NCBI GenBank assembly: GCA_002450905.1
Contig: DKAT01000049.1
Span: forward strand, 11,554 to 75,553
Length of the DNA stretch: 64,000 nucleotides
Source of the DNA: Spirochaetia bacterium UBA6919
Lineage (GTDB): Bacteria; Spirochaetota; UBA6919
Direction of reading: 5' to 3'
Shown here: one piece after another, positions 1-64,000 of the stretch
Position numbering within the stretch: the stretch's first letter is position 1
Layout of the letters: the number at the start of each line of letters is the position of its first letter
Notes under the pieces: model-generated
The model's input: only the letters and a program-made list of their open reading frames with translations
Database searches by the model: none
Told to the model about the DNA's origin: nothing
Translations under genes and position numbers: made by a program

Positions 1-53
1 ATCTGATCATTGACGAACTCCAAACTCAAATTTCTGTCACTGTATAAACCCCT

Positions 54-710
54 ATGAAAGATCAGGATATCCATGATATCATTACAATTTTAAAACAAGC
101 TATTAAAAAATATAAAATTCCAATAGTCACCCAATATGCTTTAAATGAAAGAAATCCTTTCCACATTCTAATCTCAACTATCTTGAGTTTAAGAACTAAG
201 GATCAAACCACTGCAGAAGCATCCCATCGCCTATTATCCCTTGCTGATACTCCTCAAAAAATTGTTAAGCTTGATAAAAATCAAATTGAAAAGCTTATAT
301 ATCCCGTAGGATTCTATCGTGTGAAGGCTGAAATTATCAAAACAATCTGTCAAAGACTTATTGATGAATATAAGTCCATTGTCCCGGATGATCTCGATGA
401 GCTTTTAAAACTAAAAGGGGTTGGAAGAAAGACAGCCAATCTTGTAATTACACTTGGTTATAACAAGCTAGGAATTTGTGTAGATGTCCATGTCCATCGA
501 ATTACTAATCGCTGGGGATATGTTCAAACAAAAAATCCTGATGCCACAGAAAAAGCACTACGTGAAAAATTACCTAAAGAATATTGGATTGAAATCAATG
601 ATATATTGGTAACGTATGGACAAAACCTTTGTTACCCCATTAAACCAGTCTGTAGTCAGTGTTTTATATCTAAATATTGCGATAAAATGGGTGTAACAAA
701 ATTTAGTTAG
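54..710 (+). CDS. nth: Endonuclease III (HhH-GPD base-excision DNA glycosylase with a 4Fe-4S cluster)
   Basis: HhH-GPD motif (LRTKDQTT...[10 protein letters not shown]) and a C-terminal C-X6-C-X2-C-X5-C cluster loop ([17 protein letters not shown]). Typical length of 218 aa. Confidence 0.85.
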
Positions 711-981
711 AACTAGAAACAGGATAAACTGAAATTCGTCTTTTTACAAGACGATTTTGTGTCCTAAACTTCTCGAATTGAACTTGACCAGCAATTTTTG
801 AAAATAAAGTATCATCAGAACCCATACCCACATTAAATCCTGCAAAAAACTTTGTTCCTCTTTGACGTACAAGAATTTCTCCACCCTTAACAACTTCACC
901 TGCAAATTTTTTTACACCAAGCCTCTGGGAATGGCTATCACGACCATTTTTAGAACTACCTCCACCTTTCTTATGTGCCAT
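703..981 (-). CDS. rpmA: 50S ribosomal protein L27
   Basis: N-terminus [10 protein letters not shown] and the FAGxxV...RQRGTKF motif characteristic of L27. It follows rplU on the same strand. Confidence 0.9.
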
Positions 982-991
982 ACCTTACTCC

Positions 992-1309
992 TTAATTCTT
1001 TGAAATATCTTCAATCAAGATCTTTGTAAACTGTTGACGATGTCCGCGCTTCTTACGATAATCTTTACGTCGTTTATACTTAAATACAATAATCTTTTTA
1101 TCTTTCACAAGGGGATCTAAAACCTTTGCCTTCACTTTAATATCTTTTACAAAGGGTAGACCAACATTCACTACTTTATCATCATGATATATTAAGACCT
1201 GATCAAACTCTAAATCACTCCCTTCTTCAGCATCAATTCTGGGAACAAGGATCCAACGTCCTTTCTCTGCTTTATACTGCTTTCCCTGTATCTTCACAAT
1301 AGCGTACAT
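992..1309 (-). CDS. rplU: 50S ribosomal protein L21
   Basis: MYAIVKIQGKQYKAEKG... is a classic L21 N-terminus. The ORF-track start has a double Met, so I take the second ATG. Confidence 0.9.
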   Translation of the reverse strand: MYAIVKIQGKQYKAEKGRWILVPRIDAEEGSDLEFDQVLIYHDDKVVNVGLPFVKDIKVKAKVLDPLVKDKKIIVFKYKRRKDYRKKRGHRQQFTKILIEDISKN

Positions 1310-1465
1310 CACTCCTCCACGGGATTATAATTACAATCAATTAAATTTATTTAAATTAATCATTTTGTCAAGACATTTTTCATACATGTTAGTTAAAAAT
1401 TTATTAATTCCTATAAATTATTTACAATAATCTAAAAGATACATATATGACAAAAAATATCATAT

Positions 1466-1498
1466 ATGGGAGAAAAATGGGAAAATTATGGGAAAACT
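1466..1498. repeat. Three phased direct repeats of ATGGGAAAA with an exact 11-bp period (ATGGG at 1466, 1477, 1488), upstream of rplU
   Basis: Read directly from the sequence. The same motif in reverse complement, with the same 11-bp phasing, recurs at 52143-52175. Confidence 0.6.
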
Positions 1499-1562
1499 TT
1501 TTTAACAATTATTCAATTAAGAAACACTAAATCTAATTACAAAACTGATATCTAATCATATT

Positions 1563-3059
1563 TCAATTAGATAATCTTCTATTGTCTCTCCACACTGATA
1601 AACCAGATATTGTTAAAAAGATCATTATATTCAAAACAGGCAAAATATTTCTGGAAGATGGAATAGTCATTATAGCGTGTATACCGATATGGACAAAACA
1701 AATAATATATAATATGGAGATCGGTGAAATATATTTAAAATGTTTATATTTCATATACAAAATATAGAATGATAATATAAATCCAACAGACCACAAAGGG
1801 ATGACTCTTGTTAAAGAAATTGTCAGTAGAAATCTTATAAATGCCCCAGGAGATTCAAACGGATTAACAAATTGATTATCCAAATGAGATCTTATATTGT
1901 GGGGGTAGAATTTATGATAGTCAAAGTAATTTAAATTAATACTCTTAGCTTTGATTGTTTGCGCAAATTGTAGTCGTGAAAAACTAGAATAGATAAATAT
2001 TTTATCCTTCGTATGAAATTTATTGGTCGTTTCTAAAGACATAAACAGATTTTTTAATAACATAAAAAATTTATTATAAGAAAATTCAAAAGGATGTGTT
2101 ATGATTCCTTCTACAGCTAATTCCTTACATATTTTAAGATAATTTTCTTTTGTTTTGGCATAATCCATCATTTTTTGATACGGACCATCATCATGAGGAT
2201 AGATCAACCAATCCATGTTGAGCTTGTTAGATGTTCTATATCTTTTAATATAAGGTGCTATTATTTTTTTTATCTCATGATTCTCTTGAGATTTTAAATT
2301 GACGAATTGTCCAGATGTGGCAAATAGCTGACTTGAATCTTGATTAGTTAGTTTAAATTTATTATGATGGTAATAATTAAAAATCAAATGAATGAAAAGA
2401 GGGATAAGAAAAAAAATATAAAACATTAAGGAGCTTAATAATATTCTGTTAATTCTTCTATCCGATTTGTAATAGATAAAAATGGATGCAAGTATCCCAA
2501 TAAATATAAAATAGAGTCCTGTGGGCTTAATTATACTCATAATTCCTGAAAATAACCCAAGGTATATAAAATAATAAATACTCTGTTTCTTTGCAGTATA
2601 CATAATTATCAAAGTGATAAGTCCCATCATAAATGTAAATAAAAGTTCTGGCATAAGAGTCATTTCATAATTTATACTTAAAGTACTTAAGGAAAGGATA
2701 AGAAATAAGATATTTGCAAAATCTTTTGAAGCAGGGAATATCTGTAGAAATATTTTATAATAAATTATCGATAGGCCAATCCCCAATATCATTTGGAATA
2801 CCACAAGAGCTAAAAATTCATGAAATACAAATGCTATTATTGAAAGAACTAGTGGATAGCCTAGAGTTCGAAACGTCTCAAGACTCTTTCCAAATAATAG
2901 AATATTGTGTCCCTCCTGCAAATAAAGTCGGCTATCGACATGTAAAATAATGTAGGGGTATTGGATTATTAAAATAATTCTCGTGAGTACAGCTAAAAAT
3001 AAAATACCCCAAAACAATTTATTGCTTGTTAAAATATCCCTGATATTCATCTTACTCAT
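1563..3059 (-). CDS. Polytopic integral membrane protein, possibly a GT-C-type glycosyltransferase-like protein
   Basis: 498 aa with many hydrophobic segments in the N-terminal half and a soluble C-terminal half. No diagnostic motif recognised. Likely co-transcribed after rpiB-aroE. Confidence 0.45.
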   Translation of the reverse strand: MSKMNIRDILTSNKLFWGILFLAVLTRIILIIQYPYIILHVDSRLYLQEGHNILLFGKSLETFRTLGYPLVLSIIAFVFHEFLALVVFQMILGIGLSIIYYKIFLQIFPASKDFANILFLILSLSTLSINYEMTLMPELLFTFMMGLITLIIMYTAKKQSIYYFIYLGLFSGIMSIIKPTGLYFIFIGILASIFIYYKSDRRINRILLSSLMFYIFFLIPLFIHLIFNYYHHNKFKLTNQDSSQLFATSGQFVNLKSQENHEIKKIIAPYIKRYRTSNKLNMDWLIYPHDDGPYQKMMDYAKTKENYLKICKELAVEGIITHPFEFSYNKFFMLLKNLFMSLETTNKFHTKDKIFIYSSFSRLQFAQTIKAKSINLNYFDYHKFYPHNIRSHLDNQFVNPFESPGAFIRFLLTISLTRVIPLWSVGFILSFYILYMKYKHFKYISPISILYIICFVHIGIHAIMTIPSSRNILPVLNIMIFLTISGLSVWRDNRRLSN

Positions 3060-3063
3060 TCTA

Positions 3064-3918
3064 TCATTTGATATAACTTCTTAAAACTTTCTGTATATCA
3101 TTTTCTGGAGCTTCATGACCTGTCCAAATCCTAAACTGTTCTAAACCCTGGTTAATGAGCATGTCAAGTCCATCTATAGTATTGGCTTTCTGTTGCCTAG
3201 CATCTCTTAGTAGCATAGTATTTAATGGTTTGTAGACTACTTCAAAAATTAAATGATTGGATTTGATGAATTGTTTTGGTAATGGACTATTTTCATCTGA
3301 TAACATACCAATGGGACTTGTGTTAATAATTATATCTGACTGCGATGTTATTTGGGCAAGATCATCAAGATTGCTAAGCATATGAGTCGAATATTTTGTA
3401 AATTGGAGTTCTTTTTCAAGTTGTGTAGTAAAATATTGGAGATTTTTTTGATTACGTCCCACGATATAAAGATGGTTTATAGAAGATTTATCAAGAAGAG
3501 TATAAGCAATGGCTTTAGCTGTTCCACCATTTCCAATGATAAGCACATTTTTTTGATTCAGATCAAAACCTTTTTTTACAATGGAATAGTAAGCTCCAAG
3601 ACCATCGGTATTATATCCAGTCAACTGATTATTTAAATTAGCTATTGAATTTACTGCTCCAATTTTCTTTGCAATAGGATCAATATGATCAAGGTATGGT
3701 ATAACTGTTTCTTTATGAGGCATAGTTACGCTAATTCCCTGTATATTCAAAGCCCTTATACCCTCTAAAGCATTCTGGACTTGCGTGACTTCAAAGGCTA
3801 AGAATATACTATTGAGGTTTAATTTATGAAATGAGGTATTATGCATTAACGGCGACAGAGAATGTTGTACAGGATTACCAATAATACCATATATTTTTGT
3901 ATATCCATCCACTGACAT
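3064..3918 (-). CDS. aroE: Shikimate dehydrogenase
   Basis: N-terminal GIIGNPVQHSLSPLMHN and an NAD(P)-binding GNGGTAKAIAY motif. Start taken at MSVDGY, so that it abuts rather than overlaps the rpiB stop. Confidence 0.85.
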   Translation of the reverse strand: MSVDGYTKIYGIIGNPVQHSLSPLMHNTSFHKLNLNSIFLAFEVTQVQNALEGIRALNIQGISVTMPHKETVIPYLDHIDPIAKKIGAVNSIANLNNQLTGYNTDGLGAYYSIVKKGFDLNQKNVLIIGNGGTAKAIAYTLLDKSSINHLYIVGRNQKNLQYFTTQLEKELQFTKYSTHMLSNLDDLAQITSQSDIIINTSPIGMLSDENSPLPKQFIKSNHLIFEVVYKPLNTMLLRDARQQKANTIDGLDMLINQGLEQFRIWTGHEAPENDIQKVLRSYIK

Positions 3919-3919
3919 A

Positions 3920-4378
3920 TTATATTCCTGGATCAAGATATTTTCTTTCTAATTCTGCAATTTTATCCAATCTTCTCTGGTGTCGACCACCTTCAAATCC
4001 TGTATTTAACCATACTTTTACAATGGAAACTGCGATTTCTGTTCCTATAACACGTTCTCCAAGTGCTAAAATATTTGAATCATTATGGAGTCTTGAGAAA
4101 CGAGCAACGTATTCATTTTCACAACGTGCTGCACGAATTCCTTTAATTTTATTTGCTACTATAGAGGCACCTATTCCAGATCCGCAGATGACAATGCCCC
4201 TATCTGCTTTTTTTTCTGAAACAGCTTTAGCTACAGTAAAGATAAAATCAGGATAATCAACACTTTCAGTAGAGTTTGTCCCATAATCAATATGACTAAC
4301 ACCTTCTTTTGTAAGATATTCGATAATCAATTGTTTTAATTTAAACCCAGCGTGATCAGAGCCAATTGCTATGGTCAT
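3920..4378 (-). CDS. rpiB: Ribose-5-phosphate isomerase B
   Basis: MTIAIGSDHAGFKLK... matches the RpiB/LacAB family N-terminus, and the ~150 aa length fits. There is a GGAAGG ribosome-binding site before the internal Met; the longer ORF-track start is probably an N-terminal extension. Confidence 0.85.
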   Translation of the reverse strand: MTIAIGSDHAGFKLKQLIIEYLTKEGVSHIDYGTNSTESVDYPDFIFTVAKAVSEKKADRGIVICGSGIGASIVANKIKGIRAARCENEYVARFSRLHNDSNILALGERVIGTEIAVSIVKVWLNTGFEGGRHQRRLDKIAELERKYLDPGI

Positions 4379-4573
4379 AGAACCTTCCAGAATATTTAAT
4401 ATTTTGAATAAATTAAACATTTTTTTTAATAGAGTCAAGATAATTTAGCACAGAAGAGAATTCAAGTGTAAATGGAATGGGAAACTAATTATATAAACTG
4501 ATTGTTTAGATTTAAGAACTTGAAATAGTTTTATTTTATGATACGGCCCAAGAAACCGTATCATATATATTAT

Positions 4574-5503
4574 TTATTTTTTAATTTCATCATCGATTTT
4601 TTCAATGATTGTTTCATCAACGAATTGCCCATCTTTAAAGTATTTTTTTATGGATAATTCTCCTTTGATATCGCCTTTTGGCTTATCATAGATGATATAG
4701 AAATCAATATCTTTACTACCTTGTTGGTATCGGATAAAGTTTTTTAGTAAGGTTATATTGATTTTATAATTACCGATAGTATACTTTTCATACTTCTCAG
4801 CCTTTTTGGGATCATTTTCTAATTCCTGGGTGTATACACATATCCTTTTTTTCTTTGGACCAGTACCCAAATTAACCCCTTGTTTAAAATTATATTTTTC
4901 GATTGTAATCCCACCTTTGTCTTTGACAGTCATGGATTGGAGGGATTTTCCTTTCCATTCATATTCTATTGTATTTTCAAGGACAGGTTCATTTAAAAAA
5001 GCACTTCTGCCAAATCTTTCTAATTTAGTTAGATTTCCATCTTTATCCCAGGTATATTGATAATTGGCAATATCTTTTCCATTTTTATCAAATAATGTTT
5101 TTTTCTTATATTTATTATCTTTATCGAAATCTTCATATTTTATAAAATAGTATGATATCCCATCCCGATTTACCTTTGCTTCTGCATCTAAGCCTTTTTT
5201 CTTGTCTTCTACTTTTTTAAAGAAACTGATGGTGTCAATTCTTTTTTTGGATTCATCTTCTTTCGATTTGTAAGTAGCCAGGAAGAAACGTGTATCATCT
5301 TTTTTGGGTGCTTCATCCACTTCATCAATGGAGTATAAATATTCCCGAAATACTTTAAATCTTTTTTCAGGTTTCTCCTTGATTTCATCCGTGGAATCAT
5401 TTTTTTGAGCGTATTGGTTGTTGATAATTGTCAATACAAAAATAAATACTAAACTAACTAATAATTTATAGTTAAAACTTTTAATCATTTTTTTCATAGT
5501 CAT
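4574..5503 (-). CDS. Secreted or lipoprotein, K/E/D-rich, with repeat motifs like the MORN-variant (YwqK-like) family
   Basis: Signal peptide MKKMIKSFNYKLLVSLVFIFVL. Repeated G-K-(D/S) and Y/W motifs such as YEWKGKS, YTWDKDGNL and FDKNGKD. Confidence 0.5.
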   Translation of the reverse strand: MTMKKMIKSFNYKLLVSLVFIFVLTIINNQYAQKNDSTDEIKEKPEKRFKVFREYLYSIDEVDEAPKKDDTRFFLATYKSKEDESKKRIDTISFFKKVEDKKKGLDAEAKVNRDGISYYFIKYEDFDKDNKYKKKTLFDKNGKDIANYQYTWDKDGNLTKLERFGRSAFLNEPVLENTIEYEWKGKSLQSMTVKDKGGITIEKYNFKQGVNLGTGPKKKRICVYTQELENDPKKAEKYEKYTIGNYKINITLLKNFIRYQQGSKDIDFYIIYDKPKGDIKGELSIKKYFKDGQFVDETIIEKIDDEIKK

Positions 5504-5684
5504 AATCCTTTATGCTATTAATTTTTTTGGACACAATATATATTGGCTATTTTACCGAATAAATTAAACAAGTTTCCTTTAAAATTGATATTTTTTTTAA
5601 GAAAAATCGTTTCATGGATAATAAATAATAACACTTAAGTAACATTTTATTATTTTTTTATTAAAGATTTATTATTATTTTATT

Positions 5685-6365
5685 TTGAATAAATTATATC
5701 AGGTTCAGATTATGATATACAGACAAATTGTTAATGTTATTTTATTTATAATTATCCTGTTATCAATTTCCTGCTCAGATGACAAAAAACAGGCTTTGTA
5801 TGATAAATATTATAAGAATGCTGAACGGACTTATCAGGATGAAAGGTATTTTAAGAGGGTTGATCAAAAGGATGAGATGTCCAGAACAGAATGCTATCAA
5901 TCGGTTGAGTGCTATAAAGTATATTTTAATCACAAGACGAAATTACCAATAGAGGAAACTTATATTAAGAATCAAATACCTCTGTGGACTAAGGAATATC
6001 ATTTCGTTGAACTAAGTTCAGGGAAATATAATTTAAAAAATGTTACTATGTACAGTAATAAGAAACTTAAATTAAGTGAAACTATATATAATGAAAAAAA
6101 TGTTATTCTTATGAAATATATCTATTATCTTAATAGTGGGGTTCAAAATAGAATTGAACGATATGTCAATGGGAAGAAGAGGGAATGGTGGACTTATTAT
6201 AATAAAAAGAATCAGTTAATAAAGAAAGAATATTACGGGAAGGATGGAATTGAAGGGACGTGGTTGTTTTTTTATAACACGAATGGAACATTTGAAAGAG
6301 AAGAAAGTTATGATGCTAACATGAAATTATTATATAAACACAATGTGCTTACTCCCACTCAATAG
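5685..6365 (+). CDS. Lipoprotein with MORN-variant-like repeats (YYxxNxL, YYGKDG)
   Basis: Hydrophobic leader ending in LSISC. Repeats include [10 protein letters not shown] and [13 protein letters not shown]. Paralogous to the 19002-19644 gene. Confidence 0.5.
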
Positions 6366-7884
6366 TACCTGGTGGTTTTGATGTGATGTCATAAACAACC
6401 CTATTCACACCACGAACCTCATTGATAATGCGACTGGATATTTTAGCCAATACCTCATAGGGGAAGGGGTACCAATCAGCAGTCATACCATCTGTACTGT
6501 TGACAGCCCGAAGTGCTAAAACATCTTCATAAGTCCTGTCATCTCCCATGACGCCAACTGTTTTAACAGGTAACAGGACTACGAATGCCTGCCAAATATC
6601 GTTATAAAGATTTGCTTTATTAATTTCTTCTATCGCAATAGCATCTGCATGTCTGAGGGTATCCAGTTTCTCTTCTGTAATTTCACCAAGGATACGAATA
6701 GCTAATCCAGGTCCAGGGAATGGATGTCTGTGGATCATCTGGTCTGGTAATCCCAGTTCTTTTCCGAGTTCACGGACTTCATCCTTAAATAATTCTTTGA
6801 GTGGCTCTATAAGATTTAAATTCATTTTCTCGGGTAGACCACCGACATTGTGATGTGACTTAATTTTTGCAGATGGATTTGTAAGGGACTGGCTTTCAAT
6901 GATATCAGGATATAATGTTCCCTGTGCAAGGAAGTGAACTTCACCTAATTGTTTGGCTTCTTCATCAAAGACAGCTATAAATTCATGTCCAATAATTTTT
7001 CTCTTTCTCTCTGGATCAGTTACACCTTTTAATTTATCAAGAAATTGTTTCTGTGCATGAACTACATCTAAATTTATATGATAATTTCCTCTGAATAGAT
7101 TTATGACATTCTCTTCTTCGTTAAGTCGCAGTAACCCATTATTAACAAAAATGCATGTCAGTTGTTCCCCTATAGCCTTATGCAGGAGTACAGCTGTAAC
7201 GGCTGAATCAACACCACCACTTAATGCACAGATGACTTTCTTATTTTGCACCTTTGTCTGAATATCTTTTATGGCTTGCTCAACAAAAGAACCCATGGTC
7301 CATGAGCCATGAACCTTACAAATATTAAACAAAAAATTAGATATTATAGTTTTACCAAATTGAGTATGAGCTACTTCAGGATGGAATTGGACTCCATAAA
7401 TATGATTTTTTTGGATTGCGGCATATTTCGTATCACTCGTTTCACATATACCAGAAAAGCCCTCAGGTAATATTTCTACACTATCACCATGACTCATCCA
7501 TACTACTGAAGCACTTTTAACATCATGAAATAATTTATTTTCTTTAGGTATTGTAATTTCTGCTTTCCCATATTCCCGTTTAATTGCCTTATGAACCTTT
7601 CCACCAAGCTCATTAGCTATAAAATGCATACCATAACAGATTCCAAGGACAGGTATTCCCAAATTCAATAGACCAGGTGATGCTTTGTATGGATTATCAT
7701 CATAAATACTTTTAGGACCTCCAGAAAGAATTATGCCTTTGACATTCCGCTTCTGAAGTTCATCAGGAGATATACGATAGGATAATATTTCGCAATATAC
7801 ATGGAATTCACGTACTTTTCTTGCAATCAATTGAGTGTATTGCGATCCAAAATCTAATATGGCTATGATTTCATTGTGGGTCAT
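6349..7884 (-). CDS. guaA: GMP synthase (glutamine-hydrolysing)
   Basis: N-terminal class I glutamine amidotransferase (GICYGMH, Cys-His), a PP-loop SGGVDS, and the conserved C-terminal ...PGTIEWE. Confidence 0.92.
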
Positions 7885-9044
7885 TATTTACCCATACCAA
7901 CACTTTGTGCTCTTTGGAACGCCTTTCCTTCAGTACGAATACTTGGAGCAACAATCATTTCGCACATTTGCATTTCCCGAATATCTGTTGCACCACAATT
8001 TCCCATAGAGTTTTTAAGAGCTCCCACAAGATTCTGGCTTCCATCATCATATCGTGCTGGTCCTAGTAATATTTCTTTTAGAGTCCCCATCACACCAACA
8101 TGAATACGTGTCCCACGCGGAAGCAGTATACTTGGAGTTGCCATCCCCCAATGATAACCCTTTCCTGGTGCCTCTTCAGATTTAGCAAAGGCTGATCCTA
8201 TCATAACAGCATCAGCACCTGATGCAATAGCTTTACATAAATCTCCACCACCACGCATACCACCATCTGTTATTACTGATATATATTTTCCAGTCTTCTT
8301 ATAATAAAAATCCCTTGCTGCTGCTGCATCGACTGTTGCTGTAATTTGAGGGACACCTATTCCCAAGACTTCCCGAGTAGTGCATGCAGCTCCAGGTCCT
8401 ACACCAATTAAGATCGAATCGATACCTGTTTCCATTAGCTCAAGGGTAGCTTCATAACTTACAGTATTTCCGACGATGATTGGAATATTCATCTCTTTGC
8501 AAAACTTTTTAAAATCCAAGGACTTATATTGACTTGAGATATGTCGAACAGTTGTAACAGTGGATTGAACCACGAAAATATCTACTCCTGCGTCTTTTGC
8601 TATTTTAGAATATTTATCGGCATTTGGAGGTGTTGCTGAGACAGCCGCTTTAACACCAGCTTCCTTAATTTCACGAATACGTTTTGTTATTAATTTCTCT
8701 TTGACGGGTTCTTTGTATATTTCTTGTAATATATTGGTTACAGTCTCTTTAGGAGCTTCAACTATACGATTCAGGTGTTCTTCAGGATATTCGAATTTAG
8801 TTTGCAAGCCTTCGAGATTAAGAACTGCAAGTCCACCCAGCTTTCCCATTTCTATAGCAAAGCGAGTATCGACAACACCATCCATTGCAGATGCAATGAT
8901 AGGTATTTCAAACGTATGCCCTCCTACTTTCCAGGTTACATCAACATCATTCGGATCAATGGTCACCTGTCCTGGTACCAGTGCCACATCATCAAATCCA
9001 TAGGTATAACGTGCTTTTCTACCTCTTCCAATCCAAATACCCAT
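7884..9044 (-). CDS. guaB: IMP dehydrogenase family protein lacking the CBS (Bateman) pair
   Basis: Catalytic-loop motif [11 protein letters not shown] with Cys, and the IMPDH/GMPR TIM-barrel motifs GGMRGGGD and [12 protein letters not shown]. At 386 aa it is about 100 aa shorter than canonical IMPDH. The stop abuts the guaA start. Confidence 0.8.
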
Positions 9045-9388
9045 TTATAAAACTCCTTAATCAGTGATTATTTTTTATATTGGTATGAGTATAAAATACA
9101 AAATTAACAATTTTTCGATAAAATGAAATTGTTATATATGATAATATAATATATTTCCGATGATTTGATCACATGATTTTTAATATTTTTTGTAAATCTT
9201 CTTTAAAGAACAAGTTAATAATAATTTATATAAAACAAAAAATATTAATTTTATTTTATTAGTAAATGGAATGGTTTCAATTATTTATTTACTATGATAA
9301 TCTAACTTAAGAAAAATTATGATTAACTTAATATAGTTAGGTGTTCATATAATGGTAATCACCAGGAAATTAATTTCGAGAGGTGTTT

Positions 9389-10498
9389 ATGAAAAATATT
9401 GCATTAGTACTCGGTGGTGGTGGAATGAGGGGAATGAGCCACATTGGGGTATTAAAAGCTTTACAGAAGAGGAAAATAAAAATAAGTCAATATATAGGAT
9501 GCAGCATAGGTGCACTTATCAGTAGTTTTGCAGCAAGTGGAATTCCTCCCAAGATGATTGAGAAGTTTGCTAAAAGACTGACTAAAGAAGATATCCTTGA
9601 TTTTCATTGCTTTGACATTTTAAGACGTCGGTTAAAAGTCGGTTGGATTTATCGTGGAGAAAGATTATTAGAGTACCTTAAAAAAAATTTACCTGTTCAT
9701 ACCTTTGATGAATTGACTACCCCACTCTATATTAATTCAATTAATCTGAATTCTGGGAACCTTATTTATTGGGGCTTGCCATCATTCAGAGATGTAACAC
9801 TTGCAGAAGCTGTGTACTCATCCTGTGCATATCCTATAGCATTTAAACCAATTAAAATTAAAGATGAATACTATATTGATGCCGGTATCGTTGATAATCT
9901 CCCTATCAAAGTGACTAGATTTACTAAACCTGATTTGATCATAGCTGTCAATCTCAGATACCGAGGCACATTGGAAGGTAAAAAAATTGAAAATCGCGGC
10001 GTTATTTCCGTAATTGATCAAGTAAATTCTATGATGGGACAAGTTATCTCAGAATATAATTATCAAATTCACCGTGATCTTCATGCCATTTTTATCCATC
10101 CTATAGTTAATCAATATAATTTTCTGGATTTTAGCAATATTCAAGCATTAATTGATGAGGGTGAAAGAGCTACTTATGAAATTTTAGATAAGCATCCTCT
10201 TTTTAGTTCGAAAGATAATGGATTTTCCATCTATGATCTCCTTTTCAAAACAAAACCTATTTTTAATGTTGATCACAATAAATGTACTGGATGTGGAAAT
10301 TGTATCATTCAATGCCCTGCCGATCTTTATAAAATAGATAGTCAGAAAGCTGTATATTTAAAATCTCAGAGAGACAAATGTATTGCGTGTTTAGATTGTA
10401 TCAAACAATGTCCTTATAAGGCTATTTCATTATCTGAAGAGAAACAAACCTTTAGCTTTAGTAATATGCAATACCTTCAAAATATTTTAAGGAAATAA
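9389..10498 (+). CDS. Patatin-like phospholipase fused to a C-terminal 2x[4Fe-4S] ferredoxin domain
   Basis: Patatin oxyanion motif GGGGMRG, nucleophile elbow GCSIG (GxSxG), and a DAG(I)VDN catalytic Asp. The C-terminus has two CxxCxxCxxxCP motifs (CTGCGNCIIQCP and CIACLDCIKQCP). Start taken at the ATG 7 nt after GAGAGG. Confidence 0.75.
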   Translation: MKNIALVLGGGGMRGMSHIGVLKALQKRKIKISQYIGCSIGALISSFAASGIPPKMIEKFAKRLTKEDILDFHCFDILRRRLKVGWIYRGERLLEYLKKNLPVHTFDELTTPLYINSINLNSGNLIYWGLPSFRDVTLAEAVYSSCAYPIAFKPIKIKDEYYIDAGIVDNLPIKVTRFTKPDLIIAVNLRYRGTLEGKKIENRGVISVIDQVNSMMGQVISEYNYQIHRDLHAIFIHPIVNQYNFLDFSNIQALIDEGERATYEILDKHPLFSSKDNGFSIYDLLFKTKPIFNVDHNKCTGCGNCIIQCPADLYKIDSQKAVYLKSQRDKCIACLDCIKQCPYKAISLSEEKQTFSFSNMQYLQNILRK

Positions 10499-10502
10499 TT
10501 AT

Positions 10503-11636
10503 TTGATATATAGAAAGTTTGGGAAGACCGGTAAAATGATTTCCCTCCTATCCTTTGGAGGAATGAGAATACCTAGAATCACTGTAAAAGCCTCAATAAA
10601 TGTGATTAAGCGTGCATATGAACTCGGAGTAAACTTCTATGAAACATCTCCTGGATATGGTGATTCAGAACATAAAATAGGATTAGCTTTAAAGGAAATT
10701 GATCGCTCAAAGGTTTTTATATCCACGAAATCTCACCCGGGTACGGATAAAACAGCTTATGAGGTTAGAAAACGGCTTGATGAATCTTTAAAACGGCTTG
10801 ATCTAGAATATGTTGATTTCTATCAAATCTGGGGTATAAATACAAAAGAACACTTTGATATAGTATTTAACAAGGATGGATACTTAGATGGGATTCATCA
10901 GGCAATGAAAGAAGGATTGATTCAACATATTGGATTTACAACCCATGCAGAACCTTCTTTGATACTTGATATTTTAAATACAAATGAATTTGAAACCGTC
11001 ACATTGATTTACCATCTATATCATCAGAAAAATGAAATCCCAATTCAACGCGCTCATGAATTAAATATGGGTGTTGCTGTTATAGCCCCCCTTTCAAATG
11101 GATTTTTAGCCCATCCGACAGAACAAATGATTGATGATTTCATGCCCTATAACGTAAGAGAATATTCACTCCATTGGTTAGCAAATGATCCAAGAATTAC
11201 AACAATAATTTCAGGGATGAAAACCTTTAAGGAACTGGAAGAGAATTATCAATCGATTGTATCTTTCAATTCATTCAGTAAACTACAAATTAAGAAAGCC
11301 TTAGATGTCCATACCAAATTAAGATTACGAATAGGCAATCAGTATTGTCCAGAGTGCAGAGAATGTTTACCTTGTCCTATGAATATCAATATCCCTGAAT
11401 TAATGAGGATTAACAATATATGGAAAGCTTATCACGCTGAATACTATTGCAAAGATCGGTATAAATTTATGGGAAATGGTGGATCATGGTATCCTGGTGT
11501 AAAAGCTAATCATTGTAATGATTGTGGAGAATGTGAACCAAGATGTTCTGAGAATCTAAAAATTGTTTCAATCATAAAATTACTCCATATAGATCTGTAC
11601 ACAGGTGATCGGTCTACAATTAGTAATCATACATAA
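10503..11636 (+). CDS. Aldo/keto reductase with a C-terminal Fe-S (4Fe-4S-type Cys-rich) extension
   Basis: AKR fold motifs (ETSPGYGDSE, HIGFTTH). The C-terminal region has CPECRECLPCP and CNDCGECEPRC cysteine clusters. Confidence 0.75.
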   Translation: MIYRKFGKTGKMISLLSFGGMRIPRITVKASINVIKRAYELGVNFYETSPGYGDSEHKIGLALKEIDRSKVFISTKSHPGTDKTAYEVRKRLDESLKRLDLEYVDFYQIWGINTKEHFDIVFNKDGYLDGIHQAMKEGLIQHIGFTTHAEPSLILDILNTNEFETVTLIYHLYHQKNEIPIQRAHELNMGVAVIAPLSNGFLAHPTEQMIDDFMPYNVREYSLHWLANDPRITTIISGMKTFKELEENYQSIVSFNSFSKLQIKKALDVHTKLRLRIGNQYCPECRECLPCPMNINIPELMRINNIWKAYHAEYYCKDRYKFMGNGGSWYPGVKANHCNDCGECEPRCSENLKIVSIIKLLHIDLYTGDRSTISNHT

Positions 11637-12049
11637 CATAAAATACATTATTAATAAAGTAAAATCAACTGACAAAGTAAATCACTTAACCAGCTCATCA
11701 AGGATATATAACATATATTATTTATTGGATCTATCCCGGCAGTCTTCTTAAATTGAAATCCAAATTGTCAAATTATTCTTAAACTTTCTGAGTTATATCA
11801 AATATGATGATAAATGTGGAGACGAAACACAATCGGAATCAAAATTTTCAGTTCCGATGCTGTTACATCTTATTGCCTTAATGACATATATTTAAAATTT
11901 GTGTATTAATAATGGAGTGATTTTAATTCAAATTATCATAGATTCATTTGGTTATGAAAATAAATATAGACTACTTATTGGTACAAGTTATTAAACTATA
12001 ATGCATTTGATCATGATATCGAAATTAAAATCGTACAACAATTGAATAT

Positions 12050-13465
12050 TTAATAAGTATTCATATACTTAGGAAAATGTAAACAAACAGTTATACCATT
12101 CGAATCATTATTGCTTATATCGATTGCTCCCCCATGTTCCTTCATGATCTTAAGACAAATACTCATACCAAGACCATATCCACCAGTTTTTTTAGAGCGG
12201 GATTTATCAACCCGATAGAATGGTTCAAAAATATAGGGGAGGTCATTCTGAGGAATTCCCTGTCCATAATCTTTTATAAATACTTTTAAATTATTATCGT
12301 CATTTTGCAGGGATATCTCAATGGGATCTGATTGATGTGAAGAGTATCTTAAAGCGTTGTCTAATATGTTTTTGAACACTGTGATGATCCGATCTCTGTC
12401 CAGTGATAGATATAATGAAGCTTCTGAGGTCTGGAGTATAATTCCTGGGGGATTATTATTCATGTTGCTTATGACTTCTTGAATAATTTGTATAATATTC
12501 TGTGATTGAAGATTTAATTGTCCATATTGGCTGTTTAATCGTTCAGTTTCAATGATTTCTGTGACCATTTTTTCCATCTCATTGATATCTTCCTTTAAAT
12601 TCGACTTGATTTTCTGATTGTTTAAAAACTCTAAGGATATTTTCATTCTTGTAATGGGTGACCTTAATTCGTGACTGACATTCAAGAGGAGTTGTTGTTT
12701 TGAGTAGATCATATTTTTAATTTGTTGTGTCATTTTATTGAATGTGAATGTTAAGTTTCCCAGTTCATCTTTGCTTGATATTTTTATTTGATGGTCTAAA
12801 TTACCTGATATGATTTCATTAACTCCTTGATTTATCAATTTGATGGGTTTCAGGATTCGTTTAATAGTAATATAAACGCCTATTAATATAAGAGATAAAA
12901 ATAAAATTAGTATGATTATTCTTGTTTGATCTGGTTCAGCACGGTGACGGGATAGATTTAGCTGGAAGATGAGGTATCCTTCTTCGGCTGGAACGACTTT
13001 AATAAATTGTCTTCTTTTGAAATATGAATTATTGATATTAAAATCCTTAAAAGTATTAATCTCTTTTAAGGTAAATACATTTTTGGATGTACTCCAAGAA
13101 TTTGATTTGCTTTCATAACGGATTTGGATAGAGAGTTCTTTAGATTTTATGAAAGCTTTGTCGAAAGATGGAGGTGATCCCAGATCCCGGATGATATATT
13201 GTACATATTGGTTTAGATTTTTTGATAATATTCCAGTTTGAGCAGATCGGAAGATTGATCGGAAGAACATGATCACCAGGATGTTGATGAGGATCCCCGC
13301 TACGATGATTGATATTAGGAGTTTTAAAAATATTGATTTGCGAAAGGGTGTTTTGTTGTGAATTAGTGAAGATTTTTTTTTAGTTTGGTCAGTCAAGAGT
13401 ATCTCCAATAAATAGATATCCGACACCCCATATTGTTTTGATATATTTAGGATTTTTGGGATCAT
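12050..13465 (-). CDS. Sensor histidine kinase (EnvZ/CpxA-like: periplasmic loop, HAMP, HisKA, HATPase_c)
   Basis: H-box LLLNVSHELRSPITRM, and N/G1/G2 boxes (DNALRYS, IKDYGQGIP, GGYGLGMSI). Two transmembrane segments flank a periplasmic region. The annotated start overlaps the response-regulator gene by 77 nt, so the true start is uncertain. Confidence 0.85.
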   Translation of the reverse strand: MIPKILNISKQYGVSDIYLLEILLTDQTKKKSSLIHNKTPFRKSIFLKLLISIIVAGILINILVIMFFRSIFRSAQTGILSKNLNQYVQYIIRDLGSPPSFDKAFIKSKELSIQIRYESKSNSWSTSKNVFTLKEINTFKDFNINNSYFKRRQFIKVVPAEEGYLIFQLNLSRHRAEPDQTRIIILILFLSLILIGVYITIKRILKPIKLINQGVNEIISGNLDHQIKISSKDELGNLTFTFNKMTQQIKNMIYSKQQLLLNVSHELRSPITRMKISLEFLNNQKIKSNLKEDINEMEKMVTEIIETERLNSQYGQLNLQSQNIIQIIQEVISNMNNNPPGIILQTSEASLYLSLDRDRIITVFKNILDNALRYSSHQSDPIEISLQNDDNNLKVFIKDYGQGIPQNDLPYIFEPFYRVDKSRSKKTGGYGLGMSICLKIMKEHGGAIDISNNDSNGITVCLHFPKYMNTY

Positions 13466-14078
13466 CGTTTAATTTCTGACGTAATCGGCTGATTAATATA
13501 TCGACTGAGCGATTGTATGGATCCCAGTCAATCCCCTTTAGATGATCTACAATTTGATCGCGGTTTAATACCCTGTTGAGATTCTTTGTGAAAAATAATA
13601 AGACCTCATATTCCATAGTGGTTAGATCGATAGGATTATTGTTTAATATGACGAGATGCCTGTTTGTATCAATGGTGAGGGATTTAATTTGAATTTTTTT
13701 GGTTAAGATGTAATGATTTTCCCTGCGAAAGATCGATTGTATACGGGCGACAAGTTCTCTGGGTTCAAAGGGTTTTGGGAGATAATCATCGGCACCCAGT
13801 TCAATACCGACAATTCGATCTGTGACATCTCCTCTGGCTGTGAGCATGATAATTGGTACGGTTGATATTTCCCGAATCATTTTACAGAGTTCGAATCCAT
13901 TGATATCGGGGAGCATAACATCGAGGATGATGAGATCGATTTGATTTGATCTTAATTGATTCAGTCCTTCTTTGGGATGGGTTGTGGATATGACCCGATA
14001 GTTAAATCCTGATAGATATTCTGACAGGAGTTGTATAAGTTTTCTGTCGTCGTCGATAAGCAATATTTGTTTGTTCAT
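13389..14078 (-). CDS. OmpR/PhoB-family response regulator
   Basis: Receiver domain (LLIDDD...DLIILDVMLP...K) plus a C-terminal winged-helix trans_reg_C domain (RLRQKL...IKTIWGVGY). Confidence 0.9.
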   Translation of the reverse strand: MNKQILLIDDDRKLIQLLSEYLSGFNYRVISTTHPKEGLNQLRSNQIDLIILDVMLPDINGFELCKMIREISTVPIIMLTARGDVTDRIVGIELGADDYLPKPFEPRELVARIQSIFRRENHYILTKKIQIKSLTIDTNRHLVILNNNPIDLTTMEYEVLLFFTKNLNRVLNRDQIVDHLKGIDWDPYNRSVDILISRLRQKLNDDPKNPKYIKTIWGVGYLFIGDTLD

Positions 14079-14124
14079 AGAGACTCTGAATCCCCCTGTA
14101 GAAAATCCACAGGAGGAATATAAT

Positions 14125-14631
14125 TTATTTTTTTGAGTGTCTGTTGAGTTTCTTTTCGAGGAAGTTGTATAATTTTTGTTTTTGCTCAGGCTTCAAGACT
14201 TTATGGAACTCATGAGCTTTGTCTATAAGGAATATACGGAATTTTTTAATCTTTTTTTGCTGTGAGTTTATAAGTTTGTTTAATTTTTCTTTGTCTAACT
14301 CATCTTCTTTGACTTGTGAGAGGAGTTCTTTGAAGATTAATTTTCGTGTTCCTCTCATTTCCCTGGATTTCTGGACGATTTCATTTTTTATTTTGTCTAA
14401 AACTTTTTTCTGGTTATCATCGAGTTCTAATTTTTTTGTAATTTTCTTGGAAATCCACTCAGCCCTTTTTTCAATGGGAGCATGGTGATATTTACGATGC
14501 TGGTGCCCAGAACAAGTCCCGATGGATATTAGCACACCAACTACAAGTAGGATGGATGATATCCATAGGATATTTTTTTTAGAAAAAGATTTTTTTGATG
14601 ATATTTTGTTTGAATTTTGATTTTCAATCAT
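14125..14631 (-). CDS. Periplasmic Spy/CpxP-family (LTxxQ-motif) protein
   Basis: Signal/anchor segment, H-rich stretch (GHQHRKYHHAP), and two LTxxQ-like motifs (LELDDNQKKVL, LKPEQKQKL) in a helical K/E-rich protein. Sits immediately upstream of the response regulator and histidine kinase. Confidence 0.6.
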   Translation of the reverse strand: MIENQNSNKISSKKSFSKKNILWISSILLVVGVLISIGTCSGHQHRKYHHAPIEKRAEWISKKITKKLELDDNQKKVLDKIKNEIVQKSREMRGTRKLIFKELLSQVKEDELDKEKLNKLINSQQKKIKKFRIFLIDKAHEFHKVLKPEQKQKLYNFLEKKLNRHSKK

Positions 14632-14661
14632 TTGAAACTCCTTAATTTTGATAATATTGAA

Positions 14662-14713
14662 TGTAACATAGAAATGTGTTGGATTCTTTGCTCAGTTGTA
14701 ACAAATTGTAACA
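14662..14713 (-). promoter_or_regulatory. Direct repeats of TGTTACA (minus-strand reading): a tandem pair at 10-bp spacing (14697-14703, 14707-14713) plus a third copy at 14662-14668; candidate response-regulator box upstream of the Spy-like gene
   Basis: Read from the sequence as GTTAC-N5-GTTAC. It has the same architecture as the CpxR box GTAAA-N5-GTAAA that precedes cpxP in E. coli. Confidence 0.35.
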
Positions 14714-14741
14714 TGATATTATTTTGTAAGGGATCTAATTT

Positions 14742-14815
14742 TAGCGGCGCAGGGATTCGAACCCCGGACCTGTGGATTATGATTCCATCGCTCTAACCAG
14801 CTGAGCTACGCCGCC
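14742..14815 (-). tRNA. tRNA-Met (anticodon CAU), elongator type; tRNA-Ile2 (lysidine-CAU) cannot be excluded
   Basis: The reverse complement folds as a cloverleaf: acceptor GGCGGCG, D-arm TAGCTCAGCTGGTTAGAGC, anticodon loop ATCATAA, T-arm GGTTCGAATCC. CCA is not encoded. Confidence 0.8.
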
Positions 14816-14874
14816 AGAAATGTTTAGACTAAGTGTATGGATGGTTTTCAACATGGGAATAGATTATAATTTAT

Positions 14875-14948
14875 TAGCGGGGACAGGATTCGAACCTGTG
14901 ATCTTCGGGTTATGAGCCCGACGAGATAACCAACTTCTCCACCCCGCG
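14875..14948 (-). tRNA. Initiator tRNA-fMet (anticodon CAU)
   Basis: The reverse complement, CGCGGGGTGGAGAAGTTGGTTATCTCGTCGGGCTCATAACCCGAAGATCACAGGTTCGAATCCTGTCCCCGC, is nearly identical in architecture to E. coli tRNA-fMet. It has three consecutive G-C pairs in the anticodon stem and an unpaired position 1:72. Confidence 0.88.
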
Positions 14949-14960
14949 TCGGTGGTATGA

Positions 14961-14988
14961 AAAATAATATATTTATCGAATAAGTCAA
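14961..14988 (-). promoter_or_regulatory. Candidate sigma-70-type promoter for the tRNA pair (TTGACT-16 nt-TATTTT on the minus strand)
   Basis: The -35 TTGACT is the reverse complement of 14983-14988. The -10-like TATTTT at 14961-14966 lies about 12 nt before the tRNA-fMet 5' end. Confidence 0.25.
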
Positions 14989-15012
14989 ATTTTCTACTCT
15001 ATAATATTAATT

Positions 15013-15981
15013 TTAGATTGAATAGTAAAATCGGTGAGTAAGCCGATCATCAACTCTTTTGTAGTCATGAAAATAATCAAGTAGAGATGGGGGTAAATTT
15101 ATTTTGACAGAATCCGAAATATATAATTGGTTTATATGACTATCACTATAGACTATGTGGGTGACATGATTGATAGCATCACTAACGATATCTGTTTTAA
15201 TTTGTAGGTATTTAGCTTGTCCATATGATATAGCAATTTTTAGTCCAACATTCTGAGGAAATGGATTTTCACTCATATTAAATAAATTAAATCCAATAAG
15301 GGTATCAATGGCACATAAGACAGCATATCTTGATCCTTCCACGGAATAAAAACACCCCAAGACGTTATCTGATGTTCTATTCCATATTGTACCATTCATA
15401 ATTGATATTTTTTTTTCAATATAATCTCTAATTGTACTATGGATTTTTTCAATTTCTTCCTTACTGATGAGTGCATCGAGATTGTTAGAAACAATTCTTA
15501 CAATTATAAATGCAAAGTCATAGACCTGATTAATTGAAAGATTATCCCAGTTAAACTTTTTATAGTTGATTTCTGTATCTTCTTTTTCTGATGGAAATAA
15601 ATTTAGGATAATCTGGTGTAGTTCTTCGGTGTATTCTTCCCAGTTCAATGAATTATTTTTTATAAAATAATTAGCTATACCATTTCTAAAAGATTTTACA
15701 GCAAATTCTTCGCCTCCATGTTCTGTAAAAACTACAGTTGGAAGCACAATATCGAGTTTTTTTAAGAAATCTAATAAATAATTTATATCTGTAACGGGAG
15801 GATTATGATCAGAAATTACGAGATGAAAAGTTTTATTTTTAATAAGATGGACAGCTTCCTCTGTTGAATTGACTATAGTAAAGTTCAATTCCAGCAAATT
15901 ATAGGATATTTTTTGTAAATATGATTTATAATTATTAATATATTGCTGATCTGATTCGATAATTAATATTCTTGCTTCCAT
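15013..15981 (-). CDS. Receiver (REC-like) domain fused to a degenerate class III nucleotidyl-cyclase homology domain
   Basis: N-terminal CheY-like fold (ILIIESD...HLVISDHN). The C-terminal ~180 aa align to the neighbouring cyclase (NGTIWNRTSDNVLGCF vs NGRIWEWLGDGGMAVF; GLKIAISYGQAKY vs SIRIGIHCGLLTY). Its first metal-binding Asp position reads IVRIVSNN rather than IDIVDSS. Confidence 0.6.
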   Translation of the reverse strand: MEARILIIESDQQYINNYKSYLQKISYNLLELNFTIVNSTEEAVHLIKNKTFHLVISDHNPPVTDINYLLDFLKKLDIVLPTVVFTEHGGEEFAVKSFRNGIANYFIKNNSLNWEEYTEELHQIILNLFPSEKEDTEINYKKFNWDNLSINQVYDFAFIIVRIVSNNLDALISKEEIEKIHSTIRDYIEKKISIMNGTIWNRTSDNVLGCFYSVEGSRYAVLCAIDTLIGFNLFNMSENPFPQNVGLKIAISYGQAKYLQIKTDIVSDAINHVTHIVYSDSHINQLYISDSVKINLPPSLLDYFHDYKRVDDRLTHRFYYSI

Positions 15982-16027
15982 TCAAACCTGTTGAATTCTT
16001 ATCAATTTAAAAAAAATATATAATAAA

Positions 16028-16951
16028 TTAATCAGGTGATCCAATTGAATATTGAAATTTATATAATTGCCCTAATTTAGTTTTTTTATTTGCATAAAAG
16101 TTTTTTTTGATGTTCTGTTCTAAATCAGTCATCACAGCACCACTTACAGTCATCTCATTAGGATAGGTGTAATCCTTCTCGATTATAAGGGCTTGTTTTT
16201 TTGCATCACCTGTGATATCGGCAAAATTATCCTTATAAGTGAGTAATCCGCAGTGAATGCCAATTCTTATAGATATTTTTTGTGGAATGAAGTTCATCAT
16301 TGAGTTAAATAAGATTATGTTTATCAGAATATCGATTGAGGACAAGACAGCGTCACTTATTCCCTCTCTATCGTGGAAAACAGCCATTCCTCCGTCTCCT
16401 AACCATTCCCATATCCGACCATTGTATTTTTGAATTCTTCTAAATACATAAGACCTAAAATTATTAAAGGTTTTTTCAACTAATTCTCTTTTACAGGTAT
16501 GAACAATTTTTGAGCTATCGACGATATCTATACTCACACAGGTAAGGAAGTATTCTCTCTCAGGAACAAGAATTCCCCATCCTCTGCCTTCTGTATTGCA
16601 CTGTTCAAGGCGATTTGATTCTTTGTTGTATTTCAGACCACAACTATGGAGACTATTTAGAAACTCTGTGAGATTATATAATTTTATATCCCGTCCTTTG
16701 TAAGTATTTAGGGATAGGATATAACTAATTAGTTCATCTAAAATGCCTTTTTCATCAAAATAATTAACTGTTAAATCAGCTGCAGTAGCTCGGGGAATGT
16801 CCACGCCTTTTGGGAAATCAGCCAGTTTTTCAAGATCAAATGCCTGGTTAACCCAAGCCCCAATATGCTTTAGCTCTTTAGAGTTAAAAGAGTTATAAAG
16901 GAGTTTCTGAAATTGTTTTTTTGCAATATTTTGAAAAACAAAAGATCCCAT
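16028..16951 (-). CDS. Class III adenylyl/guanylyl-type nucleotidyl cyclase with an uncharacterised ~150-aa N-terminal domain
   Basis: Cyclase homology domain motifs: VSIDIVDSS (first metal Asp), LGDGGMAVF (second Asp), and IRIGIHCG (transition-state region). Confidence 0.7.
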   Translation of the reverse strand: MGSFVFQNIAKKQFQKLLYNSFNSKELKHIGAWVNQAFDLEKLADFPKGVDIPRATAADLTVNYFDEKGILDELISYILSLNTYKGRDIKLYNLTEFLNSLHSCGLKYNKESNRLEQCNTEGRGWGILVPEREYFLTCVSIDIVDSSKIVHTCKRELVEKTFNNFRSYVFRRIQKYNGRIWEWLGDGGMAVFHDREGISDAVLSSIDILINIILFNSMMNFIPQKISIRIGIHCGLLTYKDNFADITGDAKKQALIIEKDYTYPNEMTVSGAVMTDLEQNIKKNFYANKKTKLGQLYKFQYSIGSPD

Positions 16952-16990
16952 GATTCAATTATAATAAATAAAGCATCAATAGGCAATAAA

Positions 16991-17770
16991 TTATAATTCT
17001 CCGAGGGGATCTTTTTTTTCTGTGCTTAAAAGTTTATCTATTTGATCCTTAATAGATTTAAAGTCTTTCCAAAGGGATTGGAGGAGGTTTAGGTTTGTAA
17101 AAATAATGTGAATATTAGTTGGAAAAGTTCTCCCATAGGAACTTAAAAATATCTTGTAATTATCTTTTTTCCATTGATAAGTTTCTGTGACTGGATCATA
17201 GATTGATTTCTCACCAAATTTCTTATGATAAAGCTCGACAAGATTATTCATTTCGTTAATCTGAACAAGGACTTCAAATCGGCATTGATACAATTTGTTT
17301 TTATAGAACTTGAGATAAATGGATTGTATCTTTGGGTGTATTTTATTAGTTGGAAAAATTATTTGATTGGGGGTATAATACTCATCCGATGACTTCTGCC
17401 GAGTTGATTTAGGGGATAATATATACTCAATTAAATCTTTATAATAGATACGATTCCCTTGAATAACTACGGAAGGGAGATTTGCGTTATTTAATTTGTC
17501 CTTATTTTTTAATTGTTTGATATTTTGGTAAAAATGATTTGTAGTCCCCTTGAGGAAGCCTATAAATGATGAATCTATTGATTTTAAATGACTTTCAATA
17601 AATTGTAGAGAGCTATTTAATAGGATAGGGGATATACCATAATTCGTACTAACTTGTTTCTTAGAGGGATCTGGTTTGGATAAATCCAATTTCTCTCCTG
17701 CTGAGAAAGAAAAATAGTTAGTCACTATTAACAATATAAGCGTGGAAAAGAAGATTTTTAAAATACTCAC
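16991..17770 (-). CDS. Secreted hypothetical protein
   Basis: N-terminal signal peptide MSILKIFFSTLILLIVTNYFSFSAG. No recognisable domain. First gene of the apparent three-gene minus-strand unit with the two cyclase paralogues. Confidence 0.5.
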   Translation of the reverse strand: MSILKIFFSTLILLIVTNYFSFSAGEKLDLSKPDPSKKQVSTNYGISPILLNSSLQFIESHLKSIDSSFIGFLKGTTNHFYQNIKQLKNKDKLNNANLPSVVIQGNRIYYKDLIEYILSPKSTRQKSSDEYYTPNQIIFPTNKIHPKIQSIYLKFYKNKLYQCRFEVLVQINEMNNLVELYHKKFGEKSIYDPVTETYQWKKDNYKIFLSSYGRTFPTNIHIIFTNLNLLQSLWKDFKSIKDQIDKLLSTEKKDPLGEL

Positions 17771-17935
17771 GAGATCCCCAAAAAAGACTTTATAGATAAA
17801 TATATATTTATTTTCGTACGGTTATTGAGAGTCTTTAAATATTTCAAATATTTTTTTATTATCAGGTTTGAAAATTGCCTAAGGATAGCCGATAAATTGG
17901 AAAACAAGGACTGTTATTGTGCTGGAGGATTTATG

Positions 17936-19018
17936 CACCATAAGTTGAGATTTATAGGGATATTTATAATAATTTTATTAACTTATTTTCAATCATATTC
18001 AAATGACAATAAGCAGATTATAGTTGATAAATCACAAAAAGATAATGTGATACCATTTAATGTGCGTTATAAAATAGCTGAATATGAACAAAACCGTCAG
18101 ATATCATCACCGTTAAGTATATCAAGCCGTGATATATTGTGGGAATTTGGTAAAAATGGTGAATATGTGGATATGATCATCCGTAAAAAGTGGGGGATTC
18201 GATCGGTATTATTAACCAACATGTATTATGGAGATAAATTTATAAAAGATTATGGCGATAAAGCTTATGGTCTTCGTAGCCGTAAATATAATTACGTTAA
18301 TGGAAATGAAGTACGATATGTCCATAAAGGTTTTGTAGGAAAGAGACAGCATTTATTTTTCCTAGTTGATTCTAATCCTGAGCGCCATAGTGTTTTTGGA
18401 TGGGCTTTTAGAATAAGGATACCACGTGTTGTAGAGTTTGGATATAAGACTGCTGGAGAGAATTTTGGTATTCTCACATTTGAAAAGGGAATCACCATTA
18501 ATTTGAGAACCTATGCAAGAAAATACGCTGATCACAGGGGGAAATTCATGAATACCCCCATCCGCATCAATCTTTCAAGAGATGAATACAATGAAAAGAT
18601 GAAACCCTCCATAATTAAATTAAAAGAATATTATCAAAAGAATTATAAAGTAGTTATGGTCAAATTTACAAGCCAGATCGATTATATCAAATACTTCTTA
18701 ATAAGAGATATTTATGAATCTAAATATTTTAGAAAGATTAGTTTCACATCCCACGATAAAATAGGTCATAAAACAGCTATTGTTCTTCGGGCAGTAAAAA
18801 AACAAGGTGGGGATATTATGATAACAGCCTTAATCTATTTTAAAATTGGGAGTTCAGAAAAGGATTATGATATCTCAGCCATAGATCAGAAAAATCGTGT
18901 CTCCAAAACATATATTTCAACCACAGTGAAGCAATATACTCCACGACATTCTGAAAATAGGAATAAATCTATTGAGAAAAATGGAGATGATGAAGTGATT
19001 TTTGATGAACAAAAGTAA
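17936..19018 (+). CDS. Secreted hypothetical protein; start uncertain (17825 in the ORF track, or the Met at 17936 before the hydrophobic leader)
   Basis: Leader segment MHHKLRFIGIFIIILLTYFQS, followed by a long K/Y-rich soluble domain with no recognised motif. Confidence 0.45.
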   Translation, partial: HHKLRFIGIFIIILLTYFQSYSNDNKQIIVDKSQKDNVIPFNVRYKIAEYEQNRQISSPLSISSRDILWEFGKNGEYVDMIIRKKWGIRSVLLTNMYYGDKFIKDYGDKAYGLRSRKYNYVNGNEVRYVHKGFVGKRQHLFFLVDSNPERHSVFGWAFRIRIPRVVEFGYKTAGENFGILTFEKGITINLRTYARKYADHRGKFMNTPIRINLSRDEYNEKMKPSIIKLKEYYQKNYKVVMVKFTSQIDYIKYFLIRDIYESKYFRKISFTSHDKIGHKTAIVLRAVKKQGGDIMITALIYFKIGSSEKDYDISAIDQKNRVSKTYISTTVKQYTPRHSENRNKSIEKNGDDEVIFDEQK

Positions 19019-28612: not shown

Positions 28613-30109
28613 ATGGAGGATATTATGAAAGATCTGGTTCAAAACATCTTATTTAGTGTAAAACCTGATACTAAAAATGCTTTGTTTAGTAAAGGAAATT
28701 TATTAAATCTCCAAAATGTTGATTCATATAACCAATTTAATAATCTCCTTAAAAAAGCTGAAAATCAGTATCACAAAGCAGAGTACGGGTCTTCATACTT
28801 TCAGATAAATCAACCACGTCAACAAGTTATTCAGCAAACAGATCAATATTCTACTCCTGATGTAAATTCTAACAATACAAATGATAGTCATCAAGTTAAA
28901 AATGATCGTCCTATAAATAAACCTCAAGAATCCCAGGTAGAAAATTCATCGACACCACCCCATTCAATAAATAATACAGATACTAAAATTGATGAAATAG
29001 TCGATAAAATAAGGGAAAAAATTACAAAAATAAAAGAAAAATCAGATAAAACAAAGGAAAAAAAAGTTAATGATCCAGAAAATATGGACTGGAAGGAATT
29101 ATTAGCTCTACTTAATAAATTATTTGACCAGTCAGTGAGTGATGATAAAAAAATATCTCTATCGGAAAATGTAAATATAGAAAAGGGCTTAAAAAGTCTA
29201 AAAAAACTTATAAATAACATGTCAAAAGATAATAGCGAGCTTATGAATCAGTTAAAAGCTTTTCTGAACAAATGGGAAGAGCTTCTTGACAAAATCAAAA
29301 TCGATCCAAATAATAATTCTTTAGCAAAAGATAAATCAACATTAAAAAATCTCTTATCTGAAATCCAATCTCTACTTGACAAAAATGAAAATCAAGATAA
29401 AAATAATATCCTCATAAAATCAGATAAATTACAAGTACAAAATCCAATAAATCAAAATCAGAAAGCTATAGAATCCCGACAAAATGAAAAATCTAATTCT
29501 ACACAAGATTCTATATCAAAAAATACTTCTGATCTAAATACCACTGATAAAAAATCAGATATTAAAATTCAAAATCTAAATGACTCATCCAATTCTCAAA
29601 AATTAGATATGGGAGATTCAAGCAATAAATTAGCCAATATATCAAGAAATTTCTCCCTCCCAAGAGGATTAAATATAAAAAATCCCGGGGACTTGTTTGA
29701 CCAGATAGTAAACAAGGCAAATATTGTTCTTACAAATAAGCGTAATGAAATGAATATCCAATTGGAGCCAAAATTCCTTGGTCAAATGCACATTAAAATT
29801 ATGGTGGAAAATGGAATTGTTTCTGGACGATTTATTGTGGAAAATCAATTGGTCAAAACCTTTCTTGAACAAAATATGGACCTTTTAAAAGAAAATCTTC
29901 AGGCTAATGGATTATCCTTTGATAAAATGGATATCTTTTACGGAGAAACGCCTAAAGATTCTCAGCCCCATAGAGAGAATTCAAGAAATAATATTTTCCA
30001 GCCTCAGAATAATTTTATAAATAATCCAGTTTCAGCTTCAGAAGAGGGGATATTAAATCAATATATGACTCCGGACTGGCTGGCTAAACAAGTAAATGTA
30101 GTTATATAA
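28613..30109 (+). CDS. fliK: Flagellar hook-length control protein FliK
   Basis: Long low-complexity N/S/K-rich N-terminal region plus a C-terminal Flg_hook domain (NIQLEPKFLGQMHIKIMVENGIVSGRFIVENQLVKTFLEQN). Position upstream of flgD-flgE. Confidence 0.75.
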   Translation: MEDIMKDLVQNILFSVKPDTKNALFSKGNLLNLQNVDSYNQFNNLLKKAENQYHKAEYGSSYFQINQPRQQVIQQTDQYSTPDVNSNNTNDSHQVKNDRPINKPQESQVENSSTPPHSINNTDTKIDEIVDKIREKITKIKEKSDKTKEKKVNDPENMDWKELLALLNKLFDQSVSDDKKISLSENVNIEKGLKSLKKLINNMSKDNSELMNQLKAFLNKWEELLDKIKIDPNNNSLAKDKSTLKNLLSEIQSLLDKNENQDKNNILIKSDKLQVQNPINQNQKAIESRQNEKSNSTQDSISKNTSDLNTTDKKSDIKIQNLNDSSNSQKLDMGDSSNKLANISRNFSLPRGLNIKNPGDLFDQIVNKANIVLTNKRNEMNIQLEPKFLGQMHIKIMVENGIVSGRFIVENQLVKTFLEQNMDLLKENLQANGLSFDKMDIFYGETPKDSQPHRENSRNNIFQPQNNFINNPVSASEEGILNQYMTPDWLAKQVNVVI

Positions 30110-30133
30110 AATATTAGAAAATAAGGAGTAATC

Positions 30134-30649
30134 GTGAAATTGTCAAATATTCTTGCAAATAATCTAAGTCAAAATTTGAAACTCAATCAGTCAGAACGAC
30201 AGAAAGCAGAAACAAAAGACATTGCCAGAGAGGTAAATGGCGAATTAAAAGCCCGTGGATTAAAGTATAAACAATCCCTGGGGCAAGATGAGTTCTTAAA
30301 ATTATTAGTGACTCAGCTAAAACACCAGGATCCATTAAGTCCTATGAAAGATAAGGATTTCATAGCTCAAATGGCACAATTCTCTGCCCTGGAACAAATG
30401 ACAAAGGTCAATACCAACATGGGTACTTTAATCAATAAGGCAAGTGATTCAAAGACTCACGACTTATTAGGAAAGAAAATCACATGGTTTAATCGTTTGA
30501 CCAGTCGTATGAATCAAGGTGTTGTTCAATCTATTGAAAAAAGTTCAAATAAATTACAATTAAATACTGGGCGATCTTTAGTCGATCCTGACGATGTTGT
30601 AAGAATTGAATATCCAAAAATCTTTACATCATTGGAAAAAAATAAATAA
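30134..30649 (+). CDS. flgD: Flagellar hook-capping (scaffold) protein FlgD
   Basis: DEFLKLLVTQLKHQDPLSPMKDKDFIAQMAQFSALEQ is the classic FlgD N-terminal motif. Confidence 0.88.
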   Translation: MKLSNILANNLSQNLKLNQSERQKAETKDIAREVNGELKARGLKYKQSLGQDEFLKLLVTQLKHQDPLSPMKDKDFIAQMAQFSALEQMTKVNTNMGTLINKASDSKTHDLLGKKITWFNRLTSRMNQGVVQSIEKSSNKLQLNTGRSLVDPDDVVRIEYPKIFTSLEKNK

Positions 30650-30723
30650 CTTTCTTTAAATCTTTTGTAAGAAGGTCGATAAATTAAATGGACATTTATA
30701 ATTCAAAAAAGGGGTAATAGCTT

Positions 30724-32136
30724 ATGATGAGATCATTGTACGCAGGTGTAACTGGTTTACAAAACCATCAGATAAGGACGGACGTTATAGGTAATAATAT
30801 TTCAAATATTAATACAAATGGATTTAAAAAGGGTCGTGTCAATTTTCAGGATATGATCTCCCAAACTATTTCTGGAGCTTCCAGACCAACCGCAGAGAAG
30901 GGTGGGACAAACCCCTTACAGGTAGGTCTTGGTATGACCATTGCAAGTGTTGATACTTTAATGTATCAGGGTAGTTTACAAACCACTGGCAAAAAAACAG
31001 ACCTCGCTATTCAGGGTGAAGGATTTTTCATCCAAAGAAAGGGCGATAGAACCTTCTATACTCGTGCTGGAAACTACACAGTAGATCGGGATAAAAATCT
31101 TGTGAACCCTGCAAACGGTCTAAAAATCCAGGGGTGGAATGCCACGATGGATGCCGATGGAAATTACTTTATAGACAATGCGAAAACTTATAGTGACATC
31201 AAAATTCCTATCGGTGATAAATTTGAAGCCCATCAGACAAGCGAGATCGTTTATAAATCCAATCTGGATTCAAGAGTAAATAAAGTTCAGAATCCTGATT
31301 CCCCTACAACTCTTGAAAAGAAAAATGGCCAGGTCCATTTCTCATCAATAGATGTCTATGATTCTCAGGGAAAAGTTCATAAAGTTGAAATTACATTCGT
31401 TAAAACTGGAATAAATCAATGGCAGGCAAAAGTTACCATGCCAGAAAATGATAAAGATATTGTTAAGGGCAGCGTAAGATTTGATGTTGGACATGTTGGG
31501 AATGTCACCACTGAAACCGATAATAAAGATAAAATCAATTTAACTTTCAATGACAAAGGATCTATTACATCCATCGCAGAAGGTACTGAAAATAACCCTG
31601 ATCGTATTTCAACAGGTGATCTTGATGTATCAATTGTATTTAACCTTAATAATGGTACTCCAGGTGGACAAGAACAAAGAATTAAAGTTAAAATGGGATC
31701 TTCTGGAAATGTAGATGGTGTCACTCAAATGGGAAGCAATAGCACCACAAAAGCTGTTTCTCAAAATGGTTACGGTATGGGATATCTAGAATCTTTTAAT
31801 ATTGATCAAAATGGCGTTATTACTGGTGTTTATACCAATGGTCAAGTCCGTGAACTAGCTCAGGTCGCCATGGCAACTTTCATCAATCCTGGGGGTCTTG
31901 AAAAGTCAGGTGAAAATACCTATATCATCTCAAATAACTCAGGGATAGCTAATGTAGGACCCGCTGATTCTCAGGGACGTGGAAAAGTAGTATCCGGTGC
32001 CCTTGAAATGAGTAATGTGGATCTTGCTGAAGAATTTACAAATATGATTGTAACTCAAAGAGGATTTCAGGCTAATTCAAGAATTATTACGACATCCGAT
32101 CAAATGTTACAAGAACTTTTAAGTCTTAAGAGATAA
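30724..32136 (+). CDS. flgE: Flagellar hook protein FlgE
   Basis: N-terminal rod/hook motif (SLYAGVTGLQNHQIRTDVIGNNISNINTNGFK) and the C-terminal GALEMSNVDLAEEFTNMIVTQRGFQANSRIITTSD. Confidence 0.92.
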   Translation: MMRSLYAGVTGLQNHQIRTDVIGNNISNINTNGFKKGRVNFQDMISQTISGASRPTAEKGGTNPLQVGLGMTIASVDTLMYQGSLQTTGKKTDLAIQGEGFFIQRKGDRTFYTRAGNYTVDRDKNLVNPANGLKIQGWNATMDADGNYFIDNAKTYSDIKIPIGDKFEAHQTSEIVYKSNLDSRVNKVQNPDSPTTLEKKNGQVHFSSIDVYDSQGKVHKVEITFVKTGINQWQAKVTMPENDKDIVKGSVRFDVGHVGNVTTETDNKDKINLTFNDKGSITSIAEGTENNPDRISTGDLDVSIVFNLNNGTPGGQEQRIKVKMGSSGNVDGVTQMGSNSTTKAVSQNGYGMGYLESFNIDQNGVITGVYTNGQVRELAQVAMATFINPGGLEKSGENTYIISNNSGIANVGPADSQGRGKVVSGALEMSNVDLAEEFTNMIVTQRGFQANSRIITTSDQMLQELLSLKR

Positions 32137-32144
32137 TAATATAA

Positions 32145-32172
32145 ATGGGTTTTGGAGCAATCTGAAACCCAT
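32145..32172 (+). terminator. Stem-loop (ATGGGTTT / AAACCCAT, 8-bp stem with a 12-nt loop) just after flgE; candidate partial terminator or attenuator
   Basis: Perfect 8-bp inverted repeat followed by an A9 run and then a T7 run. There is no immediate U-tract, so if it acts as a terminator it is weak. Confidence 0.25.
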
Positions 32173-32213
32173 ATAAAAAAAAATAAATTATATTTTTTTG
32201 GTGTTTTTAATAA

Positions 32214-32417
32214 ATGATTAAATTAACTAGGCTCAATGATACGAAACTATATATAAACCCTCATCAAATGGAGTTTATGGAGAGTACTCCCGATACTATT
32301 ATTAAAATGTTGTCTGAAAGAAAAATAATTGTAAAAGAGTCATGCGAGGAAGTCTTGGATTTAATTATAAAATATAGAAAAAAAATCGGTTTGATAGGTA
32401 ATGATACTACTGTTTAA
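32214..32417 (+). CDS. flbD: Flagellar protein FlbD
   Basis: 67 aa, MIKLTRLNDTKLYINPHQMEFMESTPDTII..., a FlbD-family signature. Position between flgE and motA as in Bacillus and spirochaete operons. Confidence 0.75.
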   Translation: MIKLTRLNDTKLYINPHQMEFMESTPDTIIKMLSERKIIVKESCEEVLDLIIKYRKKIGLIGNDTTV

Positions 32418-32479
32418 TAAATATATAAAAAAAAAACACTTTAAAAATCAACTCTTTCTAATATAACGAGGTAGATTGT

Positions 32480-33250
32480 ATGGATTTAGGAACAATTTTT
32501 GGTATAATCGGTGGAATGACTCTACTTATTGTTGGTATTTTCGTATCTGGTGCAGATATAAAAAGCTATTGGGATTTATCATCCGTGTTTATAACTATCG
32601 GGGGATCCTCTGCTGCATTAATTGTTGCATACCCAATGGCAAAGTTCCTAGGCATGTGGGGTGTAGCTAAACATACTTTCTTCAAACGTGAATCAAACCC
32701 AGGCGAAATGATAAATATGCTTGTCACCTTCTCTGAAAAAGCTCGTCGTGAAGGTCTCCTTGCATTAGAAGATGATATTGAAGAAGTGAATGATCCATTC
32801 CTTAAAAAAGGTGTTCAACTCGTTGTAGACGGGACAGATCCTGAACTCGTAAGAACTATATTAGAAACAGATTTAGATAAAATTGAAGATCGTCATAAAT
32901 CAGGAAAAGATATATTCGATATGTGGGGGAACCTCGCTCCTGCATTTGGTATGATTGGTACACTCATGGGACTTATTCAGATGCTTGCAAACTTGACAGA
33001 CAAGGCGTCTATCGGTACAGGTATGGCTGTTGCCCTTATTACAACTTTATATGGTGCTGTTTTATCCTATCTAATACTTCAGCCTATTTCAAAAAAACTC
33101 GAACTAAGAAACTCAGATGAAATCTTATTAAAAGAAATTATGTTAGAAGGTACTTTATCCATTCAATCGGGTGACAACCCAAGAATTGTAAAAGACAAGT
33201 TAACATCATTTTTACCACCTTCTCAAAGAGAACTTGTCACTGTTGAATAA
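32480..33250 (+). CDS. motA: Flagellar motor stator protein MotA
   Basis: MotA/TolQ/ExbB four-TM proton-channel topology and a conserved C-terminal TM pair (AFGMIGTLMGLIQML...ALITTLYGAVLSY). Confidence 0.9.
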   Translation: MDLGTIFGIIGGMTLLIVGIFVSGADIKSYWDLSSVFITIGGSSAALIVAYPMAKFLGMWGVAKHTFFKRESNPGEMINMLVTFSEKARREGLLALEDDIEEVNDPFLKKGVQLVVDGTDPELVRTILETDLDKIEDRHKSGKDIFDMWGNLAPAFGMIGTLMGLIQMLANLTDKASIGTGMAVALITTLYGAVLSYLILQPISKKLELRNSDEILLKEIMLEGTLSIQSGDNPRIVKDKLTSFLPPSQRELVTVE

Positions 33251-33272
33251 TATAATATTATGAGGTAATTTT

Positions 33273-34064
33273 ATGCCTAAAAGGAAAAAAAAAGTAGAAT
33301 GTGTTCCTGGAGCTCCCATGTGGCTTGTAAGTTATGGAGACATGACGACACTCCTTCTCGTGTTCTTTATTTTGATGTTTACAACAGCTGAAGTTGATGG
33401 ACAGGAACTAAAATTAATACTTTCTTCATTCACCGGTTCTTTTGGTATTTTTGAAGGTGGATTAACCCTACAACCAGGTCCTCTGGCTGAAATGGGACAA
33501 ACTGTTGAACGACTTCCTTCAAAACAAGCAGGAAATAATCTTTCTAAAGCTCTAAAGGATGCTCAAAGTGAATTTAAAACGGAAGCTGTTAGTAGAAGAC
33601 TTAAAATAAGTGAGGATTATCGCGGTCTAGTTATTACGATAGCGGGGCAATCATATTTTAAACCGGACAGCGCTGAAATTACACAAAAAGGAAAAATTGT
33701 TCTCGAAAAAATTGCTGATCTCATTATCAGACTTAGAAAAAATATGGATAACCAGGTTGAAATAGAGGGTCATTCAAGTAGAGAACCAGATACCATAAAA
33801 AAAGATGAAACTACCACTGAAATCTGGGAAAGAAATCTTGATTTATCCACAAATCGTGCTTTAAATGTCGAAAAACTTTTTATTGAAAAATATATAGCAA
33901 AGGAATTAAAACCAAATATTATTAAAAAATCAGATGGAAAAACACGATACATTGCTAAATTCATTGCAAAAGGCTACGGAGAATTTGAGCCCCTTGATGA
34001 TGGGGATACCCCTGAAGCCAGAGCTTGGAATAGAAGAGTAGATATAGTTATTAGACGTGATTAA
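33273..34064 (+). CDS. motB: Flagellar motor stator protein MotB (OmpA-like peptidoglycan-binding domain)
   Basis: N-terminal TM with the conserved Asp (SYGDMTTLLLVFF), and a C-terminal OmpA-like domain (NRALNVEKLF...NRRVDIVI). Confidence 0.88.
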   Translation: MPKRKKKVECVPGAPMWLVSYGDMTTLLLVFFILMFTTAEVDGQELKLILSSFTGSFGIFEGGLTLQPGPLAEMGQTVERLPSKQAGNNLSKALKDAQSEFKTEAVSRRLKISEDYRGLVITIAGQSYFKPDSAEITQKGKIVLEKIADLIIRLRKNMDNQVEIEGHSSREPDTIKKDETTTEIWERNLDLSTNRALNVEKLFIEKYIAKELKPNIIKKSDGKTRYIAKFIAKGYGEFEPLDDGDTPEARAWNRRVDIVIRRD

Positions 34065-34101
34065 ATAAATACATATTTCATAATTTTTCAAGGAGGAAAA
34101 T

Positions 34102-34653
34102 ATGGCTATCGATGATGAAAATCTCTTAGATGATGAAGATGGGGAATCCAAACAGGAAGAAAAAAAAGGATCATCATTTCCTTTTGTTAAAATTCTTACT
34201 TACATTGGAATAGGACTAGGTGTTGTTTTGATCTCTGCAATAACTTCTCTTGTAATCCTCTCTCTAAGACCATCTGATAAACCAAAAGTTTATCAGGATT
34301 ATATTAAAAGTGCTGTTTCAAAACCTAGAGATACATATGCATTAAAAGAATTTAAATTATATCTAGATAAAAAAGAAGATGAAAGTATGGCTACAATTGT
34401 TCAGGTTAAACTGTCATTGGTTTATGAATCTGGCAATCAAAAAATTCTGGATGAAATCATTAAAAGAAAAGAACAAATTGTAGATAGAGTACAATATATC
34501 ATTTCAAAAAAGTCTTATCAAGAAATTAGTACATCCGTGGCAAGGGAAGAACTCTTAAAAAAAGATCTGTTGTATTCTCTAAACAGTATGATGGAAGCTG
34601 AAATTCTCGATATCTATTTTGAACAATTTATTATCCAAAGAATTCCAGGATAA
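34102..34653 (+). CDS. fliL: Flagellar basal body-associated protein FliL
   Basis: Single N-terminal TM, about 180 aa, a FliL-like C-terminal domain, and position after motB. Confidence 0.7.
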   Translation: MAIDDENLLDDEDGESKQEEKKGSSFPFVKILTYIGIGLGVVLISAITSLVILSLRPSDKPKVYQDYIKSAVSKPRDTYALKEFKLYLDKKEDESMATIVQVKLSLVYESGNQKILDEIIKRKEQIVDRVQYIISKKSYQEISTSVAREELLKKDLLYSLNSMMEAEILDIYFEQFIIQRIPG

Positions 34654-34673
34654 TCACGGAGGGGGAAAAAAAT

Positions 34674-35708
34674 ATGAATGAGTTATTATCTCAACAAGAA
34701 ATAGATGCTCTGTTAACCGCTATATCTACTGGTGATAGTGATGAAGAACGTGGATCAGAATTACCGTCTGAACCTCAACGCCAGGTGAAGATTTATGATT
34801 TCAAAAGACCTGATAAATTTTCTAAAGACCAAATACGAACTCTACAGATGATGCATGAAGCATTTGCACGGTTGACAACTACTTCTCTATCCGCCCAGTT
34901 AAGAACTCTGGTCCATGTCCATGTAGCATCTGTTGACCAGTTGACCTATGAAGAATTCATCAGAAGTATTCCCAGCCCTACTACTCTGGCTGTAATTAAT
35001 ATGGATCCTTTGAAAGGAAGTAGTATCCTTGAAATTGATCCAAGCATTACATTTACCATAATCGATCGTTTATTTGGCGGTTCTGGTGAAGCAACAAAAA
35101 TGAATCGTGAATTAACCGATATTGAAATGTCTGTAATTGAAGGAATTGTAGTTCGTATACTGGGCAATTTACGAGAATCCTGGAGTAATGTGATTGATTT
35201 ACGTCCAAGACTTGGAAATATAGAAACCAATCCTCAATTCGCCCAAATTGTTCCACCCAATGATATGGTCGTACTCATCACCTTGGAAACTAAAGTGGGT
35301 GATGTGGAAGGAATGACGAATTTTTGTATTCCATACATAACAATTGAACCTATTATATCCAAACTCAGTGCACAATACTGGTATTCAAGTATTCGTAAAG
35401 GCGCTACCAGAGAAAATTTTAACATCCTAAAAGATCGCTTATCTGAAATGTTGGTTGATGTAATAGCTCAACTAGGAAATGTCGAAGTTACAATGCGGGA
35501 TGTTATAGCTCTCCAGGAAGGGGACATAATAAAACTCCCAAGTACTAAAGTTACTGATACTTTAACTCTTAAAGTAGGGAATAAACAGAAGTTTTACTGT
35601 CGTCCGGGTGTAATTGGAAAAAGAATTGCAGTCCAAATTGAACGACCAATTGAAGATGCTGAACAAAATATATTTGATGAATTTGCTGAAGGTGAAGAAA
35701 ATGAATGA
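34674..35708 (+). CDS. fliM: Flagellar motor switch protein FliM
   Basis: N-terminal CheY-P-binding peptide LSQQEIDALL, a CheC-like middle domain, and a C-terminal SpoA/FliN-like domain. Confidence 0.9.
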   Translation: MNELLSQQEIDALLTAISTGDSDEERGSELPSEPQRQVKIYDFKRPDKFSKDQIRTLQMMHEAFARLTTTSLSAQLRTLVHVHVASVDQLTYEEFIRSIPSPTTLAVINMDPLKGSSILEIDPSITFTIIDRLFGGSGEATKMNRELTDIEMSVIEGIVVRILGNLRESWSNVIDLRPRLGNIETNPQFAQIVPPNDMVVLITLETKVGDVEGMTNFCIPYITIEPIISKLSAQYWYSSIRKGATRENFNILKDRLSEMLVDVIAQLGNVEVTMRDVIALQEGDIIKLPSTKVTDTLTLKVGNKQKFYCRPGVIGKRIAVQIERPIEDAEQNIFDEFAEGEENE

Positions 35709-36780
35709 TGGAACTTTATCACAACATGAAATTGATGCTCTTCTTGCTGGGGCTGGAGACGCTTATGAAAATGGATCTTCCCTCGCAGGTGGAACTGGGT
35801 CCCTTGGTGTTGTTAATACAGGTGATATGGCTAGTCTCCTGGAAATTGTTATTTTAACATTACAAAAACAATCTGATTATTTACAAAATATATATCAACA
35901 AAATTTTCAAATCTCAAATGTAAAAACAAAAATAAAAGAAAATGTTCAAGTCAGATCAGAACTTACAGGAAAACTAGTTCAGATCCGTATGGATTTTAGT
36001 TCTGGCGTTATTGGTGAAAATCTTTTTATATTGCATGTTGAAGAGGCAATATCTCTTGTCGAAGCGTTTACAAAACAAACTAATGTAGAATTGTCAGATG
36101 TCTCGTTAAGTGCATTAAGTGAAGGATTTGTACATATTATGAATGCCTACACCACTGCATTATCAGATAAATTAGATCGAAAAATTCTTGTAAATCCTCC
36201 TCAAATTGAATTAATGGATGATTCAAGTCAATTATATTTTCCCGATGAAAGCCAGGTTGTTCATGTAACATATACATTATCTCCTGAAAATGGTGTGAAT
36301 ATAAATTTCAATCAGATTCTATCTATTCCTCTAGCTAAGGAATTAATCACCCTTGTAAAAAGTCTTGTATTAGATGGATCATTAATTGATACAGCATCTA
36401 CCGATATAGATATCAGCAGTGATATGAGAGTTGGTGTGGGACCTCTATCAACCATCATACGTCCCATAAAATATCAGGAACTAGCCAAAGTCACTCCAGG
36501 AGAAGCATTATCTAAAAATAATATTGGATTGCTCCTCGATATATCCATGCAATTAACTGTTGAACTGGGTCGTACAAAAATGCAAATAAAAAAGATTTTA
36601 GGACTTGGTGAAGGGTCTATAATTGAATTGGATAAATTAGCAGGGGAACCAGTGGATCTTCTTGTTAATGGAAAATTAATTGCACAGGGTGAAGTTGTCG
36701 TCATCGATGAAAATTTCGGGGTACGGATTACAGAAATTGTTGGCCCCCATGAAAGATTGGATAGTATTATATCAGATTAA
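35701..36780 (+). CDS. fliY: Flagellar motor switch protein FliY (CheC-like phosphatase-type domain plus a FliN C-terminal domain)
   Basis: Start taken at ATG 35701 (MNDGTLSQHEIDALL), overlapping the fliM stop by 8 nt. The C-terminal FliN/SpoA domain is LDKLAGEPVDLLVNGKLIAQGEVVVIDENFGVRITEIV. About 360 aa, which is FliY-type rather than a short FliN. Confidence 0.85.
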   Translation: MNDGTLSQHEIDALLAGAGDAYENGSSLAGGTGSLGVVNTGDMASLLEIVILTLQKQSDYLQNIYQQNFQISNVKTKIKENVQVRSELTGKLVQIRMDFSSGVIGENLFILHVEEAISLVEAFTKQTNVELSDVSLSALSEGFVHIMNAYTTALSDKLDRKILVNPPQIELMDDSSQLYFPDESQVVHVTYTLSPENGVNINFNQILSIPLAKELITLVKSLVLDGSLIDTASTDIDISSDMRVGVGPLSTIIRPIKYQELAKVTPGEALSKNNIGLLLDISMQLTVELGRTKMQIKKILGLGEGSIIELDKLAGEPVDLLVNGKLIAQGEVVVIDENFGVRITEIVGPHERLDSIISD

Positions 36781-36847
36781 AAATTTTTCTTGGATTTTAT
36801 CAAAAATTGAGTATATTATCTGTGGGGACTATAAAGACTGGGTTGTT

Positions 36848-37489
36848 ATGAAAAAAAATATACTTATATTTTGTATATTAGTAATTACTTGTACGCTTCT
36901 AATATGTAATTCTAATGTATTAACCGCACAAACTGATACTAAAAAAAATAATCCTAAGGAAGAGTTCTTAGCTCAGCCCAAGGGTTTAAATTCTACATCT
37001 AATAATCCTTTAAATGAACAAACTAGTTCCAGTGTTACATTCTTTAAATCCTTTGTTATAATAATATTATTCCTTCTAGCTCTCTATCTTGTACTGAAAT
37101 GGATACAAAAAAAGAAATTGAATCTTAATCAAAACTATCAGGAAAATGATGTTATTAAGGTTTTGAAAACAAGTTCATTAGCTCAAAATAAAGCGATTCA
37201 TCTTGTTGAAATTGGAAAATCCATTTATATCCTAGGTTCTGGTGATCAGATTTCATTAGTTAATAAAATTGAAAATCCTGCCGAAATTCAAGAAATCAAA
37301 GACCAATGCAAAGCAGATCAGATTCAACTTGAAGAAAAAAAGGAATCTAATTTTAAAGATTTATTCTTAAATAAATTAGGAATTAAATCCAAAGAAAAGA
37401 ACAATACACTAACCCAGACGATGGGGGAATCTCTAAAATTCTTTAATGAACAAAGAGATAAATTAAAAGAATTAAGAAATAAATTTTAA
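36848..37489 (+). CDS. fliO: FliO/FliZ-family flagellar biosynthesis protein
   Basis: Signal peptide, a single TM (FVIIILFLLALYLVL), and the FliO/FliZ motif KVLKTSSLAQNKAIHLVEIGKSIYILGSGDQISL. Immediately precedes fliP. The ORF-track start at 36680 overlaps fliY and was rejected. Confidence 0.6.
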   Translation: MKKNILIFCILVITCTLLICNSNVLTAQTDTKKNNPKEEFLAQPKGLNSTSNNPLNEQTSSSVTFFKSFVIIILFLLALYLVLKWIQKKKLNLNQNYQENDVIKVLKTSSLAQNKAIHLVEIGKSIYILGSGDQISLVNKIENPAEIQEIKDQCKADQIQLEEKKESNFKDLFLNKLGIKSKEKNNTLTQTMGESLKFFNEQRDKLKELRNKF

Positions 37490-37533
37490 TATGCTGGTTA
37501 TTTAATCTATATATATTAATTTGGGAGGGGAAT

Positions 37534-38310
37534 ATGAAGAGGAAAGTGCTATCTATTGTACTTTTACTCATGATGATCTGTGGAATTCAGCGATACTCCT
37601 ATGCACAGAAAGCCGCACCAGGAATTCCTCTGCCATCCATCGATTTAAAAATGAAATCGTCTTCCAATCCTTCAGATATAGCTCTTAGCTTACAAATTCT
37701 TATACTTCTTACTGTTTTAAGCTTAGCCCCAGCCATTGTTATTATGACGACATCATTCATTCGTATTGCAATTGTATTTTCCTTTGCTAGAACTGCTCTT
37801 GCCCTGCAACAAATGCCACCAAACCAGGTTGTCATGGCCTTGGCACTCTTCTTGACGTTTTTTATAATGGCTCCAACATTCACTGAAATATATCAAAAAG
37901 CATATATCCCTTTTAAAGAAAAAAAAATCGATGGAGAAGAGTTTTATAATCGTAGTATGGAACCAGTCAGGGATTTTATGTTCCGTCAAATTGGCAAAGA
38001 AGATCGAAAAATACTGATACCCTTCATTCAAATGGGTCGATTAAAATGGCCTAAATCTGAAGCTGATGTCCCCACTTATGTACTGGTGCCAGCTTTCATG
38101 CTCAATGAATTAAAAAAATCATTTTATATGGGTATTATCATTTTTATCCCATTTATAATTATTGATATGATAGTAGCTAGTGTACTCATGAGTATGGGGA
38201 TGATTATGCTACCCCCTGTCATGGTATCTCTGCCGTTTAAAATAATTTTATTTGTCCTGGTCGATGGTTGGGGATTACTGGTTAATCAATTAATTAAAAG
38301 CTTTTTATAG
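37534..38310 (+). CDS. fliP: Flagellar export apparatus protein FliP
   Basis: Signal peptide plus the conserved FliP core (LTVLSLAPAIVIMTTSFIRIAIVFSFAR, ...NQVVMALALFLTFFIMAP). Confidence 0.92.
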   Translation: MKRKVLSIVLLLMMICGIQRYSYAQKAAPGIPLPSIDLKMKSSSNPSDIALSLQILILLTVLSLAPAIVIMTTSFIRIAIVFSFARTALALQQMPPNQVVMALALFLTFFIMAPTFTEIYQKAYIPFKEKKIDGEEFYNRSMEPVRDFMFRQIGKEDRKILIPFIQMGRLKWPKSEADVPTYVLVPAFMLNELKKSFYMGIIIFIPFIIIDMIVASVLMSMGMIMLPPVMVSLPFKIILFVLVDGWGLLVNQLIKSFL

Positions 38311-38323
38311 CGGGGAATAGATT

Positions 38324-38593
38324 ATGTCTGATGCACAAATTATTAAAGTGATGTCCGATGCACTAATACAGGTATTAATTATCAGTGCTCCTATTCTTGG
38401 AATTAGTATGATTGTGGGTTTAATTATTAGTATCTTCCAAACAACGACATCGATACAGGAACAGACATTGACGTTTGTTCCTAAAATTATCGCTATTTTT
38501 GCAGTGATTATATTATTTGCAAGTTGGATTATGAATTATATGAAGTCTTATACAGAAAGTCTTTTTAGTATGATAGGATATATTGGTAAATAA
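38324..38593 (+). CDS. fliQ: Flagellar export apparatus protein FliQ
   Basis: 89 aa with two TM segments and the FliQ/YscS signature (ALIQVLIISAPILGISMIVGLIISIFQTTTSIQEQTLTFVPKI). Confidence 0.92.
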   Translation: MSDAQIIKVMSDALIQVLIISAPILGISMIVGLIISIFQTTTSIQEQTLTFVPKIIAIFAVIILFASWIMNYMKSYTESLFSMIGYIGK

Positions 38594-38595
38594 TT

Positions 38596-39366
38596 ATGTG
38601 GGCTGAATTTATCGTAGGGCAATTCCAACTGGGACTACTAATTGTGATGAGATTATTTGGAATGATCGTTGTTGCACCCTTCTTTTCAAGTGTGTTAATT
38701 CCTATGAGAATCAAAGCTGTCCTTGCTGTGGGGATAACAATCGTTATTTTCCCAATTCTATCCAAACAAATGAATGTTGAAATACCAGATAATTTAATTG
38801 ACTATGTAATTTTAGTTGCGAATGAAGTCATAATTGGTGTATCCCTTGGGCTTGTCATTGCTGTGATATTTGGATTATTTCAGTTAGCAGGTCAATTTTT
38901 TAGTATCCAAATGGGATTTGGTATTAGTGAAGTATTTGATCCTCTTTCTCAAATCCATGTTCCGCTTGTGGGACAATTTTTAACCCTGTTAGGAACAATG
39001 ATTTTTTTACACTTACAGGGACATGTCCTTCTAATAGAAGGGGTCTATGAAAGTTTTTATAAAATTCCTGTACTGGATCTGGTAAAGTCATCAAAACCAC
39101 TATCTCAATTATTAATCACTGTATTTAGTGATATGTTTACTGTAGCATTGAAAATCAGTTTACCTATTATTGGAACTTTATTTATCGTTACTCTGGGTAT
39201 GGGTTTATTGGCTAAATTTGCTCCCCAGATGAATATACTAATGCTTGGATTCCCTATTTATATTACTGTGGGATTTGTTATGATCGTAATATTATTACCC
39301 TATATAGTTGAAAATGGGAAAGCTGTGATGGACATTTATTTTAAGAAAATATTTCAATTATTTTAA
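38596..39366 (+). CDS. fliR: Flagellar export apparatus protein FliR
   Basis: 256 aa, about 6 TM segments, FliR/YscT-like, located between fliQ and flhB. Confidence 0.85.
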   Translation: MWAEFIVGQFQLGLLIVMRLFGMIVVAPFFSSVLIPMRIKAVLAVGITIVIFPILSKQMNVEIPDNLIDYVILVANEVIIGVSLGLVIAVIFGLFQLAGQFFSIQMGFGISEVFDPLSQIHVPLVGQFLTLLGTMIFLHLQGHVLLIEGVYESFYKIPVLDLVKSSKPLSQLLITVFSDMFTVALKISLPIIGTLFIVTLGMGLLAKFAPQMNILMLGFPIYITVGFVMIVILLPYIVENGKAVMDIYFKKIFQLF

Positions 39367-39375
39367 TAGAGAAAT

Positions 39376-40545
39376 ATGTTAAATAAAGAAGAATTATATT
39401 CTAATTTAATATCATGTAAAGATCAATATATAGATAATGATATTCATTATTCTATTGATCTTCAATTATTCGCAAAACCCGAAGACGAGGGGCGTACTGA
39501 AGAGCCGACTCAATACAAAATTAGAAAAGCTCGTGAAGAGGGTAAGGTTGCTCGATCTCAGGAAATGATTTCAGCCGTGGTACTTCTGGGATCTTTTATC
39601 GCACTGTGGTTACTCGGTGATTATCTGATGGATAAAATGAAAAAAATATTCCAATCATCTATTATTAACATGGATATGCCATTTACAGAAGGGAATTTAA
39701 ATTATTATGTTTCCAATTCTATATGGAGTTTAGTTGAGCTTTCCGCACCTATATTTCTTGTATCGATTGTCCTGGCATTTTTAGTCAATGTTGTACAGGT
39801 AGGATTCCAATTCACCCCAAAGAGTATGAAATTCGAGTGGAAGAAAATTAGTTTCACTGCCAATAAGATGTTTTCAAAAATCTTTTTTTCTAAACAGACT
39901 GCAATGAATCTTGTAAAATCTATTTTAAAAGTTGGGGTAGTTCTTGCTGTGACCTATGTTATATTACAGTGGAAGCAGTATACTATCATTAGTACAATAA
40001 ATATGGATGTAGCAAAATCTTTTGCCACACACTCTGAAATTGCATTTTATATCGCCGTTGTAAGTTGTATAATATTCTTAGTATTAAGTATCCCTGATTA
40101 TTTCTTCCAAAAAATAGAGCACTTAGAAACATTAAAGATGTCCCGTCATGAAATTAAAGAAGAACGGAAAGATACAGAAGGGGATCCCCATATAAAACAG
40201 AGATTAAAAGAGCGTCAGCGGGAAATACTCACCCGCAGAATGATGGATGAAATCCCTAAAGCAGATGTCGTAATCACAAACCCTACCCACTATGCTGTGG
40301 CTATAAAATATGATTCAGACAAAATGGCGGTTCCTATGGTAGTCGCTAAGGGCCGGGATTACATTGCTTTAAAAATAAAAGAAATCGCTAAAGAAAATGA
40401 TATCTATATTATAGAAAATAAGCCCTTGGCTCAGAGCTTGTTTGCTAGTGTTGAAGTAGGGGAAGAGATTCCTGAAGATTTCTATCAGGCTATAGCTGAA
40501 GTATTAGCATTTGTAATCAGAGCCCGTGAAGCAATTAAGGTATAA
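39376..40545 (+). CDS. flhB: Flagellar export switch protein FlhB
   Basis: N-terminal EEPTQYKIRKAREEGKVARSQE, four TM segments, and the autocleavage motif NPTHYAVAI in the C-terminal domain. Confidence 0.92.
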   Translation: MLNKEELYSNLISCKDQYIDNDIHYSIDLQLFAKPEDEGRTEEPTQYKIRKAREEGKVARSQEMISAVVLLGSFIALWLLGDYLMDKMKKIFQSSIINMDMPFTEGNLNYYVSNSIWSLVELSAPIFLVSIVLAFLVNVVQVGFQFTPKSMKFEWKKISFTANKMFSKIFFSKQTAMNLVKSILKVGVVLAVTYVILQWKQYTIISTINMDVAKSFATHSEIAFYIAVVSCIIFLVLSIPDYFFQKIEHLETLKMSRHEIKEERKDTEGDPHIKQRLKERQREILTRRMMDEIPKADVVITNPTHYAVAIKYDSDKMAVPMVVAKGRDYIALKIKEIAKENDIYIIENKPLAQSLFASVEVGEEIPEDFYQAIAEVLAFVIRAREAIKV

Positions 40546-40726
40546 TGAATTTATAAACTAATATCATTAAAAATAATATAATGACGTTACCTCGAAGGGA
40601 TATGAATAAAAAATCCTTTTGAACAAATATTGACATGAGATCATTTAATATTAAAAAATACTATTTAAAATAAGTGATTTTTCGAATAATAAATAAGGCC
40701 TGATAAAATTTCGAGGGGAAACAGAT

Positions 40727-42805
40727 ATGACAACTGCTCAAGAACAAAATAATCCTATTGTTCGCAGGTGGATGCAATACAGTGATATTCTAATAGCTAT
40801 TGGTATAGTTACTATTATTGGAATGTTAATCATTCCGATTCCCGCTGTGATCCTTGATATTTCGATTTCAATCAATCTTGCAATCAGTCTGGGTGTACTT
40901 CTTATTGTAATGTATGTCAAAAAGGGTTCTGAATTATCTATCTTCCCGACATTACTCCTCATCACAACAATATTTCGTCTGGCTATTAACATCTCTTCAA
41001 CACGACTTATTCTATTAGAAGGAAAACAATTTGATGGAAAAATTATCAGGGCTTTTGGAGATTTCGTTGTACAAAATAATTATGTAGTCGGTGCAATCAT
41101 CTTCCTTATCTTGGTTGCTGTCCAATTTATTGTTATTATAAAAGGTGCCACAAGAGTTTCAGAAGTAGCAGCTCGTTTCACATTGGATGCGATGCCTGGT
41201 AAACAAATGGCTGTGGATGCTGATTTAAATAATGGTTTGATTACTGAAGAAGAGGCTATCAAGCGTAGAAAAGAAATCCGGGAAGAAGTCGATTTTTATG
41301 GAGCTATGGATGGTGCGAGTAAGTTTGTTCAAGGTGACGTTCGTGTTGGATTATTAATTACCCTGATTAATATTGTAGGTGGACTTATTGTGGGTACTAC
41401 CATGCAAAATATGTCCTTAGGTGATGCATTCAAGGAGTTTTTCTTACTAACCGTTGGAGATGGTCTGTCAGCACAAATACCATCTCTTTTGATATCAACT
41501 GCTACTGGTATTATTGTAACCCGATCAGTATCTGAAAATAGTCTGGGTAAAGATATTGCAAAACAAATGAACCTCAAACCCAAGGCTATAATAATAACTG
41601 GAGCTTTCCTCCTATTCCTGGCGATTCTTCCAGGATTCCCTAAAATTCCCCTAATTGTTATTGGTGCAAGTATTTTAGCCTACGGTATATATCTGTATCG
41701 ATATATGGAAGCGGAAGAAAAAAGAGATCAGGAGAAGCATCGTAAGGCTGAACATCCAACGGGTCCTGAAAATGTCGTAAATCTTATCAATGTCGAACCC
41801 ATTGAAATTGAAATTGGCTTTAATCTTGTCCCCTTTGTAGACGCAGAACAAGGTGGAGATCTTTTAGATAGAGTTAAGCTCATAAGGAAAACCTGTGCTC
41901 TTGATCTGGGATTATTAGTACCACCCATCCGCATCAGAGATAATATGAAACTGAGACCCAGTGATTATACAATTAAAATAAAAGGTGTTGAGGTTGGCAA
42001 GGGTAGTCTGAGGGTTAAGAAATTATTAGCTATTCCATCTCTAGGTATTTCAGGAGAAATTGAAGGTGAAGATACTATAGAACCCGCATTTAAAACAAAA
42101 GCAAAATGGATTAATGAGGAAGATAGAGAGAAAGCAGAAAGTGTAGGTTATAGTGTTGTTGATCCCCCATCTATCATAGCTACACATCTTACTGAAGCTA
42201 TAAAACGAAACTCAGGCGATATTTTAGGTAGACAGGAAGTAAAACAACTCTTGGACAGCGTCAAAGAAAATTATCCTGCAGTTGTAGATGAGGCTCTCAA
42301 AGCAACAAACCTCGGTACTGTTCAAAAAGTGCTCCAGAGTCTGTTGAAAGAACAAGTATCGATCCGAAATATGGTTACAATTTTAGAGGTTATTGCTGAT
42401 TATGGGGATAGAATCACAAATATAGATACTCTCTCAAGTTATGTGAGACAACATCTTGCAAAACAAATCTCTCATCAATATATGGATGAGAATGATGTTC
42501 TCAGAGCATTTACTTTGGATCCTGAATTAGAAAAGGTTTTTGAGGATTCTATGCAGGAAACAGACCAGGGATTTGTTTCTACTCTGGATATTAATGCTAT
42601 CAATAAGTTTATAAATAGAGTCAGTGAAGATATGACTAGAGTTTCTGAAATGGGATATCAAATGATAGTTCTTTGTTCTTCCCCATCACGGATTCTTGTT
42701 AAAAATATTACTGAAAGAAATTTACCTAGCCTGGTTGCCCTCTCCTATAATGAAATTATCCCACAGGCTAAGGTTGAACAACTAGGTATGATAACGATTG
42801 AATAA
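40727..42805 (+). CDS. flhA: Flagellar export gate protein FlhA
   Basis: 692 aa with 8 N-terminal TM segments including the conserved FHIPG-region equivalents, the linker, and a large cytoplasmic FlhA_C domain. Confidence 0.95.
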   Translation: MTTAQEQNNPIVRRWMQYSDILIAIGIVTIIGMLIIPIPAVILDISISINLAISLGVLLIVMYVKKGSELSIFPTLLLITTIFRLAINISSTRLILLEGKQFDGKIIRAFGDFVVQNNYVVGAIIFLILVAVQFIVIIKGATRVSEVAARFTLDAMPGKQMAVDADLNNGLITEEEAIKRRKEIREEVDFYGAMDGASKFVQGDVRVGLLITLINIVGGLIVGTTMQNMSLGDAFKEFFLLTVGDGLSAQIPSLLISTATGIIVTRSVSENSLGKDIAKQMNLKPKAIIITGAFLLFLAILPGFPKIPLIVIGASILAYGIYLYRYMEAEEKRDQEKHRKAEHPTGPENVVNLINVEPIEIEIGFNLVPFVDAEQGGDLLDRVKLIRKTCALDLGLLVPPIRIRDNMKLRPSDYTIKIKGVEVGKGSLRVKKLLAIPSLGISGEIEGEDTIEPAFKTKAKWINEEDREKAESVGYSVVDPPSIIATHLTEAIKRNSGDILGRQEVKQLLDSVKENYPAVVDEALKATNLGTVQKVLQSLLKEQVSIRNMVTILEVIADYGDRITNIDTLSSYVRQHLAKQISHQYMDENDVLRAFTLDPELEKVFEDSMQETDQGFVSTLDINAINKFINRVSEDMTRVSEMGYQMIVLCSSPSRILVKNITERNLPSLVALSYNEIIPQAKVEQLGMITIE

Positions 42806-42819
42806 TTTGAGGTATATGT

Positions 42820-44067
42820 ATGCTTTACAGAAAATATAAGGCGAAAACTTTCCAGGAAGCCAAATTGAAAATGTTATTAGATATTGGAAATCGTGGATAT
42901 ATTGTATCACAAAAGAAAATTAAAGAAGGTGGTTTCTTTGGATTGTTTGGTAAGCCAATGATAGAACTGACTGCTGGCATAATGGAGCCTCTGCCTGAAA
43001 AAAATCCTCTCCCAAACCCAGATCCCCTCTATGTAAACAGAATGGATCCAGATTTATCCGTGAAATCTAAAAATAACAGACCAAAAAGTCAAATGGAGCA
43101 ACTAATCCAGGTTAAGGGAAGGGTACCTGAAGAGGACGACAATCAATCTCTCCGCACTGAACTGGATGAAATCAAATCGCTTATTAGTAAAATCATTTCT
43201 GATAAAACAACTTCACTAGAACAGAAAGAAAATATCCAATCCCGTTTTAATCAGTTCCAACAACATGAAATTGAAGAAATTAAAAAAACAAAAGACCTCC
43301 TGAAAATGTTTTTAAAGGAAGAAGACTTCAATGAGAGTTTTATAGAAACCCTCTGTTCCTTGTCCAGTGTAGAAATGATCCTTGCTAAAGAAAAAGATAT
43401 TAGTCATTTAAAAGATCGAATTAAAAATCAGATTTCCGAAATTATTCACACATCGAATGGTATTGAAATTGAAAATAATTCACAAAATATCATTGTTCTT
43501 GTAGGCCCTACAGGTGTGGGGAAAACTACTTCTCTAGCTAAATTAGGTGCATATTTTGGTGTTTTCCAGAAAAAAAAGGTAAAATTAATTTCCATTGATA
43601 CTTATCGTGTAGGAGCTATACAACAATTAAAGTTATATGCTGATATAATGGAAATTCCCTTCGCTAAAGTTAATAATGTTGAAGAGTTAAAAATGGAACT
43701 CCACGATAAATCGTTTGATATTATTCTAATCGATACCACTGGACGAAGCCAAAAAAATCTGGACGAAATCAGAGACATCAAAAAATATTTGGACGTCATT
43801 AACGGTAAATCATTCATATCTTTAGTAATCAGCGCCACAACAAAGTATAAAGATCTGGTTGAAATTCTTGATAAATTTGATATACTTAATTATAATAATA
43901 TAATTGTTACTAAATTAGATGAAACCAATAGTCTTGGACAGGTGATTAGTGCGATTTCTCCTAAAAATCGTACGCTATCCTATGTCACATTTGGACAAAG
44001 TGTCCCAGAAGATATCGAAGAAGCGACAAAAGATAAATTAATGAATATGGTTCTAAAAGCAAAATAG
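42820..44067 (+). CDS. flhF: Flagellar placement SRP-like GTPase FlhF
   Basis: SRP-GTPase G domain: GPTGVGKTTSLAKL (G1), DTTGRS (G3), TKLDET (G4-like). Confidence 0.85.
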   Translation: MLYRKYKAKTFQEAKLKMLLDIGNRGYIVSQKKIKEGGFFGLFGKPMIELTAGIMEPLPEKNPLPNPDPLYVNRMDPDLSVKSKNNRPKSQMEQLIQVKGRVPEEDDNQSLRTELDEIKSLISKIISDKTTSLEQKENIQSRFNQFQQHEIEEIKKTKDLLKMFLKEEDFNESFIETLCSLSSVEMILAKEKDISHLKDRIKNQISEIIHTSNGIEIENNSQNIIVLVGPTGVGKTTSLAKLGAYFGVFQKKKVKLISIDTYRVGAIQQLKLYADIMEIPFAKVNNVEELKMELHDKSFDIILIDTTGRSQKNLDEIRDIKKYLDVINGKSFISLVISATTKYKDLVEILDKFDILNYNNIIVTKLDETNSLGQVISAISPKNRTLSYVTFGQSVPEDIEEATKDKLMNMVLKAK

Positions 44068-44075
44068 GAATTTAT

Positions 44076-44978
44076 ATGGATCAAGCTGAAACTCTTTTAA
44101 AAATTATGAAGGAAAAACAATCCAAGGGGACAACAAAATCCCATGCTGGACCAAGAATTATTACAATATCCAGTGGGAAAGGTGGGGTTGGAAAGACAAA
44201 TGTCTCAACAAATCTTGCAATCAATATGGCTAAGTTAGGTAAAGAAGTAGTAGTTATGGATGCTGATTTAGGTCTGGCAAATGTAAATGTAATGCTTGGT
44301 ATAATCCCAAAATATAATCTATACAATGTTTTAAAGGGACAGAAAACCATTAGTGAAGTCATTACTGACACTCCTGAAGGTATTAAAATCATAGCTGGAG
44401 CCTCTGGTTTCAGTCAACTCGCTGATCTTAATCATGAACAAAAAGCAAATTTTGTTAGAGATATAGAAAAATTAGATTCTGTTGATGTGGTGTTTATAGA
44501 TACAGGGGCAGGTATATCAGATAACGTTTTAAGTTTCGTAGTAGCAGCTGATGAGGTCATTATTGTTACAACTCCAGAACCCACAGCAATTACTGATGCT
44601 TATGGTATTATCAAAACTATTGCTTCTAAAAAAATAGAATCAAATATAAAGCTGATTGTCAATAGAGTCCAAAGTGAGAATGAAGCAAATAAAGTTGCTG
44701 AGAGAGTAATTAACATTGCAAATCAGTTTCTTGGTGTCAAAGTAGAAAATCTTGGATTTATTTACGAGGATTCAATAGTTTCAAAATCTGTTATTAAGCA
44801 AAGACCATTCTTTGAAGTGGATCCAAAGTCAAAGGCATCTCTATGTATTACTGATATTTGTCTCCGTCTCGAACAGCTAGATGTCCCTCATCAGAGAAAA
44901 AAAGGTTTAGCAGGATTTTTTAGTAGTTTTCTTAATTATTACAAAGAAAAAAAACACAATGAGTTAGAGTATGAGTGA
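44076..44978 (+). CDS. flhG: MinD/ParA-family ATPase FlhG (YlxH/FleN)
   Basis: Deviant Walker A SGKGGVGKT, and position directly after flhF. Confidence 0.85.
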   Translation: MDQAETLLKIMKEKQSKGTTKSHAGPRIITISSGKGGVGKTNVSTNLAINMAKLGKEVVVMDADLGLANVNVMLGIIPKYNLYNVLKGQKTISEVITDTPEGIKIIAGASGFSQLADLNHEQKANFVRDIEKLDSVDVVFIDTGAGISDNVLSFVVAADEVIIVTTPEPTAITDAYGIIKTIASKKIESNIKLIVNRVQSENEANKVAERVINIANQFLGVKVENLGFIYEDSIVSKSVIKQRPFFEVDPKSKASLCITDICLRLEQLDVPHQRKKGLAGFFSSFLNYYKEKKHNELEYE

Positions 44979-45534
44979 TAAAAATGAGTTTGAATTAAAA
45001 AATGAGCCTGAGTTCACAGAAGAAGATTTTTTAAAAAATTCTCAAGAGAATATTGCAGATGAAAATAAAGTTGATGAAGCTGAAATTCCGAAGAATTCAA
45101 TAAAGGAGTATTTCCAAAAAAATCCATTTTCCGTAAAAATTGCTGTCTTTCTAGCTGGAATTGCTGTTGTTTTGGTGCTTATTGTCGGTATAATTAGTGG
45201 AATAAGTTTTTTTTGGACAATCATCTGGAGAATGTTCTTATATGGTGTTATTTTTGCAGGTATGGGTTATGCGATAGGAATTATTCTTGAAAAATATGTC
45301 CCGGAGCTTTTTAATATGGAACAAAATCAAGAAGATGAACTAGGTGAACACGTTGATTATACTACTGAAGATGATCTCAATAATATTTCAGAAAATGATC
45401 TATCGGATGACTTCTATCAGGGATCAAATCCTAAACAGGATAAGTTGACAAAGTTGTCCAAGGAGTATGCTATCCCAAATGATCCTAAAATATTAGCTGA
45501 TGCTATCAGGACGAAATTATATGAGGATAAATAA
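44971..45534 (+). CDS. Small membrane protein of unknown function (two TM, acidic termini), between flhG and fliA
   Basis: Two hydrophobic segments (IAVFLAGIAVVLVLIVGII, FLYGVIFAGMGYAIGIIL) flanked by D/E-rich regions. Overlaps the flhG stop by 8 nt. Confidence 0.45.
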   Translation: MSDKNEFELKNEPEFTEEDFLKNSQENIADENKVDEAEIPKNSIKEYFQKNPFSVKIAVFLAGIAVVLVLIVGIISGISFFWTIIWRMFLYGVIFAGMGYAIGIILEKYVPELFNMEQNQEDELGEHVDYTTEDDLNNISENDLSDDFYQGSNPKQDKLTKLSKEYAIPNDPKILADAIRTKLYEDK

Positions 45535-45704
45535 TTCGATATGTTAAATCATTGGATAAAAAACAAATGTCCATATAAAAATTATATATTATTTATTTAC
45601 CTTATTATTAATAAAATATATTATCATAATACTAGTTTAAAAATAAATTATTTAAATCAAACTTTAAAATATAAACGATTTTTATTAGATTTAAGGGGGA
45701 GAAA

Positions 45705-46481
45705 GTGTTAGATAAATCTGAAGATGAATTATGGGATGATTATAAAAAAACAAAAGATCCTCTAATTAGAGAGGCATTTATTGTTCAGTATGCTCCATTG
45801 GTAAAATATGTTGCGGGTAAAATTGCTATGGGTATGCCACAGAATATAGAATTCGATGACCTTGTTGGATATGGTATTTTTGGTTTGCTGGATGCTATTG
45901 AAAAGTTTGACCCATCTCGGGAAATTAAGTTCAAAACTTATGCCGTGACAAGAATACGGGGAGCTATTTATGATGAATTAAGGTCCATTGACTGGGTCCC
46001 AAGATCCATTCGTCAGAAGGCAAAAGAAATTGAAACCATTGTTGGTACCCTGGAAAATAAACTTGGAAGAGCTGTTACAGATGAAGAAATCGCCAAGGAG
46101 TTGGGTATCCAGGTGGATGATTTCCATCAAACTTTGCTAAAAATCTGCGGGACATCTCTTATATCCATTAATGATGCTTGGTATCTGGGGGATGACACGG
46201 ATAAAGTATCGATAATAGAAACCATTGAAAGCCCCAATTCTTTAAATCCAGATATCATGGTCGAAAAAGAAGAAGTTAAAAAAATGATAGTTAAAATTAT
46301 AGAGGATTTACCAGAAAAAGAAAAAAAAGTCCTAATCCTATATTATTATGAAGATCTTACTTTAAAAGAAATCGGAGAAATATTAAATGTAACAGAATCA
46401 AGAGTTTCTCAATTACACACTAAAGCTATTATACGACTGAGAAGTAAACTTAATCACATTAAAACGAGTCTGTTAGTATAA
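45705..46481 (+). CDS. fliA: Flagellar sigma factor sigma-28 (FliA/SigD/WhiG family)
   Basis: GTG start with an AAGGGGGAG ribosome-binding site. Sigma-70 region 2 ([21 protein letters not shown]...[17 protein letters not shown]) and region 4 HTH ([29 protein letters not shown]), with no region 1. Confidence 0.85.
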
Positions 46482-46496
46482 TTATGGGGAATATCT

Positions 46497-48485
46497 ATGG
46501 CATCCATAAGTGATTTAAAAAATCAATTATCATCCAAAGTTACAAATGAAAATACAAATGTTGAACAAATGGATAATTCAGCTGAATTTATCGCTGATTC
46601 TATTGATCAGGCTATGGATGATGCTTGTATACATTTTAGAACAAGCCGTATTAATCTAGATTATGAAGTTGTTCAAAAAGCTCGTAATGGCATTTTAGGT
46701 ATTGGTAAACGACCATTTAAAGTTATCATTTGGCGGGTTGGAAGTATTAGCCAGACAAGTAATTCAATGATGTTTGATACTAAAATTGATTCAGGATTTG
46801 CTAACCTTGACACAGCCTCTGGAGAGACAATAGAAGACGATGGCTCACCAGTAAATGGCGTTGCTAAAGTGATCATTCGTAAAAGTGGTGTATTTTTAAA
46901 AGTTACTCCCCCAAAAAATAATGGGAAACCAGCAAGTCTTGATGATGTACAACTAGCTCTTGCAAGTAGAAATATCAAAAATTATCGTGTTAATGAAATA
47001 AAAAATATTACAAAAGACTCAACGGGTGAGGAAGTTAGAATAGCTGATTGGCACCCAAATCCTGATTATGATTCAAAAGCAAGTCTGGAAATATCTCCAG
47101 ATCAAATGAAGGCATATCTTACAGTCACAGCACCCATCCTCACTGGACGGCTTTTGGAAGCGGATGAAATATTAGATCTCTTAAAAGTCGAAGGGGTCGT
47201 TTATGGAATCATGGATGATAAAATCCAAAGTGTCTTTGAAAAAGAATTATTTAATGTTCCAGTACTGGTTGCTGAAGGAAAATCACCGCAACAGGGTACT
47301 AATGCAAAAAATGAATTTAAATTTAGTATTGACCATAGTGACTTTAAATTCGAAGAAGATGAATCTGGAAAGGTTGATTACAAAACATTAGATCTTGTAC
47401 AAAATGTCGTAGCTGGACAGGTTCTAGCAGTAAAAACCCCGGCAACTCTTGGTATTCCAGGTCGCACAATCACAAATAATAGAATAGATGCAAAAAACGG
47501 TGAAGATGTTTCTTTTGAAGCAGGGAAAAATACTATTCTCTCAGAAAATGGACTTGAAATTATTGCTCAAATCGCTGGTAGAGCTGTATTGTTAGCAGGT
47601 GTTATCTCAGTTGATCCTATTTATGAAATTAAAGGTGATGTTGATTTGAATACTGGAAATATCATATTTTTAGGTACTGTAGTTATTAAAGGAAGTATAC
47701 TTGATGGTTTCTCAGTTAAAGCAGCTGGAAATATAGAAGTACGTGGAAATATCGGCAAAGCGGAAGTGGAATCCGATAATGAGATTATTGTAGGACAAGG
47801 TATTTTAGGAAAAAATGCAGGGCTTATTAAAGCGGGAACAAATCTTTACGCCAAATTCATAGAAAATGCTAATATCTCCGCTGGAAATGATGTAATTGTT
47901 AAGGAAGAAGTCCTTCATAGCTTTGTAGATGCTGGAAACCGTGTTATTTGTCATGGGAAGAAAGGATGGGTCGTAGGAGGAAGAGTCAGAGCTGGTTTTG
48001 AAATCAGTGCAAAAAGTCTTGGATCAACTGCATATTCAGATACTTATCTGGAAGCAGGAATTGACCCTAAATATAAAGAAAAACTCCTTAGATTAGAAGA
48101 GGAGCGAGAGATGAACGAAACACAGTTGAATAAAATTATCTCAAATATTGCTACCTTGCAACGTGCAAAAGAAGCTGGTAATTTATCTGAAGAAAAAGAA
48201 ATTATGTTAACAAGAATGGAACGTGCAAAAAAAGAATTTGAATTACAATATTCTGAAATACAAGAAGATATAGCTGAGTTACAACACTATCTAGATAATT
48301 TAGATAATAAAGGAAAGATTTCAGGTAAATTAAATGTCTTTCCAGGAGTAGATTTAACCATTAAAAATGCTAATTTTGTTGTTAAAAATGATTTCAAAGG
48401 TGTTACTTTTGTCAATGAAAATAATTTTATTAAACCTGTTCCCTATCAGCCTTTCAAAGGGGAAGAGGAACAAAATAGACGATAA
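46497..48485 (+). CDS. FapA-like (DUF342) flagellar-assembly-associated protein
   Basis: 662 aa with a central beta-solenoid-like tandem repeat region rich in G-N-(I/V) (GNIIFLGTVVIKGSILDGFSVKAAGNIEVRGNIGKAEVESDNEIIVGQGILG...) and a C-terminal coiled coil. This is the architecture of DUF342/FapA proteins often found next to fliA. Confidence 0.6.
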   Translation: MASISDLKNQLSSKVTNENTNVEQMDNSAEFIADSIDQAMDDACIHFRTSRINLDYEVVQKARNGILGIGKRPFKVIIWRVGSISQTSNSMMFDTKIDSGFANLDTASGETIEDDGSPVNGVAKVIIRKSGVFLKVTPPKNNGKPASLDDVQLALASRNIKNYRVNEIKNITKDSTGEEVRIADWHPNPDYDSKASLEISPDQMKAYLTVTAPILTGRLLEADEILDLLKVEGVVYGIMDDKIQSVFEKELFNVPVLVAEGKSPQQGTNAKNEFKFSIDHSDFKFEEDESGKVDYKTLDLVQNVVAGQVLAVKTPATLGIPGRTITNNRIDAKNGEDVSFEAGKNTILSENGLEIIAQIAGRAVLLAGVISVDPIYEIKGDVDLNTGNIIFLGTVVIKGSILDGFSVKAAGNIEVRGNIGKAEVESDNEIIVGQGILGKNAGLIKAGTNLYAKFIENANISAGNDVIVKEEVLHSFVDAGNRVICHGKKGWVVGGRVRAGFEISAKSLGSTAYSDTYLEAGIDPKYKEKLLRLEEEREMNETQLNKIISNIATLQRAKEAGNLSEEKEIMLTRMERAKKEFELQYSEIQEDIAELQHYLDNLDNKGKISGKLNVFPGVDLTIKNANFVVKNDFKGVTFVNENNFIKPVPYQPFKGEEEQNRR

Positions 48486-48505
48486 TCTATCAGGGAGGGG
48501 TTCAG

Positions 48506-49192
48506 TTGATCGATGTCTTATTATTTATCTTATTTGCAGTAAATTTTGCAATCACTATCACTTTGTATATACGTTTTCATAATAGCCAATCCGATGCTAG
48601 GATTGATGAAATCCGTAAAGAGATGTCTGAAATGATTGCTAAATTCAATAAAGATGCTGATAGAAATATCCAAATCTTAGAAGATACAATCCAGAAAACA
48701 AATGAATCTATTAGAAAATATGAAATTATCAAACTAAACGAAAAAAATATCAATCCCCCTGAACCAATCCCCAATGAAACCAATAAAATTATTCCTGTAA
48801 ATCATACACCCGCTCCTGAAAAGAAAAAAAAGCCATCTTTCATCATCAAAAAAGAAGATAATAATTCTGAACAAGTGACCAAACCCAAATTTAATGAATT
48901 CAACCCTGATCCAAAACCAAAATCATTCATCCAGCAAGCATATGGACAAGCTGATAATAAAAATAAACCTAAAAATCCTCCTGTTGAAGAAGAAATCATT
49001 AAACCCAAACCTGTTGATAAATTTATTAAAACTAAATTACCTGAAGACCTAGACGATAAAAACATCCATCACAAAATCGCAAGACTCATTGGAGAAGGAC
49101 ATTCCTTAGAAGAAATATCAAGGATTCTTGAAATGAGTCAGGGTGAGATTAAACTTCTGGCAACTCTCTTAAAAAAGAAATTAGTAGGCTAA
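48506..49192 (+). CDS. Membrane-anchored protein with a K/P-rich linker and a C-terminal HTH-like segment
   Basis: TTG start with a GGGAGGGG ribosome-binding site. N-terminal TM (VLLFILFAVNFAITITLYI). The C-terminus IARLIGEGHSLEEISRILEMSQGEIKLLATLLKKK resembles a sigma-70 region-4 / LuxR-type HTH. Confidence 0.4.
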   Translation: MIDVLLFILFAVNFAITITLYIRFHNSQSDARIDEIRKEMSEMIAKFNKDADRNIQILEDTIQKTNESIRKYEIIKLNEKNINPPEPIPNETNKIIPVNHTPAPEKKKKPSFIIKKEDNNSEQVTKPKFNEFNPDPKPKSFIQQAYGQADNKNKPKNPPVEEEIIKPKPVDKFIKTKLPEDLDDKNIHHKIARLIGEGHSLEEISRILEMSQGEIKLLATLLKKKLVG

Positions 49193-49457
49193 TAAAAAAA
49201 TCTTATAAGTACGCAACTAATCAAATATTATAAAAGTCTTAAAAAAATCATCGACAATCGATTTACAAATAAATACGTTTCTTATTATTTTATTAAAAAA
49301 CATCGATATTTAATAAAGATATTTTAAACTGAAATCTATCTTATTCTATTTTACGGTGTTTTATACTCTGTATTTAATTAGATGAATATGACGAATAATA
49401 ATTCACGATGTTTGTAAAGTTACAATTTTCATTAATGGTATAAATAAAGGACGACAA

Positions 49458-51206
49458 ATGGATAAAATTCTTGGAATCGATCTAGGTACGACTAATTCAG
49501 TCATGGCGGTTGTTGAAAATGGAAAACCAATTATAATCCATAATAAAAAAGGTGATCGCCTTACCCCTTCTGTTGTTGCATTCACAAAGAATAATGAAAT
49601 TCTGGTAGGAAAACCTGCAAAAAATCAGAGTATACTCAATTCTGAAAAAACTATTTCTTCCGTAAAAAGGAATATGGGGACCACTCAAAAATATCAAATT
49701 GGTAAGAATACATATACCCCTCAGGAGATTTCTGCAAAAATCCTCCATAAAATCAAAGAAGATGCGGAAGATTATTTTGGAACAGAAATTTCAAAAGCAG
49801 TCATCACCGTTCCTGCATATTTTAATGACAATCAAAGACAAGCAACTAAGGAAGCTGGACGTATAGCAGGATTTGATGTTCTGAGAATTATCAATGAGCC
49901 CACAGCCGCCGCCCTCGCTTATGGAATCAATGATCATGAAAACCAGGTAATACTAATCTATGATCTGGGCGGAGGGACATTTGATGTATCCATTCTGGAA
50001 ATAGGGGAGGGGGTGTTTGAAGTCAAAGCGACCACTGGAAATAATCATTTAGGTGGTGATGATTTTGATGCAAAGCTAATGAATTATGTTCTGAAAAAAT
50101 ATAAGGAACAAAACAACATAGATCTAACCAAAGATATCATGGCTTGTCAGAAACTCAAAGAAGAAATTGAAAAAGTCAAAATTGAACTCTCAGAAATAGA
50201 ATCCGTTGATCTGAATATTCCATTTATTTCAGCAGATGAAAAAGGTCCAAGACATTTAAATATAAATATAAACAGGCAATTATTTGAAGAACTGATTCAG
50301 GAATATATCGAAGAAACGATCTATCTCATGGAAAAATGTTTAAAAGATAGCAAATTAGAAAAAAATGATATTGACAAGGTTCTTCTTGTAGGTGGTTCTA
50401 CTCGTATTCCATTGGTTTATAATTCTGTTGAAAAAGCATTATCAAAAAAAATATCAAAAGGGGTCAACCCCGATGAATGTGTAGCACTGGGTGCTGCTAT
50501 ACAGGCTTCGATTTTAAGTGGTGAAAAAAAGGGGATGGTGCTTGTTGATGTTACTCCTCTCTCAATGGGAATAGAAATCGAAGGAGGTGTTTTTGTCCCT
50601 ATAATTGAAAGAAATTCAACGATACCTATTACGAAAAGTAAATTATTTACAACGATATCTGATTATCAGCAAAGTGTTGAAATCCGTGTATATCAGGGTG
50701 AAAGAGTCCGCTGTGTGGATAATATATCCCTGGGTGAATGCCAATTAAAAAATATTAGACCAGCCAAAAAAGGTCTCCCTCGAATTGAAGTAAATTTTGT
50801 CATTGATGTCAATGGGATCTTACAAGTCAGCGCTAAAGATCTAGATAGTGGAAATATGCAGAAAGTAATCATAAAAAATCCCACCAGCCTCTCGGATGAG
50901 AAAATACAAAATATTATTGAAAATGCCAAAAAAAATAAACACACGGATCAGGAAGTATTAAAAATTGAGCAAATAAAACAATTGTTTGATACAAGTTATC
51001 AGCGTTTAAAACTATTATATGAAGATAAAATAAATATAATTGATGCGAATTTAAAGAAGGATATACAGACAGCCCTCAAGAAATCCGAAAAAAAAATTAA
51101 AAGACCAAAATCTGATGAACTGGTTGATTTAATAGATCAAATGGATTTTCTCTACGAAGAATTAAAAATAAGTTATTCCAATGACAGAGAAGGGGTAGAA
51201 GTTTGA
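49458..51206 (+). CDS. Hsp70-family chaperone paralogue (HscC-like), not a canonical DnaK
   Basis: Actin-like NBD motifs (IDLGTTNS, DLGGGTFDVS, a second phosphate motif VGGSTRIP) and an SBD-beta. Lid is short; 582 aa total; C-terminus ...REGVEV. There is no grpE/hrcA context. Confidence 0.85.
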   Translation: MDKILGIDLGTTNSVMAVVENGKPIIIHNKKGDRLTPSVVAFTKNNEILVGKPAKNQSILNSEKTISSVKRNMGTTQKYQIGKNTYTPQEISAKILHKIKEDAEDYFGTEISKAVITVPAYFNDNQRQATKEAGRIAGFDVLRIINEPTAAALAYGINDHENQVILIYDLGGGTFDVSILEIGEGVFEVKATTGNNHLGGDDFDAKLMNYVLKKYKEQNNIDLTKDIMACQKLKEEIEKVKIELSEIESVDLNIPFISADEKGPRHLNININRQLFEELIQEYIEETIYLMEKCLKDSKLEKNDIDKVLLVGGSTRIPLVYNSVEKALSKKISKGVNPDECVALGAAIQASILSGEKKGMVLVDVTPLSMGIEIEGGVFVPIIERNSTIPITKSKLFTTISDYQQSVEIRVYQGERVRCVDNISLGECQLKNIRPAKKGLPRIEVNFVIDVNGILQVSAKDLDSGNMQKVIIKNPTSLSDEKIQNIIENAKKNKHTDQEVLKIEQIKQLFDTSYQRLKLLYEDKINIIDANLKKDIQTALKKSEKKIKRPKSDELVDLIDQMDFLYEELKISYSNDREGVEV

Positions 51207-52078
51207 TGACTAAACATCATGATGAAAATTATTATAAAGTGTTGGGAATTGAGTACCACGCAACGGACAATGATATAAAGAGTGCGTATAGGCGATTAAT
51301 GTTACAATACCATCCTGATGTTTCAAAGGAGCCAGTCCGTGTTGATAACTTTGAGAGGGTAGTCAGAGCTTATAAAGTCCTCAGTGATTCTAAAAAACGG
51401 GCTGAATATAATCGAATAAATAATATTAATGCATTTCGATTTACAAACCATTCATACACTGGATTCAAGGAAACTCATGTCAAGGAATTTCCTGAAGAAA
51501 AACCAATCAAATCAAGTGTATTTAGTTCATTCACAGATCGATTTTTTAATAGGAACCCAGAAGAAAAAATATCAGACGAACTTAATAATGCATTTCACGT
51601 CTCAGATGATATTATAAAACTGGATATAGAAGACCTTATCAATCAATATGAAATCAGTACAAATAAATTTGTCAGGATAGAATCATTAAAAGCTATTGTA
51701 AAAAAATTGGGAAAAATGAGTTATAAAATAATAGAAAATGCCTTAGAGGATACAAGTAAAGAGGTTAGAGAGGTTGCTATTAAGGCAATTGGATTACTAC
51801 AAATCAGACAGGGAATCTATTCCCTTGAAAAGTTATATAAAGAAAGCAGTACGGATGTTAAAAAATCGATAGTAATATCAGTAGCTAACTTGCAATTTCA
51901 AAAAAGTAATGATCTTTTATTGAAGTTTTGTTATGATTACAATGATGATATAAAATTGATAGCTTTAAAGGCAGTTCAGCAATATAAATTAAAAAATGTA
52001 TCGCTATTAAAAGGCTTGCTGCACGATAAAAACCCGTCCATAAAACAGTTAGTCCAAAATATCCTTAAAAATAGCTAA
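51203..52078 (+). CDS. J-domain protein with C-terminal HEAT/PBS-lyase-like repeats (DjlC-like partner of the Hsp70 paralogue)
   Basis: J-domain YYKVLGIEYHATDNDIKSAYRRLMLQYHPD with the HPD tripeptide. There is no G/F or Zn-finger region. C-terminal repeats KEVREVAIKAIGLL and DIKLIALKAVQQY. Start overlaps the Hsp70 stop (ATGA). Confidence 0.8.
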   Translation: MMTKHHDENYYKVLGIEYHATDNDIKSAYRRLMLQYHPDVSKEPVRVDNFERVVRAYKVLSDSKKRAEYNRINNINAFRFTNHSYTGFKETHVKEFPEEKPIKSSVFSSFTDRFFNRNPEEKISDELNNAFHVSDDIIKLDIEDLINQYEISTNKFVRIESLKAIVKKLGKMSYKIIENALEDTSKEVREVAIKAIGLLQIRQGIYSLEKLYKESSTDVKKSIVISVANLQFQKSNDLLLKFCYDYNDDIKLIALKAVQQYKLKNVSLLKGLLHDKNPSIKQLVQNILKNS

Positions 52079-52142
52079 CTTGTGCATTTTATAAAAAAGT
52101 ATGGTTGATTTATGGTGAAATAGCTTTAAACTTTATAATACT

Positions 52143-52175
52143 TTTCCCATGATTTTCCCATACCTTTCCCATGTT
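52143..52175. repeat. Three phased direct repeats of TTTCCCAT(G/A) with an exact 11-bp period (CCCAT at 52146, 52157, 52168)
   Basis: Reverse complement of the 1466-1498 repeat with identical phasing. Lies between the convergent J-protein gene and the 52303-52962 gene. Confidence 0.6.
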
Positions 52176-52302
52176 TATAAAGGATGTTATTTGTTTGAAA
52201 TTATATTGAAAAAACATTATAACAAGATTTAAATGTGGATTACAGAAACCTTCTAAAAGATGAATGCAAATAACAAATCTGATGAGAATTATTTTAGGTT
52301 TG

Positions 52303-52962
52303 TTATTCTAATTTACGCCACATTTTTAGACGATTATCCCAATATGTAGGGTTTAGATGTTTAAATCGAGGTTTTGATTGGTTTTTCTGATTGTCAAGGT
52401 GAGTTTTATAGAGATTTGAAAGGCGATTAATTTCCTCCATTTGTATGTTTGTAGGTTCAGGATTTTTATATGATTTTGCAGTATCTAATTGAATCAAAGC
52501 ATCTTGATATTTTTGATTCCTTCCAAGATTTTTTGCTTCCGAGATTAAATCATTGATCTTTTGTAGTTGTTTGTATTTTTTTAATAATTCGTTAATTTCT
52601 TTTTGTTGTTCAGGTGTGAGATTTTGACTATTTTCTTCAGCACCTGGCTCGCTTGATTTACCAAGATTTTTTGCTTCATTTAATTTTTTTATGGCTTGTT
52701 TATATTCTCCTTTATCTCCAAGTTCTTTTGCTTCCTGGATTAGTTCATCTACTTTATTTTTATTTTCTTTGTTATTATTTGGCTTGTCATCCTTAATTAC
52801 TTTCTCTTTTTTAATTTCAGGTTTTTTTGTTTCATTTCCAGAACAATTCATAATGAATACGCTTAGGAGAAATATATTAAACACAGTTATTATTACTTTC
52901 ATAACACATCCATCATTTATTATATGTATAATAAATATAACACGTAATTTTAAAAAAATCAA
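52303..52962 (-). CDS. Secreted or lipoprotein with internal helical repeats (…EAKNLG…); true start probably the Met at 52902
   Basis: Leader MKVIITVFNIFLLSVFIMNCSG, then a K/E-rich region containing two similar ~40-aa repeats (ELIQEAKELGDKGEYKQAIKKLNEAKNLGK and DLISEAKNLGRNQKYQDALIQLDTAKSY). Confidence 0.5.
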   Translation of the reverse strand: MIFLKLRVIFIIHIINDGCVMKVIITVFNIFLLSVFIMNCSGNETKKPEIKKEKVIKDDKPNNNKENKNKVDELIQEAKELGDKGEYKQAIKKLNEAKNLGKSSEPGAEENSQNLTPEQQKEINELLKKYKQLQKINDLISEAKNLGRNQKYQDALIQLDTAKSYKNPEPTNIQMEEINRLSNLYKTHLDNQKNQSKPRFKHLNPTYWDNRLKMWRKLE

Positions 52963-53070
52963 ATTTGAATAATTATCATATTAAATTAAAGCAGATAGGA
53001 TATGGTTCAAGAGATCTCACCATAACAATTTGCAAGTTTGATTTTAAAAGAAGAATATTGGTATAGATTA

Positions 53071-53367
53071 TTACATTTGATTTTGGAAATCTTGTTGAGC
53101 TTTTTGTAATTTATCAATTAAAGAGATTTCTTCGGAAGTAATACCTCTAAGGGTTTTACCAATTGCATTTTCAGCCCAGATGATTAAGATACGAATATCT
53201 CTTTCAGAGAGATCTAATTTACCAGAATTTGAATTTTTTAACTTATACATAGTTATACTTTCTTCAGGGAAAATAACATTACCATCTCCAAAATGGCCTC
53301 CAGATATTGTATTTTCAGCCCAAATGATCATTTGACGAAGTTCCAGATTAGTTAAAGCAATATCCAT
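53071..53367 (-). CDS. Small protein (98 aa) made of two tandem homologous ~45-aa modules
   Basis: Module 1 is LELRQMIIWAENTISGGHFGDGN and module 2 is ERDIRILIIWAENAIGKTLRG. Sits 3 nt downstream of accC on the same strand. Confidence 0.45.
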   Translation of the reverse strand: MDIALTNLELRQMIIWAENTISGGHFGDGNVIFPEESITMYKLKNSNSGKLDLSERDIRILIIWAENAIGKTLRGITSEEISLIDKLQKAQQDFQNQM

Positions 53368-53370
53368 AGT

Positions 53371-54723
53371 TCAATCCTTGTTGTCATTTAAAGAAAAGTC
53401 TTGTATAAAATAAGTTGAGTAATCTCCTTTTAAAAACTTTTTATCTTCCATAACTTTCCTGTGAAAGGGAATTGTAGTTTCAATACCTTCTATGATAAAC
53501 TCATTCAGACTACGTTTCATTTTATTGATCGCATCGGCTCGATCTTCTCCCCAGACTATTAGCTTAGCCAGAAGGGAGTCATAATATTTAGGAATCATAT
53601 ATTCAGTATATAAATGGCTATCTACCCTTACTCCAAAACCGCCTGGTATGTGATATGATTCTATTTTTCCGATGGAAGGGGTAAAATTTGTATATGGATT
53701 TTCAGCATTAATTCTACACTCAATGGCATGACCCCGGAACTGGATATCTTCCTGCTTGTAACGTAATTTTTTTCCATCTGCCACAAGAATTTGTTCTTTT
53801 ATAAGGTCAATCCCGGTGAGTAGTTCTGTAACCGGATGCTCAACCTGGATACGGGTATTCATTTCCATAAAATAGAACCGCCCCTTGTGGTCAACAAGAA
53901 ATTCTATAGTACCAACGCCCACATAATTCACAGCCTGTGCACCTATAATAGCTGCTTCACCCATGGATTTGCGTAGTTTATCATCGATGTAGGGTGATGG
54001 GGACTCTTCAAGAAGTTTTTGGTGACGTCGTTGAATGGAACAGTCTCTTTCTCCAAGGTGAATCACATTTCCTTTTTTGTCAGCTAGGATTTGAATTTCG
54101 ATGTGATGTGGATTTTCGAAGAATTTTTCTATATAGACTTGAGGGTTATGAAAGGCATTTTCAGCTTCTGATTGGGCTAATTTGAAGGAATCGCGAAATT
54201 CTTTTTCTGAGGGCACCATTCGCATTCCCTTTCCACCACCACCTGCAGTAGCTTTGATGATAACAGGGAAACCAATTTGTTTTGCCTGTTCAAATCCTTC
54301 TTCAATATCAGTAATAATTTCTGTACCAGGAATGACAGGGACTCCCGCTTCTATCATCACCTTACGGGCTTTTGCCTTATCTCCCATCATATCAATGACT
54401 TTTGGTGGTGGTCCGATGAAGTGAATTTTATTTTCTTCGCAGATTTGTGCAAAACGGGAATTTTCAGCAAGAAATCCATATCCCGGATGAATAGCATCTG
54501 CACCTGTGATTTCTGCAGCACTGATAATACTTGGTACGTGGAGATAAGAATTTATTGCTTCAGGGGGGCCGATACAGACATCTTCATCTGCAAAACGTCT
54601 ATGTAAGCTAAATTCATCAGCTATGGAATGGACAGCTACGGTAGCAATACCTAATTCTTTGCATGTTCTTATGATACGAAGGGCGATTTCACCTCGGTTA
54701 GCAATCAATATTTTTTTAAACAT
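53371..54723 (-). CDS. accC: Biotin carboxylase (acetyl-CoA carboxylase subunit)
   Basis: ATP-grasp domain and biotin-carboxylase N- and C-terminal domains: MFKKILIANRGEIALRIIRTCKELGI, GGGGKGMRMV, EMNTRIQVEHPVTE. Confidence 0.92.
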   Translation of the reverse strand: MFKKILIANRGEIALRIIRTCKELGIATVAVHSIADEFSLHRRFADEDVCIGPPEAINSYLHVPSIISAAEITGADAIHPGYGFLAENSRFAQICEENKIHFIGPPPKVIDMMGDKAKARKVMIEAGVPVIPGTEIITDIEEGFEQAKQIGFPVIIKATAGGGGKGMRMVPSEKEFRDSFKLAQSEAENAFHNPQVYIEKFFENPHHIEIQILADKKGNVIHLGERDCSIQRRHQKLLEESPSPYIDDKLRKSMGEAAIIGAQAVNYVGVGTIEFLVDHKGRFYFMEMNTRIQVEHPVTELLTGIDLIKEQILVADGKKLRYKQEDIQFRGHAIECRINAENPYTNFTPSIGKIESYHIPGGFGVRVDSHLYTEYMIPKYYDSLLAKLIVWGEDRADAINKMKRSLNEFIIEGIETTIPFHRKVMEDKKFLKGDYSTYFIQDFSLNDNKD

Positions 54724-54736
54724 AATACCTATTTAA

Positions 54737-55207
54737 TTATTCTTCTTTTAATTGTTCATTATCTATTAATTTAAGTCTGAAAAGGGGTTGTCCATATTCA
54801 ACGGCCTGGCCATCTTCTACAAGGACTTCAACTATTTTACCCTGGATTGTGGAGATAACTTCATATTGAAGATTCATTGATCGGATATGTGCAACAACTT
54901 TACCCTTCGTTATAATTTCTCTTAATTTTACGAGAGATTTACCACCCTTGGATTCACTTCTTTGAAAGAAACCGATATAGGGGGATAGGATATCCTGTGT
55001 GTCTTTAATGTCTTGTTCCTGCTCCTGTACATTTGTTTCAGATTCTTGAATTTGAGGGGGCTGAGGATGAGAGTAGGATTTAAAAGCATTATCAGAGCGA
55101 ATAACTTCGATTTTCTTTTGGGAGTTTTCAATTTTAAAATATTTTGTATCCGTTTCTTTCAAGGCGGACATGATATCTTCGATTAGTTTAATATTCATTT
55201 TTACCAC
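54737..55207 (-). CDS. accB: Biotin carboxyl carrier protein (AccB-like), with Asn at the position of the biotinyl-Lys in the EAMKM-equivalent motif
   Basis: BCCP N-terminal segment (MNIKLIEDIMSALKETD), a flexible linker, and a biotinyl/lipoyl hairpin domain. The motif reads HIRSMNLQYEV where BCCP has EAMKM. I re-translated the DNA: ATG AAT CTT, with the AAT codon at plus-strand 54872-54874. Confidence 0.75.
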   Translation of the reverse strand: MVKMNIKLIEDIMSALKETDTKYFKIENSQKKIEVIRSDNAFKSYSHPQPPQIQESETNVQEQEQDIKDTQDILSPYIGFFQRSESKGGKSLVKLREIITKGKVVAHIRSMNLQYEVISTIQGKIVEVLVEDGQAVEYGQPLFRLKLIDNEQLKEE

Positions 55208-55225
55208 TAATTTAGAGAAAAATTA

Positions 55226-55786
55226 TTATCGGACACGCTCAACATATTCACCGGATCTGGTGTCTATCTTTATTTTTTCATTATTGTTCACAAAAAGAGG
55301 CACCTGAAGGGTATATCCAGTTTCAACTGTAGCCGGTTTTGTTGCACCACCAACAGTATCCCCCTTTAAACCTGGTTCAGTGAAGGTGATTTCCAATTCA
55401 ACAAACATAGGTGGATATAAATTAATAATTTGGCCTTCATAGAGTTCCACTTCGATATCCATCCCTTCTTTGAGGTAATTCATAGCGTCATTAATAACTT
55501 CTTTTGGGATATGCTCCTGCTCGTAAGTCTCAGAGTCCATAATAACGATATTATCTCCGTCTTCATAGAGATATTGGACTTTTCGACGCTCAAGATATGC
55601 ATCTTCAATTTTTTCTTCTGATCGGAAGGTCATTTCAACGATGTTATTTTTCTTTAGTAGACGTAATTTAGTTCTGACAAAAGCACCACCTTTCCCTGGT
55701 TTTACGTGTTGGTGTTCAGTAACAGAATATAATTCATTTTCTAATTTAATTACTGTTCCCTTCCTTAAATCATTTGCTGAAATCAT
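55226..55786 (-). CDS. efp: Elongation factor P
   Basis: KPGKGGAFVRTKLR loop with the modified-Lys region, and three OB-like domains. 186 aa. Confidence 0.92.
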   Translation of the reverse strand: MISANDLRKGTVIKLENELYSVTEHQHVKPGKGGAFVRTKLRLLKKNNIVEMTFRSEEKIEDAYLERRKVQYLYEDGDNIVIMDSETYEQEHIPKEVINDAMNYLKEGMDIEVELYEGQIINLYPPMFVELEITFTEPGLKGDTVGGATKPATVETGYTLQVPLFVNNNEKIKIDTRSGEYVERVR

Positions 55787-55906
55787 TTAGTTCATGCCTC
55801 ATAAAAAAATATAAAAATATAATATCAAATATACCAAATATGGTAGATTGATACACCTAAGTTATCTAAAAGTTTATTGATTGTCAAGTTATATCAAGAA
55901 AAAATC

Positions 55907-56359
55907 CTATTCTTCTTCCTCTGATTCCTTTAATAGATCGATCATCGAGAGTAAGGCTAATTCGTATCCCTTGGGGCCTAATCCCATGATGATTCCCTTG
56001 GCTATATCGTGGAAGTATGATTTTTGTCTAAAATCTTCTCTTGTATAGATATTTGATAAATGAACTTCTATGAATAATAAATCTCTTGCAAGAATAGCAT
56101 CCCTTATTGCGACAGAAGTGTGCGTATAGGCAGCAGGATTGATTATAAGACCATTGGCCGATATACCCTCCTCCTGAATGTAATCCACTATGGCACCTTC
56201 GTGATTTGAGGAAAATGTTTTGATTTCAATATTATTTAATTTACCCAAACTAATCAAATCGTTATTTATTTCATTGAGGGTTTTTATACCATAAATATTT
56301 TTTTCTCTGGTACCCAAAAGATTCAGGTTTGGTCCGTGTATAACCAATATTGTTTTCAT
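55907..56359 (-). CDS. aroQ: 3-dehydroquinate dehydratase, type II
   Basis: ILVIHGPNLNLLGTRE...IYG is the type II DHQase N-terminal signature. About 150 aa. Start taken at MKTILV. Confidence 0.85.
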   Translation of the reverse strand: MKTILVIHGPNLNLLGTREKNIYGIKTLNEINNDLISLGKLNNIEIKTFSSNHEGAIVDYIQEEGISANGLIINPAAYTHTSVAIRDAILARDLLFIEVHLSNIYTREDFRQKSYFHDIAKGIIMGLGPKGYELALLSMIDLLKESEEEE

Positions 56360-56650
56360 TCTACATTCCAAATAAAAAATTATTACCCTTGAATTTATTT
56401 TTAAATGGTATACATTATTAATATTCTTTTGTCGATAAAATTATATATAATAGAATATTCTAATGTAATACAATAATTAGGGTATTCAATCCGATTTAAA
56501 AAACTGTATACAAACTATCATATGATTTTGAATTCCTTTATAATACAGTTTATGAGCAGTCACATAACGATTCTTGGGTATTGATTTCAATTTAATATGA
56601 TTTTTAGTATAGTAAATATAATATAAAATAATAATTTTTAATGGAAAATA

Positions 56651-57490
56651 ATGTCGTCTAAAAATGATCAATTCTTTATAAGGGTTTGGGGTGCTCGGGG
56701 AAGTATTCCATCTCCTGGCCCTAAAACAGTAAAATATGGTGGGAATACATCTTGTCTTGAGGTTCGATGTGGAAATGAAATCATAATATTAGATGCTGGG
56801 ACAGGGATCCGTTCATTGGGAGATCTTCTTTTAAAAGAGATGCCTATACATGCAACTATATTACTGAGTCACGCCCATTGGGATCATATTCAGGGGTTTC
56901 CATTTTTCACCCCGGTGTTTTTAGATGGTAATAGTTTTGATATTTACGGAGAAACGAAAATCGATATTGAAGAAACATTACGTCTCCAGATGATGTATCC
57001 TACATTTCCAGTCACATTGGATGAACTTCAATCCACTATTCATTTTCATGATATAAAATTACATGGTCATATTCAGGTAAAAGATGTTAAGATAAATTAT
57101 GATAGCCTCAATCATCCTGGCGGTGTAACTGGGTACAAAATAGAATACAAGGGTAAATCAATTGTTTATGCTACGGATACAGAACATTTTCGATGTGTAG
57201 ACCAAACACTATTAAAATTAGCTAAAGATTGCGATATCTTATTTTATGATGCAACCTATACTGATGATGAATATTCCGGGAAGGTTGGATTTCCCAAAAC
57301 AACATGGGGGCACTCAACTTGGGAGGCTGGAGTGGAAATTGCACAAGCTGCGAATGTAAAAAAACTTATACTCTGGCACCATGAACCATCCCATGAGGAT
57401 TCATTAATTGATGAAATAGAACAAAATGCACAAAAGATCTTTAAAGAAACCTATGCGGCTTATGAAGGGATGGTCATTTCTTTATTGTGA
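56651..57490 (+). CDS. Metallo-beta-lactamase-fold hydrolase
   Basis: HxHxDH motif (LLSHAHWDHIQG) and further His/Asp ligands (ILWHHEP). Confidence 0.75.
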   Translation: MSSKNDQFFIRVWGARGSIPSPGPKTVKYGGNTSCLEVRCGNEIIILDAGTGIRSLGDLLLKEMPIHATILLSHAHWDHIQGFPFFTPVFLDGNSFDIYGETKIDIEETLRLQMMYPTFPVTLDELQSTIHFHDIKLHGHIQVKDVKINYDSLNHPGGVTGYKIEYKGKSIVYATDTEHFRCVDQTLLKLAKDCDILFYDATYTDDEYSGKVGFPKTTWGHSTWEAGVEIAQAANVKKLILWHHEPSHEDSLIDEIEQNAQKIFKETYAAYEGMVISLL

Positions 57491-57500
57491 TTATTAAAAA

Positions 57501-58106
57501 TTAGAAGTGTAAAGAGATTTTTAAGGAAAAGAGGTGGGAATAGAATTCGTTTAATTCACTTGATGTTATATAATTTATATGATAAGCTATAGTGAAACTT
57601 AATAATTTAATAAAACGTATTTGTGAGCCGATTTGAAGTGATGAACGCATATAGGGTCCAGGATAGAGAGTCGCTGCTGTTAAGAAACCTGCAAATGGTT
57701 TAATAATTTGGGAATTAAATGGATAGAATAAAAAATTAATTTCTAATCCAGGAAACATCAAAGAAGATTTAGAGGAATCAATAATCAAGTCAGAACTTTT
57801 AATAATACTTATAAATCCACCGATGTTTAAATCAATCTTAGGGGATACAGAAATCCCCAATCCAGTAGAGAAATAGAACTCTCCCCCTTTTTTATGACTC
57901 ATTTCATAAAAGTATCCACCATTTAAATATATAGAATAGCTAGTCTCAATTTTTTCTTTTTTGACAGAATCAAGGGATAATTCTTTATTATCTTTATTTC
58001 TTTCTTGTCCAAAAAATAGCTGGGGAAATAAATTTAAACATAAAATGAATATCCCAATAATAATTCTATTTTTTTGTTTTCTTCCGCCCAAGGGGAAGTA
58101 CCTCAT
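57501..58106 (-). CDS. Small outer-membrane beta-barrel-like protein (hypothetical)
   Basis: Signal-like hydrophobic leader, alternating hydrophobic/polar beta-strand pattern, and a C-terminal aromatic residue (...LKISLHF) typical of OMPs. The annotated start overlaps the BMC-H gene, so the true start is probably later. Confidence 0.4.
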
Positions 58107-58368
58107 CGACGTTATTGTGTGGTCTTGGGATTATGTGTACTGATATTATTTCCCCAACACGTTCTGCAGCTTTACTACCTGCTTCAGTTGCAGCTTTGAC
58201 AGCAGCCACATCGCCCCTAATAATAGTGGTAACATATCCTCCACCCGTTTTTTCATAACCAATTAATTCAACTTTTGCGGCTTTGACCATAGCATCACTT
58301 GCTTCAACCATTGCAGCAAAACCTCTTGTTTCAATCATACCCAAGGCATCTGAAAATACTTCTGCCAT
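58066..58368 (-). CDS. Bacterial microcompartment shell protein, BMC-H (PduA/EutM/CcmK family)
   Basis: Near-consensus BMC domain: [57 protein letters not shown]...VHIIPRPH. Confidence 0.88.
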
Positions 58369-58436
58369 ATATACCTCATTTTTAATTCATTATAACTTTT
58401 AATCACAATTGATTTATTTTTTTAAATAAGTTGATA

Positions 58437-58832
58437 CTATTTTCCAAGTATTTTTAAAGCTTTTTTAATTGTAAAGATAACATGCTCATCTTCTTCTATT
58501 TTTAATCGATTTTGGAGAGGATTAAGAGCTTTTGAATCACCAATTTTACCAAGAGCTTCTGCTGAATAAAGACGAACTGACCACTCGGGATCATTTAGAG
58601 TCTTAATAAGAGAGTCCACCGCATTTTTACTTTTCAATCTACCAAGAGATTGTGCTGCTTGTGCCCTTATATAGCCACTTTTACTCTTGTTCAGAGCTTG
58701 TATTAAATATTCCTCATCTTTTTTATTTTCATGTTCACGAATTTGGTCAAATCGATAAGTTGTACAAGAAAAAAGAAATAAGAGAATAGTTAAAATTTTA
58801 AATAAATTGTAATGACTTAAATTGGTTATCAT
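58437..58832 (-). CDS. HEAT/PBS-lyase-repeat lipoprotein
   Basis: Lipobox-like LFSC leader. Repeats IRAQAAQSLGRLKSKNAVDSLIKTLNDPEWSVRLYSAEALGKIGDSKA are the HEAT_2/PBS lyase pattern. Confidence 0.55.
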   Translation of the reverse strand: MITNLSHYNLFKILTILLFLFSCTTYRFDQIREHENKKDEEYLIQALNKSKSGYIRAQAAQSLGRLKSKNAVDSLIKTLNDPEWSVRLYSAEALGKIGDSKALNPLQNRLKIEEDEHVIFTIKKALKILGK

Positions 58833-59062
58833 TTTATATCTTTGTCAACAGAAAATTAAAATATGAAAAATATCAATTTTTACACAGAAAACAAGTATTT
58901 TTTTATATCGATATAGAATATTTATAAATTATCGTATATACTCTATTGAAATCTAAATATAAATTGAATAATAGATATCTTTATAAATTTACAAAAATAC
59001 TTTCATTTTTTATTTGTATTATTATATTATCCTTAGAAAATAACAGGATATGGAGGTTGTCT

Positions 59063-60346
59063 GTGGGACAGTTTATTGTTGAGGGAGGTCATCAGCTTAA
59101 GGGAAGTATATATCCTCAAGGGAATAAAAATGAAGCTCTCCCTGTTTTAGCTGGTGTTATTTTAACAAAGGAGAAGGTGCGTATAAAGAATTTACCAAGA
59201 ATCATAGATGTCCTCCATATGATCGATATTTTAAAAAGTGTTGGAGTTGAAGTTGAACAACACGATGATCATGATTATTCTTTCCAGGCTGTAAATGTCT
59301 ATCCTTTGGAACTGGATGTTGAACTTGCACGAAAATTACGGGGATCCTTCACGATGGTAGCCCCTCTCATTACACGGAGCCAGCATGTAAAGTTCCCAAA
59401 ACCTGGTGGAGACAAAATTGGAAGAAGGCGTATTGATACACACATCCATGCGTTAAGCTTATTAGGAGTTCATATAGAAGTTTTGGATGATGGGTATGTG
59501 TTTACATGTAATTCATCCCTTATAGGACAAGATATATTATTGGATGAGGCATCGGTTACGGCAACAGAGAATGCTATTATGGCGGCCTCATTAGCTAAAG
59601 GGATTACAATTATACGAAATGCAGCCAGTGAACCTCATGTCCAGCAGCTATGTCATTTTATTAACCGATTAGGTGGGAAGATTAGCGGTATAGGAAGTAA
59701 TATATTAACAATAGAAGGGGTAAATGAGTTGGGAGGTGGAGAACACGAGATTGCTGCAGATTATTTAGAGGTGGGTAGTTTCATTGGAATGGCGGTCGTA
59801 ACGCATAGTGAGATAACAATTAAAAATGCAGGTTTACAATATCTCAGGATGATTTTAAAAGTATATGAAAAGCTTGGAATTCATGTAATTCAAGAAGGAG
59901 AAGATATATTTGTTCCTGGTAATCAATCTCTTAAAATCATTTCCGATTATCATGGAGCCATTACAAAAATTGATGATGCTCCCTGGCCTGGTTTTCCTGC
60001 AGATTTAACGAGTATTGCTCTTGTCATAGCGACTCAATGTGATGGAACGGTGTTGATATTTGAGAAGATGTTTGAGAGTAGATTATTTTTTGTTGATAAA
60101 CTGATAAATATGGGTGCTAAAATAGTTTTATGCGATCCTCATCGGGCAGTTGTAATCGGTCCTTCCCAGCTAATAGGGGAGGAATTAACTAGTCCTGATA
60201 TACGGGCTGGAGTGGCATTATTAATAGCAGCTTTATCAGCCAAGGGAAAGAGCGTAATTCATAATATTGTGCAAATTGACAGAGGATATGAGAGAATTGA
60301 TGAACGATTAAAATCACTGGGAGCAAAGATTGAAAGAGTGATTTAA
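59063..60346 (+). CDS. murA: UDP-N-acetylglucosamine 1-carboxyvinyltransferase MurA, Asp variant at the fosfomycin-target Cys position
   Basis: Start at GTG 59063, 6 nt after GGAGG. The ORF-track extension upstream has no homology. EPSP-synthase-like fold. The active-site loop reads [13 protein letters not shown] where E. coli has LPGGCAIGARPVD. Confidence 0.9.
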
Positions 60347-60349
60347 ATA

Positions 60350-61702
60350 TTATCTTAAAAGTTTGGAAAGATCTTTTCCAGAGATTAAATTAATTGGTCG
60401 GGCTTCTGCAAAATCGATAGCTTGATTTGAAAAACCAGTTGCGGAAATACAAATTGCTTTATGGAGCCCACTTTCCTGCTTTAATTGCTCAGCGATTTCT
60501 CTTACAATTCTATCTCCTAGTGGTTCATTCTGGCGATATACCCTAACTAATAATTTTTGGACTCTAATATCATTTATACCGAGTTTTTCCAGAACAATGA
60601 ATACAGCTAATACACTTCCTACTGAGACCACCTCAACAACTTCTAAACCTAATTTCATCAGTACTTTTCTGCAGAGTTCTTCAAAAGCGGGATTAGAAGC
60701 TACAAAAAAATCTTTTAAAGTATCTTCCATTCTTAAATCAGAATAATTTGCCAGCTTTTCATTGACATCCCTAAAATTTGGTTGACTTGCAATAATTTTT
60801 TCCCACTGCTCAATTGCTGCTGCTATATTTTTCTCTTGTTCATAGGCATTTGCCAGATAATAACGGATATTTCGGGCAATATTATCTTCTTCTTTTATAA
60901 GCGCGACAGCTTTATCGAATTCAACAATAGCTTGTGCCAGATTTCCTAATTCATTTAATATTATACCTTTTTGATACAAAGATCGAAGCCTGTATTCTTT
61001 CTCACGGGAAGCTATATCAAATTGCTGAAGAGCTTTTTGATAGTTTTTAACCTGGAAATTGACCATTCCAATATAGAAATTAGCTTTGTAATAATACTTA
61101 TCAAGATTGATACACTTTTCCAGATCATGAAGAGCTTCACTGTTTAATTTAAGATGGTATTTTGCTATTCCTGAATAGAAGAGTGAATCAATATGATTTG
61201 GATTAATTTCTAATGCTTTTTTGAGGAAATGGGCTGCTTGTTCGTATCGTTCTTTTTCGATATAAATTCTACCGATTTCTGAATAACTTTTATAATTTTC
61301 TGGATCAATTTGGACGATGAGGAGAAATTCTTTTTGAGCTTCTTCTAATTGCTGGATATGAAGAAATATTTCAGCAAGTCTAAGTCGAGTCATGGTTTCA
61401 GAAATGTTTTTTGTATATTTATTGAGACGTAAGACTTTTTTGTATTCAGGTAATGCCCATTCATAATTATCTGAGAGGTAGTAAGATTCTGCAAGATAGA
61501 AATGAGCTTCTGAGTTGGAGTCATCTTTTGCAATAAGGGTTTTTAAGATTTCTATGGATTTTGAATAATCTTTTATTTTAATCAACTTGACAGCATTATC
61601 AATACGGCTTGATGTACTTGATCCTTTCAGTAAATAGACTACTAGAGCGATGATTCCAAGTGTCAATATTATTATTATTACAATAAATAAGGGATTATCC
61701 AT
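60350..61702 (-). CDS. Membrane-anchored TPR-repeat protein with a C-terminal Mrr-cat-like (restriction-endonuclease fold) domain
   Basis: N-terminal TM (LFIVIIIILTLGIIALVVYLL), about 8 TPR-like repeats (AHFYLAESYY..., YSEIGRIYIEKERYEQAAHFLKKALEINP...), and a C-terminus ...IRVQKLLVRVY...ATGFSNQAIDFAEARPINLISGKDLSKLL that resembles the Mrr_cat terminal motif. Confidence 0.55.
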   Translation of the reverse strand: MDNPLFIVIIIILTLGIIALVVYLLKGSSTSSRIDNAVKLIKIKDYSKSIEILKTLIAKDDSNSEAHFYLAESYYLSDNYEWALPEYKKVLRLNKYTKNISETMTRLRLAEIFLHIQQLEEAQKEFLLIVQIDPENYKSYSEIGRIYIEKERYEQAAHFLKKALEINPNHIDSLFYSGIAKYHLKLNSEALHDLEKCINLDKYYYKANFYIGMVNFQVKNYQKALQQFDIASREKEYRLRSLYQKGIILNELGNLAQAIVEFDKAVALIKEEDNIARNIRYYLANAYEQEKNIAAAIEQWEKIIASQPNFRDVNEKLANYSDLRMEDTLKDFFVASNPAFEELCRKVLMKLGLEVVEVVSVGSVLAVFIVLEKLGINDIRVQKLLVRVYRQNEPLGDRIVREIAEQLKQESGLHKAICISATGFSNQAIDFAEARPINLISGKDLSKLLR

Positions 61703-61704
61703 AT

Positions 61705-62613
61705 TTACCTCTTTAAATTCTTTTCTAATAATTGATTTATCATTTCATAGCTTTCTTTCGCTTTATAAGAACTTCGTACGAAGGGCGATGAGTGAACTAT
61801 TTTAAGACCTTTTGACAAGGCAATTTTTTTATAGTAATCAAATTTGTCCTGGGGAATATACTCCCGAACAGGATAATTTTTTAATGACGGTTGGAGATAT
61901 TGTCCTATTGTAAGAATATCACACTGGACAGAAGTCAGATCGTTTATAAGTTGTATAATTTCATTTTCTGATTCACCCAGACCAAGCATAACACCAGATT
62001 TTGTTATCATTCCAGGGTTGATTTTTTTTACAAGTTCCAGAACTTTTAATGAAATAGAATATGAACCCTGTTTACGGATAACTGGAGTAAGTCTTTCAAT
62101 TGTTTCTAAATTATGATTATAGACCTGAGGAATGGCATTGAGGATTTTTTGAATTGAATTAATATTTCCCTTGAAATCAGGGGTTAAGACCTCAATAAGA
62201 CTATTTGGATTTGTTAATTTTATTTCATTTATTGTTTTGACAAAATGTGAAGCTCCGCCATCAAGGAGATCATCCCGTGCCACACTAGTAATGACCACGA
62301 AAAGAAGATTAAGTTCTCGGACGATTTCGGCTATGCGACGTGGCTCATTTTCATCTAGAGGGGGCATCATTTGCTTCATGAGAGCAGAAGTGTTATCTAC
62401 AGAGCAATACAGACAACTTCTTGTGCAAGATTTCCCCATGATAAGGAATGTTGCTGTTTTATCATGGTAACATTCACTCTTATTTGGGCATTTAGCTTCT
62501 TCACACACTGTATTCAGATTGTATGACTTCAAAAGATTTTTTAATTCCTGATTATTGTCAGTGTAAAAAAGCCTTTTTTTTATCCAATCTGGTTTTTTTA
62601 ATAGTTCTCGCAT
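61705..62613 (-). CDS. lipA: Lipoyl synthase (radical SAM)
   Basis: N-terminal auxiliary-cluster Cys motif (CEEAKCPNKSEC) and the radical-SAM CxxxCxxC (CTRSCLYCSV). Confidence 0.9.
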   Translation of the reverse strand: MRELLKKPDWIKKRLFYTDNNQELKNLLKSYNLNTVCEEAKCPNKSECYHDKTATFLIMGKSCTRSCLYCSVDNTSALMKQMMPPLDENEPRRIAEIVRELNLLFVVITSVARDDLLDGGASHFVKTINEIKLTNPNSLIEVLTPDFKGNINSIQKILNAIPQVYNHNLETIERLTPVIRKQGSYSISLKVLELVKKINPGMITKSGVMLGLGESENEIIQLINDLTSVQCDILTIGQYLQPSLKNYPVREYIPQDKFDYYKKIALSKGLKIVHSSPFVRSSYKAKESYEMINQLLEKNLKR

Positions 62614-62866
62614 AGTTAAACAGATTTTTTTTATTTCTCATCGGATTTTAACTTGAATAATTTAATCTATCCGAAATAAATTATTAAAATTAATTATTAT
62701 AATATAACAAAAGAATTTATATATACCACACATTTATTTTATTAATGGATAATTCACTATTTAAATATTTGACATTGCTTGTTGTGATTAGTAAATTTCA
62801 TGACTACATTTATAGGTCGATGATCTCTTTTATTAAATATCTTGAAACATTGATCAAGGAAGAAAC

Positions 62867-64000
62867 ATGGCAGATCCAAGCAATCCACTTATAGTTCAGA
62901 GCGACCAAACCATTTTTTTAGAGGTGCATCATCCAAGATACCAGGAAATCAGAGATAAGTTATCCTTTTTTGCTGAACTTGTTAAATCACCAGAACATAT
63001 TCACAGTTATCGAATCACTCCTCTATCAATATGGAATGCTGCATCCTCAGGCGTATTATATGATGATATCAAAGATTTTCTTTGTGTGAATACAAAATAT
63101 GATATATCACCGAATGTATATTCTAATATAGAACAATATTTTCAGAGATATGGCAAGCTAAAATTACTTAAGACAGAGGATGAAAATGTTTTATTCTTAA
63201 CCTCTGATGATCAACTATTGCTTGAAGAAATTCAAGGGTATAAAGAAATTAGCAAGTTGATTCTAAGAACAGACAGCAAAAAAAATATGTATATTCATCT
63301 CTTACAGCGGGGTAATATTAAACAGAAGCTTATTGATATTGGGTATCCGGTAGATGACCAGGTGGGATTTAGCGAAGGAGAGCCATTTTATTTTAGTTTA
63401 CGTGAACAATTAATATCAGGAGATAAATTCACGTTACGACCCTATCAAATTGAAGCGTCAAATACATTTTACCAAAATGGACATGAAAGAGGTGGTTATG
63501 GAGTCATAGTTTTACCCTGTGGATCTGGAAAAACCGTTGTTGGAATATCGGTTATGGAAAAAGTGCAATGCTCAACCCTTATTCTTACAACGAATATAGC
63601 AGCCTGTCATCAATGGATAAGGGAATTAACTGAAAAAACATCTATTTCCAAGGATGATATAGGTGAATTTACTGGTGAGAGAAAGGAAATCAAATCAATC
63701 ACCGTTGCTACGTATCAGATTATTATTCGCAAAAGTCGAAAGAGCAATGATTTTCCATACTTCTATTTATTCAGAGAAAAGAATTGGGGACTGATAATCT
63801 ATGATGAAGTCCACCTGCTCCCTGCTCCAGTATTCAGAATCACTGCAGATATCCAGTCGAAAAGACGTTTAGGGCTTACAGCAACTTTAATTCGTGAAGA
63901 CAACAAGGAACGGAATGTATTTTCACTTATCGGACCCAAGCGATATGATGTTCCATGGAAGGAATTGGAAAAAAAGGGTTTTATCGCTGAAGCTCTATGT
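62867..64000 (+). CDS. XPB/Ssl2-like SF2 DNA helicase (partial; runs off the window end)
   Basis: ATG at 62867. N-terminal damage-recognition-like domain, Walker A LPCGSGKT, DEVH box, and the XPB-specific RED motif (ATLIREDNKE). No stop codon before the window end. Confidence 0.75.
   Translation, partial: MADPSNPLIVQSDQTIFLEVHHPRYQEIRDKLSFFAELVKSPEHIHSYRITPLSIWNAASSGVLYDDIKDFLCVNTKYDISPNVYSNIEQYFQRYGKLKLLKTEDENVLFLTSDDQLLLEEIQGYKEISKLILRTDSKKNMYIHLLQRGNIKQKLIDIGYPVDDQVGFSEGEPFYFSLREQLISGDKFTLRPYQIEASNTFYQNGHERGGYGVIVLPCGSGKTVVGISVMEKVQCSTLILTTNIAACHQWIRELTEKTSISKDDIGEFTGERKEIKSITVATYQIIIRKSRKSNDFPYFYLFREKNWGLIIYDEVHLLPAPVFRITADIQSKRRLGLTATLIREDNKERNVFSLIGPKRYDVPWKELEKKGFIAEALC

Follow-up and report, generated by a model that had tools for sequence, protein, structure and literature searches.

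Genomic setting of two phased triple repeats

The window, by which we mean the whole 64,000-nucleotide stretch of DNA analyzed here, comes from an uncultured host and has a G+C content of 33%; for one of its proteins, the best-named relative carries a Spirochaetota annotation. It contains two intergenic arrays, lying 50 kb apart and inverted relative to each other, in which a short sequence is directly repeated three times (Table 1). The first array (site 1) reads ATGGGAGAAAA ATGGGAAAATT ATGGGAAAA on the plus strand, or TTTTCCCATAA TTTTCCCATTT TTCTCCCAT on the minus strand, the one on which rplU is encoded. The second (site 2) reads TTTTCCCATGA TTTTCCCATAC CTTTCCCAT on the plus strand. Units begin at positions 1496, 1485 and 1474 of the minus strand at site 1 and at positions 52142, 52153 and 52164 at site 2, which gives each array a period of exactly 11 bp. 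An earlier note on this DNA had described three copies of ATGGGA(A/G)AA with exact 11-bp spacing, the first at 1466, and a second triple in the opposite orientation at 52143-52175. Both are present, the first needing small coordinate corrections (1466-1496) and the second lying at 52142-52172. The same note had placed site 1 about 155-185 bp upstream of the L21 start, in good agreement with the 157-187 bp that we measured before the ATG at 1309. The sequence of site 1 is identical in an independent metagenome contig (L002) and that of site 2 in contigs from two samples (L445 and L446); contigs from two other samples show 100% identity across site 1 and site 2.

Table 1. Positions of the two repeat arrays and of the genes and sequence features discussed in the text.
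Feature	Coordinates	Strand	Description	Basis
Site 1	1466..1496	-	Three direct repeats, TTTTCCCAT(AA) TTTTCCCAT(TT) TTCTCCCAT	Read directly; pattern search; any-motif scan; unit alignment
Site 2	52142..52172	+	Three direct repeats, TTTTCCCAT(GA) TTTTCCCAT(AC) CTTTCCCAT	Pattern search; any-motif scan; unit alignment
PMT_2-like gene	1563..3059	-	Membrane protein, 498 aa	ORF list; weak Pfam match to PMT_2 glycosyltransferase
rplU	992-1312	-	Likely ATG at 1309; downstream of site 1	Pfam Ribosomal_L21p
rpmA	703-981	-	Downstream of site 1	Pfam L27
DnaJ-HEAT gene	51203..52078	+	290 aa; last gene of a 31-kb co-directional run
Lipoprotein gene	52303..52962	-	Converges on site 2; stop codon 130 nt from the repeat
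OmpR-type regulator gene	13389-14078	-	Response_reg + Trans_reg_C; encoded with its kinase	Pfam
Likely rplU promoter	1344..1371	-	TTGACA-16-TAAATT	Consensus scan; function inferred
Weak promoter-like match, site 1	1424..1453	-	TTGTCA-18-TATTGT; starts 12 bp past the last repeat
Weak promoter-like match, site 2	52195..52223	+	TTGAAA-17-TATAAC; 22 bp past the last repeat; speculative	Read by eye
AU-rich hairpin	1442..1468	-	11 pairs, CAUAUAUGAUA / UGUCAUAUAUG	RNA fold of 1421-1570, z = -2.4

The PMT_2-like gene is the last of an rpiB-aroE-PMT_2 run, and its TGA stop codon (1565-1563) precedes site 1 by 66 nt, with gene and repeat pointing the same way. Site 2 occupies a 224-bp gap in which two genes converge; the start codons nearest to it are 790-940 bp away, and the TAA stop codon of the DnaJ-HEAT gene (52076-52078) precedes it by 63 nt, again with gene and repeat in one orientation. 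Read as TTTTCCCAT, both arrays are found 63-66 nt past the stop codon of a run-terminal, co-oriented gene. This position after the ends of co-oriented gene runs, at nearly equal distances, is the only feature of context common to both sites. It is suggestive but weak, because an element in a convergent gap is always co-oriented with one of the two genes and site 1 had an even chance of being so.

The earlier note had tied the element to rplU-rpmA and to translation or growth-rate genes in general. This association did not hold up, given the location of site 2 between convergent genes and far from start codons. The link to rplU itself also weakened on inspection: 94 bp lie between site 1 and the downstream -35 hexamer of the likely rplU promoter, and a relative (L137) has a similar promoter before its own rplU (TTGACA-17-TATATT) with no repeat.

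The gene run that ends at site 2 (20898-52078) extends from flgB to flhA/F/G, fliA and FapA, followed by a pair of genes encoding a DnaK-like protein (582 aa) and the DnaJ-HEAT protein (290 aa). Over the window as a whole, GC skew turns from negative to positive at about 8000-12000, with a cumulative minimum near 10-12 kb, and stays positive over the minus-strand genes at 12-18 kb. The change at about 8000-12000 could mark a replication origin, in which case both repeat sites would point away from it; neither dnaA nor dnaN was seen in the window.

The two arrays are not explained by chance

When the 64-kb window was searched for ATGGGA-N5-ATGGGA with at most one mismatch, four matches were found against 0.55 expected, a number reached in none of 100 shuffles, and all four fall inside the two triples. 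No further degenerate pairs appeared in the 64-kb window when the pair pattern was relaxed to three mismatches, and an additional 9.3 kb that extends this genome leftward (L001) had no copy either; the contigs recovered on the right fall within the window, so that the search covered 64 kb plus 9.3 kb of this genome. We also scanned for exact phased triples of any 6-mer, defined as three occurrences of a 6-mer with at least three different bases at a fixed period of 7 to 30 bp. Whatever the motif and the period, sites 1 and 2 were the only such loci in the window. Simulation of 200 windows with a second-order Markov model gave a mean of 0.32 phased-triple loci per window, an expectation that does not demand that one motif and one period occur twice. 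The two triples are a non-random, real phased direct-repeat array, far beyond chance.

The single unit behaves differently. In the 64-kb window the 9-mer occurs 48 times with at most one mismatch, against 48.25 expected, and is not enriched. The lone ATGGGAAAC near rpiB (4477-4485), counted by the earlier note as a copy of the element, therefore carries no statistical weight and is a chance occurrence. A separate periodicity, four AATTG motifs with a 12-bp period at 35612-35660, lies inside the fliM/fliY coding region and is probably a coding-level periodicity.

A conserved core and a free spacer

In an alignment of the six 11-nt units, positions 2 and 4-9 were invariant and positions 1 and 3 differed once each, whereas the spacer dinucleotides at positions 10-11 were different in all six. 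Positions 10-11 account for 6 of the 8 departures from the consensus (P about 0.008, corrected for the choice of pair). A nearly invariant 9-nt core combined with a free 2-nt spacer points to selection on a recognized sequence and not to recent slippage, which would have yielded identical 11-mers. Beyond the repeat the two sites share no homology: in a pairwise alignment of 300 nt around each, identity was limited to the 31-33 nt of the repeat. The flanks are thus non-homologous, and the sites are not copies of a larger mobile element.

These observations bear most directly on the possibility that the array is a short dispersed or slippage-born 11-bp mini-repeat, neutral or selfish, with no dedicated function. 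We consider this unlikely, though with two copies it keeps some probability; it fits the contrast between core and spacer poorly. The divergence of the spacers but not of the cores is the opposite of what recent slippage predicts, transposed copies should have left flank homology, and it is very unlikely that the same 9-mer, period and copy number arose independently twice within 64 kb. The observations that favor a mini-repeat come from other genomes, considered in the following two sections.

The element is absent from three distant relatives at the matching places

Three relatives could be compared at matching places, all of them distant (38-65% protein identity). In L137, where L21 is 65% identical and the synteny of rplU-rpmA-nth-carD is kept, there is no repeat upstream of rplU. 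No repeat is found in L443 (50% identity) downstream of the DnaK-like/DnaJ-HEAT pair, nor in L448 (38% identity) downstream of the only PMT_2 homologue found. The nearest relative, whose L21 is 73% identical, is represented by 1-kb contigs that end 43 nt before rplU. As far as can be seen, the element appears to be limited to the species or genus of the host, and that it was not kept in the relatives that could be read is one of the observations in favor of a mini-repeat.

The DnaK-like/DnaJ-HEAT pair itself is shared with L443, a relative within the Spirochaetota. Another contig taken up as a relative (L447) was set aside on finding that it belongs to an unrelated lineage. In L137 a HEAT gene lies upstream of rplU; the idea that an inversion connects it with the DnaJ-HEAT gene of the window was discarded, as the two showed only generic HEAT-repeat similarity.

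Phased 11-bp arrays are widespread in other genomes

A search of viral contigs for TCCCAT-N5 repeated three times returned 48 loci. With a stricter triple, at least 86 loci from many phyla were found in genome contigs, and with a still stricter one at least 120 loci in metagenome contigs, the latter dominated by a GGTTTTCCCAT minisatellite of sample Ga0126342. However, in the viral contigs two control cores matched in composition and spacing were found at 63 and at least 120 loci. Because the control cores are equally or more frequent, 11-bp phased triples are generic and the TTTTCCCAT-type core is not special among them; for the same reason a cross-phylum TCCCAT family was dropped. Both the performance of the controls and the wide occurrence of 11-bp tandem arrays of the same unit in unrelated genomes, also as minisatellites, count in favor of the mini-repeat.

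Many of the matches elsewhere are longer arrays, often with an inverted copy at the end, and some are dispersed with conserved flanks (Bacteroidales, Cloacimonas). Clustering of the genes around the viral and genome-contig arrays revealed no common gene family, with phage replication or packaging genes near some groups only, and a literature search by motif sequence returned primer noise only. The arrays found elsewhere are unrelated to the two sites studied here.

Several of these arrays are nonetheless worth recording. The Bacteroidales MAG Red_deer_4_mag_203 carries a dispersed intergenic element in at least 10 copies (L056, L081, L090, L098, L099, L103, L109, L119, L125, L126), located in tandem, convergent and divergent gaps. 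Its left flank is conserved (cggtgaaacttcggtg...tttttgtgatc) and leads into four or five GATCTTCCCAT units with an 11-bp period, after which comes an inverted copy, ATGGGAAG. A second family, CCCATAGGATTCCCATACCATTCCCATAGGATTCCCAT with a conserved right flank, was found in three other Bacteroidales MAGs. In two Candidatus Cloacimonas MAGs (L084, L093) and also in L057, three or four TTCCCATATCG units are followed by a palindrome-forming inverted copy, ATATCGCGATATGGGAA; the Cloacimonas array sits at the same place in two species, 37 nt past a 298-aa ORF. The GGTTTTCCCAT tandem arrays (L140-L259, mostly Ga0126342) contain from 3 to more than 10 units on dozens of contigs of about 40% G+C, and have the look of a minisatellite spread through the genome of a single organism, which may be a eukaryote. 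Viral 11-bp arrays (contigs L003-L050) often lie beside genes for primase/helicase, DnaB-like helicase or large terminase, or at contig ends, and are consistent with origin or packaging-site iterons.

Promoter-like and hairpin features near the sites

A promoter-like match follows each array (Table 1), but such matches occurred at chance frequency in the consensus scan (8 found against 7.3 expected). The match at site 2 was missed by the scan because the last base of its second hexamer is not T; it is one helical turn farther from the repeat than its counterpart at site 1, and no annotated gene follows it. The AU-rich hairpin at 1442..1468 starts within the last site 1 repeat, and UAUCUUUU follows it. 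In this folding model it could be a weak terminator; nothing equivalent is present at site 2. Upstream of site 2, on the other hand, a degenerate inverted partner (gtATGGttgatttATGGtGAAAtag, 52099-52123), in which ATGG likewise recurs 11 nt apart and which is preceded by AAAAAA, can base-pair with boxes one and two. The long, imperfect hairpin so formed would lie in the gap where the two genes converge; site 1 has no such partner. Small ORFs starting from the ATGs of the repeat were rejected on reading the sequence: they fall in three frames, lack a ribosome-binding site and encode peptides that differ past the repeat.

A candidate site for a direct-repeat binding protein

The best explanation we can offer, and one we hold tentatively, is that the array is a cis site, restricted to this lineage, on which a sequence-specific DNA-binding protein sits as three head-to-tail subunits, with the hexamer-N5-hexamer arrangement of OmpR/PhoB-type sites. 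Both triples would be cis-acting DNA sites for one such protein of the host lineage, with three subunits, or a dimer plus one more, seated head-to-tail on the three 9-bp TTTTCCCAT boxes. Since the boxes are one helical turn apart, all three would be contacted on one face of the helix. The repeats, their exact phasing and non-random nature, the contrast between core and spacer, and their positions are observed; the binding, the nature of the binder and its output we infer. To our knowledge, the core (TTTTCCCAT/ATGGGAAAA) matches no known box.

If this is correct, the sites would mark the ends of gene runs and not one class of promoter, and the most likely output would be control of transcription across a gene-run boundary. 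The bound protein might act in either of two ways: it might stop transcription from running on into rplU-rpmA or into the lipoprotein gene that converges on site 2, or it might help the weak promoter 12 or 22 bp downstream. Against an operator stand the small number of sites, two only, the convergent setting of site 2, the 94 bp between site 1 and the -35 hexamer of the likely rplU promoter, the chance frequency of the nearby promoter-like matches and the lack of the repeat in the three distant relatives. An odd number of half-sites is also unusual for dimeric regulators and counts against it as well. The earlier note had proposed either a same-face site for an oligomeric regulator or a small dispersed element. 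In this generic form the proposal is supported by the 11-bp period, the equal copy number and the conserved core, whereas its rplU-type framing and the rpiB copy fell away.

A regulator of the OmpR type is encoded in the window, in an operon (12050-14631, minus strand) that also specifies a CpxP-like LTXXQ protein and a HAMP histidine kinase and is adjoined by tRNA genes at 14742-14815 and 14875-14948. It is the only winged-helix regulator recognized among the scanned window proteins. Its presence shows that the class exists in the host and is not evidence for that protein as the binder; a pair search of the window placed no copy of the repeat before this operon.

Explanations at the RNA level

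Alternatively, the repeat may act in the transcript. As an RNA element at operon 3' ends, three copies of the C-rich, G-free UUUUCCCAU would be bound by Rho or by another ring-shaped or multimeric RNA-binding protein that ends or stabilizes the upstream transcript. The post-stop position of both sites fits this idea, as do the composition of the repeats (10-11 C and 0-1 G in 31 nt) and a terminator scan that predicted no canonical intrinsic terminator on the relevant strands. At site 1, moreover, the repeat is predicted to be unpaired and to be followed by the AU-rich hairpin. The spacing of C residues also resembles that used in models of Rho sites, where the RhoTermPredict rule asks for six C residues at intervals of 11-13 nt in a 78-nt window whose C/G ratio exceeds 1 (PMC6407284). 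Yet none of the 48 78-nt windows at each site was positive by RhoTermPredict-like criteria, and the C/G ratio was just 2.0-2.4, roughly the 90th-95th percentile. The first two boxes of site 2 are predicted to pair with upstream sequence, and the co-oriented context is weak evidence. Rho has little sequence specificity, so that neither the exact period nor the constancy of the AT that follows CCC would be accounted for. The RNA folds of the two sites have no common structure, and Rfam, at the gathering score, recognized only two tRNAs in the window, while in permissive scans of both site regions no family came near its threshold. The failure of the Rho criteria together with the lack of an RNA family match weakens explanations at the RNA level, and we regard this one as quite unlikely, though it comes second among the functional readings.

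A related idea, which we judge improbable, is that the array is a dedicated operon-boundary signal. A sequence-specific factor acting as a DNA roadblock or as a ring-shaped RNA-binding terminator would read three 9-nt boxes spaced 11 nt, about 65 nt past the last stop codon, and halt transcription into the next unit, namely rplU-rpmA at site 1 and the convergent gene at site 2. Were it true, a spirochaete-like lineage about which little is known would have a novel type of termination or insulation specified by sequence.

Remaining alternatives

The purine-strand core, (A)TGGGA in three copies, recalls the sites of MraZ, an open-ring regulator of the SpoVT/AbrB fold that binds three or four direct repeats cooperatively, and a site of this type would place one subunit on each TGGGA-like box. 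E. coli MraZ boxes are TGGGN with 5-nt spacers and do resemble the purine-strand TGGGA. In B. subtilis, however, MraZ binds three GTGG[A/T]G boxes with 4-nt spacers (6 + 4 = 10 bp), one subunit per box, so that the period of 11 bp seen here differs; the boxes of Mollicutes have a 10-bp period too, and M. genitalium has four GTG(T/G) boxes. MraZ boxes belong to the mraZ/dcw promoter, in which the triple is usually unique in a genome. The window contains no dcw genes, and the neighbors of the arrays are the PMT_2-like gene and rplU at one site and the DnaJ-HEAT and lipoprotein genes at the other. A MraZ-type site is accordingly very doubtful.

We find it just as hard to believe that the arrays are simply intrinsically bent DNA, with three T4 tracts in helical phase producing a static bend whose role would be structural, for instance in activating a promoter from upstream or in marking a place in the nucleoid. 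T-tracts do recur at an 11-bp period at both sites, but curvature has no need of an invariant CCCAT, and at 33% G+C T-tracts are everywhere, yet there are only two phased-triple loci. Finally, the inverted orientation of the sites would suit paired recombination sites around an invertible 50.6-kb segment, but this is extremely improbable. Housekeeping and flagellar genes fill the segment, and the sign of the GC skew switches near 10-12 kb, away from the sites. In contigs from two samples each site is spanned in a single orientation, site 1 and site 2 have different spacers, and no recombinase gene was noticed in the annotated part of the window.

Significance and comparison with known systems

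Taken together, the element is most likely an operator-like candidate protein-binding site of known architecture, with a core unmatched to any described. With two copies in the window and no conservation in the relatives compared, it is a lead and not a result. If a protein does bind, the array would be a clean and highly specific operator (a 9-bp core in three copies with an 11-bp phase) for an uncultured, poorly sampled, spirochaete-like lineage. Given a full genome, the boxes could then serve to isolate the regulator and to define its regulon. That the arrays lie where gene runs end, among them the 31-kb flagellar run, hints at control of read-through instead of classic promoter control, and control of that kind would be less ordinary.

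Among known systems, the iteron arrays of phages and plasmids share with the element an 11-bp period and at least three direct copies. Unlike them, the sites have no phage, plasmid, replication-initiator or partition genes nearby and lie in a chromosomal housekeeping and flagellar context; unlike the phage arrays, they have only three copies and no terminal inverted copy. Copies of REP or MITE-like dispersed repeats share flanks or terminal inverted repeats beyond the core, which sites 1 and 2 do not. MraZ triples typically occur once per genome, against two sites in 64 kb here. Rut sites are similar in being C-rich and G-poor, in their post-stop position and in a C-cluster spacing of about 11-13 nt, but the element has three C clusters and not six, and strict conservation over 9 nt is not expected for Rho.

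The operators of OmpR/PhoB-type regulators (ArcA, and the PhoB, PhoP, WalR and PmrA boxes) differ in that site 2 has no annotated promoter or start codon within 790 bp. In other respects they correspond well: they present a short core in direct orientation at 10-11 bp, with every box on one helical face, as both sites do, and they join a conserved core to a free or A/T-rich spacer, as the six units do. For ArcA, a member of this family, the operator comprises three direct repeats spaced 11 bp from center to center, and lengthening the spacing by a single base pair is enough to abolish binding at the third (PMC4173790).

Follow-up and report, generated by a model that had tools for sequence, protein, structure and literature searches.

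The E. coli systems that offer the closest comparison with the locus described here are CpxP/CpxRA, BaeSR-Spy, ZraP-ZraSR, EnvZ/OmpR, and RstB/RstA. ZraR is an NtrC-type sigma-54 activator and does not belong to the OmpR family. To our knowledge, the published site of BaeR is unrelated to the GTTACA box considered below. Likewise, we know of no LTXXQ gene in the EnvZ/OmpR and RstB/RstA operons and of no LTXXQ partner of the cyanobacterial regulator RpaB. RpaB controls photosynthesis genes. The DNA sites of several of these regulators have been defined. CpxR has the consensus GTAAA-N5-GTAAA (PMC5063474), the OmpR binding repeat is GTTACATTTTGTTACAT (PMC5438342), the RstA box is TACATNTNGTTACA (PMC4117788), and those RpaB sites that activate transcription are centered near -51 (PMC6525291). 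Outside the enterobacteria, SMb21562, SMb21561, and SMb21560 of Sinorhizobium meliloti, a predicted operon called Cpx-like, are induced 69-, 27-, and 14-fold, respectively, in a tolC mutant (PMC2912261).

Here, we describe a locus in a 64,000-nucleotide stretch (hereafter, the window) of Spirochaetia bacterium UBA6919, a probable Spirochaetota genome bin. Read 5' to 3' on the minus strand, the locus comprises two tRNA genes with a CAT anticodon, a tandem repeat, an LTXXQ gene, a response regulator gene, and a histidine kinase gene. A first-pass annotation had listed these items in this order, and all of them are found in place. It is a real and fairly ordinary envelope-stress circuit of a known kind, not a Cpx system in the strict sense. 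Its features are as follows.

14875-14948, minus strand: initiator-type tRNA, anticodon CAT (ARAGORN; Rfam tRNA, 64.8 bits), probably outside the module.
14741-14816, minus strand: second tRNA, anticodon CAT (ARAGORN; Rfam tRNA, 65.2 bits), with its 3' end 28 nt before the box.
14695-14713, minus strand: predicted response-regulator operator, two direct 10-bp units, tGTTACAATT and TGTTACAAC.
14683-14692, minus strand: conserved unit directly 3' of the last box, AGCAAAGAAT here and TGAAAAGnnn in most relatives (22 promoters compared, anchored).
14660-14668, minus strand: predicted extended -10, TGtTACATT, with the hexamer TACATT (14660-14665) at the conserved position +27.
14650-14655, minus strand: predicted transcription start region (about 14653), estimated from where the -10 hexamer lies.
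14638-14643, minus strand: Shine-Dalgarno sequence AAGGAG, read from the sequence, 6 nt 5' of the ATG (14631).
14125-14631, minus strand: LTXXQ protein of the Spy/CpxP/ZraP/CnrX superfamily, 168 aa (Pfam PF07813).
13389-14078, minus strand: OmpR/PhoB-family response regulator, 229 aa (Pfam Response_reg and Trans_reg_C).
12050-13465, minus strand: sensor histidine kinase (Pfam HAMP, HisKA, and HATPase_c).

The product of the first gene belongs to the LTXXQ superfamily. Pfam PF07813 matches it with an E-value of 5e-9 and 37.2 bits (cut-off 24.3), and its motifs LELDDNQ and LKPEQ align with the L/Q columns that are invariant among homologues from seven other loci. The protein carries a signal peptide with a possible lipobox, SIGTC, at its end and is probably a lipoprotein; its mature N-terminus begins with a His-rich stretch (HQHRKYHH). 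A profile of the family matches Spy with an E-value of 7.6e-8 and ZraP with 0.019, and the Spy equivalog NF007769 gives the protein 23.5 bits, below the cut-off of 174. A single-sequence structure model is all-helical (pLDDT 70) and has no significant match in the PDB, the best superpositions being on CnrXs and STV. A homologue search of 5.8 billion proteins returned the protein itself alone, a metagenome scan with it returned nothing, and the LTXXQ alignment is nowhere conserved well enough to support a locus scan. As close relatives were not found, conservation is seen across distant lineages only.

The second gene encodes a regulator with a receiver domain (PF00072, 1.8e-30) and a winged OmpR/PhoB-type domain (PF00486, 3.3e-24). 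It lacks an AAA+ domain and is of the OmpR type, not of the NtrC-type, sigma-54-dependent kind found in ZraPSR. Among NCBIfam models it scores 219 bits to RpaB (cut-off 330), 211 to OmpR (cut-off 331), and 181 to BaeR (cut-off 380), all below the cut-offs. Against solved structures, its DNA-binding domain scores 89 bits to RstA, 65 to OmpR, and 42 to CpxR. In the recognition helix of RstA, base contacts are made by Arg199, Val203, and Arg207; the equivalent residues here are R, I, and R in RSVDILISR. Judged by these comparisons, the regulator is closest to an RpaB/OmpR/RstA-like group. The related regulators of ten other loci behave similarly, with RpaB or OmpR the best model in nine and CreB in one, all below the OmpR and RpaB equivalog cut-offs.

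The kinase has two transmembrane segments with about 115 aa of periplasmic domain between them; HAMP, HisKA, and HATPase_c domains follow. Its longest reading frame starts at 13465, and the likely start is a TTG at 13396, which overlaps the stop codon of the regulator gene; the starts called in other assemblies are the equivalents of 13396 and 13426. The best NCBIfam models are RstB (182 bits, cut-off 478), the Legionella CpxA (180), CpxA (161), and EnvZ (151), and all scores are far below the cut-offs.

The repeat in front of the LTXXQ gene, TGTTACAAttTGTTACAA (14697-14713, minus strand), contains two GTTACA half-sites at 14707-14712 and 14697-14702 of the minus strand. The exact form GTTACA-N4-GTTACA (14697-14712) occurs once in the 64-kb window and in none of 100 dinucleotide-preserving shuffles; looser versions of the repeat are by themselves not enriched in the window. 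The window has 14 copies of the heptamer TGTTACA where 8.2 are expected, and three of these copies fall inside 52 bp at the locus. When scored with a weight matrix derived solely from other lineages, the operator reaches 21.0 bits, the top score of the window, as compared with maxima of 11.9-18.5 bits in 20 shuffled windows. The same scan of the window yields no second credible site, the next matches (at most 12.4 bits) being inside the shuffle range.

The box reads GTTACAATTTGTTACAAC, that is, direct (G/T)TTACA repeats with a 10-bp period, as in operators of the OmpR/RstA/RpaB type. It agrees with the OmpR repeat at 15 of 17 positions (PMC5438342), contains the TACA...GTTACA core of the RstA box, and fits the HLR1 motif of RpaB, (G/T)TTACA(T/A)(T/A)-N2-repeat, at 15 of 16 specified positions. 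The adjacent OmpR-family regulator very probably uses the tandem repeat as its operator. Because the exact 17-mer also appears in many unrelated metagenome contexts, it is reasoned that several regulators share the specificity for this box; the site could also serve another OmpR/RpaB-type regulator encoded in this genome.

The first-pass annotation had tied its reading of the repeat to conservation upstream of related genes, and the box indeed precedes related regulator operons in many lineages. These lineages include Calditrichia, Spirochaetota, Desulfobacterota, SAR324, and Alpha- and Gammaproteobacteria. The pair with its 10-bp spacing is kept in genomes that range from 33 to 65% G+C. Where the regulators are 57-64% identical, GTTACAATTTGTTACA or a near copy lies 90-160 bp before the operon, and a Spirochaetota relative (L216) has a weaker box (10/12), 309 nt before the LTXXQ start. 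Of the 80 genome loci in the matches listed, 23 carry, no more than 1 kb upstream of the regulator, a site that agrees at 11 or more of the 12 positions; the remaining 557 kb of the same loci hold 5 such sites. In 80 metagenome stretches with the exact 17-mer, an LTXXQ gene and/or a regulator and kinase stand directly downstream in 5. The gene that follows the box varies. It is the regulator gene in Calditrichia-type loci (L083-L091, L218-L220) and the LTXXQ gene in others (L003, L004, L009-L015, L216), and divergent LTXXQ genes with a box also occur in the regulator family (L020, L031, L037, L073). The co-directional layout that had been singled out earlier is true of this locus and not peculiar to it, both orientations occurring in the family. 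One relative, on pSymB of S. meliloti (L215), is very likely SMb21562-SMb21561-SMb21560, an identification made by matching descriptions, not locus tags.

The spacing between the box and a -10 element is also fixed. Of 22 promoters, 18 have a TAnnnT that begins exactly 27 nt past the final unit of the box, versus 0-3 at other offsets, and this spacing would place the center of the box near -51, as for the activating RpaB sites; the position suggests activation rather than repression. In the window, the place at +27 is taken by the third TGTTACA (14662-14668, minus strand), 31-37 nt 5' of the ATG at 14631. The first-pass annotation had grouped this copy with the repeat; it is present, but it coincides with the -10 position instead of being an in-phase half-site, and its placement favors an extended -10 over a third site for the regulator. 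The predicted leader, counted from the putative start at about 14653, is about 22 nt long. The conserved unit at 14683-14692 may represent an additional, degenerate half-site, or RNA polymerase may contact it. A TTGAAA-like unit was considered as a -35 element and rejected, as it is 22 nt away from the -10 hexamer. A sigma-32-type promoter (CTTGAAA...CCCCAT) was rejected as well, there being no CCCCAT-like element. A scan for consensus promoters did not call the predicted promoter.

Based on the arrangement of genes, operator, and promoter, it appears that the locus works in the following manner. The kinase would sense a periplasmic or envelope signal and phosphorylate the regulator. A dimer of the regulator would then bind the two GTTACA half-sites (14697-14712) head-to-tail, centered about 51 nt 5' of the start site. 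Once bound, the dimer would recruit RNA polymerase to a promoter that consists of an extended -10 (TGtTACATT, 14660-14668) and has no usable -35. As a result, the two-component system would be autoregulated positively, and the first gene would be strongly induced. The membrane-tethered Spy/CpxP-type product of this gene may act as a periplasmic chaperone or as a metal-binding buffer. It is probably also an accessory modulator of the kinase and would then close the circuit by negative feedback, in the way that CpxP acts on CpxA. The inducing signal is most likely envelope, efflux, or metal stress. We consider it likely that the LTXXQ lipoprotein, response regulator, and histidine kinase genes form one operon in this order, read from such an activator-dependent promoter, and we give the same weight to the whole reading of an activator-dependent operon with positive autoregulation and LTXXQ feedback.

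The nature of the signal admits a narrower reading, which we regard as possible without favoring it. The locus may be a metal-responsive system in which the His-rich LTXXQ lipoprotein binds Zn, Cu, or Ni in the manner of ZraP or CnrX and reports the metal load, not general misfolding, to the kinase. His-rich segments are present not only in the protein of the window but also in most of its homologues (HGKGHGKGHGK, HKRGHNHWKEHH), and the structure model gives its best superpositions with CnrXs/NccX (TM 0.66-0.71, normalized by target length, none significant). Pfam Metal_resist gives a weak match (6e-4) that is below the cut-off. The closest regulators, among the matches listed, adjoin genes for CzcB-like RND pumps, a cation-efflux protein, and thiol-disulfide proteins. 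The LTXXQ homologue of Methylobacterium nodulans is annotated as 'periplasmic heavy metal sensor'. However, the family profile is nearest to the chaperone Spy, His-rich tails are not specific for metal sensing, and the one expression data set, that of S. meliloti, records induction by loss of TolC and not by metal.

The tRNA genes raise the question of transcription from further upstream. They are the sole Rfam matches. A 1:72 mismatch (C1/U72) and an anticodon stem with three G-C pairs (GGG/CCC) are found in the tRNA at 14875-14948, which we take to be an initiator on these features. The second tRNA is an elongator Met or a lysidine-modified Ile2, because the anticodon CAT fits both. The earlier assignment to tRNA-fMet and tRNA-Met thus agrees with the features of the first and is one of two options for the second. 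Scans for terminators found none after the tRNAs and none after the kinase gene, and folding of the spacer between tRNA and ATG, of the spacer between the tRNAs, and of the region after the kinase gave nothing above shuffled controls. With neither a terminator nor a stable hairpin in the 28-nt gap between tRNA and box, the operon might be expressed mainly by read-through from a tRNA promoter, with the box as a repressor or roadblock site. We judge this unlikely. The conserved spacing fits an activator site at -51, clear of the start site, and no relative examined has tRNA neighbors (the nearest is about 60% identical in the regulator). Since they are missing from all these relatives, none of them closely related, the adjacency is probably incidental. 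Although no terminator is predicted between tRNA and box, we found nothing in support of the read-through that had been suggested.

Another view, that of a genuine Cpx system with CpxP, CpxR, and CpxA orthologues and a diverged CpxR box, fits the types of components, which are the same. On the opposite strand the box reads GTAAC-AAATT-GTAAC and agrees with GTAAA-N5-GTAAA at 8 of 10 positions. In the S. meliloti homologue the half-site begins with T, so that the box fits this consensus exactly (10/10) on the other strand, and that operon has been called Cpx-like. Nevertheless, each of the three proteins argues against orthology. Against the CpxR equivalog (NF008199; cut-off 341), the regulator scores 181.5 bits, which puts this model eighth, after RpaB, OmpR, VanR, MtrA, PhoB, CreB, and BaeR, and the DNA-binding domain is nearer to RstA and OmpR than to CpxR. 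The CpxA equivalog (NF007007) gives 161 bits against 486 and its Legionella type (NF045900) 180 against 800, with RstB slightly higher at 182. The CpxP equivalog (NF009391) gives 36.6 bits against 148, and the LTXXQ family profile matches CpxP (structure 3itf) with an E-value of 0.25, far worse than Spy. The related regulators of the ten other loci likewise score best to RpaB or OmpR and, in one case, to CreB. A genuine Cpx system is therefore quite improbable. The first-pass annotation had spoken of a Cpx-like module with a CpxR-like box; its analogy to the cpxP/CpxR feedback is reasonable, the S. meliloti homologue, inducible by envelope/efflux stress, having earlier been termed Cpx-like, but the module is not a Cpx orthologue, and the box fits the OmpR repeat, the RstA box, and HLR1 better than that of CpxR.

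It is very improbable that the repeats are tandem -10-like elements (TGtTACAAT, TGtTACAAC, TGtTACATT) or a chance repeat in an AT-rich spacer downstream of the tRNAs, for although every copy has the form TGnTAnnnT, the first (TGTTACAAT) being a near-perfect extended -10, and TGTTACA is only modestly over-represented, the first two copies persist as a spaced pair over the whole range of G+C content, always 5' of the regulator family, a separate -10 hexamer follows the pair at a fixed distance, and the exact pair is missing from every shuffle.

The locus supplies a predicted operator and promoter for an uncharacterized two-component system of an uncultured Spirochaetota-like bacterium. One type of binding site and a fixed promoter layout are common to related systems from Spirochaetota to Proteobacteria; beyond this shared layout, the circuit is of the expected kind. 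A broader interpretation is offered tentatively, as we find it less than probable. The locus may belong to an old, widespread, and unnamed family of autoregulated envelope-stress modules, each consisting of an RpaB/OmpR/RstA-like regulator, a kinase, and a small secreted partner, often a Spy-type lipoprotein. The promoter design of such a family, in at least six phyla or classes, would be rigid: two or three GTTACA units, a TGAAAAG unit, and a -10 hexamer exactly 27 nt on. If so, OmpR, RstA, and cyanobacterial RpaB would have kept an ancestral GTTACA/HLR1 specificity, the LTXXQ lipoprotein would serve the kinase as a dedicated co-sensor, and the system would be distinct from Cpx, Bae, and Zra. 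In practice, loci that combine LTXXQ and two-component genes should not all be labelled 'Cpx', and the homologues in Sinorhizobium or Pseudoalteromonas offer practical models for what the regulator family senses.

In comparison with the known systems, the locus shares with CpxP/CpxRA of E. coli an LTXXQ periplasmic protein that adjoins an OmpR-family two-component system, a promoter with a pentamer or hexamer in two direct copies spaced by 10 bp, and likely the logic by which the system induces its own periplasmic modulator. It differs in that cpxP is divergent from cpxRA, whereas the genes here are co-directional; in the box, which is TTTAC/GTAAA in E. coli and GTTACA here; and in the periplasmic protein, since CpxP is soluble and the LTXXQ protein is probably a lipoprotein. 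EnvZ/OmpR and RstB/RstA provide the closest solved DNA-binding domains, with a common recognition helix RS(I/V)D(V/I)xISR, and RstB is the best kinase model, although neither OmpR (211 versus 331) nor RstB (182 versus 478) comes near its equivalog cut-off. With cyanobacterial RpaB, the locus shares the best NCBIfam model and the activating position near -51; however, the score is under the cut-off, and the host is not a cyanobacterium. In BaeSR-Spy and ZraP-ZraSR of E. coli, a stress-sensing two-component system induces a Spy- or ZraP-type periplasmic protein, as is predicted for the locus. Moreover, baeSR adjoins mdtABCD, and the regulator and kinase of the closest relatives, among the matches listed, likewise adjoin RND efflux genes, although the regulator of the window falls far short of the BaeR cut-off. 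The pSymB operon of S. meliloti lies on an alphaproteobacterial megaplasmid, unlike the window, and its half-sites begin with T instead of G. It nevertheless has the same co-directional set of a membrane-anchored LTXXQ protein, an OmpR-family regulator (46% identical to that of the window), and a kinase, with TTTACA-N4-TTTACA before the first gene and a -10-like hexamer at equal spacing.

The minus-strand operon at window 12050-14631 is most likely autoregulated, being activated by its own response regulator from a tandem GTTACA box by way of an extended -10 promoter. Its elements, upstream-most first, are as follows.

14875-14948, minus: tRNA(CAT)
14741-14816, minus: second tRNA(CAT)
14695-14713, minus: caTGTTACAAttTGTTACAAc, the tandem box
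14662-14668, minus: further TGTTACA
between that TGTTACA and the first gene, minus: Shine-Dalgarno AAGGAG
14125-14631, minus: LTXXQ-family protein gene (Pfam E 5e-9, exceeding the gathering score)
13389-14078, minus: OmpR-family response regulator gene (Pfam)
12050-13465, minus: HAMP-HisKA-HATPase kinase gene (Pfam)

Apart from the Shine-Dalgarno sequence, which is added here, this inventory and its order, read from the bare sequence in the first-pass annotation, are borne out by tRNA search, Pfam and the sequence. The three protein genes are tightly packed. The kinase gene has four in-frame start candidates within 13389-13465 (ATG 13465, GTG 13426, TTG 13408 and TTG 13396), and public gene calls disagree between two metagenome contigs. 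Because kinase homologues overlap the regulator gene by just 4-11 nt, or in one case not at all, the start at 13396 is favoured.

The window has a G+C content of 33% and encodes FlhA, and its GMP synthase shares 72-74% identity with proteins of genome bins labelled Spirochaetota. Two short, independent metagenome contigs from the same organism carry the LTXXQ protein and regulator unchanged; in the promoter region they depart from the window at a single base, a C/T change at 14671, which lies 3 nt upstream of the TG in the predicted extended -10. The databases searched contain no close relatives: the LTXXQ protein matches itself alone, and the closest regulator homologues are 64% identical. 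Beyond the kinase gene, two plus-strand genes have unusual domain combinations: one joins a patatin-like phospholipase to a 4Fe-4S dicluster ferredoxin domain (9383-10498), and the next encodes an aldo/keto reductase with a C-terminal Fe-S cluster motif (10503-11636).

Exact GTTACA-N4-GTTACA occurs once in the window and in none of 100 dinucleotide-preserving shuffles, and the reported repeat is therefore confirmed. Less strict repeat patterns are not by themselves enriched in the window over the shuffles. The weight of the observation rests on exactness, position and, most of all, conservation. At 11861-11881 (plus strand), the convergent intergenic region that follows the kinase gene has a single TGTTACA and a weak match (11.7 bits, inside the shuffle range) to a weight matrix built from other lineages' sites; this is probably due to chance.

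The likening of this repeat to a CpxR box was right in kind, but by sequence the closest match is to the OmpR/RstA/RpaB type. The published E. coli OmpR repeat, GTTACATTTTGTTACAT (PMC5438342), agrees with the box at 15/17 positions. The CpxR consensus, GTAAA-N5-GTAAA (PMC5063474), agrees at 8/10 and, since its other strand reads TTTAC-N5-TTTAC, in reverse orientation only, as GTAAC-N5-GTAAC. The RstA box is TACATNTNGTTACA (PMC4117788). The cyanobacterial RpaB site, HLR1, is (G/T)TTACA(T/A)(T/A)-N2-repeat, and it leads to activation when centred near -51 and to repression when at the start site (PMC6525291).

The repeat, whose conservation upstream of orthologous genes the first-pass annotation had named as its test, is indeed conserved there in a multi-lineage comparison. 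Operons with regulators 59-64% identical (Calditrichia-type and unclassified bins) carry, 90-160 nt ahead of the start codon, cTGTTACAATTTGTTACA or a copy that differs at one base; they contain no LTXXQ gene, and RND efflux genes come after them instead. In SAR324, Desulfobacterales and several gammaproteobacterial bins, a homologous LTXXQ gene lies upstream of the regulator, and ahead of that gene stand three GTTACA-type units spaced by 10 bp. On the Pseudoalteromonas xiamenensis chromid, one intergenic region has two triple GTTAC boxes in opposite directions (L213:1825-1850 and 1923-1950): one faces a hypothetical gene of 132 aa, behind which come regulator and kinase, and the other faces two divergent hypothetical genes. 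A Spirochaetota bin (L216) has the window's order of lipoprotein, regulator and kinase and a clearly related LTXXQ lipoprotein, in which SRGHHY follows the lipobox. In L216:709-1018 the box (10/12) is 309 nt upstream of the LTXXQ start codon, with a separate CATTATAAT sequence nearer the gene; a long leader could account for the spacing, as could a second promoter or a small gene that was not called.

Sites matching at least 11/12 positions lie in the 1 kb upstream of the regulator in 23 of the 80 genome loci listed, against just 5 in 557 kb elsewhere in the same loci. In a DNA-first search, 5 of the 80 listed metagenome stretches with the exact 17-mer have LTXXQ and/or regulator and kinase genes immediately downstream. 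Many of the rest have unrelated surroundings, some like cyanobacterial or marine promoters, so several regulators evidently have this specificity in common. A recurring promoter-like context unrelated to the operon, in which many of the metagenome copies of the exact 17-mer are followed by TTTAATTGAAAAAAAGCTTGACTT...TAT (L097, L121, L146, L171 and others), may represent picocyanobacterial or phage HLR1 sites.

Alignment of 22 non-redundant promoters, anchored where the last box unit ends, shows two conserved features downstream: a TGAAAAG-like unit (AGCAAAG in the window, 14686-14692) and a TAnnnT hexamer, which starts exactly 27 nt past the anchor in 18/22 promoters (other offsets 0-3). At this position the window has TACATT (14660-14665) with TGt just before it, and the third TGTTACA is thus best read as a predicted extended -10 element (14660-14668). 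This third copy is present as first described, but its 35-bp distance from the second puts it out of phase with the 10-bp repeat. With the hexamer at -12 to -7, transcription would start near 14653, the leader would be ~22 nt long and the box would be centred near -51. The window promoter has no usable -35 hexamer at 17-bp spacing; a missing -35 is typical of activator-dependent promoters. The rigidity of this promoter across phyla is the most notable by-product of the analysis.

The locus belongs to an RpaB/OmpR/RstA-like group outside Cpx. In NCBIfam the regulator scores 219 bits with RpaB, 211 with OmpR and 181.5 with CpxR (eighth), every one under its equivalog cut-off; ten related regulators rank alike, with RpaB/OmpR as top model in nine and CreB in one. 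Taken by itself, the regulator's DNA-binding domain gives 89 bits against an RstA structure, 65 against OmpR and 42 against CpxR, and the base-contacting Arg199, Val203 and Arg207 of RstA correspond to R, I and R in RSVDILISR. The kinase scores RstB 182, Legionella CpxA 180, CpxA 161 and EnvZ 151 bits. The LTXXQ protein reaches 36.6 bits for CpxP (cut-off 148) and 23.5 for Spy (cut-off 174); a profile built from eight homologues, most of which have His-rich segments as well as a lipobox or signal peptide, matches Spy (E 7.6e-8), ZraP (0.019) and CpxP (0.25). Its single-sequence structure model is all-helical (pLDDT 70) and superposes best, not significantly, on CnrXs, NccX and a Salmonella STV protein.

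The regulator's best plasmid-borne matches include one on S. meliloti pSymB (46% identity) adjoining a 'Spy/CpxP family' gene. In strain 1021 this locus (L215) runs LTXXQ protein, regulator, kinase, with CTTTACATTTCTTTACA upstream and, at the conserved distance from it, the -10-like hexamer TAGCTT. In a published study, SMb21562, a membrane-anchored protein with two LTxxQ motifs, is predicted to share an operon with SMb21561 and SMb21560; the three are induced 69-, 27- and 14-fold, respectively, in a tolC mutant, and the promoter has a GTAAAN5GTAAA match (PMC2912261). Because the L215 box, reverse-complemented, is an exact GTAAAN5GTAAA match, L215 is very likely this operon, going by matching descriptions rather than locus tags. 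Methylobacterium nodulans and P. xiamenensis have homologous loci built to the design of L215.

Layouts vary. The co-directional arrangement first described holds at the window, but in four lineages (L020, L031, L037 and L073) the box faces a divergent LTXXQ gene, away from the regulator, as at E. coli cpxP. Elsewhere it faces other small secreted proteins, EF-hand-like in L043, L045 and L046 and Gly/Thr/Ser-rich in L070 and L079. In L090 and L091 an RND efflux operon lies directly downstream of regulator and kinase, with a second perfect GTTACAATTTGTTACA box (L090:6017-6032, L091:3522-3537) 57 nt before the outer-membrane factor gene; in this lineage the pump seems to belong to the regulon.

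The first tRNA has a mismatched 1:72 pair and a GGG/CCC anticodon stem. These are features of bacterial initiator tRNA, in keeping with the original tRNA-fMet call; the second tRNA may be either elongator Met or Ile2. tRNA genes are missing beside the operon in all related loci examined; as these include no close relative, the adjacency is probably, rather than provably, incidental. Terminator scan and RNA folding found no terminator or hairpin between tRNA and box, so read-through may occur, though it lacks support. Immediately upstream of the tRNAs is a minus-strand gene (15013-15981) for a receiver-domain protein whose long C-terminal part is uncharacterised; next to it, a second minus-strand gene (16028-16951) encodes a protein with a weak class III nucleotidyl cyclase match slightly under the Pfam cut-off. 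By eye, the C-terminal regions of the two proteins look related.

We infer the binding, start site, signal and feedback in the following circuit. Phosphorylated regulator would bind the tandem box at about -51 and activate the extended -10 promoter, making the operon autoregulated; the induced Spy-type lipoprotein would act in the periplasm and probably feed back on the kinase, the signal being likely envelope, efflux or metal stress. The Cpx identity first proposed survives as a likeness in working, but no protein reaches a Cpx equivalog cut-off, and the locus is not a Cpx member. It is a further example of an already known circuit type and no new kind, within a group of RpaB/OmpR/RstA-like systems that so far has no name.

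Follow-up and report, generated by a model that had tools for sequence, protein, structure and literature searches.

The 64-kb stretch of spirochaete DNA analysed here (the window) encodes an Hsp70 chaperone and, directly after it, a protein that joins a J-domain to HEAT repeats (J-HEAT), both on the strand of the flagellar genes that precede them. Upstream of the pair, Pfam identifies FliF, FliI, FlgE, MotA/B, FliR, FlhB, FlhA, FlhF, FlhG, FliA and FapA, and the genes leading up to it follow the order flhA-flhF-flhG-flgV-like-fliA-fapA-TM/HTH, with a gap of 265 nt before the Hsp70 gene. The features of this region are:

44971–45534, + strand: FlgV-position protein, 187 aa, between flhG and fliA, assigned by position
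45705–46481, + strand: FliA (sigma-28), 258 aa, with Pfam sigma-70 r2/r3/r4
46497–48485, + strand: FapA, 662 aa, with Jag_N, FapA_N and FapA beta-solenoid (Pfam)
48506–49192, + strand: TM + HTH protein, DUF6115/DUF2802-like, 228 aa, Pfam matches below cut-off
49193–49457, + strand: AT-rich spacer between the TM/HTH and Hsp70 genes, 265 nt
49447–49451, + strand: Shine-Dalgarno-like AAGGA, 6 nt 5′ of the Hsp70 ATG
49458–51206, + strand: Hsp70, 582 aa in the open reading frame list, ending in ...REGVEV
51189–51195, + strand: Shine-Dalgarno-like GAAGGGG within the 3′ end of the Hsp70 gene, 10 nt 5′ of the J-HEAT ATG
51206–52078, + strand: J-HEAT protein, 290 aa from the ATG (291 aa from a TTG start at 51203)
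51230–51418, + strand: J-domain, residues 9–71, with HPD at 36–38 (Pfam DnaJ; helices in the AlphaFold model)
51434–51568, + strand: predicted disordered linker, residues 77–121, not G/F-rich (pLDDT <50; poorly conserved)
51578–52075, + strand: HEAT-like alpha-solenoid, residues ~125–290 (Pfam HEAT_2/HEAT; AlphaFold pLDDT >90)

Open reading frames and Pfam matches confirm the original prediction of an Hsp70 gene followed by a J-domain/HEAT gene in this place, and the 265-nt spacer agrees with its positioning of the pair, co-directionally, about 270 bp past the fliA-FapA-HTH tail. The absence of a grpE/hrcA/dnaJ context, also predicted, holds as well: the pair has no hrcA-grpE-dnaK-dnaJ-type surroundings, with no grpE, dnaJ, hrcA or class A DnaJ gene nearby, and no second Hsp70, DnaJ or GrpE gene occurs in the whole 64 kb, which is the extent over which a canonical dnaK was sought. 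The window's open reading frame list likewise contains no isc genes near the pair.

At the junction of the two genes, which reads GTT-TGA-TGA, the last letter of the Hsp70 stop codon (TGA, 51204–51206) is also the first letter of the J-HEAT ATG (51206), an overlap of 1 nt (TGATG). This ATG is the start chosen in public gene call P0001, which is 290 aa long; a start at the alternative TTG (51203) would lengthen the overlap to 4 nt (TTGA). Neither is the ATGA described earlier. This arrangement is consistent with translational coupling of Hsp70 and J-HEAT. Within the spacer that precedes them, no terminator-like site was found, sigma-70-like sites are not commoner than in shuffled sequence, and positions 49193–49457 give no Rfam match; the homologous spacers of other loci, 140 to 950 nt long, share no conserved promoter motif. 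A sigma-28-like motif at 49033–49059 was rejected because it is not conserved in relatives. With 265 nt in between, co-transcription of the pair with the flagellar operon is only putative.

The Hsp70 belongs to the Pfam HSP70 family (E = 1.8e-202), and among PDB structures it matches Geobacillus DnaK (2v7y) best. It is 45% identical to E. coli DnaK, 36% to HscA and 33% to HscC, with higher values, 51–59%, to Clostridia DnaKs. Against the NCBIfam DnaK models it passes PRK00290 (739 bits, cut-off 648) and fails TIGR02350 (713 bits, cut-off 822.55); scores also fall below cut-off for PRK13411 (690 bits, cut-off 1002) and for the HscA equivalog TIGR01991 (534 bits, cut-off 708.55). Catalytic and interface residues are kept (D8, K70, E171, D194, G198, T199, D201, R167, N170 and T173) and the interdomain linker, VLVDVTPL, is intact, so that the protein is by its sequence a DnaK-type ATPase chaperone with catalytic, J-domain contact and linker residues all in place.

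The lid, previously described as short, is in fact full-length: compared with E. coli DnaK, only residues 79–102, residues 208–211 and the disordered C-terminal tail (610–638) are deleted, and the first two deletions are also seen in Clostridia DnaK. The missing 24-aa insert of the NBD was dropped as decisive evidence of paralogy, since it is absent as well from many DnaKs outside the proteobacteria (PMC8215388). More particular to this protein is the substrate-binding arch, which carries M404E and A429I relative to E. coli DnaK; R56N is a further change relative to DnaK. T403I, M404E and A429I/V recur in nearly all aligned flagellar-linked members, scored without the L003 and L006 copies, with T403 varying in two; M404E and A429I are also present in the grpE-linked copy of locus L004 and absent from canonical DnaKs. 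In phylogenies, all of them neighbour-joining, 98% of bootstraps recover the 20 spirochaete members as a single clade, and 79% do so with the non-spirochaete L029 copy included. By these trees and identities, the kind of comparison that the proposed check called for, the Hsp70 is placed in a distinct DnaK-like clade, separate from canonical DnaK and outside HscC.

Its partner begins with a Pfam DnaJ domain (residues 9–70, E = 3.1e-21), followed by HEAT_2/HEAT matches, and gives no Pfam match to a DnaJ_C (PF01556) or zinc-finger (PF00684) domain. The HPD motif is invariant in the family alignment, where an SxN[KR][YF]VR motif is also present. Having HPD and none of the G/F, zinc-finger or DnaJ C-terminal regions, J-HEAT is a class C (type III) J-domain protein as judged from its domain content. 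The HEAT solenoid is presumed to be a client- or site-binding module. Foldseek returns alphaRep and designed HEAT/armadillo binders as its best PDB matches, and its similarity to known HEAT proteins is generic only. Of the earlier description, the HPD-bearing J-domain without G/F or zinc finger and the HEAT repeats stand; a PBS-lyase/NblB identity was rejected (30.8 bits against a cut-off of 300 for NblB, and 24 against 275 for PRK09687).

Gene order ties the pair to flagellar loci well outside the window. In 11 of 11 distinct flagellar-type loci read, it lies 3′ of fapA, and it does so in four operon architectures. Eight of these loci come from spirochaete MAGs (the window, L001, L003, L011, L012, L024, L025/26 and L027/28), the others being cultured Sediminispirochaeta smaragdinae (L031/32), L029/30 and L033; the check for fliA/FapA linkage in relatives is therefore strongly positive. 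The TM/HTH gene is the direct 5′ neighbour of the Hsp70 gene in all spirochaete loci read, with homologues in L001, L003, L011, L012, L024, L025, L027 and L031, and homologues of the FlgV-position protein occupy the same place in L001, L012, L024, L027 and L031. FliA of the window is 65–93% identical to FliA of the other spirochaete loci. In S. smaragdinae the pair lies between TM/HTH and cheA, embedded there by overlapping genes; in L025, where flhA/F/G are not upstream, the Hsp70 ATG overlaps the stop codon of the preceding gene; and the pair adjoins or overlaps an upstream flagellar gene in several loci.

Two further layouts differ more deeply. The non-spirochaete locus L029/30, which carries FlgH/FlgI and T9SS-tail proteins, reads fapA-motA-motB-Hsp70-J-flgF-flgG-flgA-flgH-flgI..., with fliA absent from the 20 kb read, and L033, of fla/che type, reads cheB-cheR-cheC-cheD-x-fliA-fapA-...-Hsp70-J-HEAT, its FliA being 48% identical to that of spirochaetes. 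The genes 3′ of the pair are different at each locus, and fapA is its most constant neighbour across lineages. The pair can also occur outside flagellar clusters, since the outgroup loci L004, L008 and L009 have the order grpE-Hsp70-J-HEAT-TPR and are free of flagellar genes for 10 kb around.

The genes preceding the pair correspond to the sigma-28/FapA/YjfB/TM+HTH submodule described together with FlgV (Nat Commun 2024, PMC11607428), which the window shares in the same order (flhF-flhG-FlgV-position gene-fliA-fapA-TM/HTH). The TM+HTH protein is listed there as a member, and the FlgV-position gene has the position of FlgV (BB0268), the two being compared by gene order alone. The portions of that paper's text and supplements available to us name no Hsp70 or J-protein as part of the submodule; judged by its conserved location, the Hsp70/J-HEAT pair is an extension of it.

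A parallel exists in Borrelia burgdorferi, in which the flgB superoperon spans bb0294–bb0264 and bb0268 is co-transcribed with bb0272–bb0264 (PMC11607428). Its last gene is BB0264 (hsp70, dnaK-1), and published tables give the order BB0267 (FapA)-BB0266-BB0265-BB0264 on one strand, with a 29-nt overlap of BB0265 and BB0264; BB0266 is a small protein and BB0265 holds the TM/HTH position. Compared by gene order alone, BB0264 is the positional equivalent of the window Hsp70: it is likewise co-directional and placed after fapA-(yjfB)-TM/HTH at the superoperon's 3′ end. Unlike the window Hsp70, however, it is shorter, at 491 aa (277090–278565), and no J-HEAT gene adjoins it; it is followed by lepB-3, which is convergent. 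Borrelia lacks sigma-28 (fliA), yet keeps the Hsp70 after fapA (PMC11607428), and it has a separate, grpE-linked dnaK-2. Transposon insertions in BB0264 are viable, marking it as non-essential, and reduce tissue positivity; no insertion disrupted dnaK-2/grpE (BB518/BB519). That the Borrelia Hsp70 is kept without an adjacent J-HEAT gene counts against a two-gene flagellar chaperone system. The earlier statement that no such pair had been described in a flagellar context needs qualifying, as Borrelia dnaK-1 has long been annotated in the flgB superoperon, but no discussion of it was found: our searches returned no literature on its placement, on a J-HEAT partner or on conservation across lineages, and a mention of J-HEAT in surveys of J-proteins is possible.

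Specialised bacterial Hsp70/J pairs with a defined pathway are, to our knowledge, few, HscA/HscB being the one clear case. HscA-HscB resembles the window pair in principle, as a dedicated Hsp70 and J-protein within the operon of their client pathway (PMC8215388). An HscA identity was rejected in view of the 36% identity, the TIGR01991 score below cut-off, a partner that is not HscB-like and the lack of isc genes nearby. The likeness to E. coli HscC-DjlC put forward in the original prediction survives as an analogy only, because identity to HscC is 33%, the protein falls outside the HscC branch, and hscC and djlC are convergent and not translationally coupled. HscC-DjlC (and DjlB) does resemble the window pair in combining a specialised Hsp70 with a class C J-protein encoded nearby, and both HscC and the window Hsp70 are without NBD segment 76–101 and GrpE-type features (PMC8215388). 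HscC, however, has an L1,2 insertion and a helix-B deletion in its SBD, whereas the window Hsp70 has no SBD indels relative to DnaK, a further ground on which an HscC identity was rejected. DjlC is membrane-anchored and without HEAT repeats, whereas the window J-HEAT matched only DnaJ and HEAT domains and no DjlB/DjlC-type domain, and HscC-DjlC has no flagellar context. The closest sequence family is canonical DnaK-DnaJ-GrpE, with which the window Hsp70 has catalytic, linker and J-interface residues in common; canonical DnaK differs in its M404/A429 arch (E404/I429 in the window), its disordered tail with an acidic motif, absent here, and its grpE/dnaJ neighbourhood, and canonical DnaJ has the G/F, zinc-finger and C-terminal client-binding domains that J-HEAT lacks.

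Taken together, these features make it probable that the two genes form a specialised Hsp70/class C J chaperone system that accompanies the flagellar genes, and the recurrence of the fapA-adjacent pair in several unrelated bacteria suggests that flagella have a dedicated chaperone system of an uncharacterised kind. The original interpretation is partly supported: its non-canonical Hsp70/J pair, linked to the fliA-FapA-HTH tail, stands, the likeness to HscC is reduced to an analogy, and the sigma/anti-sigma client becomes less likely. In the mechanism envisaged, the HEAT solenoid would bind one particular flagellar protein or a site of assembly, the J-domain on its flexible linker of ~45 residues would then trigger ATP hydrolysis in the cognate Hsp70, and the Hsp70 would clamp and remodel the client held by the solenoid.

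The client or site of action would most likely belong to the FapA/YjfB/TM-HTH submodule, which is itself linked to controlling how flagella are assembled, how many form or where they are placed. A client on the FapA side is proposed tentatively, another flagellar component being a rather unlikely one and FliA less likely still; the FapA side is favoured over sigma-28 because adjacency to fapA, found in four layouts, persists where fliA is missing (Borrelia, L029), and for this reason the sigma/anti-sigma client suggested earlier recedes. More speculatively, and with somewhat less than even confidence, the pair may act as an ATP-driven flagellar assembly factor, distinct from type III export chaperones and extending from spirochaetes to other flagellated phyla, in which HEAT would dock on FapA or on an FlhF/FlhG/FlgV/FapA polar site and Hsp70 would remodel or disassemble the complex and so set how many flagella form or where; this system would survive in reduced form as Borrelia dnaK-1.

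Control of sigma-28 itself, with the specialised pair holding or releasing FliA, appears unlikely. The fliA gene does lie two to nine genes upstream in the window and nine other loci, that is, in all those read except L029, and HscC reportedly acts on sigma-70. The regulation of sigma-32 by DnaK/DnaJ also provides a precedent (PMC8215388). However, the L029/L030 pair, between motB and flgF and after fapA, has no fliA within the 20 kb covered, the Borrelia Hsp70 is kept after fapA where sigma-28 itself is gone, and no anti-sigma-like feature was detected in J-HEAT.

It is improbable that the Hsp70 is a paralogue for general stress or proteostasis, without a flagellar role and merely riding on a highly expressed operon, even if the grpE-bearing outgroup loci lack flagellar genes, the resemblances of the HEAT domain are confined to generic binders and the Borrelia transposon phenotype, reduced infectivity, is not motility-specific. 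Such hitch-hiking is hard to accept because the association with flagellar genes is independent, occurring in no fewer than four gene orders and in three or more lineages that diverged deeply, as seen from the 48% identity of FliA in L033 and the FlgH/FlgI and T9SS-tail proteins of L029. Weakest, and very improbable, is a housekeeping DnaK accompanied by an additional, unusual J-protein, whose flagellar position would be inherited gene order without functional meaning: the PRK00290 score, the identity to Clostridia DnaKs, the intact ATPase, linker and lid and the related pair adjoining grpE in L004 would all fit it, but the failed TIGR02350, the missing tail and changed arch, the separate clade, the lack of grpE, dnaJ and hrcA nearby, the persistence of the fapA...Hsp70-J block in four architectures while its flanks reshuffle, and the non-essential flagellar-operon copy that Borrelia has besides its grpE-linked dnaK-2 speak against it.

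A dedicated flagellar chaperone pair, if true, would explain a long-standing spirochaete oddity, the second "dnaK" within the motility operon, and its location near fapA in varied layouts makes it a testable candidate for the missing biochemistry of the sigma-28/FapA/YjfB/TM-HTH submodule. Tractable carriers exist in B. burgdorferi, with its bb0264 transposon mutants of reduced infectivity, and in cultured S. smaragdinae. The size of the J-HEAT family is known roughly only, from the best 150 matches of a profile search, in which giant HEAT-repeat proteins dominate and about nine full-length single-stretch representatives occur. A metagenome search with the J-HEAT alignment found canonical dnaK-dnaJ loci with ordinary J-domains and one true member, L034, which lies on the same contig as L007.

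Both reading frames of the predicted pair were found, on the same strand:

49458-51206 (+), Hsp70 gene, 582 aa; Pfam HSP70, E=1.8e-202
51206-52078 (+), J-HEAT gene, with an ATG start at 51206 (public gene call P0001, 290 aa) or a TTG start at 51203; Pfam DnaJ, E=3e-21

The Hsp70 stop codon is a TGA at 51204-51206 and the junction reads GTT-TGA-TGA, not the ATGA of the original prediction; the genes overlap by 1 nt with the ATG start and by 4 nt with the TTG. As judged from this arrangement, and with a GAAGGGG Shine-Dalgarno-like site 10 nt 5′ of the J-HEAT start, the two are plausibly translationally coupled.

The Hsp70 is DnaK-like: it is 45% identical to E. coli DnaK, 36% to HscA and 33% to HscC, its closest PDB structure is Geobacillus DnaK (2v7y), and it scores above cut-off in one NCBIfam DnaK model and below it in the other DnaK models and in the HscA model. 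The proposed resemblance to HscC-DjlC is undermined both by the low identity to HscC and by the E. coli hscC and djlC genes being convergent. Compared with E. coli DnaK, only residues 79-102 and 208-211, deletions common to Clostridia DnaKs, and the disordered tail 610-638 are missing; because the helical lid is full length in this alignment, the "short lid" first attributed to the protein is an error. The catalytic residues, J-contact residues R167/N170/T173 and linker are kept, and the distinctive changes are R56N and, in the substrate arch, T403I, M404E and A429I/V. M404E and A429I/V occur in all aligned flagellar-linked relatives and T403I in nearly all, and these arch changes are not present in canonical DnaKs. 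In a bootstrapped neighbour-joining tree, about 20 database relatives (575-616 aa) form a single clade with 98% support, outside which the next matches are DnaKs of Clostridia and Thermoanaerobacterales (53-59% identity).

The partner has a J-domain, with its HPD motif at 36-38, and then HEAT_2/HEAT repeats, and Pfam detects neither a zinc finger nor a DnaJ C-terminal domain, in agreement with the architecture originally read from the sequence. Its AlphaFold model (mean pLDDT 79.6) comprises the J-domain (9-71), a disordered linker (77-121) and a confidently predicted HEAT solenoid (~125-290); among solved structures, alphaRep and designed HEAT/armadillo binders come nearest in fold, and the modeled solenoid is best described as a generic protein-binding scaffold. 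Family models and fold comparison reject a PBS lyase or NblB identity. The family is rare, with seven full-length matches in a word-indexed search and about nine representatives among the top matches of an exhaustive profile search, the rest of which were mostly giant HEAT proteins; its members share the HPD motif and SxN[KR][YF]VR at the first HEAT repeat.

The pair is preceded, on its own strand, by a flagellar superoperon of the spirochaete type encoding FliF, FliI, FlgE, MotA, MotB, FliR, FlhB, FlhA, FlhF and FlhG, then a 187-aa protein, FliA, FapA and a DUF6115-like transmembrane and HTH (TM/HTH) protein ending at 49192. The spacer from there to the Hsp70 measures 265 nt, matching the predicted ~270 bp, and yielded no terminator-like site, Rfam match or promoter signal above chance. 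The predicted lack of a grpE/dnaJ context also holds: no GrpE, DnaJ or further Hsp70 gene is present in the 64-kb window. The 187-aa ORF (44971-45534, +) overlaps the flhG stop and has no Pfam match, and homologues occupy the equivalent position in L001, L012, L024, L027 and L031; it occupies the place of FlgV (BB0268; PMC11607428), a likeness of position. On the downstream side the pair is bounded by a convergent, low-complexity, lysine/glutamate-rich 219-aa ORF (52303-52962, −) that has a hydrophobic N-terminal segment and could encode a lipoprotein; relatives do not keep it at this position.

When the synteny check suggested with the original prediction was run, all Hsp70-side and J-side relatives with upstream context were found downstream of fapA, except for a grpE-linked outgroup. 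The loci (L numbers) are arranged as follows:

L001 (spirochaete), flhA-flhF-flhG-x-fliA-fapA-TM/HTH-Hsp70-J
L003, L011, L012, L024, L027/28 (spirochaetes), pair downstream of fapA
L025/26 (spirochaete), STAS gene instead of flhA/F/G before fliA
L031/32 (cultured Sediminispirochaeta smaragdinae), flhA-flhF-flhG-x-fliA-fapA-YjfB-like-DUF6115-Hsp70-J/HEAT-cheA, genes overlapping or abutting
L029/30, fapA-motA-motB-Hsp70-J-flgF-flgG-flgA-flgH-flgI-flgJ-flgN-flgK-flgL-fliW-flagellin
L033, cheB-cheR-cheC-cheD-x-fliA-fapA-YjfB-like-...-FlhB_C-like-Hsp70-J/HEAT-comFB
L004 7573-10861 (outgroup block), 570-aa Hsp70 with E404/I429 arch

The genes 3′ of the pair differ at each locus, and among the spirochaete loci FliA (65-93% identity), FapA (38-69%), Hsp70 (41-65%) and J-HEAT (25-46%) diverge in parallel. 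L029/30 and L033 represent two further architectures. The FliA of L033 is only 48% identical to those of spirochaetes. The L029/30 genome has T9SS-tail proteins and L/P-ring genes and is therefore not a spirochaete; its J-protein can be aligned to the family through the HEAT region. In L025/26 the ATG of the Hsp70 gene overlaps the preceding stop, and in L012 the TM/HTH-Hsp70 spacer reaches ~950 nt (7277-8223) with no ORF of at least 100 aa; given this range among relatives, from overlap to 950 nt, some lineages may express the pair from a promoter of its own. In L003 (MAG GCA_054920755.1, 2722-4489) the Hsp70 is split into two ORFs (320 and 293 aa) that overlap each other; the cause is a frameshift, which would make the gene a pseudogene, or else an error of assembly. 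J-HEAT is intact.

Five relatives carry a YjfB-like protein (107-116 aa; N-terminal PIDLQ and C-terminal NIDI motifs) between fapA and TM/HTH:

L024, 9109-9453
L025, 8591-8917
L027, 8384-8734
L031, 7457-7786
L033, 5423-5746

In the window (48485-48506) and its nearest relatives, L001 and L012, this gene is absent and TM/HTH comes immediately after fapA; the small Borrelia ORF BB0266 is in the equivalent position.

The outgroup (L004/L008/L009) has the order grpE-Hsp70-J/HEAT-TPR and lacks any flagellar gene within 10 kb; the L004 Hsp70 shares 59% identity with a Clostridia DnaK. Such an arrangement may be how the pair was ancestrally encoded, before any association with flagella.

In Borrelia burgdorferi, the flgB superoperon spans bb0294-bb0264, BB0267 is FapA, and bb0268 is co-transcribed with bb0272-bb0264 (PMC11607428). 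BB0264 (dnaK-1) overlaps BB0265 and is followed by convergent lepB-3; its transposon insertions are viable, with ~47% tissue positivity, and BB518 (dnaK-2) and BB519 (grpE) received none (transposon-library tables of Lin et al.). By analogy, we infer that the window Hsp70 is probably not the housekeeping DnaK but a paralogue. A sigma-28/FapA/YjfB/TM+HTH submodule is described in the FlgV paper, whose text on it mentions no Hsp70 or J-protein (PMC11607428); in Mayer's review (PMC8215388) the prokaryotic Hsp70 types recognized are DnaK, HscA and HscC only, and literature searches tying Hsp70/DnaK to FapA, flgB or a flagellar operon returned nothing relevant. The original statement that no such pair had been described in this context thus stands in part: dedicated Hsp70/J pairs are a known kind of system and the Hsp70 that ends the Borrelia motility operon has an annotation but no dedicated study, whereas the searchable literature, the Barriot 2020 survey aside, appears to hold no account of the J-HEAT partner, the arch signature or the pair's conservation across architectures.

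A conserved pair of an Hsp70 from a distinct DnaK-derived clade and a class C J-protein thus recurs beside fapA in flagellar clusters. The HEAT domain would select a flagellar client or site, onto which the J-domain would load the cognate Hsp70. The flagellar link holds in Borrelia and L029 without fliA, and in L029 also without TM/HTH; for this reason FapA is the partner kept most consistently and the leading client candidate, and sigma-28 comes next. The interest of the pair lies in its being a directly testable system.

Within the window's sub-clade, the Hsp70s end in [RK]E(E/G)VE[VI] or near variants (window 51180-51203, database proteins P0122, P0123 and P0125-P0127, and L006), recalling the EEVD co-chaperone-binding tail of eukaryotic Hsp70 and the EFEEV motif of DnaK; this ending is not family-wide, since other sub-clades (L024, L025, L027, L029, L031) have different C-termini. 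The window contains 9 sigma-28-like motifs (TAAA-N14-17-CGATAW), where 2.9 would be expected; one at 49033-49059 (+), within the 3′ end of TM/HTH and 398 nt before the Hsp70 start, is not conserved among relatives, and another at 30657-30682 (+) lies ~40 nt 5′ of flgE.

Follow-up and report, generated by a model that had tools for sequence, protein, structure and literature searches.

The 64-kb window (the whole stretch of DNA analysed here, 64 000 nucleotides) carries on its minus strand an accB-like gene without the biotin-holding lysine, followed 13 nt downstream by an intact accC. The gene lies within the conserved order aroQ, efp, accB-like gene, accC, and its features and those of its neighbours are as follows.

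53071..53367, minus strand: orf98 (98 aa), starting 4 nt after accC; a possible accessory gene whose membership of the system is uncertain
53371..54723, minus strand: accC, an intact biotin carboxylase (TIGR00514), 13 nt downstream of the accB-like gene
54737..55198, minus strand: the accB-like gene, encoding a protein resembling the biotin carboxyl carrier protein (BCCP) but without the biotinyl-Lys (153 aa plus stop)
54770..55000, minus strand: biotinyl-type beta-barrel domain, residues 67-143 (PF00364-type fold; pLDDT 95-98)
54857..54880, minus strand: hairpin tip S107-M-N-L-Q-Y-E-V114, replacing canonical (E)AMK(L/M)MNEI
54872..54874, minus strand (read 54874 to 54872): codon AAT for Asn109, at the biotinyl-Lys position
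55001..55096, minus strand: low-complexity linker, residues 35-66, poorly conserved and variable in alignments (pLDDT 63-72)
55097..55198, minus strand: N-terminal domain, residues 1-34, a helix and a beta-hairpin, aligning with canonical BCCP N-termini
55226..55786, minus strand: efp, 27 nt upstream of the accB-like gene
55907..56359, minus strand: aroQ (type II dehydroquinase)

The minus-strand open reading frame that holds the accB-like gene (54737..55207) contains ...VVAHIRSMNLQYEVISTIQGKIVEV..., and its hairpin region reads HIRSMNLQYEV. The GTG at 55207, chosen as the start by the ORF tool, is probably not the true start of the gene; the ATG at 55198 is the likely start, because homologues begin with MN or MD.K, and a database protein (P0001) is identical to the 153-aa product from this ATG. 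Against Pfam PF00364 (Biotin_lipoyl) the product scored 38.9 bits (cut-off 22.1) over residues 72-145 of the 156-aa ORF. Its score against NCBIfam TIGR00531 (BCCP), 69.6 bits, was below the equivalog cut-off of 115.2, although the alignment was nonetheless full-length (positions 1-155 of 156).

In a phmmer alignment to E. coli BCCP (EAMKMMNQIEA; 1BDO/4HR7), Asn109 fell on the biotinyl-Lys with no gaps, and it stood in the same column as the Lys of 66 canonical BCCPs, a placement that was the same in two independent alignments and with which an HMM alignment of 81 loci agreed. This bears out the preliminary description of this DNA, which had read AAT at 54872-54874 as Asn at the biotin-attachment Lys of AccB. 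The -3 position, canonically Glu, is Arg in this protein, while the Met at -1 is retained. The nearest lysines upstream, K100 (-9) and K98 (-11), both precede the hairpin, and neither falls in the alignment column of the canonical biotinyl-Lys; K121 lies 12 residues downstream. The earlier statement that the closest Lys was 13 residues downstream is therefore amended, as K121 is at 12 and both upstream lysines are nearer. The suggestion that the hairpin had been misaligned, with the Lys nearby, likewise found no support, given the gap-free alignment and the location of K91, K100 and K121 off the hairpin tip.

Alignments, AlphaFold2 modelling and Foldseek each point to the layout that places the product among BCCP-type proteins, namely an N-terminal biotin carboxylase (BC)-interaction domain, a linker and a C-terminal biotinyl-type barrel. 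The AlphaFold2 model, built from the family alignment, had a mean pLDDT of 86.7 (barrel 95-98), with a disordered linker and an N-terminal domain consisting of a helix (3-14) and two strands (20-24 and 29-33) at pLDDT 82-86. By alignment, this N-terminal domain corresponds to the part of canonical BCCPs that binds and oligomerises biotin carboxylase. The modelled barrel superimposed on the E. coli biotinyl domain (4HR7_G, 1BDO) with an rmsd of 0.8-1.0 Å over 76 columns and a TM score of 0.90-0.95. An insertion of thumb length aligned gap-free with the E. coli segment TPSPDAKA, inside the structural match, with loss of the conserved Pro residues. The earlier claim of full BCCP architecture within an accB-accC pair thus stands, both in the aligned three-part layout and in the accC located 13 nt downstream.

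Selection on the gene was assessed against two related loci (L001 and L002). The pN values were 0.24 for the barrel, 0.27-0.36 for the N-terminal domain and 0.5-0.65 for the linker, whereas pS was saturated at 0.77-0.90; linker pN was close to pS. As pN was far below saturated pS in both folded domains, the N-terminal domain and the barrel are under purifying selection, and a pseudogene interpretation was ruled out on the same grounds. Across the 13-member clade around the window protein 41 residues were invariant, including K91 and K121.

The preliminary description had offered a sequencing or assembly error as one account of the missing Lys and had noted that AAT is one transversion from AAA or AAG. 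The codon relationship is correct, and it is what an error, or a recent inactivating mutation in a pseudogene in the making, would look like; its reading as a single transversion fails, as the trait is lineage-wide and flanking residues have changed too. DNA with zero mismatches across the gene was found in two further assemblies from different runs (Logan SRR5324714 and ENA ERR688355), the Lys is missing in 125 homologues, several further canonical hairpin and thumb residues are altered along with it, and purifying selection on the gene is strong. An error or recent mutation can be set aside with near certainty.

Biotin might instead sit on another lysine, for example K100, K121 or K91, and the invariance of K91 and K121 in the 13-member clade would be in keeping with this. 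However, the model places K91 and K121 off the tip of the beta-hairpin between strands 101-107 and 110-115, where the biotinyl-Lys aligns; the Lys of the GK[IV]VE motif is also present in canonical BCCPs that have their own biotinyl-Lys; and the family does not conserve K100. Also changed are the Glu at -3 and the Met at -1, which lie next to the biotinyl-Lys in canonical proteins. Attachment at another lysine is thus very improbable.

The closest 12 homologues of the accB-like product (49-63 % identity) all read SM[N/S][L/I/V]QYEV at the tip; three of these carry a source name, all of them MAGs and two labelled Spirochaetota. With a profile of this clade as the query, 1.84 billion cluster representatives were screened, and the Lys was missing from 29 of the 33 best hits. 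Among 250 proteins gathered after this search, 53 lacked it, with N (24), H (12), G (10), S (4), D (2) or Q (1) in its place. A second search, for which an alignment of 44 Lys-less members served as the query, returned 99 further homologues, 72 of them without K. This brought the number of distinct Lys-less homologues to 125, with N, S, H, G, D and Q as the residues at the position. Because the residue differs between sub-clades, a new chemical role for the residue itself is improbable.

Named members of the Lys-less family are mostly Brevinematales/Brevinematia spirochaetes: Brevinema sp., Brevinematales/Brevinematia MAGs, ‘Spirochaetes bacterium GWF1_51_8’ and the cultured Thermospira aquatica, whose complete genome (CP073355.1, GCA_023525255.1) carries a member within the interval 2,303,657-2,324,109. 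The Brevinema sp. MAG is assembly GCA_051647245.1. Comparison with canonical BCCPs revealed that the change is not confined to a single residue. The biotinyl-Lys was present in 100 % of canonical and 0 % of Lys-less proteins, the Glu at -3 in 100 % and 6 %, the Met at -1 in 99 % and 28 %, the conserved thumb Pro in 94 % and 6 %, and the conserved Tyr in 90 % and 0 %, respectively. The barrel core, the C-terminal strands and the GQxVEYGQPL motif were retained, and the family could be described by the signature DI.S..VG[FI]F.R...VKLR[DE].V..G...[ML]x[IVL]..E[VI]....GK[IV].E.LVE[ED]GQ[PA]VEYGQPL.RL. The absence of the Lys is ancient, and an entire bacterial lineage has conserved it.

Lys-less proteins were also found outside the spirochaetes. 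In loci of the Armatimonadota and Fervidibacter type the tip residue is Gly and the canonical VKVGD motif is retained; the genes are arranged as accB-like gene, small membrane protein, accC, nusB and folD, with only a small ORF between the accB-like gene and accC. The AccCs of Armatimonadota-type loci scored 494-587 bits against the AccC of the window, compared to about 620 bits for several canonical AccCs from other phyla, and these lower scores speak against a transfer of the operon as a unit. Another lineage has a canonical, Lys-bearing orthologue in an accB-x-accC-nusB arrangement. The canonical BCCP with the most similar C-terminus (P0030) was considered as a same-lineage paralogue and rejected, as it is the ordinary accB-x-accC-nusB orthologue of another lineage. 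A Chloroflexia MAG reads EALAIYTEV and has its accB-like gene in an aroQ-pepP-efp slot with no accC. Taken together, these cases suggest separate losses of the Lys in Spirochaetota, Armatimonadota and Chloroflexia.

The Gly tip and the arrangement of the Armatimonadota-type loci were also seen in a locus recorded as a Methyloversatilis MAG (L079, titled Methyloversatilis discipulorum MAG). Its content, consisting of an accB-like gene, a small transmembrane protein gene, accC, nusB and genes for prepilin-like proteins, is Armatimonadota-like and not betaproteobacterial, and this may be a mis-binned contig. In the two loci of this arrangement for which ORFs were read, a protein of 120-125 aa is encoded between the Lys-less accB and accC (L006, 10438-10800; L079, 10258-10635), with an N-terminal transmembrane helix and a conserved Cys-containing C-terminus, CP..K.PY.YDP.TG.V.CP.H. 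The remaining Armatimonadota-type loci have a similar gap between accB and accC.

In every spirochaete locus inspected (the window, L001-L004, L083, L084, L087, L090 and L091/L092), accC is the next gene downstream of the accB-like gene. In most of the related loci inspected (L002, L004, L023, L083, L084 and L091/L092) efp is the gene immediately upstream of the accB-like gene; the H-type loci L087 and L090 are exceptions. The order MBL-fold gene, aroQ, efp, accB-like gene, accC and orf98 is kept in L002, and L001 keeps at least the last three of these. More generally, pepP and efp usually precede the accB-like gene, and an Asp23-like gene follows accC in some loci. Compared with the housekeeping arrangements efp-accB-accC and, in Armatimonadota, accB-accC-nusB-folD, the gene occupies the ancestral housekeeping accB slot, which indicates a positional orthologue of accB rather than an added paralogue.

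Several other observations were made in and around these loci. The orf98 gene, found only in the sub-clade of the window (the window, L001 and L002), had no Pfam or NCBIfam match and carries an internal repeat (IIWAENTISGGHFGDGNVIFPEE / IIWAENAIGKTLRGITSEE); a relationship to the Asp23/YqhY-like proteins, considered because a Thermospira gene of that kind occupies the same position, was ruled out as there was no similarity. In the two His-type loci (L087, 11808-13789; L090, 11822-13770) two conserved genes without annotation, of about 360 and about 290 aa, lie downstream of accC. These were considered as divergent carboxyltransferases and rejected, as they gave only weak matches of TPR or OMP-like (outer-membrane beta-barrel) type. 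A promoter and terminator scan returned counts equal to the shuffled expectation.

Elsewhere in the window, a lone microcompartment shell protein gene (Pfam BMC) adjoins a gene for a small HEAT-repeat protein (58066-58368 and 58437-58832, both on the minus strand), with no other microcompartment genes visible nearby. On the plus strand, positions 49458-52078 encode a DnaK-like Hsp70 (582 aa) that overlaps by 4 nt with a gene whose product has, by eye, a J-domain and C-terminal HEAT-like repeats; the two resemble a specialised Hsp70/J-protein pair, not the housekeeping dnaK-dnaJ. Also on the plus strand, at 9383-11636, a patatin-like phospholipase carries a fused 4Fe-4S dicluster domain, and next to it is encoded an aldo/keto reductase with a weak, sub-threshold Fe-S dicluster match; both of these domain combinations are unusual.

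The partner gene has remained canonical throughout. The AccC of the window scored 729 bits against TIGR00514 (cut-off 626.5), 597 bits against PDB 9eb7 and 535 bits against E. coli BC, and its ATP-grasp and catalytic motifs align with those of solved biotin carboxylases. Near-invariant columns were defined as those with at least 95 % conservation in a set of 56 AccCs encoded at canonical loci; all 92 of these were kept in the window AccC and 84-92 in the other Lys-less lineages. A search for compensating or convergent AccC changes in the Lys-less lineages gave none in the catalytic core, and the sole column flagged, residue 447 of 450, consists mostly of gaps in canonical AccC. With AccC this well conserved, a biotinylated substrate is still to be expected.

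No second biotinyl domain was found in the 64-kb window or in related loci, using HMM searches of six-frame ORFs. Within the window no accA, accD or birA was recognised on inspection of all ORFs, with Pfam applied to those that were unrecognised. The 10 kb beyond the start of the window, and flanks of up to 10 kb around about 20 related Lys-less loci (HMM, Pfam), also contained no biotinyl domain, carboxyltransferase or birA. As none was found in the sequences covered, the true carrier discussed below is wholly postulated.

Two further architectures were seen among the proteins retrieved. P0194 (309 aa) has a Lys-less biotinyl-type barrel fused ahead of a complete canonical BCCP with N-terminal domain, linker and VEAMKLFNEVEA, a fusion that is compatible with a Lys-less barrel and a canonical BCCP working together. 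P0106 (353 aa) and P0109 (344 aa), from the search of cluster representatives, have two tandem canonical EAMK biotinyl domains after an N-terminal region that is TIR-like by eye, and this unusual architecture is possibly linked to defence or signalling.

The main rival to the reading preferred below is that the organisms have no biotinylated carrier at all. ACC would then be non-functional and lipids would be scavenged, and the accB-like gene and accC would have been repurposed, either for a reaction without protein-bound biotin (on free biotin or another acceptor) or for a regulatory or moonlighting role. This would agree with a gene that is the positional orthologue of housekeeping accB and not an extra copy, and with the lack of any other biotinyl domain, carboxyltransferase subunit or birA in the sequences covered. 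The family also includes a Brevinema sp. MAG, and Brevinema andersonii is host-associated and grown in serum medium. However, AccC keeps its near-invariant residues and an unaltered catalytic core, and a dead pathway or a changed substrate across divergent subfamilies is hard to reconcile with this. Free biotin is also a very poor substrate of biotin carboxylase, and members that are presumably free-living (the hot-spring isolate Thermospira and groundwater MAGs) would be expected to make their own fatty acids. We consider the absence of any carrier unlikely, and the inactivated ACC pathway raised in the preliminary description is not favoured, with 92 of 92 columns kept in AccC and purifying selection on the accB-like gene.

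Plants possess BCCP-like subunits that are not biotinylated, the BADCs, and these associate with BC (PMC12706156, PMC11889953). The reading that we prefer, with a probability of roughly 55 %, is that the accB-like gene encodes a permanently biotin-free BCCP homologue that serves as a non-catalytic, BADC-like partner or scaffold of AccC, and that the true biotin carrier is encoded elsewhere. From the conserved N-terminal domain and the operon linkage we infer that the protein binds AccC and modulates or assembles ACC. Its N-terminal helix and beta-hairpin would bind and oligomerise AccC, as in canonical BCCPs, and its conserved C-terminal barrel would dock on the enzyme while being unable to carry CO2. 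By analogy with plant BADC, it could then act as a scaffold, as an occupancy regulator of the biotin carboxylase half-reaction, or as both. The carboxyl group would be shuttled by a genuine biotinylated carrier encoded elsewhere, either another BCCP or a carboxyltransferase-type protein with a fused biotinyl domain. Such a carrier is postulated, and the effect of the accB-like product on activity may be that of an assembly factor or of an inhibitor. A second functional BCCP with this copy repurposed was among three options in the preliminary description, and it fits best of these, although no second biotinyl domain was found in the window or related loci.

One mechanistic variant of the BADC-like reading is that the protein is mainly a negative regulator, which would compete with the true BCCP for AccC or autoregulate the operon via its N-terminal domain. 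Conservation of the N-terminal domain is consistent with either mode, E. coli AccB is known to autoregulate accBC, and plant BADCs were first described as negative regulators associating with BC. A pure inhibitor made at fixed operon stoichiometry directly upstream of accC would nevertheless be an odd design, and the whole barrel surface is strongly conserved, which suggests that its structural contacts serve more than simple competition. A mainly inhibitory role is therefore possible but not one that we would expect.

A more radical proposal is that in Brevinematia-type spirochaetes, and independently in some Armatimonadota, the sole BCCP-type protein is permanently biotin-free and the fully conserved biotin carboxylase still works with it. 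We regard this as quite unlikely. If true, it would amount to a carboxylase architecture without a conventional covalently biotinylated BCCP, in which the carrier is a non-BCCP protein, a domain fused to the carboxyltransferase, non-covalently held biotin or a different acceptor.

The biotin-carrying lysine is regarded as an essential and universal feature of BCCPs, and BADCs have so far been treated as a plant and algal innovation for the regulation of fatty-acid synthesis. Our study suggests that organising or regulating biotin carboxylase by means of a ‘dead’ carrier subunit is a solution that recurs. It also makes available simple bacterial systems, the cultured Thermospira aquatica among them, in which the role of such subunits could be worked out. 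Some Lys-less proteins are named ‘acetyl-CoA carboxylase biotin carboxyl carrier protein’ in public sources, so metabolic reconstructions may credit genomes with a working carrier that is possibly absent at this locus. No report of a bacterial BADC-like or Lys-less BCCP, or of Brevinematales lipid metabolism bearing on it, was found in the searchable literature.

Compared to canonical AccB/BCCP (E. coli; 1BDO, 4HR7; TIGR00531), the accB-like product shares the three-part architecture, the thumb-length insertion, the efp-accB-accC position and a C-terminal domain that superimposes at 0.8-1.0 Å. It differs in belonging to a family that has lost the Lys, the Glu at -3, the Met at -1, the thumb Pro and the Tyr, and in which VKLR[DE] replaces the canonical V[EK][VI]G[DQ]. 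A purely architectural role for a BCCP segment has a precedent in BC1 of Chloroflexus aurantiacus (8HZ4/8HZ5), where the N-terminal hairpin of BCCP assembles BC into tetramers and increases its activity, in a manner independent of the biotinyl core (PMC11077971). The accB-like product keeps this hairpin in its predicted structure, so a similar role is conceivable, whereas BC1 is a fused BC-BCCP with a normal EAMKM and the accB-like product is a separate polypeptide without the Lys.

Plant BADC is the only described counterpart that we found. Both proteins lack the biotinyl-Lys and have a BCCP-like fold, which in the accB-like gene is kept by selection, and BADCs are non-catalytic regulatory or assembly subunits that act with BC and BCCP. 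BADCs, however, are extra paralogues that coexist with BCCP1 and BCCP2, whereas the accB-like gene sits in the housekeeping accB slot upstream of accC; the analogy may be incomplete because this gene is a positional orthologue of accB and not an additional paralogue. An origin independent of plant BADC is likely, as the Lys was apparently lost separately in Spirochaetota, Armatimonadota and Chloroflexia. In summary, a bacterial and apparently recurrent analogue of BADC, located in a housekeeping operon, would be new.

Follow-up and report, generated by a model that had tools for sequence, protein, structure and literature searches.

Three minus-strand ORFs fill positions 58832..57501 of the window, as the whole analysed stretch of 64 kb is called here, and they are preceded by a promoter-like element. 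The window is part of an 86,433-bp contig of a MAG. The features of the locus, in the direction of transcription, are as follows.

58865..58906, minus strand: promoter-like element shared by the cassettes described below, about 35 nt upstream of the start of the HEAT gene
58437..58832, minus strand: HEAT-repeat lipoprotein, 131 aa, with a signal peptide, the lipobox residue Cys23 and three HEAT-like helical hairpins
58066..58368, minus strand: BMC-H hexameric shell protein, a 100-aa ORF and the middle one of the three
57501..58106, minus strand: OMP1, a small 8-stranded outer-membrane beta-barrel, whose start lies within the 3' end of the BMC-H gene; an alternative start is the TTG at 58091

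The original prediction described the product of 58066-58368 as a textbook BMC-domain shell protein. In a Pfam scan, residues 8-83 matched PF00936 (BMC) with E=1.3e-30, so that a fold other than BMC, which had been named as one possible refutation, is excluded by HMM. The protein contains this one domain and lies within the usual length of single-domain BMC-H proteins (about 90-110 aa). With a score of 132.4 bits for the NCBIfam model EutM it falls 0.6 bits short of the equivalog cut-off of 133. The best natural match among solved structures is HO-5815 from Haliangium ochraceum (5DJB and, for the whole shell, 5V74; E=2.9e-45), with an identity of 79% over the domain. A residue-by-residue alignment with HO-5815 reveals identical edge motifs KAAK (29-32) and PRPH (81-84), the same pore loop K40-T-G-G-G-Y45 and, towards the C-terminus, the same LPLGR motif. 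KAAK and PRPH are standard interface motifs according to the supplement of the 2021 BMC catalogue (PMC8217296). The window protein therefore has the standard inter-hexamer edges as well as a pore loop of small residues. Its C-terminal tail is rich in Lys, and a Shine-Dalgarno sequence (GAGGT) is located 4 nt 5' of the ATG. Since the shell structure of HO-5815 has been solved and the two proteins are 79% identical, formation of hexamers and their tiling can be expected. Judged from these sequence features, the window BMC-H is most probably a functional, canonical hexameric shell tile with every hexamer-hexamer tiling motif of the Haliangium shell.

The lipobox HEAT-repeat protein that had been proposed upstream of BMC-H matches HEAT_2 (8.9e-18) and HEAT_PBS (7.4e-11) of Pfam. 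Its hydrophobic N-terminus ends in Cys23, which is invariant across 8 orthologues, as is the xxY/H-RFD motif following it; the lipobox occurs in the variants F-S-C, L-G-C, L-S-C, I-S-C and S-A-C. With a signal peptide and an invariant lipobox Cys the protein is classified as a lipoprotein, and its acylation is predicted. The AF2 model (pLDDT 90) is an all-helical scaffold of three repeats, for which Foldseek retrieved generic alphaRep/HEAT scaffolds and binders only. The family is rare: in a set of 5.8 billion proteins close relatives form only about 8 clusters, to which NCBI gives the names Spirochaetota or Spirochaetes, and searches with the HEAT alignment found 2 loci in GTDB genomes and 2 in JGI metagenomes. 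The next-nearest homologue (P0143) shares 43% identity and is located in an unrelated gene context, and there is no BMC gene on its contig.

OMP1 consists of a signal peptide (about residues 8-34), a linker rich in Lys, Glu and Ser, and a barrel (57-200) of eight antiparallel transmembrane strands with Phe as the C-terminal aromatic residue. It is thus an 8-stranded outer-membrane barrel, in agreement with the OMP-like gene of the original prediction. No Pfam family, PF13505 (OMP_b-brl) included, matches the window protein. When 1.84 billion representatives were searched exhaustively with phmmer, only 6 clusters of homologues reached E<1e-10, and a genome scan with the OMP1 alignment gave no confirmed relative. 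The identity to NspA, the N-domain of OmpA/OprF, PagL and OmpW is only 8-12%, and OMP1 is further set apart from them by a conserved motif, L-x-L-x-S-V-K, in its N-terminal linker. OMP1 is a new, very small barrel family that is restricted to this cassette. Barrels with eight strands are often structural and not channels.

The overlap between BMC-H and OMP1 noted originally amounts to 41 nt with translation from ATG 58106 and to 26 nt with translation from the in-frame TTG 58091, 8 nt in front of which lies a GAGGT. Both ATG 58106 and the GAGGT after it arise when the BMC-H codons for VDEVLPLGR, which are conserved, are read in the +1 frame. The overlap is kept in all cassettes. Since both possible starts of OMP1 overlap BMC-H, it is plausible that translation of OMP1 is coupled to that of BMC-H.

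In the window, the promoter-like element combines an A-tract with the -35-like hexamer TTGTTT (58894-58889) and the -10-like TATTTT (58872-58867); the spacer between the two hexamers measures 16 nt and has TG one base ahead of the -10. Its consensus reads A7-8 CTTGTTTT N7 AAAA N2 G N2 TATTTTT. It is found 5' of the HEAT gene in all cassette loci with upstream sequence, namely in the window, L003 (with a 1-nt deletion), L005, L006, L009, L012, L014 and L019. One element was observed in the 64-kb window versus 0.09 expected, and there is no comparable match elsewhere in the 293 kb of fetched loci, including three loci of type SPU2 (see below). By its composition it would be an A-tract UP element combined with a weak -35 and an extended -10, which suggests a role as promoter or operator. 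The conserved element, the tight gene spacing and the gene overlap therefore argue for one transcription unit under conserved control. Neither Rfam families (riboswitches or other known RNAs) near the cassettes nor intrinsic terminators around the operon were found.

According to the original prediction, no microcompartment locus is present within ±6 kb of BMC-H. This holds for the full 64 kb. The proteins of a complete locus (L010), comprising BMC-T, four BMC-P, BMC-T(s), AldDh, a PduS-like protein, DeoC, RpiB and a class II aldolase, served together with BMC-H as phmmer queries against the six-frame translation of the window. They matched just the BMC-H ORF and an RpiB at 3920-4438; other BMC genes as well as DeoC and AldDh are absent from the window. 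The RpiB gene is located 54 kb from BMC-H and adjoins shikimate dehydrogenase, and the protein has no N-terminal extension at its likely start MTIAIGSDHAGF; it is a housekeeping gene. Pfam scans of nearly all large ORFs of the window revealed housekeeping genes, a two-component system and a flagellar operon of 27 kb (flgB to fapA). The sugar-phosphate utilisation type SPU2, which occurs mostly in Bacteroidetes and Spirochaetes (Sutter et al. 2021, PMC8217296, Supplementary Data 2), is characterized by pfam01791 (DeoC-type), pfam02502 (RpiB-type) and an AldDh with encapsulation peptide (PMC8217296). This set of signature enzymes beside shell genes does not occur in the window. A metallo-beta-lactamase gene adjoins the window cassette and others lie near the cassette in L006 and L012, but with 27% identity they are not orthologous, and the gene was rejected as a cassette member.

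Contigs were identified for the closest homologues of BMC-H, which share 86-91% identity with it. In spirochaete MAGs and metagenomes the operon proved to be present on at least eight distinct contigs, in the order promoter-like element, HEAT lipoprotein, (BMC-T), BMC-H, overlapping 8-stranded barrel, (one or two further barrels), where genes in brackets are not part of every copy; BMC-T is usually present, and the further barrels often are. The genes flanking the cassette differ from contig to contig. The gene content of the cassettes is listed here.

L003, a 162-kb contig of Spirochaetota MAG CBDBPB01: HEAT, a 206-aa BMC-T, BMC-H, overlapping barrel and two further barrels
L005, GCA_054033435.1: HEAT, BMC-T, BMC-H, overlapping barrel and one further barrel
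L012, GCA_054033495.1: HEAT, BMC-T, BMC-H, overlapping barrel and one further barrel
L015, ENA metagenome assembly ERZ27296335: HEAT, BMC-T, BMC-H, overlapping barrel and two further barrels
L019, ENA metagenome assembly ERZ27296366: HEAT, BMC-T, BMC-H, followed by the contig end
L006 and L008, uncultured Spirochaetia from marine sediment: HEAT, BMC-T, with the contig end at the position of BMC-H
L014, GCA_024449685.1 (JAANST01), to judge by its contig numbering apparently a metagenome assembly: HEAT, no BMC-T (410-bp gap), BMC-H, overlapping barrel only

CAJXGR01 and GCA_036245015.1 are likewise among the assemblies that bear the cassette. The 206-aa protein matches HO-5816, CcmP and CsoS1D with E values of 1e-70 to 4e-50. 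Because of these matches it is a BMC-T(dp), i.e. a double-stacking trimer of the CcmP/CsoS1D type. Like BMC-H, it has no signal peptide. One of the additional barrels of L003 (11950-12528) passes the PF13505 cut-off of 28.7 with 35.3 bits, and the other three second or third barrels of L003 and L015 stay below it (19.8-27.0 bits). Within 10 kb of the cassette no BMC-P was detected at seven loci, in contrast to 4 BMC-P each in the positive controls L010 and L017. With no BMC-P in the 64-kb window or near seven cassettes, none of these regions is a main BMC locus by the definition of PMC8217296.

Both the window and L014 are devoid of BMC-T and of the extra barrels, and tblastn found no remnant of BMC-T in the gap between HEAT and BMC-H of the window (68 nt) or of L014 (410 nt). 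The upstream synteny of L014 (flagellin, pterin-binding protein) is shared with L019, which bears BMC-T. The nearest contig-traced BMC-H relative of the window is P0003 in L019 (90% identity), with BMC-T adjoining, while the closer P0001 and P0002 (91%) are untraced. Since L014 shares its synteny with a BMC-T-bearing locus and the nearest traced relative of the window has BMC-T, we conclude that BMC-T and the extra barrels were lost independently in the two lineages, both of which ended at HEAT/BMC-H/OMP1. What the window contains is one copy, reduced to this trio, of an operon that is conserved in uncultured Spirochaetia. Hence, the terms "orphan" and "solitary", which had been applied to this shell gene, are misleading: it belongs to a conserved operon that ancestrally contained BMC-T(dp) and is reduced in the window.

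The GC content of the lineages that carry the cassette lies between 30 and 46%, and between these lineages synonymous sites have reached saturation. The following values were obtained between cassettes.

BMC-H: dN 0.06-0.10, 84-95% protein identity
BMC-T: dN 0.08-0.14, 81-99% protein identity
HEAT: dN 0.39-0.57, 41-59% protein identity between lineages
OMP1: dN 0.46-0.70, 30-51% protein identity between lineages

The window BMC-H shares 84-91% identity with its cassette orthologues, and the dN/dS of BMC-H between cassettes is about 0.02-0.07 where computable. Judged by dN, the shell genes evolve about 6-fold slower than their neighbours HEAT and OMP1. Purifying selection on the shell genes is very strong, and they are as constrained as those of complete loci.

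Outside the cassette, the nearest relatives of its BMC-H and BMC-T are the T/H pair that heads SPU2 loci. The BMC-H relatives P0012, P0011 and P0107 (82-84% identity to the window protein) each head a complete locus of this type. In the SPU2-type loci examined (L010, L017 and L022) the order is DeoR regulator, BMC-T(dp), BMC-H, two BMC-P, (PduS-like), BMC-T(s), AldDh, two BMC-P, RpiB, DeoC, and the T-then-H order of the cassette mirrors their head. However, the BMC-T proteins of cassette and SPU2 loci are only 61-69% identical, and the cassette lacks BMC-P, AldDh, a DeoC-type aldolase, a compartment-type RpiB and BMC-T(s). In addition, BMC-H from SPU2 loci has the sequence VRAALDAGSR where the cassette protein shows, at the same 10 residues, a stretch like that of HO-5815 and PduA. 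A quick NJ tree of 120 BMC-H sequences contained too little signal to place the cassette proteins in a clade.

A comparison with other known compartments reveals further differences. The main locus that encodes HO-5815 also contains three genes each for BMC-T and BMC-P, whereas the window BMC-H has no shell partner in 64 kb and its gene overlaps an outer-membrane protein gene. Satellite BMC loci are defined as shell genes, alone or with enzymes, distal from the main locus in the same genome (PMC8217296). CcmK3 and CcmK4 of beta-carboxysomes are encoded in this way, likewise away from the main locus, which is thought to permit separate control of shell composition (PMC8217296; see also PMC5853843). 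Satellites of the CcmK3/CcmK4 kind contain shell genes alone or with enzymes, and none is described as overlapping genes for lipoproteins or outer-membrane proteins. The likeness is further restricted in that the cassette is known from its own loci and its main locus is putative. In the FRAG types shell genes lie at as many as six places in the genome, frequently far from any enzyme (PMC8217296), but these types are defined by a BMC-P triplet and found mainly in Ignavibacteriae, Gemmatimonadetes, Planctomycetes and candidate phyla, and the cassette loci show no BMC-P. In the literature examined, including the 2021 catalogue and its supplements, shell genes do not appear together with HEAT lipoproteins or outer-membrane barrels, and nothing relevant on orphan shell genes was found. 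The pairing of shell and envelope genes, which recurs in distantly related uncultured spirochaetes, has not been described.

For the function of the cassette, the original prediction offered two possibilities, both of which we retain: a satellite gene of a remote locus, or the recruitment of a BMC domain to a different role. The explanation that we favour, with belief and doubt in about equal measure, is that the window gene encodes a functional shell tile for a compartment, probably an SPU2-like one, whose locus lies elsewhere, and that it is co-expressed with an envelope module. A transcript from the cassette promoter would cover the genes of BMC-H, of the exported HEAT lipoprotein and of the barrel, and the translation of the barrel may be coupled to that of BMC-H through the gene overlap. 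Made in the cytoplasm, BMC-H would become part of a microcompartment shell, with the vertex proteins and enzymes encoded at other places in the genome, which would make it a distal, satellite-like module. The envelope pair of HEAT protein and barrel would work across the inner membrane from it. The latter two probably form a complex, in which the groove of the HEAT protein may bind the conserved L-x-L-x-S-V-K linker at the N-terminus of the barrel. This complex could handle the outer-membrane passage or the sensing of the compounds that the compartment consumes. In this way the cell would turn on envelope access and shell capacity at the same time. Since only the HEAT protein and the barrels are exported, whereas BMC-H and BMC-T carry no signal peptide, co-expression and not contact would be the sole link.

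Several observations are in line with such a distal module. Satellite shell loci and ancillary transport genes are established in BMC loci (PMC8217296) and provide a precedent. The cassette recurs in differing neighbourhoods (L003, L005, L012, L006, L014, L015, L019), together with its own conserved promoter element and with the BMC-H/OMP1 overlap in every copy. Domain and motifs of BMC-H are canonical, with a dN of 0.06-0.10; its SPU2 relatives at 82-84% identity show the same T-then-H order, and Spirochaetes do host SPU2. On the other hand, neither the 64-kb window nor the 10 kb around seven cassettes contains a main locus, and the catalogue lists SPU2 as a type without satellite loci (PMC8217296), a point that would rather suit a system independent of any compartment. 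The cassette BMC-H does not form a resolved clade in the quick NJ tree. The HEAT protein and the barrels are extracytoplasmic, which precludes direct contact and leaves co-regulation as the sole proposed link, and 8-stranded barrels are often structural rather than channels. Furthermore, both independent reductions kept HEAT/BMC-H/OMP1 and dropped BMC-T, which points to a tighter link between BMC-H and the envelope genes than a satellite needs.

The first alternative is a stand-alone system in spirochaetes that have neither vertex proteins nor BMC cargo. There BMC-H, with BMC-T where present, would build a pentamer-free assembly such as a sheet, a tube or an open "wiffle-ball" shell with a function tied to the envelope, which would explain its fixed place in one operon with a lipoprotein and outer-membrane barrels. 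We consider it rather unlikely, although it would account for the retention of the same trio after two reductions and for a cassette that at seven loci is never beside BMC-P or enzymes. The conserved promoter element of its own, the preservation of gene order and BMC-H/OMP1 overlap over very deep divergence, and the confinement of the OMP1 family to the cassette context (6 clusters in 1.84 billion representatives) point in the same direction. In the Haliangium system, shells of H and T proteins assemble in vitro without pentamers. However, there is no physical route from cytosolic shell proteins to partners in the periplasm or outer membrane, and we know of no established function of shell proteins outside compartments in nature. 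The motifs of BMC-H are moreover indistinguishable from those of closed-shell tiles, and the existence of SPU2 loci in Spirochaetota makes a main locus in the same genomes plausible. The more specific claim of a clade of uncultured spirochaetes that has BMC-H, in most lineages with BMC-T(dp), but neither a vertex protein nor an encapsulated pathway, and that forms a pentamer-free cytoplasmic lattice or open shell hard-wired, by a single promoter and by gene overlap, to a dedicated module of lipoprotein and outer-membrane barrel, appears doubtful to us.

It is likewise unlikely, and slightly more so, that the shell genes are mere hitch-hikers, i.e. that BMC-T/BMC-H were inserted once into an ancestral HEAT/barrel operon and serve a distant compartment while their neighbours are unrelated to it. 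Shell and envelope proteins do reside in different cell compartments, the roughly 6-fold slower evolution of the shell genes is expected of unrelated constraints, and BMC-T could be lost without loss of the remaining genes. Nevertheless, the flanks are scrambled in every lineage, yet order, overlap and promoter of the cassette are intact. A HEAT/barrel operon without BMC genes was not found, and the HEAT homologue with 43% identity occurs in an unrelated context. As the sole BMC gene in 64 kb, with BMC-T missing from the window, BMC-H might be suspected to be a relic of a former microcompartment locus in decay, or an ORF called in error, but this is highly improbable. The reading frame is uninterrupted and is preceded by a good Shine-Dalgarno sequence, all functional motifs are kept, and an identical sequence was recovered from independent assemblies. 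With a dN/dS of about 0.03-0.07 versus orthologues at saturated synonymous divergence, the selection analysis effectively refutes decay.

Shell-protein genes are used as markers for finding and classifying microcompartments. If a main locus exists in these organisms, the preferred distal module would represent a satellite of a new kind, in which the composition of the shell is coupled to the cell envelope, and it could be a lead to the substrates fed into their compartments. If there is no main locus, the cassette would be a natural case of pentamer-free use of shell proteins, which is of interest to cell biologists and to engineers of synthetic shells. Should the pentamer-free, envelope-linked alternative be true, this would be the first case in nature in which BMC shell proteins have taken on a function that is linked to the envelope and is not that of a metabolosome. 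Moreover, the cassette defines a new family of small outer-membrane barrels and a conserved promoter-like element that could be used to find the regulon.

The apparent start of OMP1, the outer-membrane barrel gene that overlaps the BMC-H shell gene, needs to be read with care. The ATG and the motif GAGGT (window 58106-58089, minus strand) are what results when the conserved BMC-H codons that specify VDEVLPLGR are read in the +1 frame. N-termini of the barrel proteins look conserved (MRYFPL, MRYCPL, MRFSPL) but, since the BMC-H codons themselves are conserved, this seeming conservation is a by-product. The true start of OMP1 may be the TTG at 58091.

The OMP1 orthologue of the cassette contig L003 (10257-11060) has an insert of some 70 aa between signal peptide and barrel, consisting of two near-identical repeats rich in Lys, Asp and Asn (KDKAKNENSNKLKLDTLKTKKSKDD). 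In P0127, a protein of 3281 aa from the representative library, seven separate stretches match OMP1 residues 58-109 (E=2.3e-10). P0127 may be a giant protein of repeated hairpins, akin to the first barrel strands.

In the cassette contig L014, a non-coding gap of 410 bp (9591-10000) lies where other cassettes carry the BMC-T gene. Within it lie two long GC-rich inverted repeats, e.g. GGACGAACACATAGGTTCGCC...GGCGAACCTATGTGTTCGTCC; they resemble a MITE or repeat element. In both L014 and L019 the cassette is closely preceded by flagellin genes. Directly 3' of the last cassette barrel in L005, L012, L014 and L015 a gene for a ThiI-like tRNA sulfurtransferase is found, with ThiC two genes beyond it in three of these four loci; neither in the window nor in L003 does the ThiI-like gene directly follow the cassette.

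Elsewhere in the window the following features were assigned:

9383-10498, plus strand: patatin-like phospholipase domain (Patatin 1.6e-36) joined at its C-terminal side to a 4Fe-4S dicluster ferredoxin domain (Fer4_7 1.5e-10)
19647-20705, minus strand: DUF6866 protein (N domain 9e-53, C domain 3e-28), divergent from the flagellar operon
20898-48485, plus strand: single 27-kb flagellar operon with flgB, flgC, fliF, fliH, fliI, fliJ, SLT, fliK, flgD, flgE, motA and motB in its first part and fliL, fliM, fliN/Y, fliO, fliP, fliR, flhB, flhA, flhF, flhG, sigma-28 and fapA in the remainder
49458-52078, plus strand: Hsp70/DnaK-like gene (582 aa), then a J-domain gene (291 aa), overlapping by 4 nt

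The flagellar operon fits a spirochaete origin of the window. Upstream of the DUF6866 gene, at 20798-20768 (minus strand), a weak copy of the cassette's promoter-like pattern occurs with four mismatches. The fusion of patatin and ferredoxin domains is an unusual architecture. In the 291-aa J-domain protein (DnaJ 3e-21) the C-terminal half is made up of HEAT repeats (HEAT_2 7e-9), and the DnaK/DnaJ pair of 49458-52078, which includes a HEAT adaptor, is non-canonical. These repeats are unrelated in sequence to the HEAT protein of the cassette. Two genes from the cassette, at 60350-61702 (minus strand), a protein of 450 aa is encoded. It has a membrane helix at the N-terminus, then TPR repeats, roughly eight in number, and ends in a restriction-endonuclease-like domain, Mrr_cat (2.4e-11).
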